A stretch of 64,000 nucleotides of DNA, from assembly GCA_030390025.1 (NCBI GenBank), contig CM059432.1:87174001-87238000 (forward strand), in the 5' to 3' direction. Position 1 is the first letter of the stretch, and the number at the start of each line of letters is the position of its first letter. The notes under the pieces were generated by a model. That model was not told the DNA's origin. It did no database searches and worked only from the letters and a program-made list of their open reading frames with translations. Origin of the DNA: Squalus acanthias (lineage: Eukaryota). This document shows, piece after piece, positions 1 to 64,000 of the stretch. Both the position numbers and the translations under genes were made by a program.

Positions 1-391
1 CTTGTTTTCAAATCCCTCCATGGCCTCGCACCTCCCTATCTCTGTAATCTCCTTCAGCCCCACAACCCCCTGAGATATCTGCGCTCCTCTAATTTTGCCC
101 TCTTGAGAATCCCTGATTATAATCACTCAACCATTGGTGGCCGTGCCTTCTGTTGCCTAGGCCCTAAGCTCTGAAATTCCCTGCCTAAACCTCTCCGTCT
201 CGCTACCTCTCTTTCCTCCTTTAAGACGTTCCTTAAAACCTACCTCTTTGACCAAGCTTTTGGTCACCTGCCCTAATTTCTCCTTATGTGGCTCGGTGTC
301 AAATTCTTTTCTTACAACACTCCTGTGAAGCACCTTGGAACGTTTTCCTACTTTAAAGGTGCTATATAAATACAAGTTGTTGTTGTTGTTG
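1..391 (+). mobile_element. L2-type LINE 3' end with (GTT)n tail
   Basis: Ends in aaaggtgctatataaatacaag(ttg)n; clearly homologous to 28757-29095. Confidence 0.75.
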
Positions 392-420
392 CTGCCCTGG
401 CAGCAGGCCACTCATGCCCA

Positions 421-1020
421 GTGACTCATCACATGCAGATCCCACCTATATTAGAATCGGAGTTGATCGCAAGCAGAGTGGAAGAATTTGGTGATAGTAG
501 GAATCGGTGGAGATGAGGAAGGCGGTTTCTCACGTCCAACTCACAAGGAGGACACTAAGTTAGGTATCTGGTGAGAGAGTATAAAGGGCACCCATGTTGA
601 TGGAATAGATGGCAGGTGAAGTAGAGATGACAGAAGCGATCTGTCAATGGTGAGAGAGTCCTTCCAATGAGGTGAGACTGGATGGAGGCTTTGCTGGAAA
701 CACTTGCAGCCTGCAGAATCTGTGCTGGAAATAGACTGAGCAACAGCTTCTGCCTGAGGAAAGTGATCATCTGTCAGGTGGGAGCTTTTACTGAACATTT
801 GATGCTGTGAAGTAGTCATCTGGAGCAATGGTCACAGAACCCCCGCCTCAGGTTGACAGACGTGGTTCCTGTGAATCCCGTGGCCATACAGGGAAATTTA
901 AAAAGTAAGTGAAAAAAGGCTCTTAAGTGCCTGTAAACTACCTGATAATGATTTCAATTGTGTCGCCTGCCGCTGCCGCTCGGGTTGGCTCCGCGATGAC
1001 AGGCGCGCCTGGGGGGCCGA
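421..1020. mobile_element. Non-autonomous Harbinger-family fragment
   Basis: 830-960 is the reverse complement of 25440-25600. 590-680 resembles 50165-50260 and, inverted, 41460-41540. Confidence 0.55.
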
Positions 1021-1290
1021 GATAGAGTGGATAGAAAGGACCTATTTCCCTTAGCAGCGAGGTCAGGAACCAGGGGGCATAGATTTAAAGGATTAGAGGG
1101 GAATTGAAGAGAACTTTTTCACCCAGAGGGTGGTGGGGATCTAGAACTCACTGTCTGAAAGGGTAGTAGAGGCAGAAACCCTCATCACATTTAAAAAGTA
1201 CTTGGATATGCATTTGAAATGCCATAACCTACAAGGCTACGGACCAAGAATTGGAAAGTGGAATTAGGCTGGATAATTGCAGTTCTTGGC
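1021..1290 (+). mobile_element. CR1 LINE 3' fragment
   Basis: Nearly the same sequence as 23128-23400. Confidence 0.8.
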
Positions 1291-2470
1291 TATCTGAAAG
1301 GAGAAAAGCACAAGGGTAGGGATGTGGTGAGGGGAGTGGGGAAAGCAAGAGGTGCATGCTTACACCATGTGCAGCTTGTAAATCAGAAGAGATTGTGGGA
1401 TGAGGGGGTAGTGGGATGTGAGAAGGAGGATTAGGTCTGAAGATACCATCACCTTTCATTGTTTCAGCCCCGCCACTGGCCACGGGCTCACTGGTGGCCA
1501 CTCCAATAATCTCCAGCACCGTCTCCTCCATGAGGGTAAGGTTATGCAGGCGCGCCTTTCTCCCTGTGTGTAGCCTCTGCTGCCTACGGTTGTGTGCCAC
1601 CTTGTCCTGCAAGAGAGAGGGAAGTGTGTCAGTGAGTGTGGTGCAATGTGTTTGGGTGATGTGCCTGTCATAGTTGATTAGCTGGCAGTGTGTGCAAGCT
1701 GTGAGATGTGGGTGTGAGGCTTGTAGCAGTGGTAAGTGTGTGCAGGTGAGGTGAAGCTATGACTGTGAGATATGAGTCGTGATTGAGAGAGATTGTTGTA
1801 GGTGAGTCGGGGGGTGGGGGGCGGTGGTGGTGGTGAATTGAACAGTGTCTCAGCCTAGTGGTACAGTTGTAACATTTGAGGATGAATTCACTGACCTTGA
1901 CCACTCGTGTGAGGTCATTAAACTTCTTGCGGCATTGCATCCAGGTCCTCGGGGCTACACTGTTGGCATTGACCGCGACGGCTATCTGATCCCATTGCCT
2001 TCTCAGAGTTTGTCTGGAGGACCTCCTGGCCCCTGTGGATACAGGACCTCTTTCCTCCTGTTGACCACCTGCACCAAGGCTTCTAGTGAACCTTGGCCAG
2101 AGAATCTTGGAGCCCGCTCTCTGCCCTGTTGCGCCATTACTCTGTGTTGTTCCTGCTCAAGACTCTGTTCCCCACCCAGTTGAATCACCTACTGCAGCCA
2201 GAGGGCACCTCCCCTTTAAGAGGTGCAGGCTACCTTTAAGCAGTGCAGGCACTAGCTTTAAGTGGTACTAGCCTTGCACAAACTTGGGAACCCTGCTGAG
2301 TTGGCAGCCACTCAGCAGCGTGTTCAGCGCTGGGCTGCTCACCACAATCATTATAATTAGCAGGCCGCACGAAGTTTGCATGCTACCTGCATTACCTTTG
2401 AACTGGCACGGGTTGATTGCACATCGCGATCCCTGCGCCTGTTTTCGGGGGCAATCAAATTTTTAGCCCC
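1291..2470 (-). mobile_element. PIF/Harbinger fragment with a decayed, spliced Myb/SANT-like gene and one terminus
   Basis: Exon 1 reads MAQQGRERAPRFS..LEALVQVVNRRKEVLYP...QCRKKFNDLTRVVK|gtcagt (frameshifted). Exon 2 reads DKVAHNRRQQR..GRKARLHNLTLMEETVLEIIG. Terminus ggggctaaaaat at 2470. Confidence 0.75.
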
Positions 2471-3547
2471 TTGTTTTTTACAGGGTGATTGCATATAAGT
2501 CTGTGAGTAAAGCAACACTTCCAGGTGATGGCTGGGGATGCAAAGGGCCCCATGCTGCCTCCTGGGCATTGGTGGTAAGCAATTCAAGCACTTTAACACA
2601 GTATAAGGAGGGAAGACAGCAGTCTTAGTACTGTGCATCCTTGAAATGTGTGGTTGACTCCTTTGACCTTGCCAGACTTGGTATGGCCATTAAATTCTTT
2701 CAGGCACTGAGTTGTCAAGCATGAGATCATAGAGTTGGCAGTGACTTCCCTAACCACGGTTGCCGTGCTCCTGTTGTTTGGGGCCAGTGCTGCTCAGAGC
2801 TAAGCAAGATGTCCTTTTACTGTCTAACTTTGATACAAGCACTTCCACATATTCTTAAGAAAACGTGGGGGCTATCTGCCCTGCAGCAGATCTCACAGAC
2901 ATTATTCACAATCCAAAATTACAATTTAACAGAAAATTCTCAGGTGCTCCCCACTTTAATTTGCTGTAGGCCTTTACATACTGCAAAAAGACACAAGTTC
3001 CCAACCCCGGCGAATGGCGAGCATGCAGTTAGAGGCATTATTGACGTTGGGATTTGTCACGATTATTAAAATTAAGCTGACTCCAGAAACTGTGGTAAAG
3101 TCGGCCCACTTGTTGTCGGATTGGCAAATGGTATCCTGCTATACTTCCATTCAAGTATTTGCTTGAGAAGATTTAGGCTTCACTGTCAAAGCTCACACAT
3201 GGAGGACAGTTATTCAGGGCAGGTTCTGCAAGGACAATGAAACCATACCCCACCAAGAAGAAGTCACAACTTTAAGAAAGATGGGAAAGAATACAATTAC
3301 TTTTCCCTTTGTCGAGCTTCTTGTGGCAAGTAAACATTGGAGAGAACCTACTGTCACGGACTAGTATACTATTACACATTTACAGACGTAACAGATAGAC
3401 CAAGTAAATCAAGTTATCACCACACTGTTTGCCATCTCTGATTTTCTCTTAACTATTCAATTGCCAAAACCAATGCACCCTCCCTATCTTACACAAGTGT
3501 TAACCACATCTCTACTGTGCATCAGCACACCTATCCCAATCTACACT

Positions 3548-4890
3548 ATTTTTTTGATATTAATTCTCGAATGTGGCTAGCAAGGTCGACATTTATTATC
3601 CATCCCTAGTTGTTCTTGAGAAGGTGATGGTGGGCTTTGTTCTTTAACCACTCCATTCCATGTGGTGAAGGTACTCTCACAGTACTGCTATGTAGGGAGT
3701 TCCAGGATTTTTACCCAGCAACGATGAAGGAACAGCGATATGTGTCCAGGATGGCGTGTGACTTGAAGGGGAATTTGGAGGTGGTGGTGTTCCCATGCAC
3801 CTGCTGCCCTTGTCCTTCTAGGTGGTAGAGGTCGTGGGTTTAGGAGGTGCTGCCGAAGAAGCCTTGGTGAGTTGCAGTGCATCATGTAGATGGTACACAC
3901 TGGTGGTGGTGGAAGTGCATGTTTATGGTGGTGGATGGGGTGCCAATCAAGTGGCCTGCTTTGTCCTGAATGGTGTCAAGTTTCCTGAGTGTTGTTGCAG
4001 CTGCACTCATCCAGGCAAATGGAGAGTATTCCATAGCATTGCTGACTTGTGCCTTGTAGATGGTGGAGAGGCTTTGAGGAGTCAGGAGGTGAGCCACTCG
4101 CCACAGAATACCCATCCTCTGACCTGCTCTAGTACTCACAGCATCAATGGTGACTTCCAACATGTTGATGGTGGGGAATTTGGTGATGGTAATGTCTTTG
4201 AATGCCAAGGAGAGGTTGTTGGGCTCTCACTTGTTGGAGACGGTCATTACCTGGCACTTGTGTGGCGCAAATGCTACTCGTCATTTATCAGCCCAGGCTG
4301 GACGTTGTCCTGGTCTTGCTACATGCGGCATGGACTACTTTATTATTTGAGGAATTACGAATGGAGTTGCCACTATGCAATCATCAATGAACAGCCTCAC
4401 TTCTGATGGAGGGAAGACCATGGATGAAGCTGCTGAGGATAGTTGGGTCTCGATGCTGCCCTGAGGAACTCCTGTAGCGATGTCCAAGGGCTGACATAAT
4501 TGGCCTCCAACAACCACAAGTATCTTCCTTTGTGCTAGCTACGACTCCACCCATCGGACAGTTTTCCCCTGATCCGCATTGACTTCAGTTTTACTAGGGC
4601 TCCTTAGTGCTACACTCGGTCGAATGCTACCTTGATGTCAAGGGCAGTCACACTCACCTCACCTCTGGAATTCAGCTCGTGTCCAGGTCTGAAGCTGAGT
4701 GATCCTGGTGGAATCCAAGCTGAGCATTAGTGAGTAGGTTATTGGTGAGTAAGTGGCGCTGGCTAGCACTGTTGACAACACCTTCCATCACTTTGATATT
4801 TGGGAGTAGACTGAGAGGGCAGTAATGAGCAGGGTTGGATTTGTCCTGCTTTTTGTGGACAGGACAAACCTGGGCAAATTTCCCCATTGC
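3548..4890 (-). mobile_element. CR1-group LINE (family B), 5'-truncated and degenerate RT
   Basis: RT-associated motifs PVHKKQDKSNPAHYCPLSLL, GVPQGS, FIDD. Same family as 29107-29732 and 31457-33505. Confidence 0.85.
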
Positions 4891-6752
4891 TCGCTACTAG
4901 GACAACACAGCTTAAAAAGTGTATCGGAGGCATCTGTCCAGCTGTTGATAAGTTTTACATTTCACCAGCTGGGAAACAGCTGTCAGCAAGTAAGTGCTGT
5001 TTGACATAAGTTTAATATGGTAATCTTTCATGCTGGTGATTCAAAAAAACAATTAAGCCAAATATTGGAAGTGCATATCAAATTAACTTTAGCTACACTG
5101 AATTTTCCAATTTGCTACGTAGTGTTTGGATTGGGAAGTGTAAAGCATACTGAGCCCAGGACTAAGCTTTTACTCTGGTGTTAGAAAGTCAGTGCGATGC
5201 AAATCAATTTTTATTACCATAAAGAATGCAGCACTAAAAATGCTATAGTGAAGCATATTGAGGGATCATGGATCAATCCAGATGAGTGGCATGCATATTA
5301 TTGAGCAATGCTAGATGTACAATATACTCAGGACATCAGTAATTCTCACTTTGGGCCTGGGTGGAAAACTGGCAATTGTGAATTGGCCACCTGTTACACG
5401 CACGTCTGATTTTCCTTTCCATTGACTTTGTGGTAAAGGAAAATCCCGGGCCGGGTGTATAACGGGCAGCCGAACCGCAAACGTCACTTTTCCACCTATG
5501 CCCAAAATTAAGATTACCCCACACATTATATAGTCCATAATTATAAACGCACCACCATCAAATGGAATGCACATGGAACAGTTATATGTAGGAAATAATA
5601 ACGGCACCAGAAAGGCTACGTTCCTCTTCAACCTTCACCGAGTTTAAAATGAATGGGACTTTCACGTCAAATTGCTCGGCATAACTAACTGCTTGAACAC
5701 AGCGATTTTAACTCCCTCCACTCAGCGAAAATGGGACTGTAGCAGAGTTAAAATCGAGGTGATTGACTTACTGGCCCATTCCTGCTCTGGTGCCATTTTA
5801 TCTTGGGCCTGCTGCCGAGTGGCCCATGTGGGAGCTTCATTAACATATGCAAATTGGGGTCCTATGACGTACTTAATACCCCGATGCAATTTAGAAGGCT
5901 TACAGGGTGGAGCGTGCGCTGTGGTTGCACCGCTCAGTAAAACTTGGCAGTAAGTCTAAAATTATTTTTGTGCTGTCAACTGGCAGTGCTCCTCTGAGCT
6001 CCACAAGAATAATATGGGATGCCGTTGCCATCCCAGGCTCCTCCACTCCAGGATTGCCCCCCCCCCCCCATCTTTCTGCCAACCGCTGTATCTGCCCGAT
6101 ACAGTACTGGCCTAAAGACAGCGAGCAACAGCGGGATGCTGTTTGGGGCCTGCAGCTCCCCAGCAACGTATTAGTGAGGCTGGGGCCTCCCGCTGGAGGG
6201 ATTGGGCGGGTGGCTGATGCACTCTGGAGGTTGATTGCTGCAAAGTTAAACATCTACCCCAAATTGGGGTGATCATCTACCATTCATAATACTTAACCTC
6301 GAGTTACTTTTTCATTCAAATATCTAGATGTTGACTTAAAACACTGCAGAGTATTTGAATATTGAAGGTGCTCTTTTGAAATACATTATACAATCCTGGA
6401 ATTTTTTTGTGTTGAAACTGGACTTTCCCCATTTCACTAAACTCAAGACAAACAGAATCATTCTAAAGGCACACCAATGCATTCCTGGAACTCGACATGA
6501 CTCACTGCTGTCGGCCTCGATTAACTCACATAACCCCTGTAACAGGGTGTAACTGGTGAGACTTTTTGATTGGAATAATGAATAAACTTTTATCATTGCT
6601 GACATCCACACAAAGACACTGAGGTGGTTTCCTCAGATATCGCTCTGATATATGTCAATAATAAGAAACGAATACCAGTAATGTGCTGGACAGTATCTGA
6701 ATTAACCACAAAGTTTACTGTAAACCAGGGATAGTTGAGTTTTTTTTAAATA

Positions 6753-7000
6753 CAGTAAACTCTTTCTTATCCGGCACCTACGGGACCAGGATGGTGCCGG
6801 TTGATGAAAAATTCTGGATAAGAGGTAGGCAATTTTTAACACAAACAAAAATAAAAACCACTGACTAACTCGGCCACCGCGGGAGACTCGGACTCGGCAA
6901 AACGAGTGCTGGATGGATTCGGCAAGATTACCGGTTATCTATTTTGCCGGTTATTAAAGAATTCCGGATGATTAAGTGCCGTTTAAACAAGAGTTTACTG
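6753..7000. mobile_element. Tc1/mariner (pogo/Tigger-like) MITE, 248 bp
   Basis: TIRs CAGTAAACTCT...AGAGTTTACTG with TA on both sides; related to 52778-53141. Confidence 0.8.
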
Positions 7001-7142
7001 TAAAATGACGTGACTAGGTTTTTAGGTCAACTTTTGGAAATATGATTTCCACCACTTTATAGAATATTTTATTTCCACACCATGAATGTCATAGGAGGTA
7101 AAATCAGAAATTGGAACTGTACTAGAAGGCTACAAGAAATAT

Positions 7143-7210
7143 TGAAATAAAAACTGCTGGAAAACACTCAGCAGGTCAGGCAGCATCTGTGGAGAGAGAA
7201 ACAGAGTTAA
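7143..7210. mobile_element. Penelope-type terminal-repeat fragment
   Basis: gctggaaaacactcagcaggtcaggcagcatctgtggagagagaaacagagttaa; same family as 52267-52508. Confidence 0.65.
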
Positions 7211-7211
7211 T

Positions 7212-7886
7212 GGCCCCGATTTTAACTGACCCACCTGGCCGAAACTGGGGGAGGGCAATGGGGGCAGTTAAAATAACGCGAGTCACTTACCCCCTCCGAT
7301 CCCGCTTCCCTTCCTGCCGTGTCCCTATATTAATTAACCTGCTCTTCTGAGCAGGCAAGCGGGGCACCCGCAGGAAGGAAGTGGAGTCCAGTTTGAAATT
7401 TGCCTATGTCATCAGGACCCGATCTGGAATTTCAGCTAGAGGCCTGAGGTTTGTTTCCTCTCTTTTCTTTATAAAATTTTTTGGGGATGGGGAGAGGCAG
7501 TGGAAACCAGGCCGGGTGAGCTTAGTTAAGAAGGAGCGAGTCAATTATCTGCACCTTTCCTGCTTGGCGGTAATTTTAAGGCCACTGTTTTTGGTGACAG
7601 ATGAGGCACCCGCCTAAACCAGGTGGGAGGCTCATACACGTGTGCAAGTCGGGGTCCTATTACATCAATAGGCCATTCTGGGCGGCACCTTGCCGGTGGG
7701 ATGTAAATGAGGCTTGTGAGCTAAAATAGCCCAAGTGTCAAACTAATGATGATAGGTGGTTGTGACGCTTGCCCCACCCTCCCCCCACCCAAAATCCACT
7801 CCTGGTTAAAAAACCCTTGTTGGGCGGGTTTGACGCTTGCTCCACCCCCGCCCACCTGAAACCTGCTCCCAGTTAAAATCTCTCCC
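7212..7886. mobile_element. Degenerate Harbinger-type MITE
   Basis: Ends ggccccgattttaactg / cagttaaaatctctccc, with a duplicated subterminal unit at 7762-7880. Confidence 0.5.
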
Positions 7887-9266
7887 TTTTGAGTACAGTT
7901 AAACTTCCATTTTCACCTTGATGCAAAGGCGTTTTTGCCATATGCACTGACACAACATGGGAAGTATAATTTGGCAGTCAGGTTGTGATTGAACACGTGA
8001 CTCCCGATTGCACTAAAAAAGATGCAAGACCATTTGTACTATGAGTACGAACACACTATGGGGGAGCTTTTTGTCCCACCCTGATTTGGGGTGCTATTGG
8101 GATAGTAGAGAATGCAAATCCAGTAGAACTACTTTCCACCCGATTTGCACTTGATCTCTGGGTCGGGGTTGTGGGGAGCGACTGAAGCTCTGGCCCAAAG
8201 CATGTGGAAGCCTCAGTAGCATATATAAAAGGGGAAGGGAGCAGTGCCATTTTCTGGCCTAAGGGACGTCAAAGTCTCAAAGTCGGGGACAAGGCCTTGC
8301 AAGCAGGAGGGCATTTAAAAGGCTCACACAATTTAAAGATAAGTGCATAAGGCTATGCAAAGGTCTCTATTGTAGATTTTCTTATTATTTCCAGTTGGAA
8401 CTTAGGCTTTCATAAGCCTGTGGCAGCTGCAGTTAGTTACTTATTTTGCCCCAACCTCCCTCTATTGGCACCAAAGGGTTTTCCATCAGGAATCCTTCGA
8501 GCTGACATGTTTGGAGGTAAAAGGGACCAGCAGAAGGATGCCAGGCAGGTCAGGCTGCCCGACAGGTTCTCTGGCCCAGCCACCTGCACCCCCCACCATA
8601 ACATCTACAGTGAGAGGTAGCATAACTCACTTTGGCAAATATAGTTGGAGGTTCCTCGTCCCAATGATGGCTGTGCCAGCCGATCCCTGGTGGCATCACA
8701 ATGGGATGTGAATGCCAGTCTAAACCATTATGCTAGTAGGTTCTTCTGAAGCAGCCCAATCACAGCAGGTTATGCTTTACATTGTATTGAATGAAAGGCG
8801 GCATGTCAGGGTACTCAGGAGCCAGTGTTGCCTGTTTACCCACACTTGCCAAGATGCCCCCCAACCATTTCCGTGGCCCTAGCAAATCCATCTGAGAATG
8901 AATGTGGTAACCTAGCTTCTCAGAGTCTAGATCAGGAAGATGCTACCATGCAGCAAATAACTTGCTCGTGTGCAGGGGCACCAAGAGTCAGCTGTGTGTG
9001 CATATGGTGGGCGAGGGGGGAGTCTTTATTCCTTCCTCCATGGCCCAGCCAACTCTGGGAAACCTGTATGGAAAAATAAAGGGAAAAAACTGCATCTTAC
9101 CATGTGTGATTTTGCAGTGGTACCAGTGTACTGCACTGTCAAAAGTCCAAAAGGACAGCATGAGAGGTCAGACCAGTTACCTTTTTAGGTTCAGTGCTGT
9201 CAGTCGCACCCACAAGTTGTCTGAGCAGCTTACTTTCTTAGTCGACACACACTATCCTACATCTAC

Positions 9267-9406
9267 AAAAGCAAAATACTGCGGATACTGGAAATCTGAA
9301 ATAAAAACAGAAAATGCTGGAAATACTCAGCAGGTCAGGCAGCATCTGTGGAGCGAGAAAGAGTTAACAAAACGTTAAAACTGTTTCTCTCTTCAACAGA
9401 TGCTGC
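9267..9406. mobile_element. Penelope-type palindromic insertion with the centre deleted
   Basis: Exact 15-bp TSD ctatcctacatctac (9252-9266 / 9407-9421). Inverted arms meet at gagttaacaaaacgttaa. Confidence 0.8.
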
Positions 9407-10944
9407 CTATCCTACATCTACTTGTATGATAGCAAAATCAGAAGTGTAACAATAGTACCCCTCTTGCAACCTGAACCAAATATTCGGATCTTTTGCACAG
9501 GAACTTCTTCTCTCTGAAGGTGAACCAAGCAATCAATCACTTGGTGAGACGGAGTTTGATACAATTTATTAAGGTGCTTTATTTCACTACGAGTAAACAT
9601 ACAGAGCAACAGTTATGATTAGATTCACTTGGTTTTATCAGTACAACTTGTCTTTACGTAATAATACAATTGTGAACACACTGTGATTCACCACATCACT
9701 GGGTCATCTGGCTTGAGTTAAACAAACTGATTTCTCACTACTCTCTCTTGCACTCCAACCTGCTGTAGCCTTTGCTACCTGACTGCCTCACAGCATTCGG
9801 TTTCAGAAACCTAAATGGCTGGATATATCTGTGTTTCGATATTTTCTTCTTGCACTGGCCACAGCCAGAAAACGGATCAAAGGCCTTCCGAAACAATGGG
9901 TGGGCGTTATTTTTCAATTGCCAAGGTAGTTAAAGTATTGCTTATTATTTACAGTCAATGGAGAAACAACGTAAACGCTAGCTCATTGGCATCTTAACTA
10001 CTTATCGTCTCTGTGCCCATTTAAAAAAGAATTTGGGATGGCAATTGGTTATGTCCCATTTTCGGGTTCCTAACTGATGGAATGTGTGCCCCACCAGATG
10101 GCCCAAAATTGGATCTCGGGCCTCATTTCACTAATTTAGGCGTATTGCCGATGTCTATCACGCCTCCAGAGGCAGCTCGCCTATTTGCAATAGTTGAATT
10201 TTGTGTCGCTTGCCTCCCGGCACTCGCCCTCAGATAAGTCCGGGTGTGGGTTGGGAGGGGCCAATTGGGAACCTATTGCAGGCTGGCAGCGGCCCTTAGG
10301 AGTGCTGTGGAGCCGGGAGGAGCAAACCCGCTCCTCCTGGGTCCGCATCAACCGTAAAAGAAAAACCCTACCTTTTTTGGTGGCAGCTGCTTGCTGGGCT
10401 ACATCCATGTCCAGAAAACCTGAGCCGTGCAGGCCCGATGTCTGCACCACTCAGGGCAGCCAAATTTCTGAGAGGGGACCTAAAACTGGTGTTAAGCCCC
10501 TCATTAACATATATAAGGGACCTGACTCCTTTTTAAGTGGCCGCCAGGAACATTGTCCGACCCCAAATTGAGGTATTTGAGGTGCACTTGTGGCGTGGGA
10601 GACAGCACTGTGAAATTGGTGCTTTTGGTCCCCTTTCTGCACCTGAAAAATTTGTGAATACACTATGCTTTGAAAACATTAAAAGTAACTCCTTTTCCAA
10701 ATCCTTTTTGAGCAAAATTGGTTAAAAGATCCTGAAAATGTGACGGTGATCAAGGAGCGAATATTTGAGTAACATGTAGCTGGCATTCAGATAACTGGCA
10801 CACACAGCGTGACTGTAGGAACAAATAATAGTTTTATTCTCAAGCAATTACAGTCAAGAAAACTGTACAGAACAAATAAAGGATCATAAGTTTACAAAGA
10901 ACAGAATTAAAGAATTCTGAATTTCAAAACACCAGAAAAAGACA

Positions 10945-12854
10945 AAGTGTTAGAATATATAACAATTTATTGACAACTGTCAAGTGTTGTCCACTTGGAG
11001 CATTGTTTGATAAATATAAAGCAGTGTATAGCATGTCATTTATTTTTAAAAAAGAAAAAAAGGATCCATGCTAAAATAGAGCTGTGTACATTTAGAAAAA
11101 TGCCAGCAGTTTCTGGCTCATGCTTCTTAAAAAAGCTCATGATTTTAATATAAGAAAATCCTTTTTTTTTTAAATTAAATTACTAAAGTGAACTTCATTT
11201 CAAAAAACATTCCCAACAACTCTTGATTTTTGTGCCAGACAAAAAAGTTTTACATAAGCTTTTATTACATTTGCACTGACCCAAAGACATATTTGTGAGT
11301 TAAATTTCCATTTGAAGCATGGTCAGATTTGCTGTACATTGGCGACAATTCGCTTTTTCTGTCTTTGTAATTTTCTTCTTCATTTCACACTGGTCACACA
11401 CACAGGATTCTGAAAACACCTCTGCAAAAAACACCAGCTATTACTGATCTGAAATCAGCCTGATTTCAGATAATAAATTATGCAGCATCTATACACTCCA
11501 CAAACAGTACCGTCTCCATGTTGCCAATTGAAATTGTGTACCGATGACAACATTTTGCACTAAACCATGCAAACTAACATACAGTTTACATTTAAATTCA
11601 GTACTTGTGGAATATGAAATCTTTCTTCAACACTTATATATAATTTTTTTAAGTTATCCAGCCCTTGCGTTTGAGATTAAAATAAATCTAGTCTAAAATT
11701 AACCACACCAAATACCCAACCTTTTGAAATAAACATGCCAACACAATAACATGAAGGGCGATACAAGGTAATGGTACAGAAATAATCTTTGACCACATTA
11801 ATTAGTGTCACTTAAAATAATTAAGACACAAAGATTCAACAAACATTCCAAAAAAAAATGTCCTTAGAGGCTAATATGCTTGAGGTAAACATTATCATTT
11901 CTGAAGACTTATAAAGGCATCAGCTTTGTTAACATTCAAATTACAATGCTCTACCTGAATGTATTCAACACAATAAAATTTACTTCACTTTAAAAAAAAA
12001 TTCTACATGCAAAAAAACCCCCATCTTAACTGGTGGTTTCTCAGTGTTGACAGATATGAAAATTTGGGTTACTGGTCACCAGCACTTCAGTAATCATATA
12101 AATTAAATGGAGGCTCCTAATTCGGTCACTGAAAGCAAAGGAAATGAACTCAGGTTGATCTAAATAAATGCTCTAAACATTAGACAAAAAAGTTTAATCG
12201 GTGACAGAAAATGTATAATTTTCATGCAAAAATGTGTGAACTTTTTCAAAATAATCTCCCAGAACACTGTACAAGATGTTAGGAGCAGCAGGTAATGGAA
12301 TAAGACTGGTTGAGTGATGCTGCTAATGTACTTCTTCTAACGAGATAGGAGAGACCACTGGAAATTGTATCCACAGCACAGAATCCTCCAACCACATTCC
12401 TCTGGCAGCCGTTCCCTTCTCCCAACTAAACGTCAAGACAGTAAAAAAGTAAGGCAGCTGTTAGCGTCCATCAACAAAAGTGCAGTCTGTACATTTCCAG
12501 TTAAGTCACACTCCACTAGAGCAGATGGGAGCAGCCATGCACTTCAGTGATTGGGCTGGTTCAGCAGATTTTTCCAACATGGCCACTTGCTTCAGTTTTC
12601 AGAGGATCCAGAGCCACAAATCATCACCAGGGCACACATCAGCCCCTGACTTAATTTCCATGTCTCATCTTTCCTGAGTCCCACACCAATTCCAAGCCTC
12701 TTTCCCTGTGTCTCAGCATGTCTGGTGTCAATAATAAGGCTGATGGCACAACTGTAGAGAACTGTGGGCTAACACCCTTAGTTTTCAGGACTTCACTGAA
12801 GGGTCAAAACAGTTAGATCATTAAATAACTATGTTGAATCACATTCAGGCACAG
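10945..12854 (-). other. JPH1: Putative terminal non-coding (3'UTR) exon of the junctophilin gene
   Basis: Acceptor ttttttcttgtctaactttag| at 12855-12856 defines a 109-nt intron (12855-12963). The downstream stretch is AT-rich and free of recognisable repeats. Minus-strand AATAAA at 10966-10971. The 3' end is inferred. Confidence 0.6.
10966..10971 (-). promoter_or_regulatory. Candidate polyadenylation signal AATAAA
   Basis: tttatt on the plus strand near the end of the repeat-free UTR-like block, followed on the minus strand by T/GT-rich sequence. Other AATAAA hexamers occur nearby. Confidence 0.4.
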
Positions 12855-12978
12855 CTAAAGTTAGACAAGAAAAAATGAACAGTTTAATGATGGTGATAAG
12901 AGGATAAAGTAGTTGCTGAAAATTTTATAGTGCAATCTTTGACAAAGAAAATTAAATTCTTACCTTGGCAAATTCTTG

Positions 12979-13059
12979 TCAAGTCAGGAAATGGACAAAA
13001 AGAATAGCTAAACCAATATTCAACAGCATAACCAGGATGACCAAGATTGTATTTGGACT
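12979..13059 (-). CDS. JPH1: Junctophilin last coding exon, C-terminal ER/SR transmembrane anchor (exon spans 12964-13059)
   Basis: ttacag|AGT CCA AAT... gives SPNTILVILVMLLNIGLAILFVHFLT-TGA, the typical junctophilin C-terminus. Phase 0 matches the upstream exon. Donor aag|gtaaga lies 15 nt after the stop. Too short to appear in the ORF track. Confidence 0.95.
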   Translation of the reverse strand, partial: SPNTILVILVMLLNIGLAILFVHFLT

Positions 13060-14385
13060 CTGTAATTTTTGTAAAGAAGCTTTGTTATTAATGTGACTGG
13101 TGCAAGTTATTTTAGCAGTACAATTTTAGTATATATCTTTTAAAACATTTCATCCATCCATTTTCTTTCCAAAGGGCTTCTTTTCAAACTAGCACTGTAT
13201 TACACAATAGAAATTTGTAATTTCTAAATCCTGCAGGTCAAGTTGACAACAACCCAGAAGGTGCTATAATTACATTAAATATAAACTTTACTGGACTCTT
13301 TAATAATATATTTGAATATGTAAGGACCTATTGATAAAATGGGATTCAACATCAGTCAAATGCATTCCGACTAACAGTGAAAATTAACTCCGGTTTGAAT
13401 GAATGAAACCACATTTTCAAAAACAGCCCTCAACTAACAGGAAATAATGGCATATGAGACAACCTGTAATTAAATGGGGCTTATAGCAAACCCTCCCCCC
13501 TCAAAGTAAAGGGACAAGGACCTTGCAAACAGGTTTTTATCTTTGCAGGGGGAGAGAAATAAGAGATGGAGCAAAAAGGTGTACACTATACCAATGGAAT
13601 GACTTATGCAGGCTGAACTTCATTTAAACCTAATTGACAATATATTTTTTTAAATCCCAGTAATTCACCATGCTATGTCTTGGTTTGCTTGTCACCTCCT
13701 CAATTCATGTGTAACATTTTTAACATGATTCTGAAATACAGTACTACTCAACCCGTGTGACTTCCTCCATTGTTTACAGAACAGGCACCCAGGAACTGCA
13801 GTTGAGGCTGAGTCAATTAACTCCTCCAAAAAGGAGTTGGATAAATGTCTGGTTGGGAGCACGATTGGTTGTTTGAGAGATGGGTATAGATGGAAATGAT
13901 CGAATAGTTCATGAGCCATAATGGTGGGAGAAGGGATAATGCTGCCTGGAAAGACTGCCGGGGGCTCTGAGGGTTTGGCTGATAATCTACGGAGACTGGG
14001 GAATACTCATACACAACTTTCCCTCAGGAGATTAAATAGGTGGTAGGGACTGTCACCCATAGGGTATATGGCATGGCCCTGAAATTCCATGTGGTAAGTT
14101 GCAAAACTATTCTGTTTCCCCCCCCCCCCCCGATTTCCAGCATCTGCAATAATTTGCTTTTTGTAAATACAAGAAATTCAGGGCTACGGCACCATTGGTC
14201 CTCATTTAAATATATGATAATTAGGCACATGGTGGTAGGGTCGCTGGAAGGACCAAATCATAGTTGGAAATTAGGGCCTTTCATTTTTTGGAGCAAGAAA
14301 ATGGCTTCCACCAAAATTTATTGGCCAGTTGTCCTGATTTTAGGCCCCAGAAATGCTGAAAGCAGTGAGAGCTTTCAGGGCCTAT

Positions 14386-14743
14386 GGGGGAAAAATGCAG
14401 TTGGTTGCGCCTCCCATTAGCGCCTTAAGAGGGCGCTAATGGGGCGCAAAGCAACTAGCGCCCGGGCGCGGCGATGTTTGCGGCGCTCGCGAAATTAACT
14501 AGACATTTTGCGGCAGCGCTAAACACTACCGCCACGACCTCCTGAGCCGGCAGATCGTGACGTCAGTCGAGTGCGCAACACCCCGGAGCGGATATTGAGT
14601 GGCGCCCCCTGCCTTACCGCCTGCCGCTAGCAACGACAGGTTGAGGGGAGCGTTTTGCAGTCAGGAAGGGACTGGGGGAGCGCTATTTAAAGGCGACCGC
14701 TTTCCTGCCTTTTTTTGTTGGTGACATTTTTGAACCATGCATT

Positions 14744-14778
<35 letters not shown>

Positions 14779-15280
14779 CTGGAGAGATTCAACGCTGTGT
14801 GAAGGAGTTTTGGGTACTGAGCAGCACTTTGCAGGTTCATTTTGATTTGCCCTTCCTTGTATCGATTTAGAAGAGACTGTGGGGTTGCACTCTGAGCTCT
14901 TTCCCTGGTTCTCTCCATTGTTCTTTCCAGCAGATTTGATGTGCAGGTCTCTCCAGGCCGAGATTCAAGGCTGCAATGAGCAGGATGTGGATGGAAAGCA
15001 AGATCAACCCTCCCCTTTAAAGAACTGGCCAGCGCCATTGTGTCTGTGTTCCATTGCTGACTGACATCACATGAGCTTCGCCAGCGCTCTGAGTTAGCGC
15101 CTCGCTCCTCGGCCTTTGCGCCTTAAGACAGATGTGTAGCGCCTGATTTAGCGCTCCAATCACCTCCAGGGGCGATAGAAGTCAAGTCTGCAGTCGGAGG
15201 CGATAATTAGCGCCAGCCGCTAATCTTTGCGCCCGGCCGATAATTGCACCCCAAACGGGGCGATACTGAATTTTTCCCCC
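14386..15280. mobile_element. Harbinger-type non-autonomous element, 895 bp, containing (GA)n at 14746-14775
   Basis: TIR GGGGGAAAAAT(G/T)CAGT at both ends, 3-bp TSD TAT, CpG-rich subterminal repeats (tagcgcc). Confidence 0.85.
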
Positions 15281-16470
15281 TATATCTTTGGTGGAAGCTG
15301 GAAGCTTGATGGGCTGAATGGACTTTTGCCATTTTATTATTTCTAAAGTACTTATCTTTGTGCTGCTAAAATAAAGTTAATGGTCATGACAAAGTTAAAA
15401 ATCAATAATCAGCAAAATAGCACATGTTAAACACATATCAAGTTTTTTTGTTAATAAAGTATATAAAATTGAAACTTTGCTGGACAGAATTGAAAGTTGC
15501 TGCTTCAACTTCTTTGCTGCTTATACTCCAGACTCGGTTGTAGTATCCATGTTGGGATCAGAACATCCACCAATGAGATTTGAGTAAATTAGCACATCTT
15601 AAGGGATCTCTGTGGGCAGGAATAAATGGTTATAAAGGTGGTTTCAAATTAAAATATAAAGTGGGCTTCCAGAAGGGCCTTCTTAAAAAATTCTTTTTGG
15701 AAACACGAATGCGTTAAAATCTCCCAGGCCTCCGATGAAGACTCCCGAGCCGAGAATTAAAATCGGCCCTTACATCTCTAAATTGGAGGGTTGGTGGGGG
15801 GGACGACTTCTTCGAAATGACGGAGCTACTAAATTTTCAAATTGGCTTTCTGAAATTATTTTTTATACGACAAAATCAATGTATAGGACGGGATTAAAAG
15901 GAAAAACAGCTGGAGAACTGGAAAACCAACCAATTTTTTTGTGGTAAACCAACATTATTCTGCAGATCCCAAAAATCAGCTAAAAGATTAGAATAAATAA
16001 AAAGGTCATTCACTTAATTTAGTCCAAACATCTGGCTCGATACTAAATATCCTACGGTTCCTCATTTCGAATGTAGTGAAGAAAAAAAATCCAAATTTTG
16101 TCCAAATTCTCATCAGTTTGAAAACCTTAATTATGTTCCACCTCCATCTCTTTTCCCAATGCAAATAACTTGAGCCCAACAAGTCCTGGAATCACCTTTT
16201 GCCTTTTGAATACTTCTCAAAGTACCAGTGTTCTTTTTAGGATACTAATTGATCTTCCGTGGGTTTGCTCATGGGAAGTCGAAGGATGAATTGGCTCCTT
16301 TACCCAGTACTCAATTTTTATCTCATACCTTTTTGAAGTGCAGGGTCCACAGCAGGACAGTGAGCAAGAAATACCAGGCTGGAGGTAGATACCTGGCTTT
16401 CAGTACAAGAATGGAAGGGAAGGGGTCACGGGACAGTAGTGGCAATTTTAGAATTGTGTTTCCTGTAGAT

Positions 16471-17170
16471 CAATGGTTCTCAAACCTTTTTGGTTGAAGG
16501 ACCCCTTTTCAAATGGATTAGCAATCACAGGACCCCTCATCTAAATTATTATTGCCCCCTTGTATTGATACTGTACCAGGATCTTCTGACAATGAATTGC
16601 AATATAACTATGGTGACATTTACAAAACGGGAATCCCTCAAGTATGTATGTATAAAATGATAGTGATTGTAAAGCATTGATTTTTTTAAATTACAAATGA
16701 ATTGGTTATTCAGTGTATGCAAGTGCTGCTCAGATTATTATGTCAGATTTGTTCCTTGGGCAACCCTTGCCCGTGGACAAACAGATCTAATGTCATGTTA
16801 TGTCCGACTTACGGGGCGTATTCTTTTTGGCTGTATCCCAGCGCTGCTGCAGCCAGCTGGTAGTCGGGACGGGATCTTTGCTTACAGACGTTCGGTTCCT
16901 CTCCGAACAGTAGGCCCTGTGCTTTTCCGCCTCCGACTCCTGTTACTGGCGGCGGCATTGCGCCCACTGCTGGCCCGCAGTCATTTTCCCTCCCTCCTTC
17001 TCCTCTTCATCCTGCAGCGCACTGCCGCCGCTGCCACTGCCATGGTAGCCATTCACCGCCCCGTTCAGCAGCGCCTGGCCGCTCCGCACTGGCTCGCTCT
17101 CCATCACCGACTGGGTTTTTTGTCGCAGACCCCCGGGAGTGTCTTTACAGACCCCAGTTTGAAAACCCTG
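16471..17170. mobile_element. hAT/Charlie-type non-autonomous element, 700 bp, with GC-rich exon-like cargo
   Basis: TIRs caatggttctcaaac / gtttgaaaaccctg; exact 8-bp TSD CTGTAGAT (16463-16470 / 17171-17178). Confidence 0.88.
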
Positions 17171-18015
17171 CTGTAGATCATAACAAAGAGTTCTTCTCCC
17201 GAGGGATTTTTGACGCTTTATTTTGTACACTTTCCATTGTTTTAGAGAAGACTTAAATACACAGAAATATTTGATGATGTGCACACTATATCATGAGGCA
17301 CAAAACCACTGAAAATAAGCTCCCTTGATGGCTCAGTGAGTACAACCAGCCAGGAGCTATGCAGAGCAGGAAGGCCAGCCAGCCAGCCACCAATCAACAG
17401 CAGCCTGCCACCGGTAACTACCCATCCATAACCAGCAGCAAACACCAGTTCTCAGCCAGCCACCTGTCCCAGGTCACAGGAGCCCGCTGGGTCAGAATTA
17501 GCCAAATTCAGTGCAGTCCCAAAAAGCTTTTTCTTTCTGATCAGCTGGTTTCCAAATGGCAATCGCTCGCTCTGGGATCGATTGTCATTTCAAAATGGCA
17601 TTGAGGGCCCTGTATACCAGGTATGCTTGCTTCCTGCAGGCATACATTTCATTGGCCATAGAGGTGGTGAAACTGAAAGAATTTCTAGGGGAGCACGGGA
17701 AACAAAGGAATAGGCAGGTGGAAAAAAAAATTGCCCATTGCTGGTGCATTGAGGAAGGATTTAGGGTAGAATTAATGTTCTGTTTCACCTTGCCTTGATC
17801 CTGCCCCAAATTCCTGGGACAGGGTCATTTAAGTAATAGGTTCTGTTGCCCAGGCCAGTACTGGTGCTATTGGGGCACTTTGTCTGGCAATCTGGTATTG
17901 CCAAAATGTACCAAAAATTTGATTATTTAACAGATTTTATTTAGCTCTGAAGAGTTAATCTTTGTTAGTTTTATACTTCTGGAAATATTATTTGAAACAC
18001 CTCCAAGGTCTCCTT

Positions 18016-18112
18016 TCTCAGGTGAAGCAGTTGGGTGGTCTCAGGTGAAGCAGTTGGGTGGTCTCAGGTGAAGCAGTTGGGTGGTCTCAGGTGAAGCAGT
18101 TGGGTGGTCTCA
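18016..18112. repeat. Perfect minisatellite, 23-bp unit x4.2 (TCTCAGGTGAAGCAGTTGGGTGG)
   Basis: Four identical head-to-tail units plus TCTCA. Confidence 0.97.
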
Positions 18113-18274
18113 AAGACTTGAACAAGGCTGGCTGGTGACATGTGATATGCTCTGGTTATGTCAGGTAACAGGAATTGCTGTAGGATTAGTCTGAATAACC
18201 TTTCTATTTTTCCCTCAGTGGTATTTTACAGGATACTATGGAAAACTAAGTGATATAAAATGATGGATACATAC

Positions 18275-18921
18275 CGACTCTACAATTTCTTCTGTTTCTT
18301 CCACACTAACTCCACGTGATTGAGATTTTGATAGTTTCTTTGGTTCAGGAACAACAATGGATAACTGTTTCTTCAATTTTGGCTCAGATTTAGTTTCTTT
18401 GACAGAAGACCTTGCAGGCATTGGCTTTGGCGGTGGCGGTAACCTTCCGAGTGCCATTGGTGAAGGATTAGCCTGTTCCTCCGGCTCTTCAGGTGGCAGT
18501 TTTACATCTGTGCGCACAAAGTAACTATGGTATGCGCTATGTAACTGGCCATTGCCAGCAGTCGTGGGAGTGTAAACCGCTGGCTTGGGCTGTTTCCACT
18601 CGCTCCCTTGCTTAGTACTTATCTTGGCGGCACTTTTTGATGATGGTCTATTCCCTGAAGCTCCTGATAAATCCTTGTTTACATTGCTGGCAGAGCCTTT
18701 ATTCCAGCTGGTATCTGGAGTTTTCTTGTATATTGGTGGTGAAGGAGGAGGTGTAGGGCCAGGACTATGTCCAGGAGTATGTGGTGGAGTTGTACCTTTT
18801 CTGTAGAAATGAGGACTGCTATTTGCTGAAGATGGTTTCTTTTCTTGTGGAGGTGGAGGCTCTTCTTTCTTCTCTGTATATCCCATTGCCTCCTGCATTC
18901 TCTGTTTAATGTAATCTAGAC
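18275..18921 (-). CDS. JPH1: Junctophilin (JPH1-like) internal coding exon, divergent proline-rich region
   Basis: Translates as (G)LDYIKQRMQEA...SSPHFYRKGTTPP...NGQLHSAYHSYFVRT...KSEPKLKK...EEIVES. SPHFYRKGTTPP and NG.LHS.YH.Y match vertebrate JPH1 as I recall it. Acceptor tttctctag| at 18922-18923 (phase 1); donor |gtatgt at 18273-18274 (phase 0). Confidence 0.9.
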
Positions 18922-19199
18922 CTAGAGAAAGAGGAAAATTGTGATGAAACAATAATTAGGGAAAGGCTAATAATGAGGGGAGAAAGTGACAAAGAGGGAA
19001 ATGAATGTATTTTAATATAATGATTAAACAACAATGACTAACATTTAATTGAAATGTATGCCCTTTACAGATGTGTGAAAAATGTCTGTTTAAAAAAAAA
19101 TTGTAAAATGGATAATTACTGAACATTACATTTGTGGAATTTAGAGAATTATGACACAAAAATTTAGACGATCAGGGTTGGAAGAGCTGGTAGCCTTTG

Positions 19200-20000
19200 A
19201 GGCCATAATTCGGTGGCAGGCAAGGGTCCTTCTAAACCCAGGGTACTCACTAACGTATTGTTGAGGGCCACAATCTCAAGCTGTGACTTGCGGTCAGCGG
19301 CGAAGTAAAGGTTTGCGCCACTGGCCCCGATGTAAGCTTCGCACAAAGATCTCGTGATCTCTGTGGCGAGAATTTCAGGTTTTCTGACGCCTAATTGAAA
19401 TCAATGGAAGTTATTGGGGATTCCAGCGAAGAGCTGCTGTGACGTTTAGCAGCCAATCAAAATGCAGAATTCTCAGACAGCGAACCAAGAAGTGGGTAAG
19501 CTCTTAAAATTCTAACTTTTTAAAAAGTGTTAGAGAGCAAAACAAAGATTGGGGCTCTCACATGGGGAAAAGGCAAATCTGATTTTTTTTAAAGTTTCTA
19601 AAAATTTTAATTTTGATTAAAATAGATAAATTTGACACTCCACAAAATTAAAATTAGTTTTACAGGGCCATAACATTTGTTTAGCAGTCAATACACTGTT
19701 AAAACCCCTAATCCAAAGGATCTAACTTTTAACGGGGTATTTAACAGCGTAATTACTGCAGAAGAGCCAAAGCTTTCATCAGTTTCCATGATTTGATAGG
19801 TTTCTCTGATTGCCAGCTCTGTGGGTGGGGGGGCGGGGGAGGAGAGAGGGCACAGCACAGCCTATGGAGGAGCAGTGAATGACATACTGCAACTTCAGGA
19901 TTTCCACATGCGTTAAATCCTGAAGTTGTGGTTAATTTCAAAGGTGAAATGACGGCGAACGCTCCCAGTTTGCTGTCATCAGGACCGCAAATTCTGGGCA
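19200..20000. mobile_element. Degenerate Harbinger-type MITE, same family as the split element 39634-43173
   Basis: Shares internal blocks with 39780-40100 and 43045-43173; ends in gcaaattctgggc. Confidence 0.55.
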
Positions 20001-21443
20001 ATAGGTGTCACCTAACACTTACTAGCGTTGCATGGCAGTCTTTTTTGAAAATTGAGACATTTAAAGTATTTTGCAGTGTTTCTTTGAAAAATATAGAGCA
20101 GCATAGAGTTCATCACTCGCCAGGTGAGTAATCTGCTTTGCTGATGCCAGATTTGTAGGTTTTAGTACATTTAGATAAATATTCAAAAGTAAGAAAACAA
20201 AAATAGTCAAATGAATTCTGTAAATGACAGAAGATGACAACAAAGTTCAAAAACACAACAGAGGTGAAGAAGAAAGTAAAACAAAAGGAGATTCAAGTAA
20301 GAATCAAGAGATAAGATGAAACTTTTAAGATAGGGGAAAGAAACAAATGAAGATAAAAGGAGAACAAAATGCAAACATAAAAAGATTAGCAAGGTATAAC
20401 AAACAAAAAAAATAAGATGAGAAAAGTAGCAATGAAAAGATTTTTGTACTAAAGAAATTGGCTCAGGCTTACTGCTGGAGTAAAATAATAAACAGAATCA
20501 AATAGAGAATCAAAATGACCTGAAAATGTGGTCCATAGGATGAATGCTTAACGCATTGGTCTGAAATTCCTTCCTCTGCTATTATAGAGTTTTACTTGTT
20601 CAAAGTAAATGGGTTAATACTTAGAATCTTACACAGGAGGTCATTCAGTCCATCACACCTGTGCCGGCTCTTTGAAAGAGCTGTCCAATTTAGTCCCACA
20701 GCCCAGCTTTTCCCCCCATAACCCTGCAAATTAGTCCTCTTCAAGAACATGTCCAATTGTCTTTTAAAAGTTCCAATGGAATCTGATTCCACCACCCTTT
20801 CAGGTAGTGCGTACCAGATCTGAACAACCCTCTGTGTGAAGAAATTTCTCTTCATTTCCCCTCTAGTTCTTTTGCCAATTATTTTAAATATATAATCCCT
20901 GGTTACTGACCCACTTGCCAGAGGAAATAGTTTCTCCCTACTTGCTCTATCAAAAGCCCTCATAATTTTGAAGACCTCTATTAGGTCTCCCCTCTAAGGA
21001 GAATAATCCCAGCTTTTTCAATTTCTCCACATAACTCAACTCCCTCATCCCTGGTATCATCCTGGTAAACCTCCCCTGTACCTTCTCCAGGGTCTTGACA
21101 TCCTTCATAAAGTGTGGTGCCCAGAATTATACACAATACTCCAGCTGAGGCCTAACCAGAAATTTGTAAAGGTTTAGCATGACTTCCTTGTTTTTGTATT
21201 CAATGCCCCTATTTACAATGCCAAGTATCCCATCTTATCAACTTGCCCTGCCACCTTCAAAGATTTGTGAATATGCACCCCCAGGTCCTTCTGTTCTTAC
21301 ACCACCACCCCTCAAAATAGCACCATTTAGATTATACTGCCTCTCTATGTTGTTTCTCTAAAAGTGCATCACTTCACACTTATCCACATTAAATTGCCAT
21401 GTGTCTGCCCATTTCACCAGTCTGTCTATGTCCTCCTGAAGAC

Positions 21444-23467
21444 CACCATTTTCCAATCCTCTCCGGCTACAGGTGTGCTGCCGGAGGACTGCTAATGTTG
21501 TACCGTTGTTTAAAAAGAGAGCAAGGGATAGACTGAGTAATTACAGGCCAGTCAGCCTAACCTCGGTGGTGGGCAAATTTTTGGAAAAGATTCTGAGGGA
21601 CAGTATTATTCGTCATTTGGAAAGGCACGGATTAATCAAGGACAGTCAGCATGGATTTGTTAAGGGAAGTTTGTGTCTGACTAACTTGACTGAATTTTTT
21701 GAGGATGTAACAAGGGGGCGGGGGGTCGATGAGGGTAGCATGTTTGATATAGTCTACATGGATTTTAGCAAGGCTTTTGACAAGGTCCCACATGGCAGAC
21801 TGGTCAAAAAAGTAAAACCCCATGGGTTCCAAGGGAAAGTGGCAAGTTGGATCCAAAATTGGCTCAGTGGCAGGAAGAAAAGGGTAATGGTCGACTGGTG
21901 TTTTTGTGACTGGAAGGCTGTTTCCAGTGGGGTTCTGCAGGACTCATTACTAGGTCCCTTGCTTTTTGTGGTACAGGTTGAGCGTCCAAAATCCGGAGTT
22001 CCGGAATGTTCCGGAATCCGGGACGATTGGTAGCAGGGTCGTCCGGAATCCGTAAAATGTTCTGGAATCCGGAACTCCGGATTTTGGACGCTCAACCTGT
22101 ACTTCAAAAGCCATTAACTTTTGTTGTCTTTTTTTGAAAAATCCTATGAAAAATGCGAGTGACGCAATAAAACTTTAGTGTTGTGTTTTATCCTCCTTAA
22201 TCTGCACAGCTCCACTAAGTATTTCCGCCAGGCTGCGGCCACGGCACCACGCTGCCCTGGTGGCCTAGTGTGGGCCATCGGATGCTCTGCAGAGCTCGCA
22301 GCGTCCCTCCCCTTTAACAGAAGGGGAGGGGCGGAGAAACGCGTCAGCGCTACGCGGAGCGGCCCACGCATTTCCGGACTCGGAACGTGTTTCTGATGTC
22401 CGAAGTCCGGAAACGCCCGAGCCCAGGTTGCGATATTTCTGGACTTCGGACATCAGAAACACGTTCCGAAGTCTGGAAAAACACGAAAACCGGCTCGGCC
22501 TCGGTCTCGAGGTTGCCGGATTCAGGACACTCAACCTGTATATATCAATGATTTAGACTTCATGATTAAGAAGTTTGCAGATGATACAAAAATTGGTTGT
22601 GTGGTTGATAGTGAGGAAGAAAGCTGTAGACTGCAGGAAGATATCAGTGGACTGGTCAGGTGGGCAGAAAAGTGGCAAATGGAATTTAATCTGGAGAAGT
22701 GTGAGGTAATACATTTGGGGAGGGCTAACAAGGCAAAGGAATACACAATAAATGGTAGGATACTGAGAAGTGTAGAGGAACAGAGGAGTGCATGTCCACA
22801 GATCCTTGAAGGTAGCTGGACAGGTAGATAAGATGGTTAAGAAGGCATATGAAATACTTTCCTTTATTAGCCAAGGCATAGAATATAAGTGAAGAGAGGT
22901 TATGCTTGAATTGTATGAAACACTAGTTAGGCCACAGCTAGAGTACTGCGTACAGTTCTGGTCACCACATTACAGGAAAGATGTGATTGCACTAGAGAGT
23001 GTACAGAGGAGATTTACGAGGATGTTGCCAGGACTGGAGAATTTTAGCTATGAGGAAAGATTGAATAGGCTGGGGTTGTTTTCTTTGGAACAGAGGAGGC
23101 TGAGGGGAGATTTAATTGAGGTGTGTAGATAGAGTGGATAGGAGGTACCTATTTCCCTTAGCAAAGAGGTCAATAACTAGGGGCATGGATTTAAAGTAAT
23201 TGGTAAAAGGATTAGAGAGGAGTTGAGGACAACATTTTTCACCCTGAGGGTGGTGGGGGTCTGGAACTCACTGCCTCAAAGGGTGGTAGAGGCAGAAACC
23301 CTCATCACATTTAAAAAGTACTTTGATATGCACTTGAAATGCCGTAACCTACAAGGCTATGGACCAAGAGCTGGAAAGTGGAATTAGGCTGGATAGCTCT
23401 TTTTTGGCAAGCACAGACACGATGGGCCAAATGGCCTCCTTCTGTGCCATATATTTCTATGATTCTA
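21444..23467 (+). mobile_element. CR1 LINE, 5'-truncated, with RT remnants and ATTCTATG tail
   Basis: [46 protein letters not shown]; 7-bp TSD tgaagac (21437-21443 / 23468-23474). Confidence 0.92.
21974..22538. mobile_element. Tc1/mariner (Tigger-like) MITE inserted at a TA in the CR1 RT
   Basis: Ends CAGGTTGAG...CTCAACCTG with TA TSD. Removing it restores tttgtggTAtatatcaatgat. Many tccgga repeats and intact CpGs. Confidence 0.85.
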
Positions 23468-23952
23468 TGAAGACTGCTACTATTATGCTCACTAGTTACT
23501 ACATTGCCAAGTTTTGTATTGTCCGAAAACTTCAAAATTGTACAACCTATACCCAAGTCCAGGTCATTTATATATAACAAAAAAAGCAATGATCCTTATA
23601 CTGACCCCGAGGGAACCCCACTGCTTACTTCTCTCCAGTCAGAAAAACATCTGTTCACCACTACTCTCTGCCTCCTATCCCTTAGCCTATTTCGTACCCA
23701 AGTTACCAGTGTCCCTTTAATACCATGTGGTTCTATTTTCCGAATAAGTCTGTTATGAGATACTTTATCAAATGCTTCTGAAAGTCCATATACACAACAT
23801 CTACTGCACTACCTTCATCAACCCTCTCTGTTACTTCATCAAAGAACTCAATCAGGTTAGTTTTCAACAAATCCCTGCTGGCTGTCCTTTATTGACCAAT
23901 GCTTCCACAAGTGAGAATTAATTTTGTCCTTGACAATGGTCTCTAGTAGTTT

Positions 23953-24051
23953 GATAGCAAAATACTGCGGATGCTGGAAATCTGAAATAACAACAGAAAA
24001 CGCTGGAAAAACTCAGCAGGCCAGGCAGCATCCGTGGAGAGAGAAAGAGAG
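23953..24051. mobile_element. Penelope-type terminal-repeat fragment inserted in CR1
   Basis: 9-bp TSD tagtagttt (23944-23952 / 24052-24060); almost identical to an arm of 52267-52508. Confidence 0.8.
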
Positions 24052-24639
24052 TAGTAGTTTTCCCACCACTGACATTAGACTGATTGCCCTGTAGTTACCA
24101 GGTTTATCCCTCTCTCCTTTTTTGAACAAGGGTGTAACATTTGCAATCCTCCAGTCCTCTGGCAGCACTCCAATCTCCAAGGAGGATTGAAAGATTGTGG
24201 TCAGAGCTTCTGCTATCTCCATCCTAGCTTCCCTTAGCAACCTAGGATGCAACCCATCTGGACCAGGTGACTTGTGCGTACCTATTAGCACCTCCTTTCT
24301 AACTAGTTTTATCCTATCCAATCTCTACTCCTCCCTCGTCTACTCCGACATTAACTTCATCCTCTTCTTTCGTGAAGACAGATGCAAAGTACTCATTCAG
24401 TACCTCAGTCATGCCCTCTGCCTCCACAGGATTTCCTTTAGACATAGTGATCGTCCCCTGACCTCGCAAACTTTGGTAGGGTCAGTGCCAGAGTTCCTGG
24501 GCGAGTGTATTGTGGCACTTATGCCAAGATATTGCTCTTGCAGATTTTCGAGCCTGCTCTTATAGTGACTTATAAGATAGTTTAATGGTATGGAAAAGGT
24601 AAATCAGGATAATTACCATAAACTAAATTATAAGGTACA

Positions 24640-27075
24640 AGGAGAATAGGCCATACGGCCCCTTGAGCCTGCTCCATCATTCAATAAGATCATGGCTGAT
24701 CTTCGACTTCAACTCCACTTTCCCACCCGATCCCCATATCCCTTGATTCCCCGAGAGTCTAAATATCTATCGATCTCAGCCTTGAATATACTCAACGACT
24801 CAGCATCCACAGCCCTTAGGGTTATGAATCTTTGGAATTCTCTACCCCACTGAGTGAAGAAATTCCTCCTCATCTCAGTCTTAAATGGCCGACCCCTTAT
24901 CCTGTGACTGTGCCCCTTAGTTCTAGACTCTCCAGCCAGGGGAAACAACCTCTCAGCATCTACCCTATCAATCCCCCTCAAGGATCTTTTATGTTTCACT
25001 GAGATCACCTCTCATTCGTCTAAGCTCCAGCGTATAGGCCCAAACTACTCAATCTCTCCTCACAGGACAACCCTCTCATCCCAGGAATCATCTAGTGAAC
25101 CTTCGTTGCACCGCCTCTAAGGCAAGTATATCTTTCCTTAGATAAGGAGACCAAAGTCCTGTACAATTGCAGCAAGACTTCCTTACCCTTGTACTCCAAC
25201 CCCCTTGCAATAAAGGCCAACATGCCATTTGCCTTCCTAATTGCTTGCTGTACTTGCATACTAGCTCTCTGGGCTGAATTTTCTGTGGTGGTAGTGGGTG
25301 TGATCGATGGTGGGTTGGGTGGGAAAGTTTTTTTTTTTGACAGCGGCTCGGGAACCCGCTGTCAAATTGCTCCCACGCGCCTTTCCTCCAGGCGCGTCTG
25401 TCATCGTGGAGCCAACCCAACCTGCAGCGGCGGGGACCCAATTGAAATCATGAGGTACTTTACAGGCACTTAAGAGCCTTTTTCCCCCTACCTTTTAAAT
25501 TTCCCTGCATGGCCACGGGATTCACAGAGCTCGGGAACCATGTCTGTCAACCTGAGGCGTGAGTTCCGTGGCCATTGCTCCAGCTGATTACTTGACAGCA
25601 TGGAAAACAAACCAAAATAAAAACATGTTGATTACATCAGTTAACAGATTGAAGGAGATTCTGTTCTACTTGAAAAGCTACTGGTAAATGTTAATTCAGA
25701 AATTCCTGAAGGGATGTAAATGTGAGGGAAATACATTTTTCACTGGCCATTTTCAACTGTTGCCTTCCAACTGAACAGTAATTGCAGTGAATTGATCTGC
25801 ACCATAAAAAATTACATATACCATTTAAATAAATTTTTGTGTTGTTTCTGGTCAGGTTTTTCTCACAGTATTCTGTGATTGGCCAGTTACACATTAAATC
25901 AAGTCATCAACCGTAACAATTTCATTCTCCTCACTTATTCCACTGGTTCAATTTGCTTTCAGTCTCTGAATGTGACTAATTTAATTTTTCAGTCTGAGAC
26001 TTTAGGGTGAATTTCTGCGGAGGTTCTCTCACTTGTCCATTGTTAACGTCAACGGAAGAGCTGCAGAAGTCCTAGAAACACATTATGAACCACTTACACG
26101 GTTTGTCAGGGATTCCTCAGCTCTTCCGCTGAACTTGCATAAGATTGTAAATCCACCCCTTTACGATTACATTTAAAATCTGCTTAATCTTATGTATTAC
26201 CTATACACACACATCTTTTATTTGTACCAGTTACTGATACAAATGTCTATAGAGATTTGTGACTAAAGCACCAATAACTTCCCAATTAATATACTTTTTG
26301 AATTATATTCTTGATCGTATTTGTAGATGGAGTCATATTACTTAATGACAATATTTCTGTCACTCATATATAACTATTATATTATTGTACAGTAAAGATT
26401 CAACACCCACTATGTTAGATTAAACTTAAAATTTAATGTGGCCAGGGTCCCTTTAAGGATCCCGGCTTAAAATACCTCATGAATGACGTCACCAGACCCG
26501 CTCCATCTCATTGGGCCGGGTAACGCGCTGGGCGGGTTTAATAGGCTCTATTAAGGTAAATTCATTTTCTATGGCGGGATGGAGCCAGCAGCAGGATCGC
26601 AACCCGCCACGGACACCGGCCGCACCGGACCCGCCGAGGTAAAGAACATTCCAGCCTCTGTTTCCTGTACGAGGACACCTAATTCTCTCTGAACACCAAC
26701 ATTTAATAGTTTCTCACCATTTAAAAAATATTCTGTTTTTCTATTCTTCCGACCAAAGTGAATAATCTCACATTTCCCCACATTATACTCTATCTGCCAC
26801 CTTATTGCCCACTCACTTAACCTGTCTATATCCCTTTTGCAGGCTCTTTGTGTCACAGCTTACTTTCCCATCTAGCTTTGTATCGTCAGCAAACTTGGAT
26901 ACATTACTCTCGGTTCGTTCATCTAAGTCATTGATATAGATTATAAATAGCTGAGGCCCAAGCACTGATCCTTGTGGCACTCCACTAGTTATAGCTTGCC
27001 AACCAGAAAATAACCCTACTCTCTGTTTCCTGTCCGTAACTAATCCTCCAGCCATGCTAATATATTACCCCCAAC
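24640..27075 (-). mobile_element. CR1 LINE 3' part split by the insertion at 25271-26656
   Basis: [10 protein letters not shown] and KFADDTK at 26813-27055; 3' end at 24640-25270. The two parts are contiguous once the insert is removed. Confidence 0.85.
25271..26656. mobile_element. Harbinger derivative with a foreign AT-rich interior
   Basis: Imperfect TIRs gggctgaattttct / agaacattccagcc and 3-bp TSD TCT. The left arm matches 830-960 (inverted) and the right arm matches 42535-42650. Confidence 0.75.
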
Positions 27076-28575
27076 CTGGCAGAATCCAAACTGAGCATTG
27101 GTGAGCATGTACATTTCTCCAAGATGTGATTTGAGGTTGCTCCTGTGAGATTTAACTCTACCTTCCTCAATGGATTGCATCACCATATACATTATAGCTT
27201 CACAATTGGAGAAACCATCATTTCATATTAAGTTCATGACTTAGTTGTTTAGATGTACAGATCTTACATTTTGAGCACCAGCTCACCCAGAGAGAACTGC
27301 TTTGTTCAGAAGATCCCTCTAATATTTCCCACTCTCTGCACTGATGTCTGAAATCGCTTGTCTCTCAATATATTCAGTACATGCATGAGGATGTGATATA
27401 TTTTATTATATAGCATGTTTTTTTAATTATGTGATACATGTGCCTACAAACCTAAATATCCCTCAGTTGCCAGCCTATATATTGCACTTAGTGATGTTTG
27501 GAGGGGGCAATAGCGGTAGAAAGATGTGACTATTTTGTGATAAAACTGTCACGTCCTGTCTTCCTCCCAATCCCCAATTACTCACAAAATTGAGGAACTT
27601 GTTGATGTTGCTTTTGCCTCCAGACTTCTAAATCCTTTGACAAGACATTCCCATCGTTTAAAGAATTACCAGTATATACTAGCAGGTCCCTTATGGTGCT
27701 GCTTGCGATGAGTCAGAGGTTACACTGTTACAAAGGATGGTTGCGGGGGTGTGGAAGTGGGGAGCTATGCATATTTCAAAAGAAGTTTTTAAGAGATGCT
27801 CCCAGAGACAGTGAGGTAAGTGCTTTTTTAATTGATTCCTGGAAAATAAATTGTATTATTTGTACCCATTGCAGGTAAACTGTTTCCATCGTATACCACA
27901 CTTAATTAAATGCAACATGGGGAATACCTTCTCACTTTTACAGTCCATCTGTTTAGGCTATGTGTTTTTATACTGAAAACCAAGAAATATTTAAACTTAA
28001 AAGATTAAACAAATCTGCATCTTTCTTTACCAAATATATTTGCAACGGTGCATAGTGTTACAAAATATAAATTAGCCTTTAATCAAAATCCCTCTCCAAA
28101 GTTGAGACATATCAGTCTTTCTGAGTTGCTACTGTTTATATGAACAATAGTTGCTTTTTATTTGGAACCATAGGATTATAGAAGTTTACAGCATAAAAGG
28201 AGGAGGCCATTCAGCATATCAAATCTGTGCTGGCTCTTTGCTAACGCAGTCCAGAACTAATCCCACTGTTCTGCTTTCTCCCCATAGCTCTGTACCATCT
28301 TCTGCTTAAAATATTTATCTAGTCTTCCCTTTAAGAGAAAGAAAGTACTTGCATTTATATAGCGTCTTTCACCACTTCAGGACGTCCCAATGCACTTTAC
28401 AGCCAATGAGGTACTTTTGAAATGCAGTCACTGTTGTAATATAGGAAACGTGGCAGCCAATTTACTGACATCAAGGCTCCATAAATAGCAATGAAATAAA
28501 TAGCCAGATCATTTGTTTTAGGTGTTGGTTGAGGGATAAATTCTGGCCAGGACACTGGGAAAACTCCCTTGCTCT

Positions 28576-29760
28576 TTGACTATTCCAACGCACCCTGGCT
28601 GGCCTCCCATGTTCTTCCCTCCATAAACTTGAGGTCATCCAAAACTTTGCTGCCTGTGTCCTAACTCGCACCAAGTCCCGTTCACCCATCACCCCTCTGC
28701 TCGCTGACCTACATTGGCTCCTGGTTAAGTAATGCTTCTACATTAAAATTGTTATCCTTGTTTTCAAATCCCTCCATGGTCTCGCTCCTCCCTATCTCTG
28801 TAATCTCCTCGAACTCTACAATCCCCCGAGATCTCTGTGCTCTGTCAATTTTGGCCTCTTGAGCAGCCCCGATTTTAATCGCTCAACCATTGGTGGTTGT
28901 GCCTTCAGCTGCCTAGGCCCAAAGGTCTGGAATTCCCTCCCTAAACCTCTCCGCCTCTATCTTTTTTTCCTCCTTGAAGACGCTCCTTAAAACCTACTTA
29001 TTGGCCAAGTTTTTGGTCATCTGCCCTAATATCTCCTTATGTGGCTCAGTGTCGAATTTTGTTTGATAACACTCCTGTGAAGCGCCTTTGGACATTTTTC
29101 CACATAAATACTGTGGCAACAAGAGCAGGTCAGAGGCTGGGCATTCTGCGGTGAGTGTCTCACCTCCTGACTCCCCAAAGCCTTTCCACCATCTACAAGG
29201 CACAGGTAAGGAGTGTGATGGAATACTCTCCACTTGCCTGGATGAGTGCAGCTGCAACAACACTCAAGAAGCTTGACACCATCCAGGACAAAGCAGCCCG
29301 CTTGATTGGCACCCCATCCACCACCTTAAACATTCACTCCCTCCACCACCGGCGTACCGTGGCTGCAGTGTGTACCATCTACAAGATGCACTGCAGCAAC
29401 TCGCCAAGGCTTCTTCAACAGCACCTCCCAAACCCGCGACCTCTTCCACCTAGAAGGACAAGGGCAGCAGGTGCATGGGAACACCATCACCTTCAAGTTC
29501 CCCTCCAAGTCACACACCATCCTGACTTAGAAGTATATCGTTGATCCTTCATCGTCGCTGGGTCAAAATCCTGGAACTCCCGACCTAACAGCACTGTGGG
29601 AGTACCTTCACCACACGGACTGCAGCGGTTCAAGAAGGCGGCTCACCACCACCTTCTCAAAGGCAATTAGGGATGGGCAATAAATGCTGGTCTTGCCAGT
29701 GATGCCCACATCCCATAAACTAATAAAAAAAATTAAAGGCACTATATAAATGCAAGCATT
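28576..29760 (+). mobile_element. L2-type LINE 3' end, itself interrupted by a family-B LINE
   Basis: Homologous to 1-391; its tail aaaggcactatataaatgcaag resumes at ~29736. Confidence 0.7.
29107..29732 (+). mobile_element. CR1-group LINE (family B) 3' end with A-tail
   Basis: IYKAQVRSVMEYSPLAW ORF remnant; 3' end gcaataaatgctgg...aataaaaaaaa. Confidence 0.85.
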
Positions 29761-29903
29761 TACTGCTGTAATAGTGTCATGGGATCTTTTATGTCCACCT
29801 GAATGAGCAGACGAGATCTCAATTTAACGTTGCATCCGAAAGATGGCACCTCCAATAGTACAGCACTCACTCAGTACTGCACTGAGCTGCCAGACAAGAT
29901 TAT

Positions 29904-30478
29904 GGGCTGGATTTTCCCGGGTCCCACCAGCACGGTGCGGGAGATGGTGGGAAACCTGGAAGTTCGGGTTTCCCAGCATGCTGTGGTGTTTTAACTCCAC
30001 AGTGTGCGTGCGACTTCAGAAGCGGGTTCCCCGCCCGGAAGTCAGCCTGATTGACAGGCTGGCTTCCAGTCGTGCGGGGAACTCGGAGAAGGAGGCCGCA
30101 GCAACAGATAATTGCTAAGTGCTGGTCCCAGGATGGTAGTTGGGTAGGGGCAGGGATCCGATACCTGAGCACTCCTGCTCCTCCCGGCCCACATGGATTG
30201 CTCCCCGAGGCTGAGACCACCTCGTTGCAACCACCAGGAATCCCGGGATCCCCGATCGCCTGCATTAAAACCTGAAAAGCAGGTTAAAGTAGAGGCTTCA
30301 GACCTCATTGACATATGTAAATTGCCAACCCACCTCCTGGCAGCGGGTTGGCAGCCCCCCCCCCCGCCGCCCCGCCCCCCCATCCCGCCTGAGTGAAAGG
30401 TGAAAGTGGGTGGGTTGGGATTCACATTTTTTTCCAACTTTCACAACCCACCTGTTCTTACCTCTGAAAATTCCGGCC
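29904..30478. mobile_element. Harbinger-type MITE, 575 bp
   Basis: Ends gggctggattttc / gaaaattccggcc, TSD TAT, inserted in the SINE. Confidence 0.75.
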
Positions 30479-31456
30479 TATATATTCAAGTCTGTGGTGT
30501 AGGGGTTGAATGCACAACCTTCTGATTCAGGACAAGAGTGCAACCCATGACACTTAAAGATGTAATGGTCGCTGCCTTAACTATACCCTGTGATTCTGCA
30601 TAAAGAAATCTCTCCTAATCTCTCATCTCACTCACAGTGACTTAAATTTGATGATTCCTCATCCGTGACTCCCTGTCACATTTTGTAATTTTGATCATTT
30701 ATTTCCACCCTGAAAGAATTTGGGAATAATTTATGTTTAAACATTATGTTATTAAACAAAGTGAATTCACACAGGTTTAAAAAAGCCACAGGCCGCAGAC
30801 ACTGAGGCAAAGGTTTTATTTGTTAATAGGCCAGGCACTGAAGCTATGATTTAAAGCTTTACAAGCCAGTATGAGGTTGTTATAGCTCACAGTCTACTTC
30901 AAATGGAAACAATGAGAGTCAATTGACTAATCCCAGACTTATTAAGCTATGATGGTCATTTTGAGAATCACAGGAGATGGCTTCTTGAGCCCACACCACA
31001 AAGGGGGAAGGCGAGGTATTCAGTTTTATTGATCTACTGGTGAATCACTGAATGGGGAAGTCAGAGGGCAGCCCTCCCACCTGCTGGGAAGAGAGAGAGA
31101 ATAGGGGAAGAGAGACATGTTGAGCTCGTCAGGCTTTAAAGAGATGATGAGGTGAAAGCCTGGAGTTGGAGCTCGAATCTCCAGATGCTGGAGGTAATTT
31201 AGAAGTTGCTTTTCAGTCAGGCTTTGTAAAGATTGGAGAAGCACACGTGAGGGCATGTGCAAAAGACGCAATATCCAGTTCAGATCACAAGGGGGCCCTA
31301 TGGCTACACCCCGAGTTACACGATCGTATAGTTAGATATTGGGTAGTATGGGCACACTCCTGAATATAAGATTCTCTTATAGGAGTGACCAGCATCAACA
31401 TACCTGAACATACAACTTGTAACACACACCAGCCAGAGGAAATACTCATTCCCTAT

Positions 31457-33505
31457 TTTTTATTATTCGTTCGTGGGATTAGGCGTCGCTGGCAAGGCTA
31501 GCATTTATGGCCCATCCCTAATTACCCTTGAGAAGGTGAGCTGCCTTCTTGAACCACTGCAGTCCATGTGGTGAAGGTACTCCCACAGTGCTGTTAGGGA
31601 GGGAGTTCCAGGATTTTGACCCAGTGACGATGAAGGAACGATGATATACTTCCAAGTCAGGATGGTGTGTGACTTGGAGGTGGTGGTGTTCCCATGCGCC
31701 TGCTGCCCTTGTCCTTCTAGGTGGAAGAGGTCGCGGGTTTGGTAGGTGCTGCCAAAGAAGCTTTGGCGAGTTGCTGCAGTGCATCTTGTAGATGGTACAC
31801 ACTGCAGCCACGTTACGCCGGTGGTGGAGGGAGTGAATGTTTAAGGTGGTGGATGGGGTGCCAATCAAGAAGGCTGCTTTGTCCTGGATGGTGTCGAGCT
31901 ACTTGAGTGTTGTTGGAGCTGCACTCATCTAGACAAGTGGAGAGTATTCCATCACACGCTTGACTTGCCTTGTAGATGGTGGAAAGGCTTTGGGGAGTCA
32001 GGAGGTGAGACACTCGCCGCAGAATACCTAGCCTCTGGCCTGCTCTTGTTGCCACAGTATTGATGTGGCTAGTCCAGTTAAGTTTCTGGTCAATGGTGAC
32101 CCCCAGGATGTTCATGGTGGGGGATTCGGTAATGCCGTTGAATGTCATGGGGTGGTGGTTAGACGCTGGCTTGTTTGAGATAGTCATTGCCTGGCACTTG
32201 TGTGACGCGAATGTTACCTGTCACTTATCAGCCCAAGCCTGAATGTCGTCCAGGTCTTGTTGCATGCAGGCATGGATTGCTTCATTATCTGAGGAGTTGT
32301 GAATGGCACTGAACACTGTGCAGTCATCAGCGAACATCCCCATTTCTGACCTTATGTTGGAGGGAAGGTCATTGATGAGGCAGCTGAAGATGGTTGGGCC
32401 TAGGACTCTGCCCTGAGGAACTCCTGCAGCAATGTCCTGGGGCTGTGATGATTGACCTCCAACCACCACAACCATCTTCCTTTGTGCTAGGTATGACTCC
32501 AGCTAATGGAGAGTTTCCCCCCCCTGATTCCCATTGACTTCAGTTTTACTAGGGCTCCTTGATGCCACACTCGGTCAAATGCTGCCTTGATGTCAAGGGC
32601 AGTCACTCTCACCTCACCTCTGGAATTCAGTTCTTTCGTCCATGTTTGGACCAAGGCTGTAATGAGGTCTGGAGCCGAGTGGTCCTGGCAGAACCCAAAC
32701 TGGGCATCAGTGAGCAGGTTATTGGTGAGTAAGTGCCACTTGATAGCATTGTCGATGACACCTTCCATCACTTTGCTGATGATTGAGAGTAGACTGATGG
32801 GACGGTAATTGGCTGGATTGGATTTGTCCTGCTTTTTGTGGACAGGACATACCTGGGCAATTTTCCACATTGTCGGATAGATGCCAGTGTTGTAGCTGTA
32901 CTGGAACAGCTTGGCTAGAGGCGCGGCTAGTTCTGGAGCATAAGTCTTCAGCCTGACAGCCAGGATGTTATTGGGGCCCATAGCCTTTGCTGTATCCAGT
33001 GTGCTCAGCCATTTCTTGATATCATGTGGAGTGAATCGAATTGGCTGAAGACTGGCTTCTGTGATGGTGGGGACCTCAGGAGGAGGCCGATATGGATCAT
33101 CCACTCGGCACTTCTGGCTGAAGATGGTTGCAAACGCTTCAGCTTTGTCTTTTGCACTCACGTGCTGGGCTCCACCATCATTGAGGATGGGGATATTCCT
33201 GGTGCCTCCTTCTCCCGTTAATTGTTTGGTCCACCACCATTAACGACTGGATGTGGCAGGACTGCAGAGCTTTGATCTGATCCGTTGATTGTGGGATCGC
33301 TTAGCCCTGTCTATAGCATGCTGCTTCCGCTGTTTAGCATGCATGTAATCCTGTGTTGCAGCTTCCCCAGGTTGGCACCGCATTTTTAGGTACGCCTGGT
33401 GCTGCTCCTGGCATGCTCTTCTACACTCCTTATTGAACCAGGGTTGGTCCCCTGGCTTGATGGTAATGGTTGAGTGAGGTATATGCTGAGCCATGAGGTT
33501 ATAGA
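31457..33505 (-). mobile_element. CR1-group LINE (family B), 2-kb 3' portion with a frameshifted RT
   Basis: ORF 32487-33161 has NYRPISLLS, QFGF, LDIKAAFDRVWH; then GVPQG..LGP and FADD. Confidence 0.92.
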
Positions 33506-34185
33506 TTGCTGAAACCCTTCATAATTTTAAAAACCTTGATTAGATTTCCTCTTAACCTTCTCTGCATGGGTAGAAATAGTCTGAGCATCCGAGTAATTCT
33601 AGTCTCTCTTCATATGCATAATTTTTCCATCAGTAACATCATCCTGGTGAATCTATGCTATTTTATGGTTTTAATGTCCTTTCTCTAATGGGGCACCCAA
33701 AACTGGACACAGTACTGCAACTGGAGTATAACCATTGCCGTGTACAAACTTATCTTCATGTCTTTACTCTTTTACTTCATGCTCCAATTAATAAAACTCA
33801 AAATTCTGTTGGCCTTTTTTATGGCTTTATGTACCTGCACCCACACACGGTCAAGAAATTATATAATTGAAATTATATATTTGCATTCTTATATCTTTCT
33901 GTTCCTCCATACCCTTCAGCATCTTCAGTTCATGTTCCTATTCCTTATTTTTTCTCCTAAAATGTATTACCTCTCACTTCTCCACATTAAATTGCATCTG
34001 CCACCTGTCTGCCCATAGCGCTAATCCGACTATGTCCTACTGAAATATTTTACAGTCTGCCTGGCTGTTTGTCAAACCCCGTGCTTTTGTGTCAATAGCA
34101 GATTTCAATATCATGCTCCCTGTGCCCAAGTCTAAATTATCTACATATATTGAGAACAGAAGTGGTCCCAACACTGATCCCTAGA
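33506..34185 (-). mobile_element. Old CR1 fragment
   Basis: Degenerate match to the RT and 3' region of the other CR1 copies. Confidence 0.6.
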
Positions 34186-35304
34186 GTTCTGCACATGAAC
34201 AACACAAATAAAAGTGCTACTGCCATTTAGAATACAAGTTATTCCTGCACAATTCTTTCCCCATTTGCAGATTTACTCCTTAGCTGCATTTGTGTTTGGC
34301 TCTCTCAGTATGCTTGCTGATGGTAGTTGCAGGAGATCAGTTAGTATATAATACACAAGTTTTTGCTTTCAAAGATACGTCAGGAAAAAGTTGGAGTTTG
34401 TGCTTTACCTTATTGTGGTTTTTTCTGTACAAAAAACAAACCAATTATTTCAATGGTTTCCTTGAAAGTGGGGGGGGGGGGGGGGAGGTGGTGTTCTCGG
34501 TGAGTTTCTACTGGAGGGACTGTGGCTTACAAACAGCAAGGGATTGGCCAATGTTGCTGTCAATCATAAACATTTTTGGAAGGTGTAGACACTGGTGCAT
34601 GCTGGAACCTGTACTTTGCTACAATGTTGAGTTTCCTCAGCTGGCGGTGATATGTTTGGGAACCTGTAGCATTGGGAGAAATTCCAGGGGTGTGAAAGCA
34701 TGGTGGGAGGTACTGTGGCTAACATATCTACATATAGAAGGCAGCTGGGTCATTGTGGATTGTTTCACCCAGTCACTGTGGCCTCCCGAAGCTTGTTTGA
34801 TCGCTTTTGGTGGTCGGAGAGCAATTTCCTAATCTTTTGTCCTAAAATGATTTCTATGTTTTTTTCCCTCTCCCAGGAAGGGCGGGGTGGGGAAAGACAC
34901 GGGGTTGATGTACAGAAGTTACACCACGCCAGCTGGTCTTTTTTTTTTATATGTTCACATGTGCTGGAGTCTGTCAGCACTGGGAACAGATAGTCCCAAG
35001 ATGCAGCACTACTGGGGAGGGTGCTACCGTATGGAGCACTGATAGGGTCCTACTGTGTCAGACTTGGTGGCGGGGAAATCCCAGAGTATCCTGGTGCTCT
35101 GGACAGCAGGATCTGGTAACACCTGGGGTGTGTGGGAGAAGAAATCTGGCTGCACTCAGCAGAGGTTCCAGGGTCTGGGAGCATTTGTGGGCTCCTGGGG
35201 TATGAATAGATATTTTCAAAAGTACCAGAAGTTGGGAATAACCCAAGAGCATGATTTATAATATGAGAGCCAAAATAATCTTGGGTAAGGTTAGGAAAGC
35301 CCCA

Positions 35305-35580
35305 AAATATGCCTCTTGAATGGCTCCAGAGCTTTTGCTTCCACTTCGAAAGACCATTCCCGGTAATTATTCACTCTCTGTGTGATGAAATGCTTCCTGA
35401 TATCAGTCTTAAACTTGCCATTTACCAATTTGTACCTATGACTCCTTGCCCTGCAACGGTGCTTTAACTTAAAATAATGCTCCTTTTCGATTCCGCTTAG
35501 TACTGCATATACCTTTTCGAAAAGGACCCCTCTCATATTCTTCTTCTCAAGCTTAAGAAATCAGTTTTCCGAGTCCTTTC
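35305..35580 (-). mobile_element. Old CR1 3' fragment
   Basis: RSHRYKLVNGKFKTDIRKHFITQRV resembles the CR1 ORF2 C-terminus. Confidence 0.6.
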
Positions 35581-38063
35581 CATGGGTAGGGCAACACTGG
35601 GGCTCCTAGGGTGTGTGTTTAGGGAGAGAAAAAGTTCCCAGGGTCTAGGAGCAGTGGTCGAGTGTCCTAGGATCTGCGAGCGATTGGATGGGTGACAGAA
35701 GGTGTTCCTGGGATTTAGGAGTAGGAAACGGGGATCCCAGGATTTGGAAGGGAGTTTCAGATGGAGAGCATTGAAATGGGGCTCTGGTGTCTGAGAGCAC
35801 ATGGGAAGAGGAGTTTGGGAGCATTGTCGGGACCTGGGGTTTGGCAGCACTGTATTGGGGGGTCAAGGCTTAGCACCACAGGGGAGATCAGGAGTTGGGC
35901 CCAGGAGAATATAGGCCAATCCACTGCTTGTCCACTCCTTGATGTCAGGCATTTCCTGACCTAAGGCTGTTTTAAAGTGCACTTCATGCTACTGATGTGA
36001 TTTCTGACTGCATGCATAGGATTTCACATTTCAGGCCAAGACACAGGCACCCATGGTTTAAGGGGGGACAGCAGGTAATTGTGGGCAAAAACATGGGGCC
36101 TGATGGCAGGAAAGGTTGCTGCAGATTGGGTTGGACTACACATCCAAGCCCCAGGATCCTGACAGAAGTTAGGCCCGGAGGATGGGGGGTAACTTAATAC
36201 CTGTGCTTCCATAAGGAGTTGGCCAATTTAAAAAACACATATTGCAATTTTTTTTCCATATTGGTTAATTTCTAATTTTTTTTACCTGGAGTAGTTAATT
36301 GGCTGAGAGAAAAAAATTGATGGAAACCATTTTTTACACAAAGTGATTTGAGTGATTCGATTGGTTTGCTTTCTTCTTTCTAGCATATCGCTGAGTTAGG
36401 ATTAATAAATTTGAATCCTAATTAATAAATTTGAGTATCAGTTGATCAGTTAGAAGAAACTTGGAGAATTTCAATCATATTTATTAAATTAATAAATGTA
36501 CACCTCAGTAAAGGGTGGAGGAAATGTGAATGGAGGTGCAATAAATGTGTGACACAGAAATCTGCTTAATGCGGACGTGATGCTAAGAGTGTGATGCTCG
36601 ATGTAGCATTTTTATAATATAGATAGATTACAAATTAATAACATTGTTTTAAGCTCTAGTTTCTTCTGATACACAATAAATACAGTGCCGACATCACAAA
36701 AATCAGTTTGGTACCTGATAAATACTGAAAACAAAAAAATCTGCCGGGGACTGAATTTATCCAGATAACAGAGTCTGGAGATGGGCTAGATTATTGTGTA
36801 TTCATAGTCAATGGGCAGAAAATCCGTGCACTGGCTAACCAGGTAACATTAACAATACAGGACACACTTTTGAGCTTCTGAAATCCATTTAGTGTTTCAT
36901 GTGAGTAGCATCTGGATCGTTTACATAATGCTTTGTCTGCACGTTGAAAAACAGACGCAGAGACGTACCTCGGCGCGGAGATTAGAGTTACTATCTTTAG
37001 CTGACTGGATATCTGGGTGCCTGTCTTTCTTTCAGCCCTAACCATGCTGTGAGCTACAGCTGCTGTAAATCCTTCCTGATCCTTCTTAAAAACAAAAAAC
37101 CCTAAGTATTATTATGTTGTCTAAAGCAGCACAGAGATGAGTGAACACTCTTTGAAATACATTACAGTACTGCTGTTAAAAATACTTTTACATACAGATA
37201 ATTAAACATACTCTTTTAAAAAGTCCAATAGGAAACCCTGAACTTGATCTTACACTATGCACCTATAAGCACTATTGCTTCAAATGAGATTAGGAGCCTC
37301 CATTTATAACTGAAGGTTGCTGCAGTTTCAGCATATTTTCAGATTCTTGTTTGAGTTCCAAACATTCTCAACATTTAGAAGGCTACACTGAGTGACATTA
37401 CAGCTGCCAAATTCACTTTCAACTAGTGGCAGGCTCAGACAATGATAGAAAACACAGATGGCCATGAACTATTTTACATTTTTTTCCTTCTAAGCTAGTT
37501 AACCATGGCAGACACTGGTAGATTGTAAGCCAACCCTGGAGGTAGTACTGCATGGCATGGAATACAATAGACACGTCCTTAATCAGATAGTTCCGTGTGA
37601 TGACATTTGGATATTTGGTTAGTGCTGTTTGAGTGGATTTGCTTTCTTCCGGTTGAATGAAAACGGGGATTATTACTTCACCATTTAACTTGACTCTCAT
37701 TATCATACTGTGGGTGTGCTTGGAAACACACCCACCCTGTACTGTACAAATCAGAATGCTTAAACCCAGCACGGGGGAGGGGGTTGGGGAAGACATCCAC
37801 AGACAAAAAGGTATCGTGGCTAAGGATGCAGTTATAACAAGAATGGATTAACTCTACAGCATTAGGTACTATTATCTTGGTTTAGCCTGGAATAAAGCAT
37901 TTCTTCTATGTCCTGACATGATGTGCTCTGCTGAAAAATATTTAATATTTTTAAATATCACTTGAAACAAAATTGCAAGGAACCTCCTAGTCAAAGTTTG
38001 CGAACTGGCAATTAAAACACACAAACAGAATGGGAACGAGGCACTGAATAAGTTTTCCACCAC

Positions 38064-38252
38064 GGGGTAAAAATTCAGCTTCTGCTCTCCTGGTACGTGT
38101 CAGGAGCGCAAATCATGCAACTGTGCATTCACAGCCTGGGATTTTTTCCATCCATTAATTTTCACGCATGGAAAATAGTGGGCTGGGAGTGTGCAATTTC
38201 ATGATATGTACTCCTAGTGAGAGCCTGGGGAGCAGGAGCAAAATTTTTACCT
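38064..38252. mobile_element. Small hairpin MITE (Harbinger-like)
   Basis: Ends ggggtaaaaatt / aatttttacctc with imperfect internal dyad symmetry. Confidence 0.5.
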
Positions 38253-40147
38253 CCAGATTTCTGAGGAAATTCACCCACAAATATAAGCCAAGTACATCAC
38301 AAAAATCCAATCAATTCAAATATATATTTAAAAATAGCCAACCACTGTTCAGAAATAATAATAGTAACAATCGTTCAAAGCAGTAATGCTCCAAAATATC
38401 TATCGGAAATAGTCAAAACCTGTGAAGCATGAAAACTAGGACTTGTTACAGCAAAAGCCTCGAGGCTGCAAACTGGCAGAATGAAATCCTCTACAGTGAA
38501 ATTCTGCTATACTTTGTTAAAATAAACCTCAAGTAATATGAGCTACATTGTAATACAACAGATAACAGCCCAAAACAGACTTCTGGAATTTTAACAAATT
38601 ATTAGGACAAAATACCATTGATTTTAAAGTAGTCCAATATCATTGCATTTCAAAATTTAAATACCATTACTGTAGTGAGAAAATGAAACCATGGCAACCC
38701 CTAGTAAGTCTTGGCTGTGTCGCGCACATTTTGAAAACAGGGCTGCTGTTAAAATGATAGAGCTAATTTGCGGCAGTCCTTATAGTATCCAGTATAGGCT
38801 ACAAAGAACAACACACCCTTGATAGCAGAGGTTTTAAATCGAAGGACAGAGCTTTCGCTTTTGCTTCTAATAGGATAAAAGTTGCTATCAGAAATACAGC
38901 TTGTGTATTTTTTTGAAAATTATGGTGGTACTATTAGTTTTCGTTTACAGGCATGATGCTGTCAACCAAGAGTTACCGTCACATCAAAGTACAAGGCAGA
39001 CAGAAGAAGTTCTACTGCTGTCACGTCTGAGGATTAAAAAATATAAGCAACTCATTGACTACGAAAAAAAGACATCTGGATGACTGAGCACATTGGTACA
39101 TTAGGGGTTATCTCACGATGTTGGAATGAAGTCACATTATTGTAGCAGGGTGGAGGGAAGCTTACTTTGCATATGGCCAGAGGGTTACTTGACCTGGAAA
39201 TGCTTGATGCCAACACTGGATGCCAAAGATGTCTGGACGGTGCATTTAACACACTGTCCTTTCATTCTGGATTTAAATTCAGCCCAGATTGATAGGGTGA
39301 AATTTGGCTTAGGTTTGGACAGGACTGGGAACTTAATATTCCTGGATATAACATTTTCAGGACAGATAGGGAGGGGAAATGGAGGTGTGGTGGCATTGTT
39401 AGTAGAGGATTCTGTCACAGTCCTAGAACAAAAGGATGCTCTGGGGTTGGATTAAGACAGAATCCATATAGATAGAGTTAAAGAATAAAAAGGGAAATGG
39501 TACAATTCTCGTTGTGTTTACAGACCAGACCACCAAGCAATGGAGATAGAAGTAGAAATTTGCACAGTTATAAGATAAAAGGAAAAACAACAAGGTGATT
39601 TTAATTATCCCAAGATAGAGTGGAATAAATATTGGCCCTGATTTTACTGTGAGCGGCGAAGGAACGGCTTTCGCTGTTCACCTCGTGTACAGTTGCTCAG
39701 AGACCTTTCACGGGCTTGTCAATGGAGATTTCTGGTTTTCGAGCGAATACTACAGTGCGGATCTGTGAGCAGAGCAAGCAGCAGGGAAGCTCTTCAACCA
39801 ATCAGATTGAAGAATCCTCACTGAGCCACGCAGACTGCAAAACCGGAAGTAAAAAACAGGAAATATAAATTGCATTTGAATCATTGTACAGGAAGCAAAA
39901 TAAAGATCGGGGCATACACATGGATTAAGGGAGAGACATAAAACAGAAAAATTATATAAAAAATTATTTTAATTCAAAAAAAAAATGCAGCATTAATTTT
40001 CTTCTGAGAGAATGAGACAGACTCCACACTTGTAAAATTAACTTTTCAGGGCCAGAGCGATTATTCAGCAGTAAATTATCACTTATGTCGTTAAAAACTC
40101 AGTTGCTCCTGCTTATACAAGCCTTAACGTTTTCATCTGTCTTTAGA

Positions 40148-43040
40148 GCGAGAATAGGGCAGAAATCATTGGTGGGAGTTGTTTATAGGCCCCCAAACAG
40201 TAGTTGTAATGTAGGGCAGAGTATAAATCAGGAAATTAGAGACGTATGTAACAAGGATAATACAGTAATCATGGGGGACTTTAATCTACTTATAGACTGG
40301 GCAAACCAAATTTGCAGTAATAGTGTGGAGGACGAATTTATGGAATGTATACAAGATAGTTTTCTAGATCAGTATGTTGAGGAAACAACTAGGGAACAGG
40401 CTATTTTAGATCTAGTATTATGCAATGAGAAAGGGTTAATTAATAACCTTGCAGTAAAGGGGCCTTTAGGGAAGAGTGACCATAATATGATAGAATTTTA
40501 TATTAAGTTCGAAAGTGATTTAGTTAAATCTGAAACTAGGGTCTTATCCGTAGGTATGAGGGGCAAGTTGGCTAAGGTAGATTGGGAAACTACATTAAAA
40601 GGTATGAGGACAGACAAGCAATGGCTAGCATTTAAAGAATTAATACATAATTTACAACAAATATACATTCCTTTAAGGCACAAAAACCCCACAGAAAAAG
40701 TGGTCCAACCGTGGCTAACAAGAGAAGTTAAAGATAGTATTAGATCAAAGGAAGAGGCTTATAATGTTGCCAAAAAGAGCAGTAAGCCTGAGGATTGGGA
40801 GAATTTTAGAATTCAGCAAAGGAGGACCAAGAAATTGATAAAGAAAGGGAAAATAGAATATGAGAGTGAACTAGCGAGGGACATAAAAACAGACTGTAAA
40901 AGCTTCTATAGGTATGTAAAAGGAAAAGATTAGCAAAGGTAAATGTGGGTCCCTTACAGGCTGAGACAGGAGAAATTATAATGGGGAATAAGGAAATGGC
41001 AGAGAAATTAAACAAATACTTTGGCCGCGATTTTGCCAGCGCTCAGAGGGCGGGTTCGGAGGCGGGTCAGCTGTTAAATTCGCAATGGTTGACGGCGTGT
41101 TTCCCACCTCCATGTGAGTTTCCAAAGTGTCTGGTCTGCGATCTCAGAACAGACCTGACACCAAGTCGCGGGTGAGGGATTTAAGACACTTAACTCCTTG
41201 TTAAGCGCTTGTTAATTGCGATTTTGCCAGCCTTTTCCTATTTTCCTGCATTTTAAACAGGTTTCACGATGTTCGGATATCACCTCAGGTAAGTAGCAGC
41301 GAGCTGCATAGTTCACAGCTGCAACTGCAGTATAAAAGCTGAACTCTCACATCTGTTCACTTTGAAATGTCAAAGGTTGCTGATTTCAGGATTTGGAAGA
41401 CACACTTGATTTGTCTGGAGGCTGTAAGTGTGTGGTGTTAACTCTATATGCACTGTCGCCTCCTTGGAGCAAGCGCTCTCACCATTGACAGATCGTTTCT
41501 GCCATCTTAACTTCAGCTGCCTTCTGTTCCAGCAACATCGGTGCCCCTGAAAAAATCTCACCTTGGTTCTTTGAATCCCTCCACAATCAGCCCCAACACC
41601 AACATCACCAGGCATACCAACATCACCACCAACCTTCTGCGCAATCACCTGATGCTGCACAGGGCATCAGCACCCGACTACATTGCTGCCCGGGAGGCCA
41701 GTGATGGCATCACCATGACCAGATTTACTTCACTTGACGCTGTACACCCTAGCTGCCACAAGATGCACCAGGTTAACACCACCCCACACCAGCACCATAA
41801 GACATTCCTACAATGACCAAGCCGCTCCTTTCACACTCATCACCATTGCGGGGGATATCGTTATGTCCCACCATTCACTGCAACTCACAAAGACACTTCC
41901 AAAGGTGAACACAGATCTGTACAATAAGGCAAAGTGTTGAAAATAAAGATTTCAATGTTTGACAACACATTAACAAAAAATATACATGAACATTGCATAA
42001 CACACCCAAGTGCCTACCCTTGTCTATTGTTAGTTGGTATGATTGGACTAGGATGAGGGTGAGTGTGAGGGGTGGCTAGTGAGATGGGGAAGTGATAATG
42101 TAGATAGAGAGGGATGGGTGGAGGTGCAAGGTAAGTTGTTGTGAGTAAGGATGTGCAGGAGTAGGGTAGGGAAGGCAGAGTGATGGGGATGTGATGAGAG
42201 GTACAGCTGGATGAGGTTGAGTGTGGCTTTGCAGTAACATTTCGTGATCTACTGAGATCATTGAAAGGTTTGTGCCACTGCAGCCTGGTCCTCCTGATGA
42301 CATCCCTGCTTTTGCGCTCCTGTGCAATGTGCAACCAGGCTGCGTTGATCTCCTGGGAGGTCTCTTCCACCCATGGGAAGGGAAGAGAACCTCCGTGTGT
42401 GCTATGACTTCCTCTATAAGCATATAGAGGGAGTCATGGGAGAGCCTGGGTGCAGCCGTGCACCTTTGTGCAGTGCTCATCAGTGTTTGCAGCTCAATGC
42501 TGCAGAACACTGACAGCACAACTGTCAAAATGAATGTGGCCATGGATGGTCCCTTTAAGGAAACCGGCTGATGACGCATCATCAAATGACGTCGCCAGAC
42601 CCGCTTCCTATTAATTGGCCAGGTACCCCGCAGGACGGGCTTAACAAGCCCAATCTACGGAAAATCCTTTTCACAGAGCGGCTGCAGCCGGGAATGGGAT
42701 CGGAACCCGCCAACCAGCTCTCCCGCCACCATCCCGCCTCCGCTGGGAAAATCCTGCCCTTTGTGTCTGTCTTCATGGAAGAAGACGCAAAAAACCTCTT
42801 GGAAATAGTGGAGAACCAAGGGTCTAGCGAGAATGAGGAACTGAAAGAAATTAGTATTAGTAAAAAAACAGTACTGGAGAAATTAATGGGACTGAAAGCC
42901 GATAAATCCCCTGGACATAATTGTCCATATTCTAGGGTTTTGAAAGAGGTGGCTATAGAGATAGTGGATGCATTGGTTGTCATCTTCCAAAATTCCATAG
43001 TTTTTACAACGGTTCCCGTGGATTGGAAGGTAGCAGGGTA
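40148..43040 (+). mobile_element. Younger CR1 ORF2 fragment (APE endonuclease and linker), split at 41022/42760
   Basis: VGVVYRPPNS, IMGDFN, ILDLVL, LGKSDHNMIEF; LNKYF resumes as VSVFMEED after the insert. Confidence 0.9.
41023..42759 (-). mobile_element. Non-autonomous Harbinger element, 1737 bp, with a Myb/SANT remnant
   Basis: TIR-like ends ggccgcgattttgcc / gggaaaatcctgccc and TSD TTT. Remnant APRLS.DSL..LIEEV...AWLHIAQE....RRTRLQWHKPFNDLSRS. Confidence 0.82.
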
Positions 43041-43402
43041 CCACTGACAGCAACCTCTGGATTTCCTCATTTAACTGCGCATGTGTGGACGCCAGAAATT
43101 GCTGTCAATTTTACCCTGTAATAATGGCAAGCGCTGACAGCCTTGCTGTTATTAGTGCAGCAAAATCTGGGCCATAATGTATGTGACCAAATTGGGGAAT
43201 GCTTTTTAGAATCCATCTAGGGCTGCTTCCTAGATCAATACCTTTCTAGTCCAGCAAGAAAAGAAGCACTGCTTTATTTAGTTCCGAGAAATGAAGCAGG
43301 GCAAATAACTGATGCAAGAGTAGGAGAATGATTGTGAAATAGTGACAACAACATAGTTAGGTTCAAGGTAAGAATAGAAAATGATTGTGAAAAGGCAAAG
43401 TA

Positions 43403-44302
43403 GTGTTGTCACCTGGTGTATCACAGCTCACAAGTGAGCATCAGCAGATTGTGGAGACAGGGACAGCAGTGGAGAGTGCTCGTCGGAGGGCGCAGGGCAC
43501 TCCCAGCTCTGCTCAGCTGCATGTGGACCCTGTGCCTCTGGGTCCATCCAGAAAGAGAGCGGTGCTGGAACTCCAGGGACAAGTGCAGGAGTCTCTGGCA
43601 GGTTTTGTCTCCAGGGTTACTGCGAGTGTGGAGAGGATGGAGGAGTCCAACTCTAACATGAGTGCCTTTGTGGAGGGAATGGCGCATGAACACACCACCA
43701 CAGAAAGGATGGCATCCTCCGTGGAAAGGATGGCTACCTCCACGGAAAGGATGGCTATGGCCATGGAGGAAATAAGTCACCAGCGTCTGGAAAACATGGT
43801 GAATGTTCAGAATAGACTGAAATCTCTGGAGGAGCGATGGGCAGCTATTAAGCAGAGAAACTAGAGCTTCATGGATGTCCTTTTGAGTAGGACTGCCAGT
43901 GCAGAAACGGGTCCTCATGGCCCCCCTGATGTGCAGCAAGGTGCTGTCAAGCCACTTGCTAGCACTGAAGTGGGGTTGACCCATGAGAGGGTTGTTGGTG
44001 GCAGGCAACAAGGAAGTGGGGGCTCCTCTCCAAGCGCTCACACTCCCATGCCACGGAGTAGCCCTCGGTCAGAGCCCCACCAGAGTCCTCACCCAACTGA
44101 GATGGGCGTCTCAGCCCCTGCACAGACGCAGGAGGAGCAGACTGTTGCCGAGCCCTCACAGGCTCGCAACCCCAGAGGACGCCCGCCAAAGGTGTCGAAG
44201 CAGGAGCAGCATGAAAGTGAGCAAGGTGCCTCCACATCTGCTGAAGCCACAGGGGAAGCACCACGTAGAAGCACGCGTAAGAGGAAGATAAAGCACAATT
44301 AG
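43403..44302 (+). pseudogene. C-terminal part of the Harbinger accessory (Myb/SANT-type) ORF
   Basis: Two ORFs in the same frame (43403-43864, 43871-44302) separated by one TAG. Heptad repeats, a Pro/Ser-rich tail and an NLS-like PRRSTRKRK. Identity inferred from its convergent position; no Myb domain is present here. Confidence 0.65.
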
Positions 44303-44567
44303 TCACAAGGGTAGTCACTTGGGTGTTCTGTTGTGTTGTCTTTAATTTTTGCCACTGTCATCCTTTTGTGCATTAATTAAACAGAAGTGATGGCAAACAG
44401 TTGAAGTTCTGGCCTATGTGATCTGGGAAATGGAAGTTGCACATTGAGGGCTCAGGGCGACTTGCATTTGTAATGATGGTGGTCAGAGTGATAGGAAGCC
44501 ACAGGTTCTTGTCCATTGTCTATGGTGTGATAAGAAGGTGCCAGCCACATGTTTTTGATTCGTCTAC

Positions 44568-45787
44568 CTAAGCGAATCTGGCAGAGATTAGTGCTTCCCT
44601 TGCATCCCGGGCAGCAATGTGCTCGCGTGCTGCTGCAGCTGGCTCATCCGCCTCCGTAAGCTCTTCTTCCTCCTCCTCCTCCTCTTCTGAGGAGGCTATG
44701 TGCTGAGCCACTTATTCCTCAGGCAGCTGCAAGCCACGATGCTGTGCGATGTTGTGCAGTGAACAGCAGACCACGATGATTCTGGAGACCCTGGCTGCTG
44801 AGTACTGTAGGGCTCCATCTGATCTGTCAAGGCATCTGAATCGCATCTTCAGCAAGCCGATAGTTTGCTCGATGATGGATCTGGTCGAAATGTGGCTGGC
44901 ATTGTAGCGTTCCTCAGCTTCTTTCGATGGCCTCCTCAACGGCGTCATCAGCCACGTCTTCAGGGAATAGCTCGTCTCCAAGTAGCCATCCGGAAAGTTG
45001 AGTTGGCAGATTCATGGAAGTCCTTTTGAGTAGACTGCCGCAGGATGAACGAGTCATGACAACTGCCAGGGTACTTCGCGCAAACATGCAAAATGTCCTT
45101 CCTGTGGTTACACACCAGCTACACGTTAAGGGAGTGGAAGCCCTTGCGGTTGACAAAAACAGCTGGGCTGTGATGGGGTGTCCCAAGGGCCACATGTGTG
45201 CAGTCTATGACGCCCTGCACCCTTAGCAAGCCTGCCATATTTGCAAAGCCAACTGCACGCGCGGTTACACTTGCTTGATCCGTGGAGAAGTGTATGTAAT
45301 TGTGCGCCTTTGCAAAGAGGGCATCGGTAACCTGCGTGATGCAAGTGTGTGCGGCCGACTGGGAGATGCCGCTGATGACTGCCGATGAGCCCTGGAAGGA
45401 CCCTGAAGCAAAAAAATTGAGGGCGGTGGTGACTTTGACAGCCACTAGTAAGGAGTGTCCACCCACTCCTCTGGGCTCCAGGTGTTGGTGCAGCATTGCG
45501 TAGATGTCAGCGACTACCTCTTGCGAAAGTCTCAGCCTCCTTTGGCACTACTGCTCAGTCATGTTGAGGAAGGTCATCCTCGGCCTGTAAACCCGGTGTT
45601 GCGGGTATCTCCTGCGGCGACGTGCATCCCTGCGCTGACGCCTTCTTCCCTGTGCACCATCAGGTGGCTGAGCAGGAGGTAGGCGCTCCTGTTGTTGCTG
45701 CTGCTGTTGTGCCTGGTTCTGCTGCTGCTGCGGCTGCTCTTCCTCCGAATCTGAGGACCAGGATGACAGGAAATAAATGGTTCCCAT
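44568..45787 (-). pseudogene. Harbinger (HARBI1-type DDE) transposase pseudogene
   Basis: [79 protein letters not shown]. Contains several stops and frameshifts. Confidence 0.93.
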
Positions 45788-48516
45788 GCTGCTGGTAGAT
45801 ATCTCCGTTGAGGAAGCGCTCAGTCAATGTGGGGAGAGGGTTTTCCAGGAGGTCACAGTGGAGATGGATCTCAGCTTCACCACTTCCAAGATCAGTAGAC
45901 CTGCAAAAAGTTTTCCAAGACCTGAAAAAACAAAGTTCTGCCACCTGCATCTGATCCTTGTCCTTGTTGAAAGCTCCGTTTTTATGCTGGAGCTGCAGCG
46001 GTCAAGAAGGCAGCCACTTGTGAACCCGACACAATTAGCTGCCGTGGTTTGGGAACGGCGTGGAACACGCAGAAAAACTGGCAAAATCTAAAAGGGCTGT
46101 CAAAATGGCATTATCCAGGCAGTTAACAAGCAATTAACTGCCTTAAGGGCCTATCCCACCGCTTGGTGGCGGGACCGATCGGGAGTCTGGGAGCCCGCCT
46201 TTGGCAAAGTTGCACGGAGGCGGGATGACGGCGGGATTGGAACCCGCTGTCATTATTTGCAATTTTACCACCTGATCCGCCTCCAAACCTGCTCCGAGTG
46301 CCGGCAAAATCGCCCCCTTAGAATTTATAATTCAAAATAAATTTAGTGATCATTTAGAAATGGATTCATCAAGGCCAGCCAGCATGGATTTGTTAAAGGT
46401 ATGTTAAGTTGGACAAATTTAATAGAAGTTTTTGAAAAAGTAACTAATTGGATAGATAAAGGAAATACAATAGATGTAATGGTTATGGATATTCAGAAGG
46501 CGTTTGATAAGATGTTTCACAAAAGCTTGTTGGCAAGATGAAATGTAGCAGCATGCATATAAGGTTGGTTGATGGACAGGAAACAATGAGTTAGGGTAAA
46601 TGGATGTTGCTGAGATGAGAAGTGGTGTACCCCAGCAGTCAGTGTTGGATGGACAGAGAGACCAACAGGGTTCAATTACATGCTTCATTGAATGGGTAAA
46701 TGCAGATAGCCTACAGTATTTTGGATTTTATAAATAGGGGCATAGAATAAAGAAGTAATGATAAATCTGTACAAAATAATAGTACTCTATCTGTGGACTG
46801 AACCATGTGCAGTTTTAGGTGCCCCAATATAGAAAGGACATTAAAGCCACAGAGAGCGTACAGTGTAGATTCAGCAGGATGATGTCAGGGATAGGAAATT
46901 ATAGGTAGGAGAGACCTGAGATACTGGGACTATTTCCACTGGAGCAGAGAGGGTTAAGAGGAGGTTTTAAAAATGATGTAGGGTTTTGATAGAATGAACA
47001 GGGAAAGACTATTTGCTCTGTTTGAGGACTCAGTAACAAGGGGTCCTCAAATTAAAATTGTCAACAGAAGAATGAGGAATTCTTCACCCAGAGGGTGTTG
47101 CCACAGGGAGTGGTTACATCTTTTAATTGAATAAATATTGAAAGCAGAAGATGATAAAGAGTCATGGGAGAAACCGCGGCAGTGAGACTAGTTTTGGATG
47201 ACTTTGGCATTGAGCTGGCAGACAAGGTCGGCCAAATGGCCTCCTTTTATCCTGCTATGGTTGTCTGTTGGTTCTAAGTGACTTAAACGACATTAGTTTG
47301 GCATTAATCCAGAGCATAAAACTACTCACAATTTAGCAGAAATTAACACTGAAATGACAATCTCACTCAGAAGCTAAAAGGATGGTTAGTGTAGGAAATG
47401 AAAAAAAATCACCCCGTGCAGCAAGAAATTAACCATACAAGATGGAGTGAAGGCAGATTATCGGGACAACACAGAGGGAGTGTCAGTCTAATACTAGGTG
47501 CCAAAAATGAAGTTTTCTGTTTCCCAGCACTAATACTTTATTGCTTTGATGGGCTTAGATGAGTTAATAATACCATTTGGTGTAATTCTCACTAAAGTTA
47601 CTACTTCTAACATGAATCCACAAGGATTCATCATTAATGCAGTTGTACAGTCAGATTTTGACTGCAACAATCTTCTATTAGCCCTCTGTACTGAAAGCAA
47701 CTTTGCCCTCAACAGGTACAGAGTATTTCTGCCCTATGAAGGAAGGCAATGGAATAGAAATCCTTAAGCATATATTCACGGTCATGGGTTTTATTCACAG
47801 AGACAAAACTGACTGAAGGTGGGATGATGAGAAATGTGGTGGATGACATCATTATTTGCATGGCCTACATTGTCTAACTGGTGGACCTTCACTGCGCTCT
47901 TACTGTTGGGGAGGGGAGGAGGGGCGGGAGGCAGAAAAGTTGGTGGGGTAATGCCTGGCTGGAAACTTAGTGGATTATGATCTAATGTTAATTTCTACCC
48001 ACACTTTCCACTCTTGTGCTGATTTTTGGACAAGCTGGGGCTAGAATATTCAGGTCTCTATATATGTTACACATTAAACCAAAACTCTAGAAACTTCTAG
48101 TCAGGTTTGTAATTATTTCTTCAGTTCTTTATTTGAAGTGGTGTTTCATCTATTCTTCAGCCTACAGCTTTTTCAATCACTACATTAAGCATGACTGTGC
48201 ATTCCTTTGATTTTTTTAGAAATGTAATTCTTTTAATTGTCTTCATCTCCTCCTGTCTCCCTCAAATGCCTATTTTCAGTTTATATGCAGCTGAATCTGC
48301 GGCCTCCTCCTGTTTAATGAATCTCCAAACGTAGGGAACTTTCAGTTATGGGAAACAATATCTCATTATAATGGTTTCCACTACAGAAAGGAAAATGTCC
48401 TTGTAGGTTATTAAGCACAATATGGCTCCTTATTCACAAGGTCACAGTTCAAACAATGTTGCACCTTGTGTTGTGCATGCAAATCCGAAGCAGTCTGATA
48501 TTGAGATTCTAATTAT

Positions 48517-49245
48517 GGGCCGTATTTTCCGATCGGAGGCCTCCTGCGTGCGGAGGCCTCCGATCTGGAAAAATCTACGAACTTACCCGAGGGCTCCCGA
48601 GGCGCCTATACTTCCAATCCTGGGCCTCTCCAAACTCCAAGTATCCCAGAGGCGCAGGCAGTTCGCAAGCGTCTCTGGGATCACGTGGGCCATGGGGAGC
48701 CAATAGAAGGGAATCTCCCTTCATACATTTGACAGATAGACCTGTCAAATATAAGAATGGAGATCATCCCAAAAGCATAGTAAAACATTAAATAAATTTT
48801 TTTAAACTATCACCTTTTTAAAATTAGTTGAAATTACAATAAATTAAACATTTTAAACAAAAATTTAATTTTTTGAAAAAATAATTAAAAGTTTTTTACG
48901 GGGCTAAAAATAAACTTACTTTTTTAAAAAGTATTTTTAAATGATAAATGAGTGAAAAAAATTTAAAAAAACTTTTTCAACTCTTATCCAGGTAAAAGTA
49001 GGCCTTACGCCTGCTTTTACCAGGCGTAAAATTTCTAAGGGTTTTCTGCGGGCGGAGGGTCTCCAGAAAGCACAACTCTCTGCCCACGGAGGCCCTCCTC
49101 CAGGGCAGGCGTCTGATCTGTCAAGAACATTCTTGACAGATCGGAAAAGCCGGTTTTCAGCGCATGCGCTGTGCATGCCTGAAACCGGCATTTCCGATGT
49201 CCCTACGGGTGTGTACCCATCCGTAGGGATTGGAATATACGGCCC
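48517..49245. mobile_element. Harbinger-type MITE, 729 bp
   Basis: TIR GGGCCGTAT(T/A)TTCC, flanks TAT/AAT, GC-rich arms around an AT-rich core. Confidence 0.78.
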
Positions 49246-49299
49246 AATGTGTTGTGTCAGTTCATTAAGTTTTTTTTTGTTTAACAAGTCATATATATT

Positions 49300-50719
49300 G
49301 GCCCCGATATTTAGAGGGAGGCAAGGAGGGAGCGGGGTAGCGTGTTTGTGGAGGGAATCCCGGAAAGGCGCGAGGTCCAGCCGAATTTAACGGCAGGACC
49401 TTATCATTTTTTCACTCCATTTCCCGTCCAGCAGACAGACAGTCAGATTGACAGACTGGTTGGTTGCCGGGTGGGAAAGCCAGTGGTAGAAGGCCAGAGC
49501 CGGGGACCGTTGGGGGTCAGTCCCTGGCACCCAGGAAAGATTGGGGGTTGGTGAGGGGGAGTCAGACTGACAATTGGGAGGATGGGGGACAAGCTCGTGA
49601 TCAGTTCCCTATCTCACTAGCCACCCCTCACACTCACCCTCATCCTACTGCAAGCATACCAACTAACAACACACAAGGGTAGGCACTTGAGGTTTAGCCA
49701 ATGTCCATGTGAAGTTTCTGGTAATGTGTTGTCATACAGTGATTTTCAACACTGTCCCTTATTGGACAGATCTGAACGCACCTTGAGAAGTGTCTTACCG
49801 AGTTCCAGTGATGGTTGAGACATAACTTCTCCCCCACCCCCTGCTATAGTGATGAGTGTGCATGGAATGGCTTGGACATTAAAGGGATGCTTCACGGTGC
49901 TGGTGTGGGATGGTGTCAACCTGGCGCATCATGTGGCAGCCAGGGTTTACAGCGTCAAGTGCAGTAAATCTGGCCATGGTGATGCCATCGCTGGCCTCCC
50001 GGGCAGCAATGTTGTAAGGGGCTGATGCCCTGTGTCCAGTGCAGCATCAGGTGATGGCGAAGAAGGTTGGTGATGTTGTTGGTGATGTTGGTGTGCCTGG
50101 TGATGTTGGTGTTGGGGCTGATCGTGGAAGGATTCAGAGGACCAAGGTCTAATTTTTTCAAGGGCACCAATGTTGCTGCAATAGATGGCAGCTGCAGATG
50201 AGATGACAGAAGCGATCTGTCAATGGTGAAAGAGGTTGTTCCAATGAGGTGGCACTGGACATACAGTTGCCTCTAAACACTTGCAAGCTAAAGAAATCTC
50301 TATATGTCTTACAAATGCAGTAAGCAACAGTTTCTGCACTCTGAAACTGACCATCTGCAAAATGACATCCTTTACACCACTTCTGCAGCTGCCAGCTTAT
50401 CAGATACATCAGAGCAGACTGAACTCACGCCAGGTTGAGCTGGCGTGTTCCACGAGCAGCGGGTAACCCATGGGGGAAGCACGTAAAATTGGAAGGAAGC
50501 CTCAAAAAACCATTAAATTGGCTCTTAACAAGCCATTTAACTAGCTCAATTGCCTCCCCCGCCGCCTGGTGTCGGGTCAGTTCTCCGCTGACAGACCCAA
50601 CACCTGGGAGACTCGCGTGAGGCGGGTTGACAGCGGGTTTCCTACCCGGTCAATTTTTGCTATTTTGACAGCGGACCAGCCTCCAAACCCGCCCTCTGAG
50701 CGCCGGCAGAATTCCGACC
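49300..50719. mobile_element. Non-autonomous Harbinger related to 41023-42759, opposite orientation, different left part
   Basis: 49605-50719 is the reverse complement of ~41023-42090, including the terminus ctgagcgccggcagaattccgacc. Confidence 0.75.
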
Positions 50720-52328
50720 TATGTGATTGACTCTTAAGGACTTTTGAAGTTCCCTTAGAAGTTGCTCAGTTGTCCAGGGCAACATGGGATGGGCTATAAA
50801 TGCAGTCCTGTCAGCATTGCCCGCAGCCCGAGAACAAATATAAAAACAATGCCTTGTGGCCACTCACCCTGTTTTCCAGTCTGCCTAATGCCTGGAATCT
50901 GCCTGATGTCCCCTAGCCTTTTTTGCTCTCTAATGTTCACCAGCCTCTCCTTTAGATCTCCTTCTCCACAAGCTTCCTATTGACATATATACATCGGCGT
51001 TGATGTTTTTAGCTTTTTCCCCCCCATCAAGTGTTGCCTTGCACAGGTCAGTTCTCACTCGGCAGAAGTGAACATTCCCAATACAGCAGCAAGAGGCGAT
51101 TCAGGGTCCACAACTGATTTTCTTAGGATGGAGTTCCAGTTGTGATTGAGGACACCACAGACACCCCCATAGGGTACCTTGGATATACTAGCAGAATCAG
51201 CAGTTTAAACAGCCGATTGGTGCACTATAAAACTATACAATCCCCTAAATCACACAAATTAGCCCCCCAAATTATGTTTTTATCCTGCCTTAACACACCA
51301 GAAACTCTTTTGGTACAAAGTAACAGTGTTAAAAAGAACCATGCGGATCATCTGTGAAGAGGCCACCCTCCACACACTACTAGAACTTTGCGGACATCAT
51401 GTTCTAGTAAAACCATTTAAATGGATGACCTCCCTCTAAGATGTTTGACCTCAGTTGATACCCCTCCAAGTGCTTCTATGAGGTATACAAGGGTTGTGCA
51501 CACTTTGGAACATCAATTTCTTTCCCCCCAGGTGAACAGGTGTTCAACGCACCAATGCGCTTCAAACTGTGACATTGATTGAAATCTTGCATTTCTTTAT
51601 TCAGCATTAAATGTGGGAGACCAGTAGAGACAGCGAATGTAGTAAAGGATTTGCAGAAGGACTTGAATTAGTGCAATTGGGCAGCCAAATGGCATATGAA
51701 ATTTCACACCAATAATTGCAAAGTTCTAATATTGGTCAAAAAATGAGAGTCATAAATATACAGTGAATAGAAACGAATTAGCAGAGAAAACTAAGAAAAG
51801 CGGCCTGAAGTGATGGAAGAAAGTCATTCAGAAATGTACAGACAATATGGAGAAACAATTAAAAAGCTGTAGAATGCTGGGACATATAGTAGAGAGAAAC
51901 TGCTAATGCTTTGTGGTGCAATGGTCACACTCCACTTGGAATACAGTCTTTCATTTTGGTCACTACAAACAACATATACATGAGAATCGCAAGCTCCAGT
52001 GTAGAAAGGAGGTTGTTAATAGGGTGCCTCATTGAGGTACGTAGCATATTAAATGGCACACAAAGGATAAACCCAGAATATTCCTTTAAAGTGAGCCAGA
52101 AGAGGACCAGAGGCATCCATTTAAATTAATGAAAAGTAATTTGAAAATAAATACGACAACAAACTTATTTACATTAAGACAAGAAATATTGGGAATAATG
52201 TGCCAGGCAGAGCACTGACAAAAAAATTAATGACATTCAAAATGAAGCTCATTGCTATAATGTGAGAAATAACAACAGAAAACGCGGGAAAAACTCAGCA
52301 GGCCAGGCAGCATCCGTGGAGAGAGAAA

Positions 52329-52371
52329 CAGAGTTAACGTTTCAGGTCGAAGACCTTTCGTCAGAACTCTG
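52329..52371 (-). ncRNA. Minimal type I hammerhead ribozyme motif
   Basis: CAGAGUU-CUGACGA-A-AGGUC-UUC-GACCU-GAAA-CG-UU-AACUCUG: 7-bp stem I, conserved core, 5-bp stem II and a palindromic minimal stem III. Confidence 0.8.
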
Positions 52372-52375
52372 GCGT

Positions 52376-52417
52376 CAGGTTCTGACGAAAGGTCTTCGAC
52401 CTGAAACGTTAACTCTG
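52376..52417 (+). ncRNA. Minimal type I hammerhead ribozyme motif, second copy
   Basis: CAGGUU-CUGACGA-A-AGGUC-UUC-GACCU-GAAA-CG-UU-AACUCUG; stem I has a 1-nt bulge. Confidence 0.72.
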
Positions 52418-52777
52418 TTTCTCTCTCCACGGATGCTGCCTGGCCTGCTGAGTTTTTCCAGCGTTTTCTGTTGTTATTTTGGATTTCCAGCATCCGCAGT
52501 ATTTTACTATTGCTATAATGAGAGAGTTTGGGTGCGAGAGGGATGAGCTTTGGTGGGCCAAATGGCATTTCTCATCCTTGACTTTCAGGCCCTTTCCCTG
52601 CATTTAGTTTACAGATTTTGCAGGTCTTTAATTTTTCTCACTGGAATTAATTGATGCTTTTTGCACTAGCTGGCATTAGGTTATTAATGATGTTCAACAC
52701 TTGTGCCAAAAAACACAATCATGCATTGGTCGATGTATTGTTTGAGTTAGCACAGTTCCAAGTGTCTTTTTATAGTA

Positions 52778-53141
52778 CAGGAAACTCTTTATTAACCGGC
52801 ACCGACGGGACCGGCGTGGTGCCGGTTAATCAAAAAGTCCGGATAACGGAGAGTTATATCTCCCAACGTACGAGAGCCCCGTACACATTGACATGCGCCT
52901 GCATTCGGAGCTCCGTCTCCCCGGGGACCGCCAGCTGACCATCTGTTGTGTCCGCTGCCTACCCGGGCTGCACATTCCCCTCCCAATCTACACGCTCCGA
53001 TACAAGGCAAACGCCTCGGGGTGTTTTTTAAAGTTAATTTTAAACGAGAGATGAAGGAAAACCCCGGTTACCTACTCAAGAATTTTGCCGGTTAAGAGAG
53101 ATTTCCGGATATTTGGGTGCCGGTTAATAAAGAGTTTCCTG
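52778..53141. mobile_element. Tc1/mariner (pogo/Tigger-like) MITE, 364 bp
   Basis: Perfect 26-bp TIR CAGGAAACTCTTTATTAACCGGCACC with TA TSD. Confidence 0.9.
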
Positions 53142-54090
53142 TACATTGCGCAATGCCCCACATCAAGCCATGTTGACATTGAGAGCCTCGGCGCAGCACT
53201 GAACAACACTGATGATAATCTAACGTCAACCAATGTGAAAAGCTTTGACTAGCTGAAAAACATTGACAAAAAAAGTACAAATTTGAAAAATAAGCATAGT
53301 AGGATACGCTGTAGAGGAGGTCTGAATGATTACTGTGCAACAGATTTACAAATTCCAAAGTCTCAACTGATGTTGCATTTTGAAGTGTACAACAATGTCA
53401 AATGTTTCTCCATTTGTAGAAAAAAGGAATGATGGTGAACATGCAACACTTAATATACTGTGTGGGAGGAGGAAACTAGGTGGACATGCACTTGCACATC
53501 CTGATATCAAAAACATCTTATAGTGAACTTCGCCCTTTGGCAGGACCTTCAAACGAGTAGCTTATCTCAAGAGACCGAAATTACTTCATATAATAATAAT
53601 GTGTAGATTCAATGTACAGTAGTTAGTTATTGTAAGTCAGCTATTTATATTGGCAATGTTCCCTGCGCTCCAGGAATCCCGCGCAGCCAGCTTTTCAATA
53701 CAAAAACCGTACATGCACGTTATTTTGAATGGCCCGCACAGCCCCTTAAAGGGGCCGTGCGGCGCCAAACAAAATTAGAGGGAATATTGTTGGCAAGTAT
53801 GTCAAAATAATTGATTAGTGAAAGTGAATGAAAGCTTTCTCTTATACTAACAATGAGCTTTTACCCATGGAGGGATTGGTGACGTTGCACTGTGCTTCTT
53901 CCTAACAAAGGTAATTGAATATAATGAACACTTCAAATATAGGTCCCCAAATTATTCTTGACCTTTGCTCTTATTTAGACTAAATTTCACTGCTGCAGTA
54001 CCAATTTGTTCACAAATATTAGGCTGCATGCAACTCTCAAATATGTAATACTTCCTTAAAACACAATGCCTTCCAGTAAACAAAGTTAAT

Positions 54091-54184
54091 GGCTCACCTC
54101 CACCTTCTCAAGGGCAATTAGGGATGGGCAATAAATGCTGGCCTTGCCAGCGACACCCACTTCCCATAAACGAATAAAAAAAAA
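54091..54184 (+). mobile_element. Family-B LINE extreme 3' end
   Basis: Matches 29640-29732, with A-tail. Confidence 0.8.
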
Positions 54185-54538
54185 CATATTGGTAGTCCAT
54201 GCAGATATAATGATTGGAAAAATTGTTTCAACAAAATAAAACCTGCTAATGTACAAAGGAGCAAGAAACTGAGACAACTTTGCTGGAAGTCTTTGGTCTT
54301 CACTGTGGACTGAAATTTTCATTAAGAATTGTTGCATTTTTAACATTTGACAGTAACACCATTCTTGGGTTGTTAAAAATTTCAATTTCTTTTCTACTTT
54401 TGTACATTTATTGTAGTTTATTTTGCTATAAATACGTTGTACCAATAAGTGTCGCCAAGTCATTCAGTCATAGGTGAACTTTCTAGCAAGGGGTCGCTGT
54501 ATAGCCTGTGAATTTTTCCCTCCCTCCCTTCCCTAGAG

Positions 54539-54942
54539 CAGGGGTTCTCAACCGGGGGTCCACGAGAAGATTTCAAGGGGTCCGCTGCCCCGCAGCTTCT
54601 CCCAACACCATTAATCTAGCCCCAGGATTGGCTCAACTCTTACCGACTGCTGATCGGCAGCCATCACAATCAGCACCATACCAGTCATGTGTTTCGCCTG
54701 ACTTCTCACCACGCTCTCCTGAGCCAGCAATTCATTTACAAAATTCAACTTTAAAACTTAACTGCCGACAATATTTTTAATACATTTTTCACTGTTTAGA
54801 TCCAATAATAAAATGTTGTTTTATGATTGCATGATGTTTGATTTATTACCATTCTCTCCCAACGCTCCTCCACCCCACTCTGGAGGGGGGTGGGGTGGGG
54901 GGGGGTGGGTAGCTTTGGAAACAAAAAGGTTGAGAACCCCTG
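54539..54942. mobile_element. hAT/Charlie MITE, 404 bp
   Basis: Perfect 15-bp TIR CAGGGGTTCTCAACC; exact 8-bp TSD CCCTAGAG. Confidence 0.92.
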
Positions 54943-56618
54943 CCCTAGAGAATTTAGCTCAGTAGGGACAGCATGCTACAATTGGCCTACAACACTGGAT
55001 ACCAGGGATCAAATTTGGGACCTTTCTAGTCTAGAAAGTTCAATACCACATCACACAACTCAGTGATCCAATATGCCTTTATTGATGACATTTTTCTTGG
55101 ACAAGGACAATTCTAGATATATTTTGTCAGAAAAGTTTTGAAGGCGAGGTTAATGCACATCTTAAATTAGAGATAACGATATTTTAAATGTGTGGCCCGT
55201 TTAAAATGGACTGGTAGAGCAGCAGTCAAAATACTTACTCTAGATAACTCTGGATTCATGTTCCAGTTCTGGGTATTTTCAGTTTTAGTCAGGTTCCTAA
55301 AGTAGGAAGTTTTTTTTTTTTTAAAAAGGAGCATAGCACCTCACCTTGGGCTTTTTCAAAAATAGAAATGCTATTCTGCTACTCACCCTAAAAGCAAGCG
55401 CATCTGCTGCTGGCTGAACATAGCATACCATCAGCAGGGTAGCCATGGAGGATCCTGCCAATTCTCCCACTCCAGAAGCTTGAGAAAGATGCATGGAGGT
55501 GACAACCCAAAAGGGGGAACAAATAAGAGTGAAAAAAGATACTGCACAACAAGAAACATGAGGTTTCTCACATGACTGTAGTGGGGCTTAATCTTCAGAT
55601 TTTTATGTTGTGCTGTAAACTATTGTCAATTACCAAAAACAAAATACCAATTTGCCTACTGCAATTTTAAGAAGGACACAACATTAAATCAAACTTAAAC
55701 ATGTGACTGGAGTTTTCTGATGATTTCCAAATACAGAATCCTAATACAAATGATTATAAATGGCAGTTTGCCTCTACAGTGTTTGAGCTCTGAAGTAGAA
55801 ATTGAAATTTAACGGACTGTATTAGAGCGCATTGAAAATGGATTACTATTTGTTTTCAATGGGCACTGTATCAAGCTTGAAAGAGAAAGAATGTACAGCT
55901 GCTGCAGATTCTCACTGAGCTGAACTCTATCGGTTGTAACCTCCCAGATGGCTTCCAACTCTATGGGATTTCAGCTATGTCTCCGCTAGCCGTCATTGAA
56001 GACCTGCACTTGCCTAATATAGTTCAAATTAATGTCACTTCATAATTTGTATGAAGTTTCATCAGCTGTAACTGGTACTATGTCAATTGACAGCAAGTAA
56101 AGGTCACTCTTTCAAAGGTAAAATTATTTAGGGTAATCTCTTGCCATTTTATCATATCAGCTGCCATTTCTTGTTCCAAAATAATAAATCTGTTGATTGC
56201 CTTGGAATCCAAATTGGAACCATTATAGATCTCTTACTTACAGGTTGTAGTTTTCCACAAATATAAATCAGTGGGCCTTTTAACTCATGTAGTCAGTATA
56301 ATTGATATCAAAAAACTTGCTATTTTATATCAGCATCCAAAAGTGAGAGATAACAGCTTTAGGGTATGGAACAGTTCCCTTTTGGATCCAGAGAGACAAA
56401 TGTCAGCTATAAAGCCACTAAACTATGTCCCTCTCTATCACTCCCTACAGTTAAATGCATTTATAATGCATTACTCCTAGAGGTTTCACACTGGATAGAA
56501 TTATACGATGTTATAAGCTAAACATTTACTAGTATAGTGAAGCAGTGTGTTGAGGCATCAATACATTGTGCCATGTAGTAATGGGATGTAGCTTCATGCC
56601 CAAGATCCCCAGACACGC

Positions 56619-56738
56619 GAGGTAAAATTGGTCTTGGGCAGTAGCGCAAAACAGGCATTGAAGTCAATGGAAAAGAAAATTGGGCGGGATGCAATACAGA
56701 CTGCCCATTTGCACTACTGCCCAAAACCAATTTCACCC
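56619..56738. mobile_element. ~120-bp hairpin MITE
   Basis: Inverted arms ggtaaaattggtcttgggcagtag / ctactgcccaaaaccaatttcacc. Confidence 0.6.
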
Positions 56739-57340
56739 TATGAGTATCCAATCTTAGCTATGGTGCTATAGGGAAGTACTGAGGGGAGAGCAGCTGAGCG
56801 AGGTTGGTGTAAAAAGTGGAAGGAGAGTCACCCAGGGTTGCTTTTGCACAGGTCACAAGCCTTCTCAGCCCTGGATGATGCACAAATAAGAGAGTTAAGA
56901 AATAGAATAAATATTTCATAATATAAAGGGATAGGGGTCCTCATTATCACTAAAATAAAGATTTTTAATAATTTACACAAGGTATACAATTATTGCTGGC
57001 ATGTGATGCCAGGATGGCTTTGCTTTTGGTACAAAGGGCAAACCCTAAATCAATGAAAGTTCCCATACAAATCTAATTTAACCCATGATCTCTTATTTTG
57101 TAAGAACACTACTTTTCCCTCCCTTTTTTAATAATGACAAATGATAAGTGCTCTGTGGCGCTGAGCAGTCAACAATGAATATCAATGAATGTGTAGGGTG
57201 GAACAAAAGAGGTGAAATAGCAGGAAAATAGTCTACATGTTCACACACAAGAACATGCACTTGATAGGAGGTAGATTTCTCAAATAAAAGACTTTACCAG
57301 TTGTACAGAAGCAAGGTTTTCAATATATAAGGTAAAACAG

Positions 57341-58876
57341 CTTGCATTTTTATAGTGCCTTTCACAACTCATGGAATAGGTGGGTCAGTGGCAGCTTGGA
57401 CAAGGAATTGGCTTAAGGATAGAAAACAGACAGTTGTTGTAAATGGCTGTTTTTCAGACTGGAGAATGGTAGACAGTCGTGTTCCCCAAGGGTCAGTGCT
57501 GGGGCCACTGCTTTTGTGATATAAAAATGACTTGGATATTGGAATACAGAGTAGAATTTCTAAATTTGCCGATGACACCAAACTTGGGGGTGTGGCAAAC
57601 AGTGATGATGATACCAATCAACTGCAGCAGGACATAGAAAGGCTAGCAGAATGGGCAGACAAGTGGCAGATGGAATTTAATACAGAGAAGTGTGAGGTGA
57701 TGCATTTTGGCAGAAGGAACAGGGAGAGGCAATATACACTTAATGGCACAGTTTTAAGGAGTGTGCAGGGACAGAGGGACCTGGGAGTTAATGTGCATAG
57801 GTCCCTGAAGGTGGCAGGACATATTGAGAGAGTGGTTAGCAAAGCATATGGGATCTTGGGCTTCATAAATAGAGGTATTGAGTACAAAAGTAGAGAAGTT
57901 ATGCTGAACCTTTATAAAGTGCTGGTTAGGCTACAACTAGAGTATTGCGTCCAGTTCTGGTCACCACATTTTAGGAAGGATGTGAAGGCCCTTGAGAGGG
58001 TGCTGAGGAGATTTACCAGAATGGTTCCGGGGATGCGGGATCTTAGCTACAAGGACAGGTTGGAGAAGCTGGATTTGTTTTCATTAGAGCAAAGGAGGTT
58101 GAGGGGTGATTTGATAGAGGTGTACAAGATATTTGACAGGTTTGGATAGGCTGGACGGGGAAAGGCTGTTCCCACTAGTTGATTGTAGAAGGACTAGGGG
58201 ACACATATTTAAGGTTTTGGGCAACAGATACAGGGGGGATGTGAGGAAAAACTTTTTTACGCAGCGAGTGGTGAGGACTTGGAACTCGCTGCCGATGGAA
58301 GTGGAGACACTCAATGTTTTCAAGGGGACACTGGATAAGCACTTGAGGGAAATAAACTTGCAGGGCTACGGGGATAGAACGGGGGAATAGGACTGACTGG
58401 ATCGCTCCACAGACTCGATGGGCTGAATGGCCTCCTTCTGTGCCGTTATGACTCTATGACTATGACTTCAGGACGTTCCAAAGTGCTTTCCAGCCAATGA
58501 AGTACTTTTTGAAGTGTAGTCACTGTTGTAAAGTAGGAAACACAGCCGCCAATTTGCATACAGCAAGGTCCCACAAACAGCAATGTGATAATGACCAGAT
58601 AATTTGTTTTAGTGATGGTATACATATTGGCCAGGATAGCGGGGAGAACTCCGTTGCTCTTCTTCGAAAGTGTCATGAGACCTTTTATGTCCAACTGAGA
58701 GGGCAGACGAAGCCTCGGTTTAACGTTTCATCTGAAAGACGGCACCTCCAACAGTGCAGCTCTCCCTCAGCACTCCACTGGGGTGTCAGCCTAGATTTTA
58801 CACTCAAGTCTCGAGTGGGGCTTGAACCCACAACCTTCTGACTCGGATGCGAGAGAGCTACCACTGAGTCAAGGCT
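57341..58876 (-). mobile_element. SacSINE1/DeuSINE-like SINE split by a CR1 (body 58467-58876, tail 57341-57370)
   Basis: tRNA head with A box tgactcagtgg and B box ggttcaagccc, Deu-like core gatgaaacgttaaaccgagg, and an L2-like tail. Confidence 0.85.
57371..58466 (+). mobile_element. CR1 LINE 3' 1.1 kb
   Basis: 205-aa ORF with KFADDTK and [10 protein letters not shown]; (ctatga)n tail. Confidence 0.93.
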
Positions 58877-60678
58877 AACACCAAAACCAAAACTCAGTAA
58901 AACTGAATCCTCAGACTTTAACAGTAAGACTATCCAACCATCTGGAGCTACAATACTAATACAACGCAAAGCTGATCCAGTAAAAACATGATCATATACT
59001 AAAACTAATGGGTGTATGGGGTGTGCCCTAAAGGTAGCACCTCTGCATGGTAAACAGCAGCAGCCAGAAGGGTACTTTTACCAGTCGTTGGTCCTGACGA
59101 CTCACTAAGCTCTTACTAGTGGTTCCAAGTGCCACACCCCGGCAACTTGCCTAAATTGGCATGCTAAACCTAGTGAGAGTACCCAAGGATTAATGGTCGA
59201 ACACTTAGTGAATTCTAGACCTCAAACTAAAAATCAGCCCCATCGTCGCTGCTGAGCTGACGGATGGGAATTTAGTTGTTGTAGTAGTATACTAAAACTA
59301 AAGATACTGGATTTCATGGCACGAAGGCGCTGGTTTTGTTGATTGTGGTTCTAAAGTAAAACAAAACCCATGACAGGATTTTGTAGTACCAATTTCACAA
59401 CAAGCTGGAGAAGAAAAGTAAAGTAATGCTTGAAGAAAAGCCATCATATTATCTGGTACAGAACGAGACTAAAAGTGGTGCAGTTGTAATGTATGTAGCA
59501 ACTTTCAGTTCTTCCTTGGTCCCAAAAGACCTACAACGTTTGTGCAATTTGCTGACCTTGCAGCTGAACTGCTTTGACTTGTACTCCCATACCAAACACA
59601 CCTGTCAATCAAACACACTTCAAGTCATCATTCCGTGCACTTTATGTCCTATTCTCCTGCCACAGTGACTTGAGTATGCATTTATAACTTAGATTTGCGC
59701 ATGCATTTTATTTGCTGCTGATCTTGCAAAGCAAGACTACTTGATTATAAAATTAGCCGGCCTCCTGCAGTTTGCAACACTCATTGGTTTGCAGTGCTCT
59801 TAGTCAGACGACACCACTGACATTTGTATCCCATTAGGATTAGGTAACCAAGCAAACTCACTGACTACCTAAGCCAAATATGTTCAAGTCTTCAATTTGT
59901 GCAGATTGCGAAAAGTTACTTTAGTAATGCTTTTCAGATAAAGCACAACTATCAACAGTTTAGTCCAGTTTTGTATTGCTTTCCAAATGGAGTTGTGAGA
60001 GAGAGTTTGATATTGACATACTGGAAACTTTTTTTTTTGTCACTGGAATGTTCACTGTATACACAAAGAGACCAGCCCCTCATTCACACACCAAGATTTG
60101 TAAAGTAAGATAACGCACAATAATGGAGAACGATATAACATGGGATTTGAACTCGATACCCTGCTGCTTCCGTATCTCAGCCATTCTTCAGAGCTAAGTA
60201 CATGTTTCCCAGAAACCAATCAGAAGCAGGGCAGTCTACTATGGTGTGTGGAGATTGTGGAATGAACAAAAATGGAGTGGTCAGGGTTAAATAATGTGGA
60301 CAGCAAATTTAAACTGACATCCTGGAGTTTTTGCTTGACAAGTTGGCCCTAATTACTTTTTAGTATTCCTAACACCTCTATCAGGTTATCTAGCACTTAT
60401 CTGACCTAGTATAGTTTGGATGTGATTACCAACCCAAGATTCTGAACATTTGTAACTGAAGACAGCCTGGTAACATTAGACAGTAGAGAGGAGAGTGTCT
60501 AAAGTTACTGAGTTGGTGCAGAAGATAACACACCATCTTTCACTACAGTGGGACATTCTCTCTTTATGCCATAACCCAGAACCCAATTGGATTTAGGTAG
60601 CGCTTTATCACATCTCTCAGAAATGTCCCAAGGTGCTTCCCGTGCAATGAATTACTTTGTAACTACTGCGAAGAAAAA

Positions 60679-61082
60679 CTTGCATTTATATAGCGCCTTT
60701 CATGACCTCAAGCCGTCCCAAAGCACGTTACAGCCAATGAAGTACTTTTGAAGCGTAGTCACTGTTGAAATGTAGGAAATGTAGCAGCCAATTTGCGCAC
60801 AGCAAGCTCCCACAAACAGCAATGTGATAATGACCAAATAATCTGTTTTTGTGATGTTGATTGAGGGGTAAATATTGGCCAGGATACCAGGGATAATTCC
60901 CCTGCTCTTCTTTGAAATAGTGCCATGAGATCTTTTATGTCCACCTGAGACAGCAGATGGGGTCTCGGTTTAACATCTCATCCGAAAGACAGCACAGCAT
61001 TTCCTCAGTACTGCATTGGAATGTCACTCTAGATTTTTGTGCTCATGTCTCTGTAGTGGGACTTGAACCCACAACCTTCTGG

Positions 61083-61113
<31 letters not shown>

Positions 61114-61117
61114 CAGC
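60679..61117 (-). mobile_element. Near full-length SacSINE1/DeuSINE-like SINE
   Basis: A box tggctcagtgg, B box ggttcaagtcc, tail aaggcgctatataaatgcaag. Confidence 0.88.
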
Positions 61118-62714
61118 TAACACTTCAAGTACTGCTATTTCTTTGCAGGTGAGTAATGAGTATCCTTACAATGATAAAAATCGAAGTAGTCAAGAATGCT
61201 AATATTAATCACGGTATGAACAAAATATTAAGAGGAAAAAGTACAGAGCATAAAAATATATTTGACTATAGGAGCCACTGCTCTTGCCCTGAAGCCCAGG
61301 CTGGTAACAGTGTATAATGTGAATTATCTTACACAAGTAACAGACTGTTAAGTAACCACAGAAAGCAAACTACTAATCAGACAAGCCTCTACAGGATCAT
61401 TTAGATTTTTCTTCATTATTTTTTCCAACTTTATCCAAATTTAAGTGGTAAACACATCTCCACTTTTCCCCTTTCTCATAAAACATATAAAAATTATACT
61501 GGTGTGTAGAGTTTCTAACCATTCTAATGTTTAGCGTATCCATTACAAACCGACTTATTAGCACAGAGACTTGTTTGCATGAATCACTTTTCTCTGTCCA
61601 CTTGAACTCCCCTGAAAGAATCTCAGTGTAATTCTGTTGTATTTTTATTGTAAACTCAACAAATATCAGCTAAGAGTTTCCACTTTGGGAGCAATCCGTG
61701 ATCTGGGCACAAATTGTGCTCAAAATTGCGCTAGTTTTAAGAATTGGGTTTTTTTGGCTCAATTTTCCGCTCAAACTGATTTGTACAACACCAAACGCAA
61801 AATCTTCCATGAACCAGCACAATTGGGCAGCGTTTTCAAACGTAATTTTTAAAAATGTTACATTAAAAAATATTCCTTGATATACTTAAGATTGGTAACC
61901 TGGTACAGTTTGATTAATACAGCTGAAAATGGGTTTATCACAAATAATAAGCATTTTAAACTATACAGAACCATTTACTAGTTACATTGGTGTACAGGAA
62001 TCAGTTTCTTAGAAAATTAAAAAAAATTATATTCAAAAACGTTTAAAACGTGACTAGTGGTGTCCCTGCGCCTAAAAAAACCCTTCATTTTAAGAGCCTC
62101 CTTGAAGGCTCGCCAACGAGCACAATTAACAGAAACTCGCCATGGTGATTAATTTGATTTGGGGACATGGCCAACTTCTAGCGTGTTTTTTTAAAAAAAA
62201 CTAGTGCAAACGATCGCGGAAACTCGATTTGCACCGGACATAATTTCCGCTTGAAATTCCTCAATCTTTTGTGCTGGTTTGGCCAATTTTGGGCGCATTG
62301 TGCTGAAAAAAGACAGGGCAACCTAGCGGAAACTCCAGGCCATTACTTCTTATCTTTTTCTCTCATGATTATTCATGTTTCATTTAAAAATGACAACAGT
62401 CCCACACTGGGGCCTGAAATTCTATGGCTGTTCCACCAGACTGCCACCGTAAATCTGGTGGGAATCCATCGGAATGGGAGGAGGCTAGAGCTCGGGGAGC
62501 ACTACTGCTCCTCCTGGCCCACAAGGAGTGCTAAAACAGGCTCTTAACCTTGCACTGTGGGAGCCCAATTAAAATGTATTAATTAAGACTGATATCTGCT
62601 GCCACAAAAATGGCGGCAAGGACGTGCATGTTGGGTTGAGGTCGTGTTCCGCACGTTACACTTTCTAACGCCGATCCTCTCCCACCTGTCGTGGGAAGAG
62701 GATAATATCGAGGC

Positions 62715-63022
62715 CACTGTCTTTGAGAAGAGACGTTAAACCGAGGCCCTGTCTGTTGGATGCAAAAGATCCCATGGCACTATTCAAAGAAGAGCAGGGG
62801 AGTTCTCCCAGTGTCCTGGACAATATTTATTCCTCAAACAACACCACTGATCCAGATTATCTGGTCATTATCTTATTGTTGTTTGTGGGATCTTGCTGTG
62901 TGGAGATTGGCTGCGACATTACCCTACATTACAATAGTGACTACACTGCTAAAGTACTTAATTGGCGGTGAAGCACTTTGCGGCATCCTGAGGACGTGAA
63001 AGGCACTATATAAATGCAAGGT
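62715..63022 (+). mobile_element. SacSINE1-like SINE, 3' part
   Basis: gagacgttaaaccgaggcc...aaagatcccatggcactatt...aggcactatataaatgcaag. Confidence 0.82.
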
Positions 63023-63249
63023 CTTTCTCTTTATGTCTTTAACAATTTAAAGTGGCCCTCTCACACGAGGCTGTAGATGCAGCCATATTCCTCTGAGGGT
63101 GGGGGGCGTGGTTGCAAGCCTTGGCATCCTTCCAGCAGGCCAGTTTACAGTGGTGAGTCCAGGGTCCTCGTCAGGGGATGTGCCACAAGTACTCACCCAA
63201 ATTGCCAAAGGCCTGGTGGTGGTGGAGACCCCTCCCTCGAATGTGCAAA

Positions 63250-63505
63250 ATTAAGCCTCCAAATCAGAAAGTTGTAGGTTTAAGCTTCACTCCAGGAATT
63301 GAATTTATAATCTAAGGCTGACACTCCAGAGAAGTAATGAAGGAGTGACGCATTGTCAGAGATGCAGCCATTCAAATGAGTCATTAAACCAAGCTATAAT
63401 CAGGTGGATGTAAAGGATCTCATGGCTCTATTTGAACAAGAGCATGGAGCTATTCTGTGTCTTGGCCAACCTTCCTCCCTCAACCAACACCACAAAAAAC
63501 AGATT
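63250..63505 (+). mobile_element. Degenerate SacSINE1-like SINE, 5' part
   Basis: Colinear with the reverse complement of 60840-61090. Confidence 0.65.
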
Positions 63506-64000
63506 AATTACTGATTACTTACACACTTCCACAGGACCACATGACTAGTACTACCAACAGCAAGTACTCCCTCCCATTTGCTACAAATAAACAAAATAAA
63601 TGTTTATTTTTCTTATACCTCTGGTGTCGGGGGTCAATTAAATAACGTTGTGTAAAGTGTATTTAAACACATGTGGTATCAGTCATTACTAAAATGGATT
63701 AGAAAGAAAGATTAAAAAATGACAACAGACTATACAACTTTTGATAAACTTTCAAATAATCAAAGATAGCTACAAAAAAGTAGTTTAAAAAAAAACAGGT
63801 TTGCATCTCTTTGTAAGTATCTCCCCAAAAGATAGGTTGCATTGTTCTGAAGCATTTCTATACAGTTACCCTTCACAGTTAATCATAACATTATCCTCAG
63901 AAGGAGAGTCATGCTAACATCTCCTGAACATCAGGCAACAGACAGAAGTGAAATAACCAATGGAAGTGAACAAGAAAAAAATCTCACTACAGCTGATGGA

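Follow-up and report, generated by a model that had tools for sequence, protein, structure and literature searches.

What is an exon-like, CpG-rich block doing between the ends of a small transposon inside a junctophilin gene? Its host is junctophilin-1 (JPH1), whose last coding intron (13060-18274) contains the element, with gene and cargo on the same strand, within the stretch of 64,000 nucleotides analysed here (the window). The preliminary description proposed a Charlie-like Pack-hAT that had captured a host first exon and the start of its intron at the DNA level, from a donor gene that it could not name. Our analysis points to a non-autonomous, multicopy family of hAT elements, of which this is one decayed copy; the family carries the first coding exon of a pantothenate kinase (PANK) gene with its splice donor, probably captured as DNA and then probably spread in trans. 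We put the probability of this reading at about 0.88. Feature coordinates are collected in Table 1.

Table 1. Features of the element and of its host intron
Feature	Position	Strand	Basis
TSD CTGTAGAT (TA at positions 4-5, Buster-type)	16463..16470		Exact repeat; nnnTAnnn consensus (PMC3517528, excerpted text)
TSD CTGTAGAT	17171..17178		Exact repeat, other side
hAT 3' terminus: TIR 16471-16485 and two GGGGTC motifs; inner border approximate	16471..16545	-	Contig depth; loose ends 16527-16530
hAT 5' terminus: TIR 17157-17170 and two GGGGTC motifs	17111..17170	-	TIR one base shorter than at the other end
AT-rich interior behind the donor; likely start of PANK2 intron 1, possibly hAT interior	16546..16806	-	Accompanies cargo in other copies
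5' splice donor GTAAGT, phase 1, true exon 1/intron 1 boundary	16807..16812	-	Spliced parent contig; end of protein match
Captured PANK2-like coding exon 1; ATG 17104-17102; at least 6 nt of 5' UTR	16813..17110	-	Protein match and contig match from an RNA run (RNA by guess)
Penultimate coding exon of JPH1; precedes the host intron	18275..18922	-	tblastn, 84% to Chiloscyllium JPH1; splice sites
Last coding exon of JPH1, for the transmembrane tail; follows the host intron	12982..13059	-	tblastn, 26 of 26 identical

The host was correctly recognised as a junctophilin intron: the JPH1 exons on its two sides are bordered by GT/AG. Across 21 matches, exon identity was 83-89% for the sharks matched, 73-79% for rays and skates and 62% for elephant shark, which marks the window as shark DNA. 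A perfect 23-bp tandem repeat of 4.2 copies (18016-18112) lies in the same intron.

The sequence from 16471 to 17170 is a non-autonomous hAT element. It spans 700 bp, and six-frame translation showed no transposase coding; the three element frames had no Pfam family above the cut-off. The TIRs and exact TSD reported for it are both present. The TIRs are imperfect and decayed, matching at 12 of 15 positions with one 1-nt gap, and the pair falls outside the 25 longest of the 64 repeat pairs from a repeat search of the window. Exact 8-mer matches 300-1500 nt apart account for 2,000 of 75,712,200 position pairs in the window (2.6e-5). GGGGTC subterminal motifs are paired at both ends, with four in 700 nt versus 0.26 expected from the window-wide count. 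Charlie/MER elements, we take it, belong to the Buster-family hATs. At this one site, CTGTAGAT fits the TSD consensus nnnTAnnn given for Buster-family hAT MITEs in the excerpted text of PMC3517528. Rfam gave no match over 16200-17500 at E up to 1.

Elsewhere in the window, a second hAT MITE of 404 bp (54539-54942) has perfect 15-bp TIRs and the exact TSD CCCTAGAG; its ends show the same asymmetry as those of the PANK element, and the two interiors are unrelated. ORF fragments at 1229-2156 and 42014-45547 presumably resemble the Myb/SANT and DDE proteins of Harbinger transposons.

The CpG-rich block of about 300 bp was also borne out, with a GC content of 0.63 and a CpG o/e of 0.82; behind the donor the values are 0.35 and 0.36. 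The minus-strand ATG, the in-frame TAA (16943-16945) and the GTAAGT donor assigned to it are all in place. An overlapping frame beginning MPPPV, pointed out in the preliminary description, exists as well, but it differs from the parent's frame, and we set it aside as incidental; its single Pfam match (E 0.06) is below the cut-off. A plus-strand ORF of 167 aa without a Pfam match was likewise set aside as incidental.

To identify the cargo, we used as query its 97-codon frame, read through the stop as X. The only match among 81 candidates was a Pristiophorus pantothenate kinase, aligned over all 97 residues (E 6e-23, 58% identity, 100% query cover). A search of 1.84 billion cluster representatives likewise returned one match, a 104-aa Rhincodon gene call ending in KKNRP. 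The N-terminal extensions of shark PANK proteins aligned with the cargo in 10 of 10 cases at 51-67% identity. This is about equal to the identity between distant sharks (50-70%) in this fast-evolving extension, for which Pfam, as for the cargo frame, has no family above the cut-off. The protein match stops at P99, directly before the PFPWFG that begins the Fumble domain. The parent's catalytic domain scored 714.7 bits against human PANK2, 697.0 against PANK1 and 679.5 against PANK3, a small margin. The parent proteins carry mixed automatic names, both "3-like" and "2, mitochondrial-like", and we therefore call the donor PANK2-like. The donor gene is a shark pantothenate kinase, most likely PANK2, to judge by bit scores rather than by a tree or synteny. 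Searches that were partly length-limited and word-based found no chimeric protein bearing the cargo N-terminus. A single metagenome locus matching a 24-nt cargo pattern was dismissed as a chance resemblance in GC-rich DNA, the similarity covering only 25 nt.

Could the cargo instead come from the 5' part of the transposase gene of an autonomous hAT? With its ATG, it sits directly inside the 5' terminus, where a transposase first exon would be expected. However, its frame is without a Pfam family, the only proteins that match are shark pantothenate kinase N-termini, and the spliced parent runs on into the kinase core. The parent match refutes a transposase exon, and we give that origin next to no credence. 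The evidence supports the view, already taken in the preliminary description, that a first exon of a host gene was captured: the cargo is coding, stops at a true splice donor and is not a piece of transposase.

The parent transcript marks both ends of the captured exon. We compared 4 of 21 listed sequencing runs, among which no RNA source was on record; the four include X1 (DNA, organism A), X8 (organism D) and X18, the last an RNA run by guess. Contig 13 of X18 is 1,491 nt long and has a depth of 63. Over the 180 nt that it shares with the element (16821-16928 and 17039-17110), it shows 24 differences. At 16821 it departs from the element into letters that translate as RPPFPWFGM; the GTAAGT of the element stands where the parent mRNA has exon 2. 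Hence GTAAGT is the genuine donor at the end of exon 1, in phase 1, and the captured template had not been spliced. On the other side, behind 17110, the parent contig continues for 235 nt that are unlike the element, and the 30 letters of parent 5' UTR that were compared differ from the hAT terminus. Only about 6-12 nt of 5' UTR were thus taken, and no promoter; the breakpoint at the 5' terminus lies at about 17111-17116. A single-copy parent exon 1 without TIRs, or further TIR-flanked copies with the same cargo, had been named beforehand as things to look for. Public contigs contain a spliced parent whose 5' end is not that of the element, and many other cargo-bearing copies.

Overall, the cargo is about 87% identical to the parent mRNA (about 13% divergence), and there are many paralogous matches at 83-89%.

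An RNA route would have unspliced PANK pre-mRNA reverse-transcribed into a hAT MITE that was amplified afterwards. The missing promoter and the start within the 5' UTR recall 5'-truncated retrocopies, and the window is rich in reverse-transcriptase fragments, which we take to be CR1/L2-like. The retention of the donor in place of exon 2, however, excludes a spliced retrocopy while being compatible with an unspliced template, and neither a poly(A) tail nor an internal TSD was seen around the cargo. We regard this route as very unlikely.

Perhaps the transfer ran in the reverse direction, so that exon 1 of the shark PANK gene arose by exonization of a transposon of this family? That the N-terminal extension evolves fast and has no Pfam family would suit such an origin. 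Yet the 3' end of the exon aligns with RKKRP of human PANK2 and KNRP of PANK1, and hence the exon is older than sharks. The divergence of the parent 5' UTR from the hAT terminus also argues against exonization, as does the restoration of gene-conserved residues by the majority letters of the copies (see below). We consider exonization extremely improbable and retain capture of the exon from the gene as the preferred direction.

The breakpoints behind the donor are less sharply defined. The AT-rich interior accompanies the cargo in other copies (records 3, 27 and 28), and records 3 and 28 join the two across the donor. Its depth is similar to that of the cargo in X1 (1,369 versus 1,441) and nearly double in X8 (758 versus 407), so that an intron and a hAT origin are both possible. 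We somewhat favour intron 1 of PANK2 as its source. An imperfect hairpin directly behind the donor (16730-16812) has a z of -2.0 against 300 shuffles, and a window overlapping it is the best of 62 intron windows (z -2.7); both values are too weak for interpretation. At the hairpin the depth dips, and small indels cluster there when copies are compared.

Is this a family or a single event? In X1 the summed contig depth, which is not a copy number, was about 55x the flank median over the cargo and about 52x over the interior; in X8 the corresponding values were about 31x and 57x. X1 was read to about 55% and X8 to about 72%, and for these reasons we estimate the copies only as dozens or more. 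The seven paralogous X1 pieces compared (records 1-7) differ from the window by 11-17%. Among them, record 6 joins the cargo to the 5' terminus, and record 1 joins the interior to the 3' terminus and then runs into 730 unrelated letters. A shallow run of organism B gave several different cargo contigs while its flanks were uncovered. X18 contains low-depth contigs of other copies (records 11, 12, 14 and 15), which we did not count as expression; use of the donor by a copy was seen in none of the 15 joints examined out of 30. Many copies in X1 and X8 have lost internal segments of 68-312 nt, which differ from copy to copy; in one, 70 nt of the interior are duplicated.

The 3' terminus belongs to a far larger set of elements. 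Over 16471-16545 the summed depth reached about 1,500x and 900x the flank in two organisms, and the bin 16484-16522 alone stood at 39,094 versus about 25 in the flanks. This larger set diverges behind the second GGACCCC motif.

The common type of animal Pack-TIR is a single copy formed by transposition-independent gap filling; here, the filled element would have been an old MITE already in place. This type accounts for most animal Pack-TIRs, with only four multicopy cases in the excerpted survey (PMC8277862); the TIRs are decayed, and the 64-kb window holds no second copy of the cargo. Of 1,367 pieces, 31 were examined; none of these covers an entire copy, and a further complete element between TSDs of its own was not among them. 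Against a single copy stand the divergent cargo contigs, tens of them in the two deeply sequenced DNA runs and several more in a third, shallow run, together with the recurrence of the cargo-interior and cargo-terminus junctions in copies that are 14-17% different. A lone gap fill is thereby hardly credible. What we see appears to be a multicopy Pack-TIR/Pack-hAT family of sharks, with dozens or more copies in several species.

The JPH1 insertion itself is shared. Over the right flank, an X1 contig and the window disagree at 4 of 320 positions. In X8, record 31 extends from the cargo across the TIR and TSD and on into the right flank; the left flank is covered by record 24, with 24 differences in 208 nt (about 11% flank divergence). 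Organism D thus carries the same insertion, which must be older than its separation from organism A. Organism D is the sole other organism in which the flanks were covered; there the site is filled, and no empty site was found. Its orthologous copy has indels at 17122, 17127 and 17167, the last an extra base. Dating by the epaulette-shark pedigree rate of 7e-10 per generation (PMC10587355, excerpted text) was rejected, as 7% divergence would give about 1e8 generations, which is implausibly old.

The differences between this copy and its relatives describe its decay. Nearly all other copies compared lack the TAA, and most read CAA (Q) in its place; contigs with G at 16945 numbered 32 in X1, 20 in X8, 2 in X6 and 3 in X18. 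Six differences in the cargo are supported by the majority of copies: the stop to Q, Q10, W84 and W89 to R, Y65 to N, and one synonymous change. The three changes to R restore residues that are conserved in the gene, and four of the six differences are CpG-type transitions. This is the pattern of a methylated, neutrally decaying copy.

Might the copy nevertheless have been exapted as a cryptic JPH1 exon? It lies in sense orientation with an intact donor, and the insertion has been kept in two organisms. On the minus strand, moreover, a weak acceptor-like site, a tandem AG/CAG made up of flank and TSD, lies at the TSD-TIR junction (17170-17190); it is in frame with the captured PANK exon, and its phase suits the JPH1 exon upstream. 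In the orthologous copy, with its three indels, this site is not conserved. A stop at codon 54 interrupts the reading frame, a 358-nt exon would shift the JPH1 frame and lose the membrane anchor, and the shark and ray JPH1 proteins searched are devoid of a PANK-like segment. We see practically no chance of such an exon; the junctophilin-intron copy is most likely without function.

How might a family of this kind have arisen? Most likely, the repair of a broken or excised Buster-type hAT element switched template onto a PANK2-like locus. The capture would have been of the gap-filling or the FoSTeST type, after the models in the excerpted text of PMC8277862; the data fit both alike. Such an event would have left hAT ends of about 55-60 bp and 60-75 bp around some 570 bp of filler. 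Buster-family transposase supplied from elsewhere would then probably have amplified the product in trans. While organisms A and D were still one lineage, one copy would have entered the JPH1 intron, and methylation-driven neutral decay would have followed.

According to the published animal survey, as excerpted, Pack-TIRs nearly always occur as single copies, and their formation does not involve transposition (PMC8277862). An old, high-copy Pack-hAT found across species would show that cut-and-paste elements can amplify coding exons in vertebrates, and surveys that require a unique parent match of at least 90% identity may be blind to such families. For shark phylogeny, the family would also supply many dated markers that can be scored as present or absent, and its copies would form a natural series in which one CpG-island exon decays neutrally. 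In shark genomes, PANK2 exon 1 may be repeat-masked or mis-mapped. A wider proposal is that sharks harbour plant-like, high-copy Pack-TIR families hidden in repeat libraries as anonymous consensus sequences. The PANK family would then be a mobile first-exon cassette, a CpG-rich ATG exon with a strong donor. Its copies would number dozens to hundreds, and some would now serve as new N-terminal host exons or in RNA feedback on PANK2 and coenzyme A synthesis. We think this unlikely.

How does the family compare with known systems? The element shows every testable defining feature of a Pack-TIR/Pack-hAT: its non-TE interior is within 100-5000 bp and includes an exon of about 298 bp with a host parent. 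The preliminary description was right about the Pack-hAT type, but such capture by hAT elements, which it called less documented in vertebrates, is already on record there. In 100 animal genomes, according to the excerpted text of Tan et al. 2021 (PMC8277862), 208 of 370 Pack-TIRs are hAT elements, and four Pack-TIRs are multicopy; elephant shark, the one cartilaginous fish there, has none. "PANK" does not occur in the 12 supplement files obtained for that paper. A description of a PANK-bearing family or of a shark Pack-hAT was not among the top literature matches listed; the family may exist in Repbase or Dfam as an unannotated consensus.

The nearest hAT relative in that excerpted survey is Pack-hAT-N8_XT of Xenopus tropicalis, which carries 291 bp of CAPSL 5' UTR (PMC8277862). 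In both cases, non-autonomous hAT ends surround a GC-rich host-gene 5' fragment of about 300 bp that was remobilised after capture. The published multicopy Pack-TIRs differ from the shark family in several respects, as far as the excerpts describe them. The examples have three and five copies, not dozens or more, and they are young, with cargo at least 90% identical to the parent, whereas the shark family is about 13% diverged. Unlike them, the shark family carries a whole coding exon with its donor and is common to species. The survey's pipeline asks for a single best parent match with an identity to the cargo of at least 90%; at about 87% and with many paralogous matches, the shark family would therefore be missed by it.

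With the Buster hAT MITEs (PMC3517528, excerpted text), the shark element shares an 8-bp TSD with a central TA, short TIRs that start with CAG and repeated subterminal motifs. The shark element differs from these in that its interior is host-gene sequence.

The closest vertebrate case in anatomy and scale, from the excerpts, is the bat Helitron HelibatN3, which carries NUBPL exon 1 and part of intron 1 in about a thousand copies (2014, PMC4224331); the same source reports that 5' gene ends are preferentially amplified. HelibatN3 and the shark family both hold a first exon and the start of intron 1, the latter only probable in the shark case, at high copy number in a vertebrate. However, HelibatN3 is a rolling-circle element with the promoter included and without TIRs or an 8-bp TSD, whereas the shark element is of the cut-and-paste kind and lacks the promoter.

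Plant Pack-MULE, Pack-CACTA and Pack-hAT elements, as excerpted from Gisby and Catoni 2022 (PMC8903248), likewise have non-autonomous TIR ends, a TSD typical of the superfamily (8 nt for hAT), gene fragments and multi-member clusters. Unlike these plant Pack-TYPE elements, the shark family resides in a vertebrate and has one identified donor gene, and no multi-gene chimerism was seen in it. In scale, its amplification would be comparable to that of the bat Helitrons and the plant Pack elements.

Follow-up and report, generated by a model that had tools for sequence, protein, structure and literature searches.

The 242-bp palindrome in the 64,000-nucleotide stretch of DNA analysed here (the window, C8:87174001-87238000, whose positions are used throughout unless a contig is named) is a real, young and ordinary stub insertion of a Penelope-like element (PLE). 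Taken as a whole, the data leave us confident that it is a recent insertion of the pLTR end of an abundant, coding, Neptune-type PLE in an inverted form already known for such elements, likely made by the element's own protein and likely both immobile and non-cutting. Four parts of this account can be regarded as established, namely membership of a coding family, insertion into an empty site, a unique inner junction and two fixed 3' ends that lie 29 nt apart.

Two arms of 101 nt, which differ by a single mismatch (at 52286), face each other across an 11-nt spacer, and a 29-nt tail adjoins the right arm (Table 1). The inverted arms, the 16-bp target-site duplication (TSD) and the young retro-insertion described in an earlier note on this DNA are thereby borne out; the note also had the span of the element right (52267-52508), but left the tail within it unnamed. 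The two TSD copies agree at 15 of 16 positions in the assembly and at all 16 with the reads of runs X1 and X2 (organism A), and around 4 nt following the tail are common to the element end and the TSD. In run X7, which comes from another organism of a related species, one contig joins position 52250 to 52509 and represents the empty site. It is short by 258 bp, the sum of the 242-bp palindrome and 16 bp, and shows 17 substitutions in 622 flanking bases. Together, the empty orthologous site and the 16-bp TSD indicate a real and recent insertion. The 11-nt junction has one match in the 3.7-Gb genome even when 2 mismatches are allowed, so the palindrome was made on insertion and not copied as a unit. 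The mismatches at 52286 and 52521 may be assembly errors or alleles, and the left contigs of runs X1 and X2 stop matching at 52285. No empty allele was seen among the pieces listed for these two runs, which may include the source of the assembly, and run X6 spans only part of the right flank.

Table 1. Features of the focal insertion and the nearest downstream exon of the host gene
Feature	Position in window	Strand	Remark
Left TSD, 16 bp	52251..52266	.	Present once in the empty site of run X7
Inverted PLE pLTR end (arm positions 1-101), tail absent	52267..52367	-	
Minimal type I hammerhead motif, same strand as the host gene	52329..52371	-	Predicted cut between 52336 and 52335
11-nt junction composed of short matches to the 5' edge of the element itself	52368..52378	.	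Genome-unique
Direct PLE pLTR end; in intact copies codes for the RT/GIY-YIG ORF N-terminus	52379..52479	+	
Minimal type I hammerhead motif with a stem I of 4 bp	52378..52414	+	Predicted cut between 52410 and 52411
PLE tail, 29 nt, on one arm only	52480..52508	+	
Right TSD, 16 bp	52509..52524	.	Assembly has A at 52521; runs X1 and X2 have T
JPH1-like host gene, exon 4	18236..18921	-	Exon number presumed from junctophilin gene structure

The parent of the focal arm is a coding PLE. The arm is identical at 99-101 of its 101 positions to all six of the ORF-linked PLE copies tested, and a genome query with the right arm and tail gave 1641 candidates, the 40 scored having 96-100% identity; several copies run upstream through the 3' UTR into a GIY-YIG ORF. 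Both the partial-tandem and the tandem pLTR organisation of EN+ PLEs occur in the family. One locus (L073) is a partial tandem of the form pLTR-ORF-pLTR with a 3162-bp unit, and an array (L235/L236, at C4:15.716-15.726 Mb) has a period of 3198-3199 bp, an open frame of 1004 codons and arms identical to the focal arm at 124 of 130 positions. The motifs DKG, DVQSLYT, GVAMG and YIDD, a CX4CxxC linker and GIY-YIG are all present in this frame, giving at family level the single ORF of EN+ PLEs, with RT followed by a C-terminal GIY-YIG domain; no more than the first ~40 codons of it are left in the focal copy. Pfam returned RVT_1 (E=2.4e-5) and GIY-YIG (E=6.2e-4) on the 1004-codon frame, both below the curated cut-offs, and GIY-YIG only on broken copies, and among the 120 homologous matches listed many carry RVT_1 and some also GIY-YIG, the nearest of those with a name pointing to a cartilaginous fish as the probable source. 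A PDB sequence search with the PLE ORFs, including the intact one, gave no match at E<=1. The CX4CxxC linker lies upstream of GIY-YIG, between RT and EN, and a CX2-5CxxC linker in this place is described as common to Neptune and Nematis and absent in Penelope/Poseidon (PMC8557442). Judged by this sequence motif, the family is of Neptune/Nematis type as against Poseidon.

The link to a Penelope-like element proposed in the earlier note was therefore correct, the arm being the terminal piece of a coding RT/GIY-YIG PLE, and the genome-wide check that it recommended yielded both this coding partner and a copy number: an exact genome search for the hammerhead core pattern gave 33,022 matches, and none for a reversed control, so that the motif is not a product of chance. 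Blind stretches contained 41 arm pieces in 580 kb, or ~260,000 genome-wide by extrapolation. The tandem copies of L235/L236 carry an ATG inside the hammerhead core (arm 7), with the predicted cut 26 nt downstream of it in the intact copy, and the focal haplotype has ACG at arm 7 and its next in-frame ATG at arm 55. Three more ends of the same family lie in the window (7150-7210, 9264-9408 and 23954-24052), all of them starting at arm 26-34 and hence near the predicted cut site, a place at which starts are not enriched in the larger sample.

The form of the focal insertion recurs across the family, for which 234 arms were reduced to 132 once the focal element, duplicates and matches from queries covering the 5' end had been removed. 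All 30 long copies end either at arm 127-130 (n=13) or at arm 94-108 (n=17), and these two 3' end classes match a published pair of RT start sites between which the tail lies (PMC11167929). An adjacent inverted arm accompanies 26 of 82 tail-bearing arms; the inner junctions are variable, the inverted arms of these other copies end mostly at arm 99-107, and in most of the 26 pairs the two arms resemble each other more closely than arms from separate copies do. TSDs of at least 9 bp were found at 23 of the 26 inverted insertions compared with 7 of 32 solo short ones (p=3e-7), the search at solo copies having used a narrow window without a shuffled control, so that it may undercount; the family range is 9-17 bp. 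An inverted arm, a direct arm and a tail together are a known, published insertion form, the PLE unit being described as a pLTR with an adjacent inverted 5'-truncated copy and a 30-40-bp tail (PMC8557442), and the focal copy has both the inverted 5'-truncated arm and the tail at one end. The same arrangement is reported for Pen2a_Av (PMC3846280). In the anole Poseidon element (PAc), the tail is the stretch between two internal RT start sites, and RNA downstream of these sites is required (PMC11167929). None of the papers listed by literature searches reports shark PLE palindromes.

Two further features of the copies deserve mention as observations in their own right. Some insertions (8 of 30; loci L199:1401-1774 and L204-L233) end 122-156 nt beyond the tail, the one at L199 with a 14-bp TSD, an indication that priming also takes place at other internal sites within the ORF start. 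Three older inverted copies (L066:4279-4418, L068:5668-5791 and L136:8075-8226) have the same inner junction, arm 54 / arm 18, which may reflect a microhomology hot spot, a duplication or secondary amplification.

From the genomic anatomy we infer the following route for the focal insertion, which was likely made by the RT/GIY-YIG protein of the PLE itself. The GIY-YIG domain would make two staggered nicks in the target, ~16 nt apart, one of which would prime reverse transcription at the end of the tail (arm ~130) and the other at arm ~101. Both cDNAs would terminate at the hammerhead's 5' edge, to be joined head to head via the 11-nt templated junction. The occurrence of TSDs with the inverted forms fits such priming from both target nicks. 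The resulting stub would be a dead end, probably unable to move again, because the RNA that follows the priming sites, on which the anole Poseidon protein depends, is missing from it.

Other origins have to be weighed against this one. The earlier note had taken the palindrome for an ORF-less, self-propagating unit of retrozyme or SINE-like kind, in which case the palindrome or a 130-nt monomer would be remobilised in trans by a PLE protein. About a third of the core copies do end no more than 6 nt upstream of the core, a common 5' end that is SINE-like, and tandem retrozymes derived from pLTRs have been described (bioRxiv 10.64898/2026.07.22.740005). Against this, the arm belongs to the end of a coding PLE and its haplotype is common to ORF-linked copies, the junction is present once in 3.7 Gb, the inner junctions differ among the 26 inverted pairs, the focal locus has no head-to-tail array of a short unit, and the stub is without the sequence beyond the priming site that PAc needs (PMC11167929). 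We consider an origin of this kind very unlikely. A second possibility keeps the PLE origin but has the inverted arm made by fold-back (hairpin-primed) synthesis on one cDNA or an antisense template, with no second nick. The greater similarity of arms within pairs would be expected if this were so, the focal spacer is self-complementary and extends the hairpin by 3 bp, and self-priming has been proposed for junction palindromes and favoured for rotifer PLEs (PMC3846280). However, similarity within pairs is also expected from two cDNAs of one template, and fold-back alone accounts neither for the outer end of the inverted arm, fixed near arm 101 while the other arm is tailed, nor for the association of TSDs with inverted forms. 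We think it unlikely, though it deserves more weight than a self-propagating unit, and we favour the insertion by the PLE's own protein from two target nicks.

The earlier note had drawn attention to the locus through its hammerheads, and the two divergent cores and the minimal type I motif with a palindromic 15.2/16.2 stretch are indeed evident in the sequence. The cores, CTGACGA-A-AGGTC-TTC-GACCT-GAAA-CG-TT, start at 52382 (+) and 52364 (-), and have the CUGANGA, GAAA and NUH elements, the extra nucleotide after position 9, the palindromic 15.2-16.2 and the short helix I of minimal hammerhead ribozymes (min-HHRs). Hammerhead motifs number 26 in 704 kb, with none in the reversed control. The conserved G10.1-C11.1 pair is absent, being A-U in the focal copy and A-U or G-U in the family; helix change within the family is limited to this one-sided A-U/G-U exchange. 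The search with Rfam models that the note advised gave no hammerhead match in 51500-53300 up to E=10, only below-threshold miRNA-hairpin and other weak matches, those to miRNA families (below gathering scores) arising because of the hairpin. A second minimal-hammerhead family (L065-L070, L105-L144 and L176-L193) supplies 9 of the 26 motif matches in the 704 kb, and has the core preserved between helices I and II of entirely different sequence (stem I TCAC/GTGA, stem II GGAGC/GCTCC, a GC palindrome, and G-C at 10.1-11.1).

The claim that the better-formed ribozyme lies on the junctophilin strand stands only in part. The minus copy does close a stem I of 7 bp compared with 4 bp in the plus copy, but the outer 3 bp of that stem come from the junction and the native stem I is 4 bp. 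The flank TCCAGTT/AACTCTG occurs in 43 of 106 parsed cores, and the flank CAGAGTT that gives the 7-bp stem in only one, the focal copy. Genome-wide, 164 of the 33,022 cores have the 7-bp flank, and all 10 of those inspected are insertion boundaries or inversion junctions, on which basis a subfamily with a 7-bp stem I was rejected. The 'better' ribozyme motif of the minus strand is thus a junction accident.

This bears on the suggestion that the minus-strand hammerhead cuts the JPH1-like pre-mRNA co-transcriptionally and affects its expression. The core and its GUU triplet are intact, stem I has 7 bp and the motif is on the host sense strand. Since the palindrome is head to head, however, either transcript makes the antisense arm first, and the minus-strand RNA is predicted to fold into a hairpin of -209.6 kcal/mol, compared with -151.8 kcal/mol when the hammerhead helices are forced. 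The complementary arm that precedes the motif and this difference of 57.8 kcal/mol make cutting of the junctophilin pre-mRNA unlikely. The hairpin was the minimum in all four co-transcriptional prefixes tested, and even the isolated core had an open-core fold probability of 0.005; these energies ignore proteins, which assist cleavage by the PAc hammerhead in vitro (PMC11167929). In addition, the monomer has no stem III, a single min-HHR showed no cleavage (PMC4209133), cleavage by the PAc hammerhead needed protein and was dispensable for PAc insertion in vitro (PMC11167929), the pair adjacent to the core is A-U and not the conserved G10.1-C11.1, and the 5' ends of copies are not enriched at the predicted cut site. 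Cutting of the host RNA is accordingly the least probable of the readings considered here, and we would be surprised by it. The folding does support the note's further point that the 101-bp hairpin competes with, and may silence, the ribozyme fold. The JPH1-like pre-mRNA is predicted to contain a hairpin of ~100 bp rather than an active ribozyme, and intronic double-stranded RNA of this length could be edited.

The short copies begin at a sharp boundary. Among the arms that start between -100 and +50 (n=82), 40 start at -5..+6 compared with 6.5 expected if starts were uniform (p~1e-22); this interval corresponds to 52373-52384 on the focal plus arm, and both focal arms end at the same hammerhead 5' edge. 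Genome-wide, the 3' hexamer is kept in 28,444 (86%) of the 33,022 cores and the 5' hexamer in 19,185 (58%), which implies that about a third of cores end at the 5' edge, a fraction that upstream subfamily differences could inflate. None of 21 ORF-bearing copies starts there (p=0.001 on the 17 independent copies that reach the site). Several simple explanations were tried and set aside. There is no significant excess of 5' ends at the predicted cut site, whether this is taken as arm 31-35 (5 of 33; p=0.32) or more widely as arm 28-37 (9 of 33; p=0.33). One transcription start common to all templates is disfavoured by the absence of ORF-bearing copies that start there. An alignment artefact from divergent upstream sequence would require native-like sequence upstream, and only 1 of the 40 boundary arms has it (solo ones tested).

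The reading that we tentatively prefer, though we give it only a modest chance of being right, is that two RNA templates are in use. A linear, uncut mRNA would begin at the hammerhead 5' edge, 7 nt before the ATG, and internal priming on it with run-off at its end would give about ten thousand stubs of ~100-130 bp as well as the palindromes. A circular or read-through RNA without such a 5' end would give the ORF-bearing tandem and partial-tandem copies. Alternatively, the boundary could be a pause at the edge of a folded, protein-bound domain or at a splice-acceptor-like site; a pyrimidine tract that ends in CAG just before the boundary looks to us splice-acceptor-like, and it overlaps what we take to be an Inr-like word. 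Penelope of D. virilis has an intron whose end is at helix I (PMC4209133), this intron being situated 46 bp downstream of the start site (PMC2377424). None of the papers listed by literature searches reports this 5' boundary. If true, the two-template reading would supply evidence, drawn from genomes, of the circular PLE intermediate that hammerheads are proposed to make, and would explain genomes filled with solo hammerheads. The asymmetry at the 5' boundary is the only lead that is worth following, and the family, which is young and has intact tandem masters, offers a good test bed for the role of the hammerhead in PLEs.

The insertion is most likely a neutral intronic passenger in a JPH1-like gene. 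Junctophilin-1 is the best match (E=6e-79) for an exon located at about C8:87300182-87300970, taken as exon 2, and the next JPH1-like exon, exon 3, starts near C8:87247680, both on the minus strand. Exons 2, 3 and 4, the numbers of which we assume from junctophilin gene structure, all lie on this strand, as the earlier note had assumed, and the focal element falls in the intron between exons 3 and 4 (intron 3), with the donor ~21 kb upstream of it and the acceptor ~33 kb downstream. Other elements are found nearby. A MITE-like element at 52775-53144, 250 bp downstream of the focal element, has perfect terminal inverted repeats of 29 bp and is highly repetitive in read depth, whilst another at 54537-54944 is flanked by an 8-bp direct repeat, has short terminal inverted repeats and is hAT-like in its features. 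An open frame at 45119-45547 (-) resembles a Harbinger-type transposase. In a genome where hammerhead-bearing PLE ends number tens of thousands, the focal locus in itself is minor, serving at most as a lineage marker that is absent in the related species.

Compared with known systems, the focal insertion is closest to the published EN+ PLE unit (PMC8557442), with which it shares an inverted and a direct arm, a tail at one end, a TSD, heavy 5' truncation and a family with tandem and partial-tandem masters. It differs in being an extreme case: both arms are cut to ~100-130 bp and the ORF beyond the first ~40 codons is missing, and the tail measures 29 nt against the 30-40 bp described, with a TSD of 16 bp. 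As in PAc (PMC11167929), the ORF begins within the hammerhead, 26 nt before the predicted cut, a pair of 3' ends delimits the tail, and targets are AT-rich; unlike PAc, the family has a CX4CxxC linker, which is described as absent in Penelope/Poseidon. With the min-HHRs described in PMC4209133, of which there are thousands in vertebrates and for which pairs on opposite strands had already been noted, it shares the CUGANGA core, the extra nucleotide between 9 and 10.1, GAAA, a palindromic 15.2-16.2 without loop 3 and a 4-bp helix I. It departs from them in having A10.1-U11.1 (or G-U) instead of G-C and a helix II of 5 bp, and the motif of the focal family, which has no Rfam model match, is a putative ribozyme. 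The non-LTR retrozymes offer a type I hammerhead, pLTR ancestry and a lack of ORF that are also seen in the focal copy. These are, however, described as head-to-tail tandem repeats that yield circular RNAs (PMC7229834; bioRxiv 10.64898/2026.07.22.740005), whereas the focal element is a single head-to-head insertion between TSDs, with a junction found once and hence no sign of amplification as a unit.
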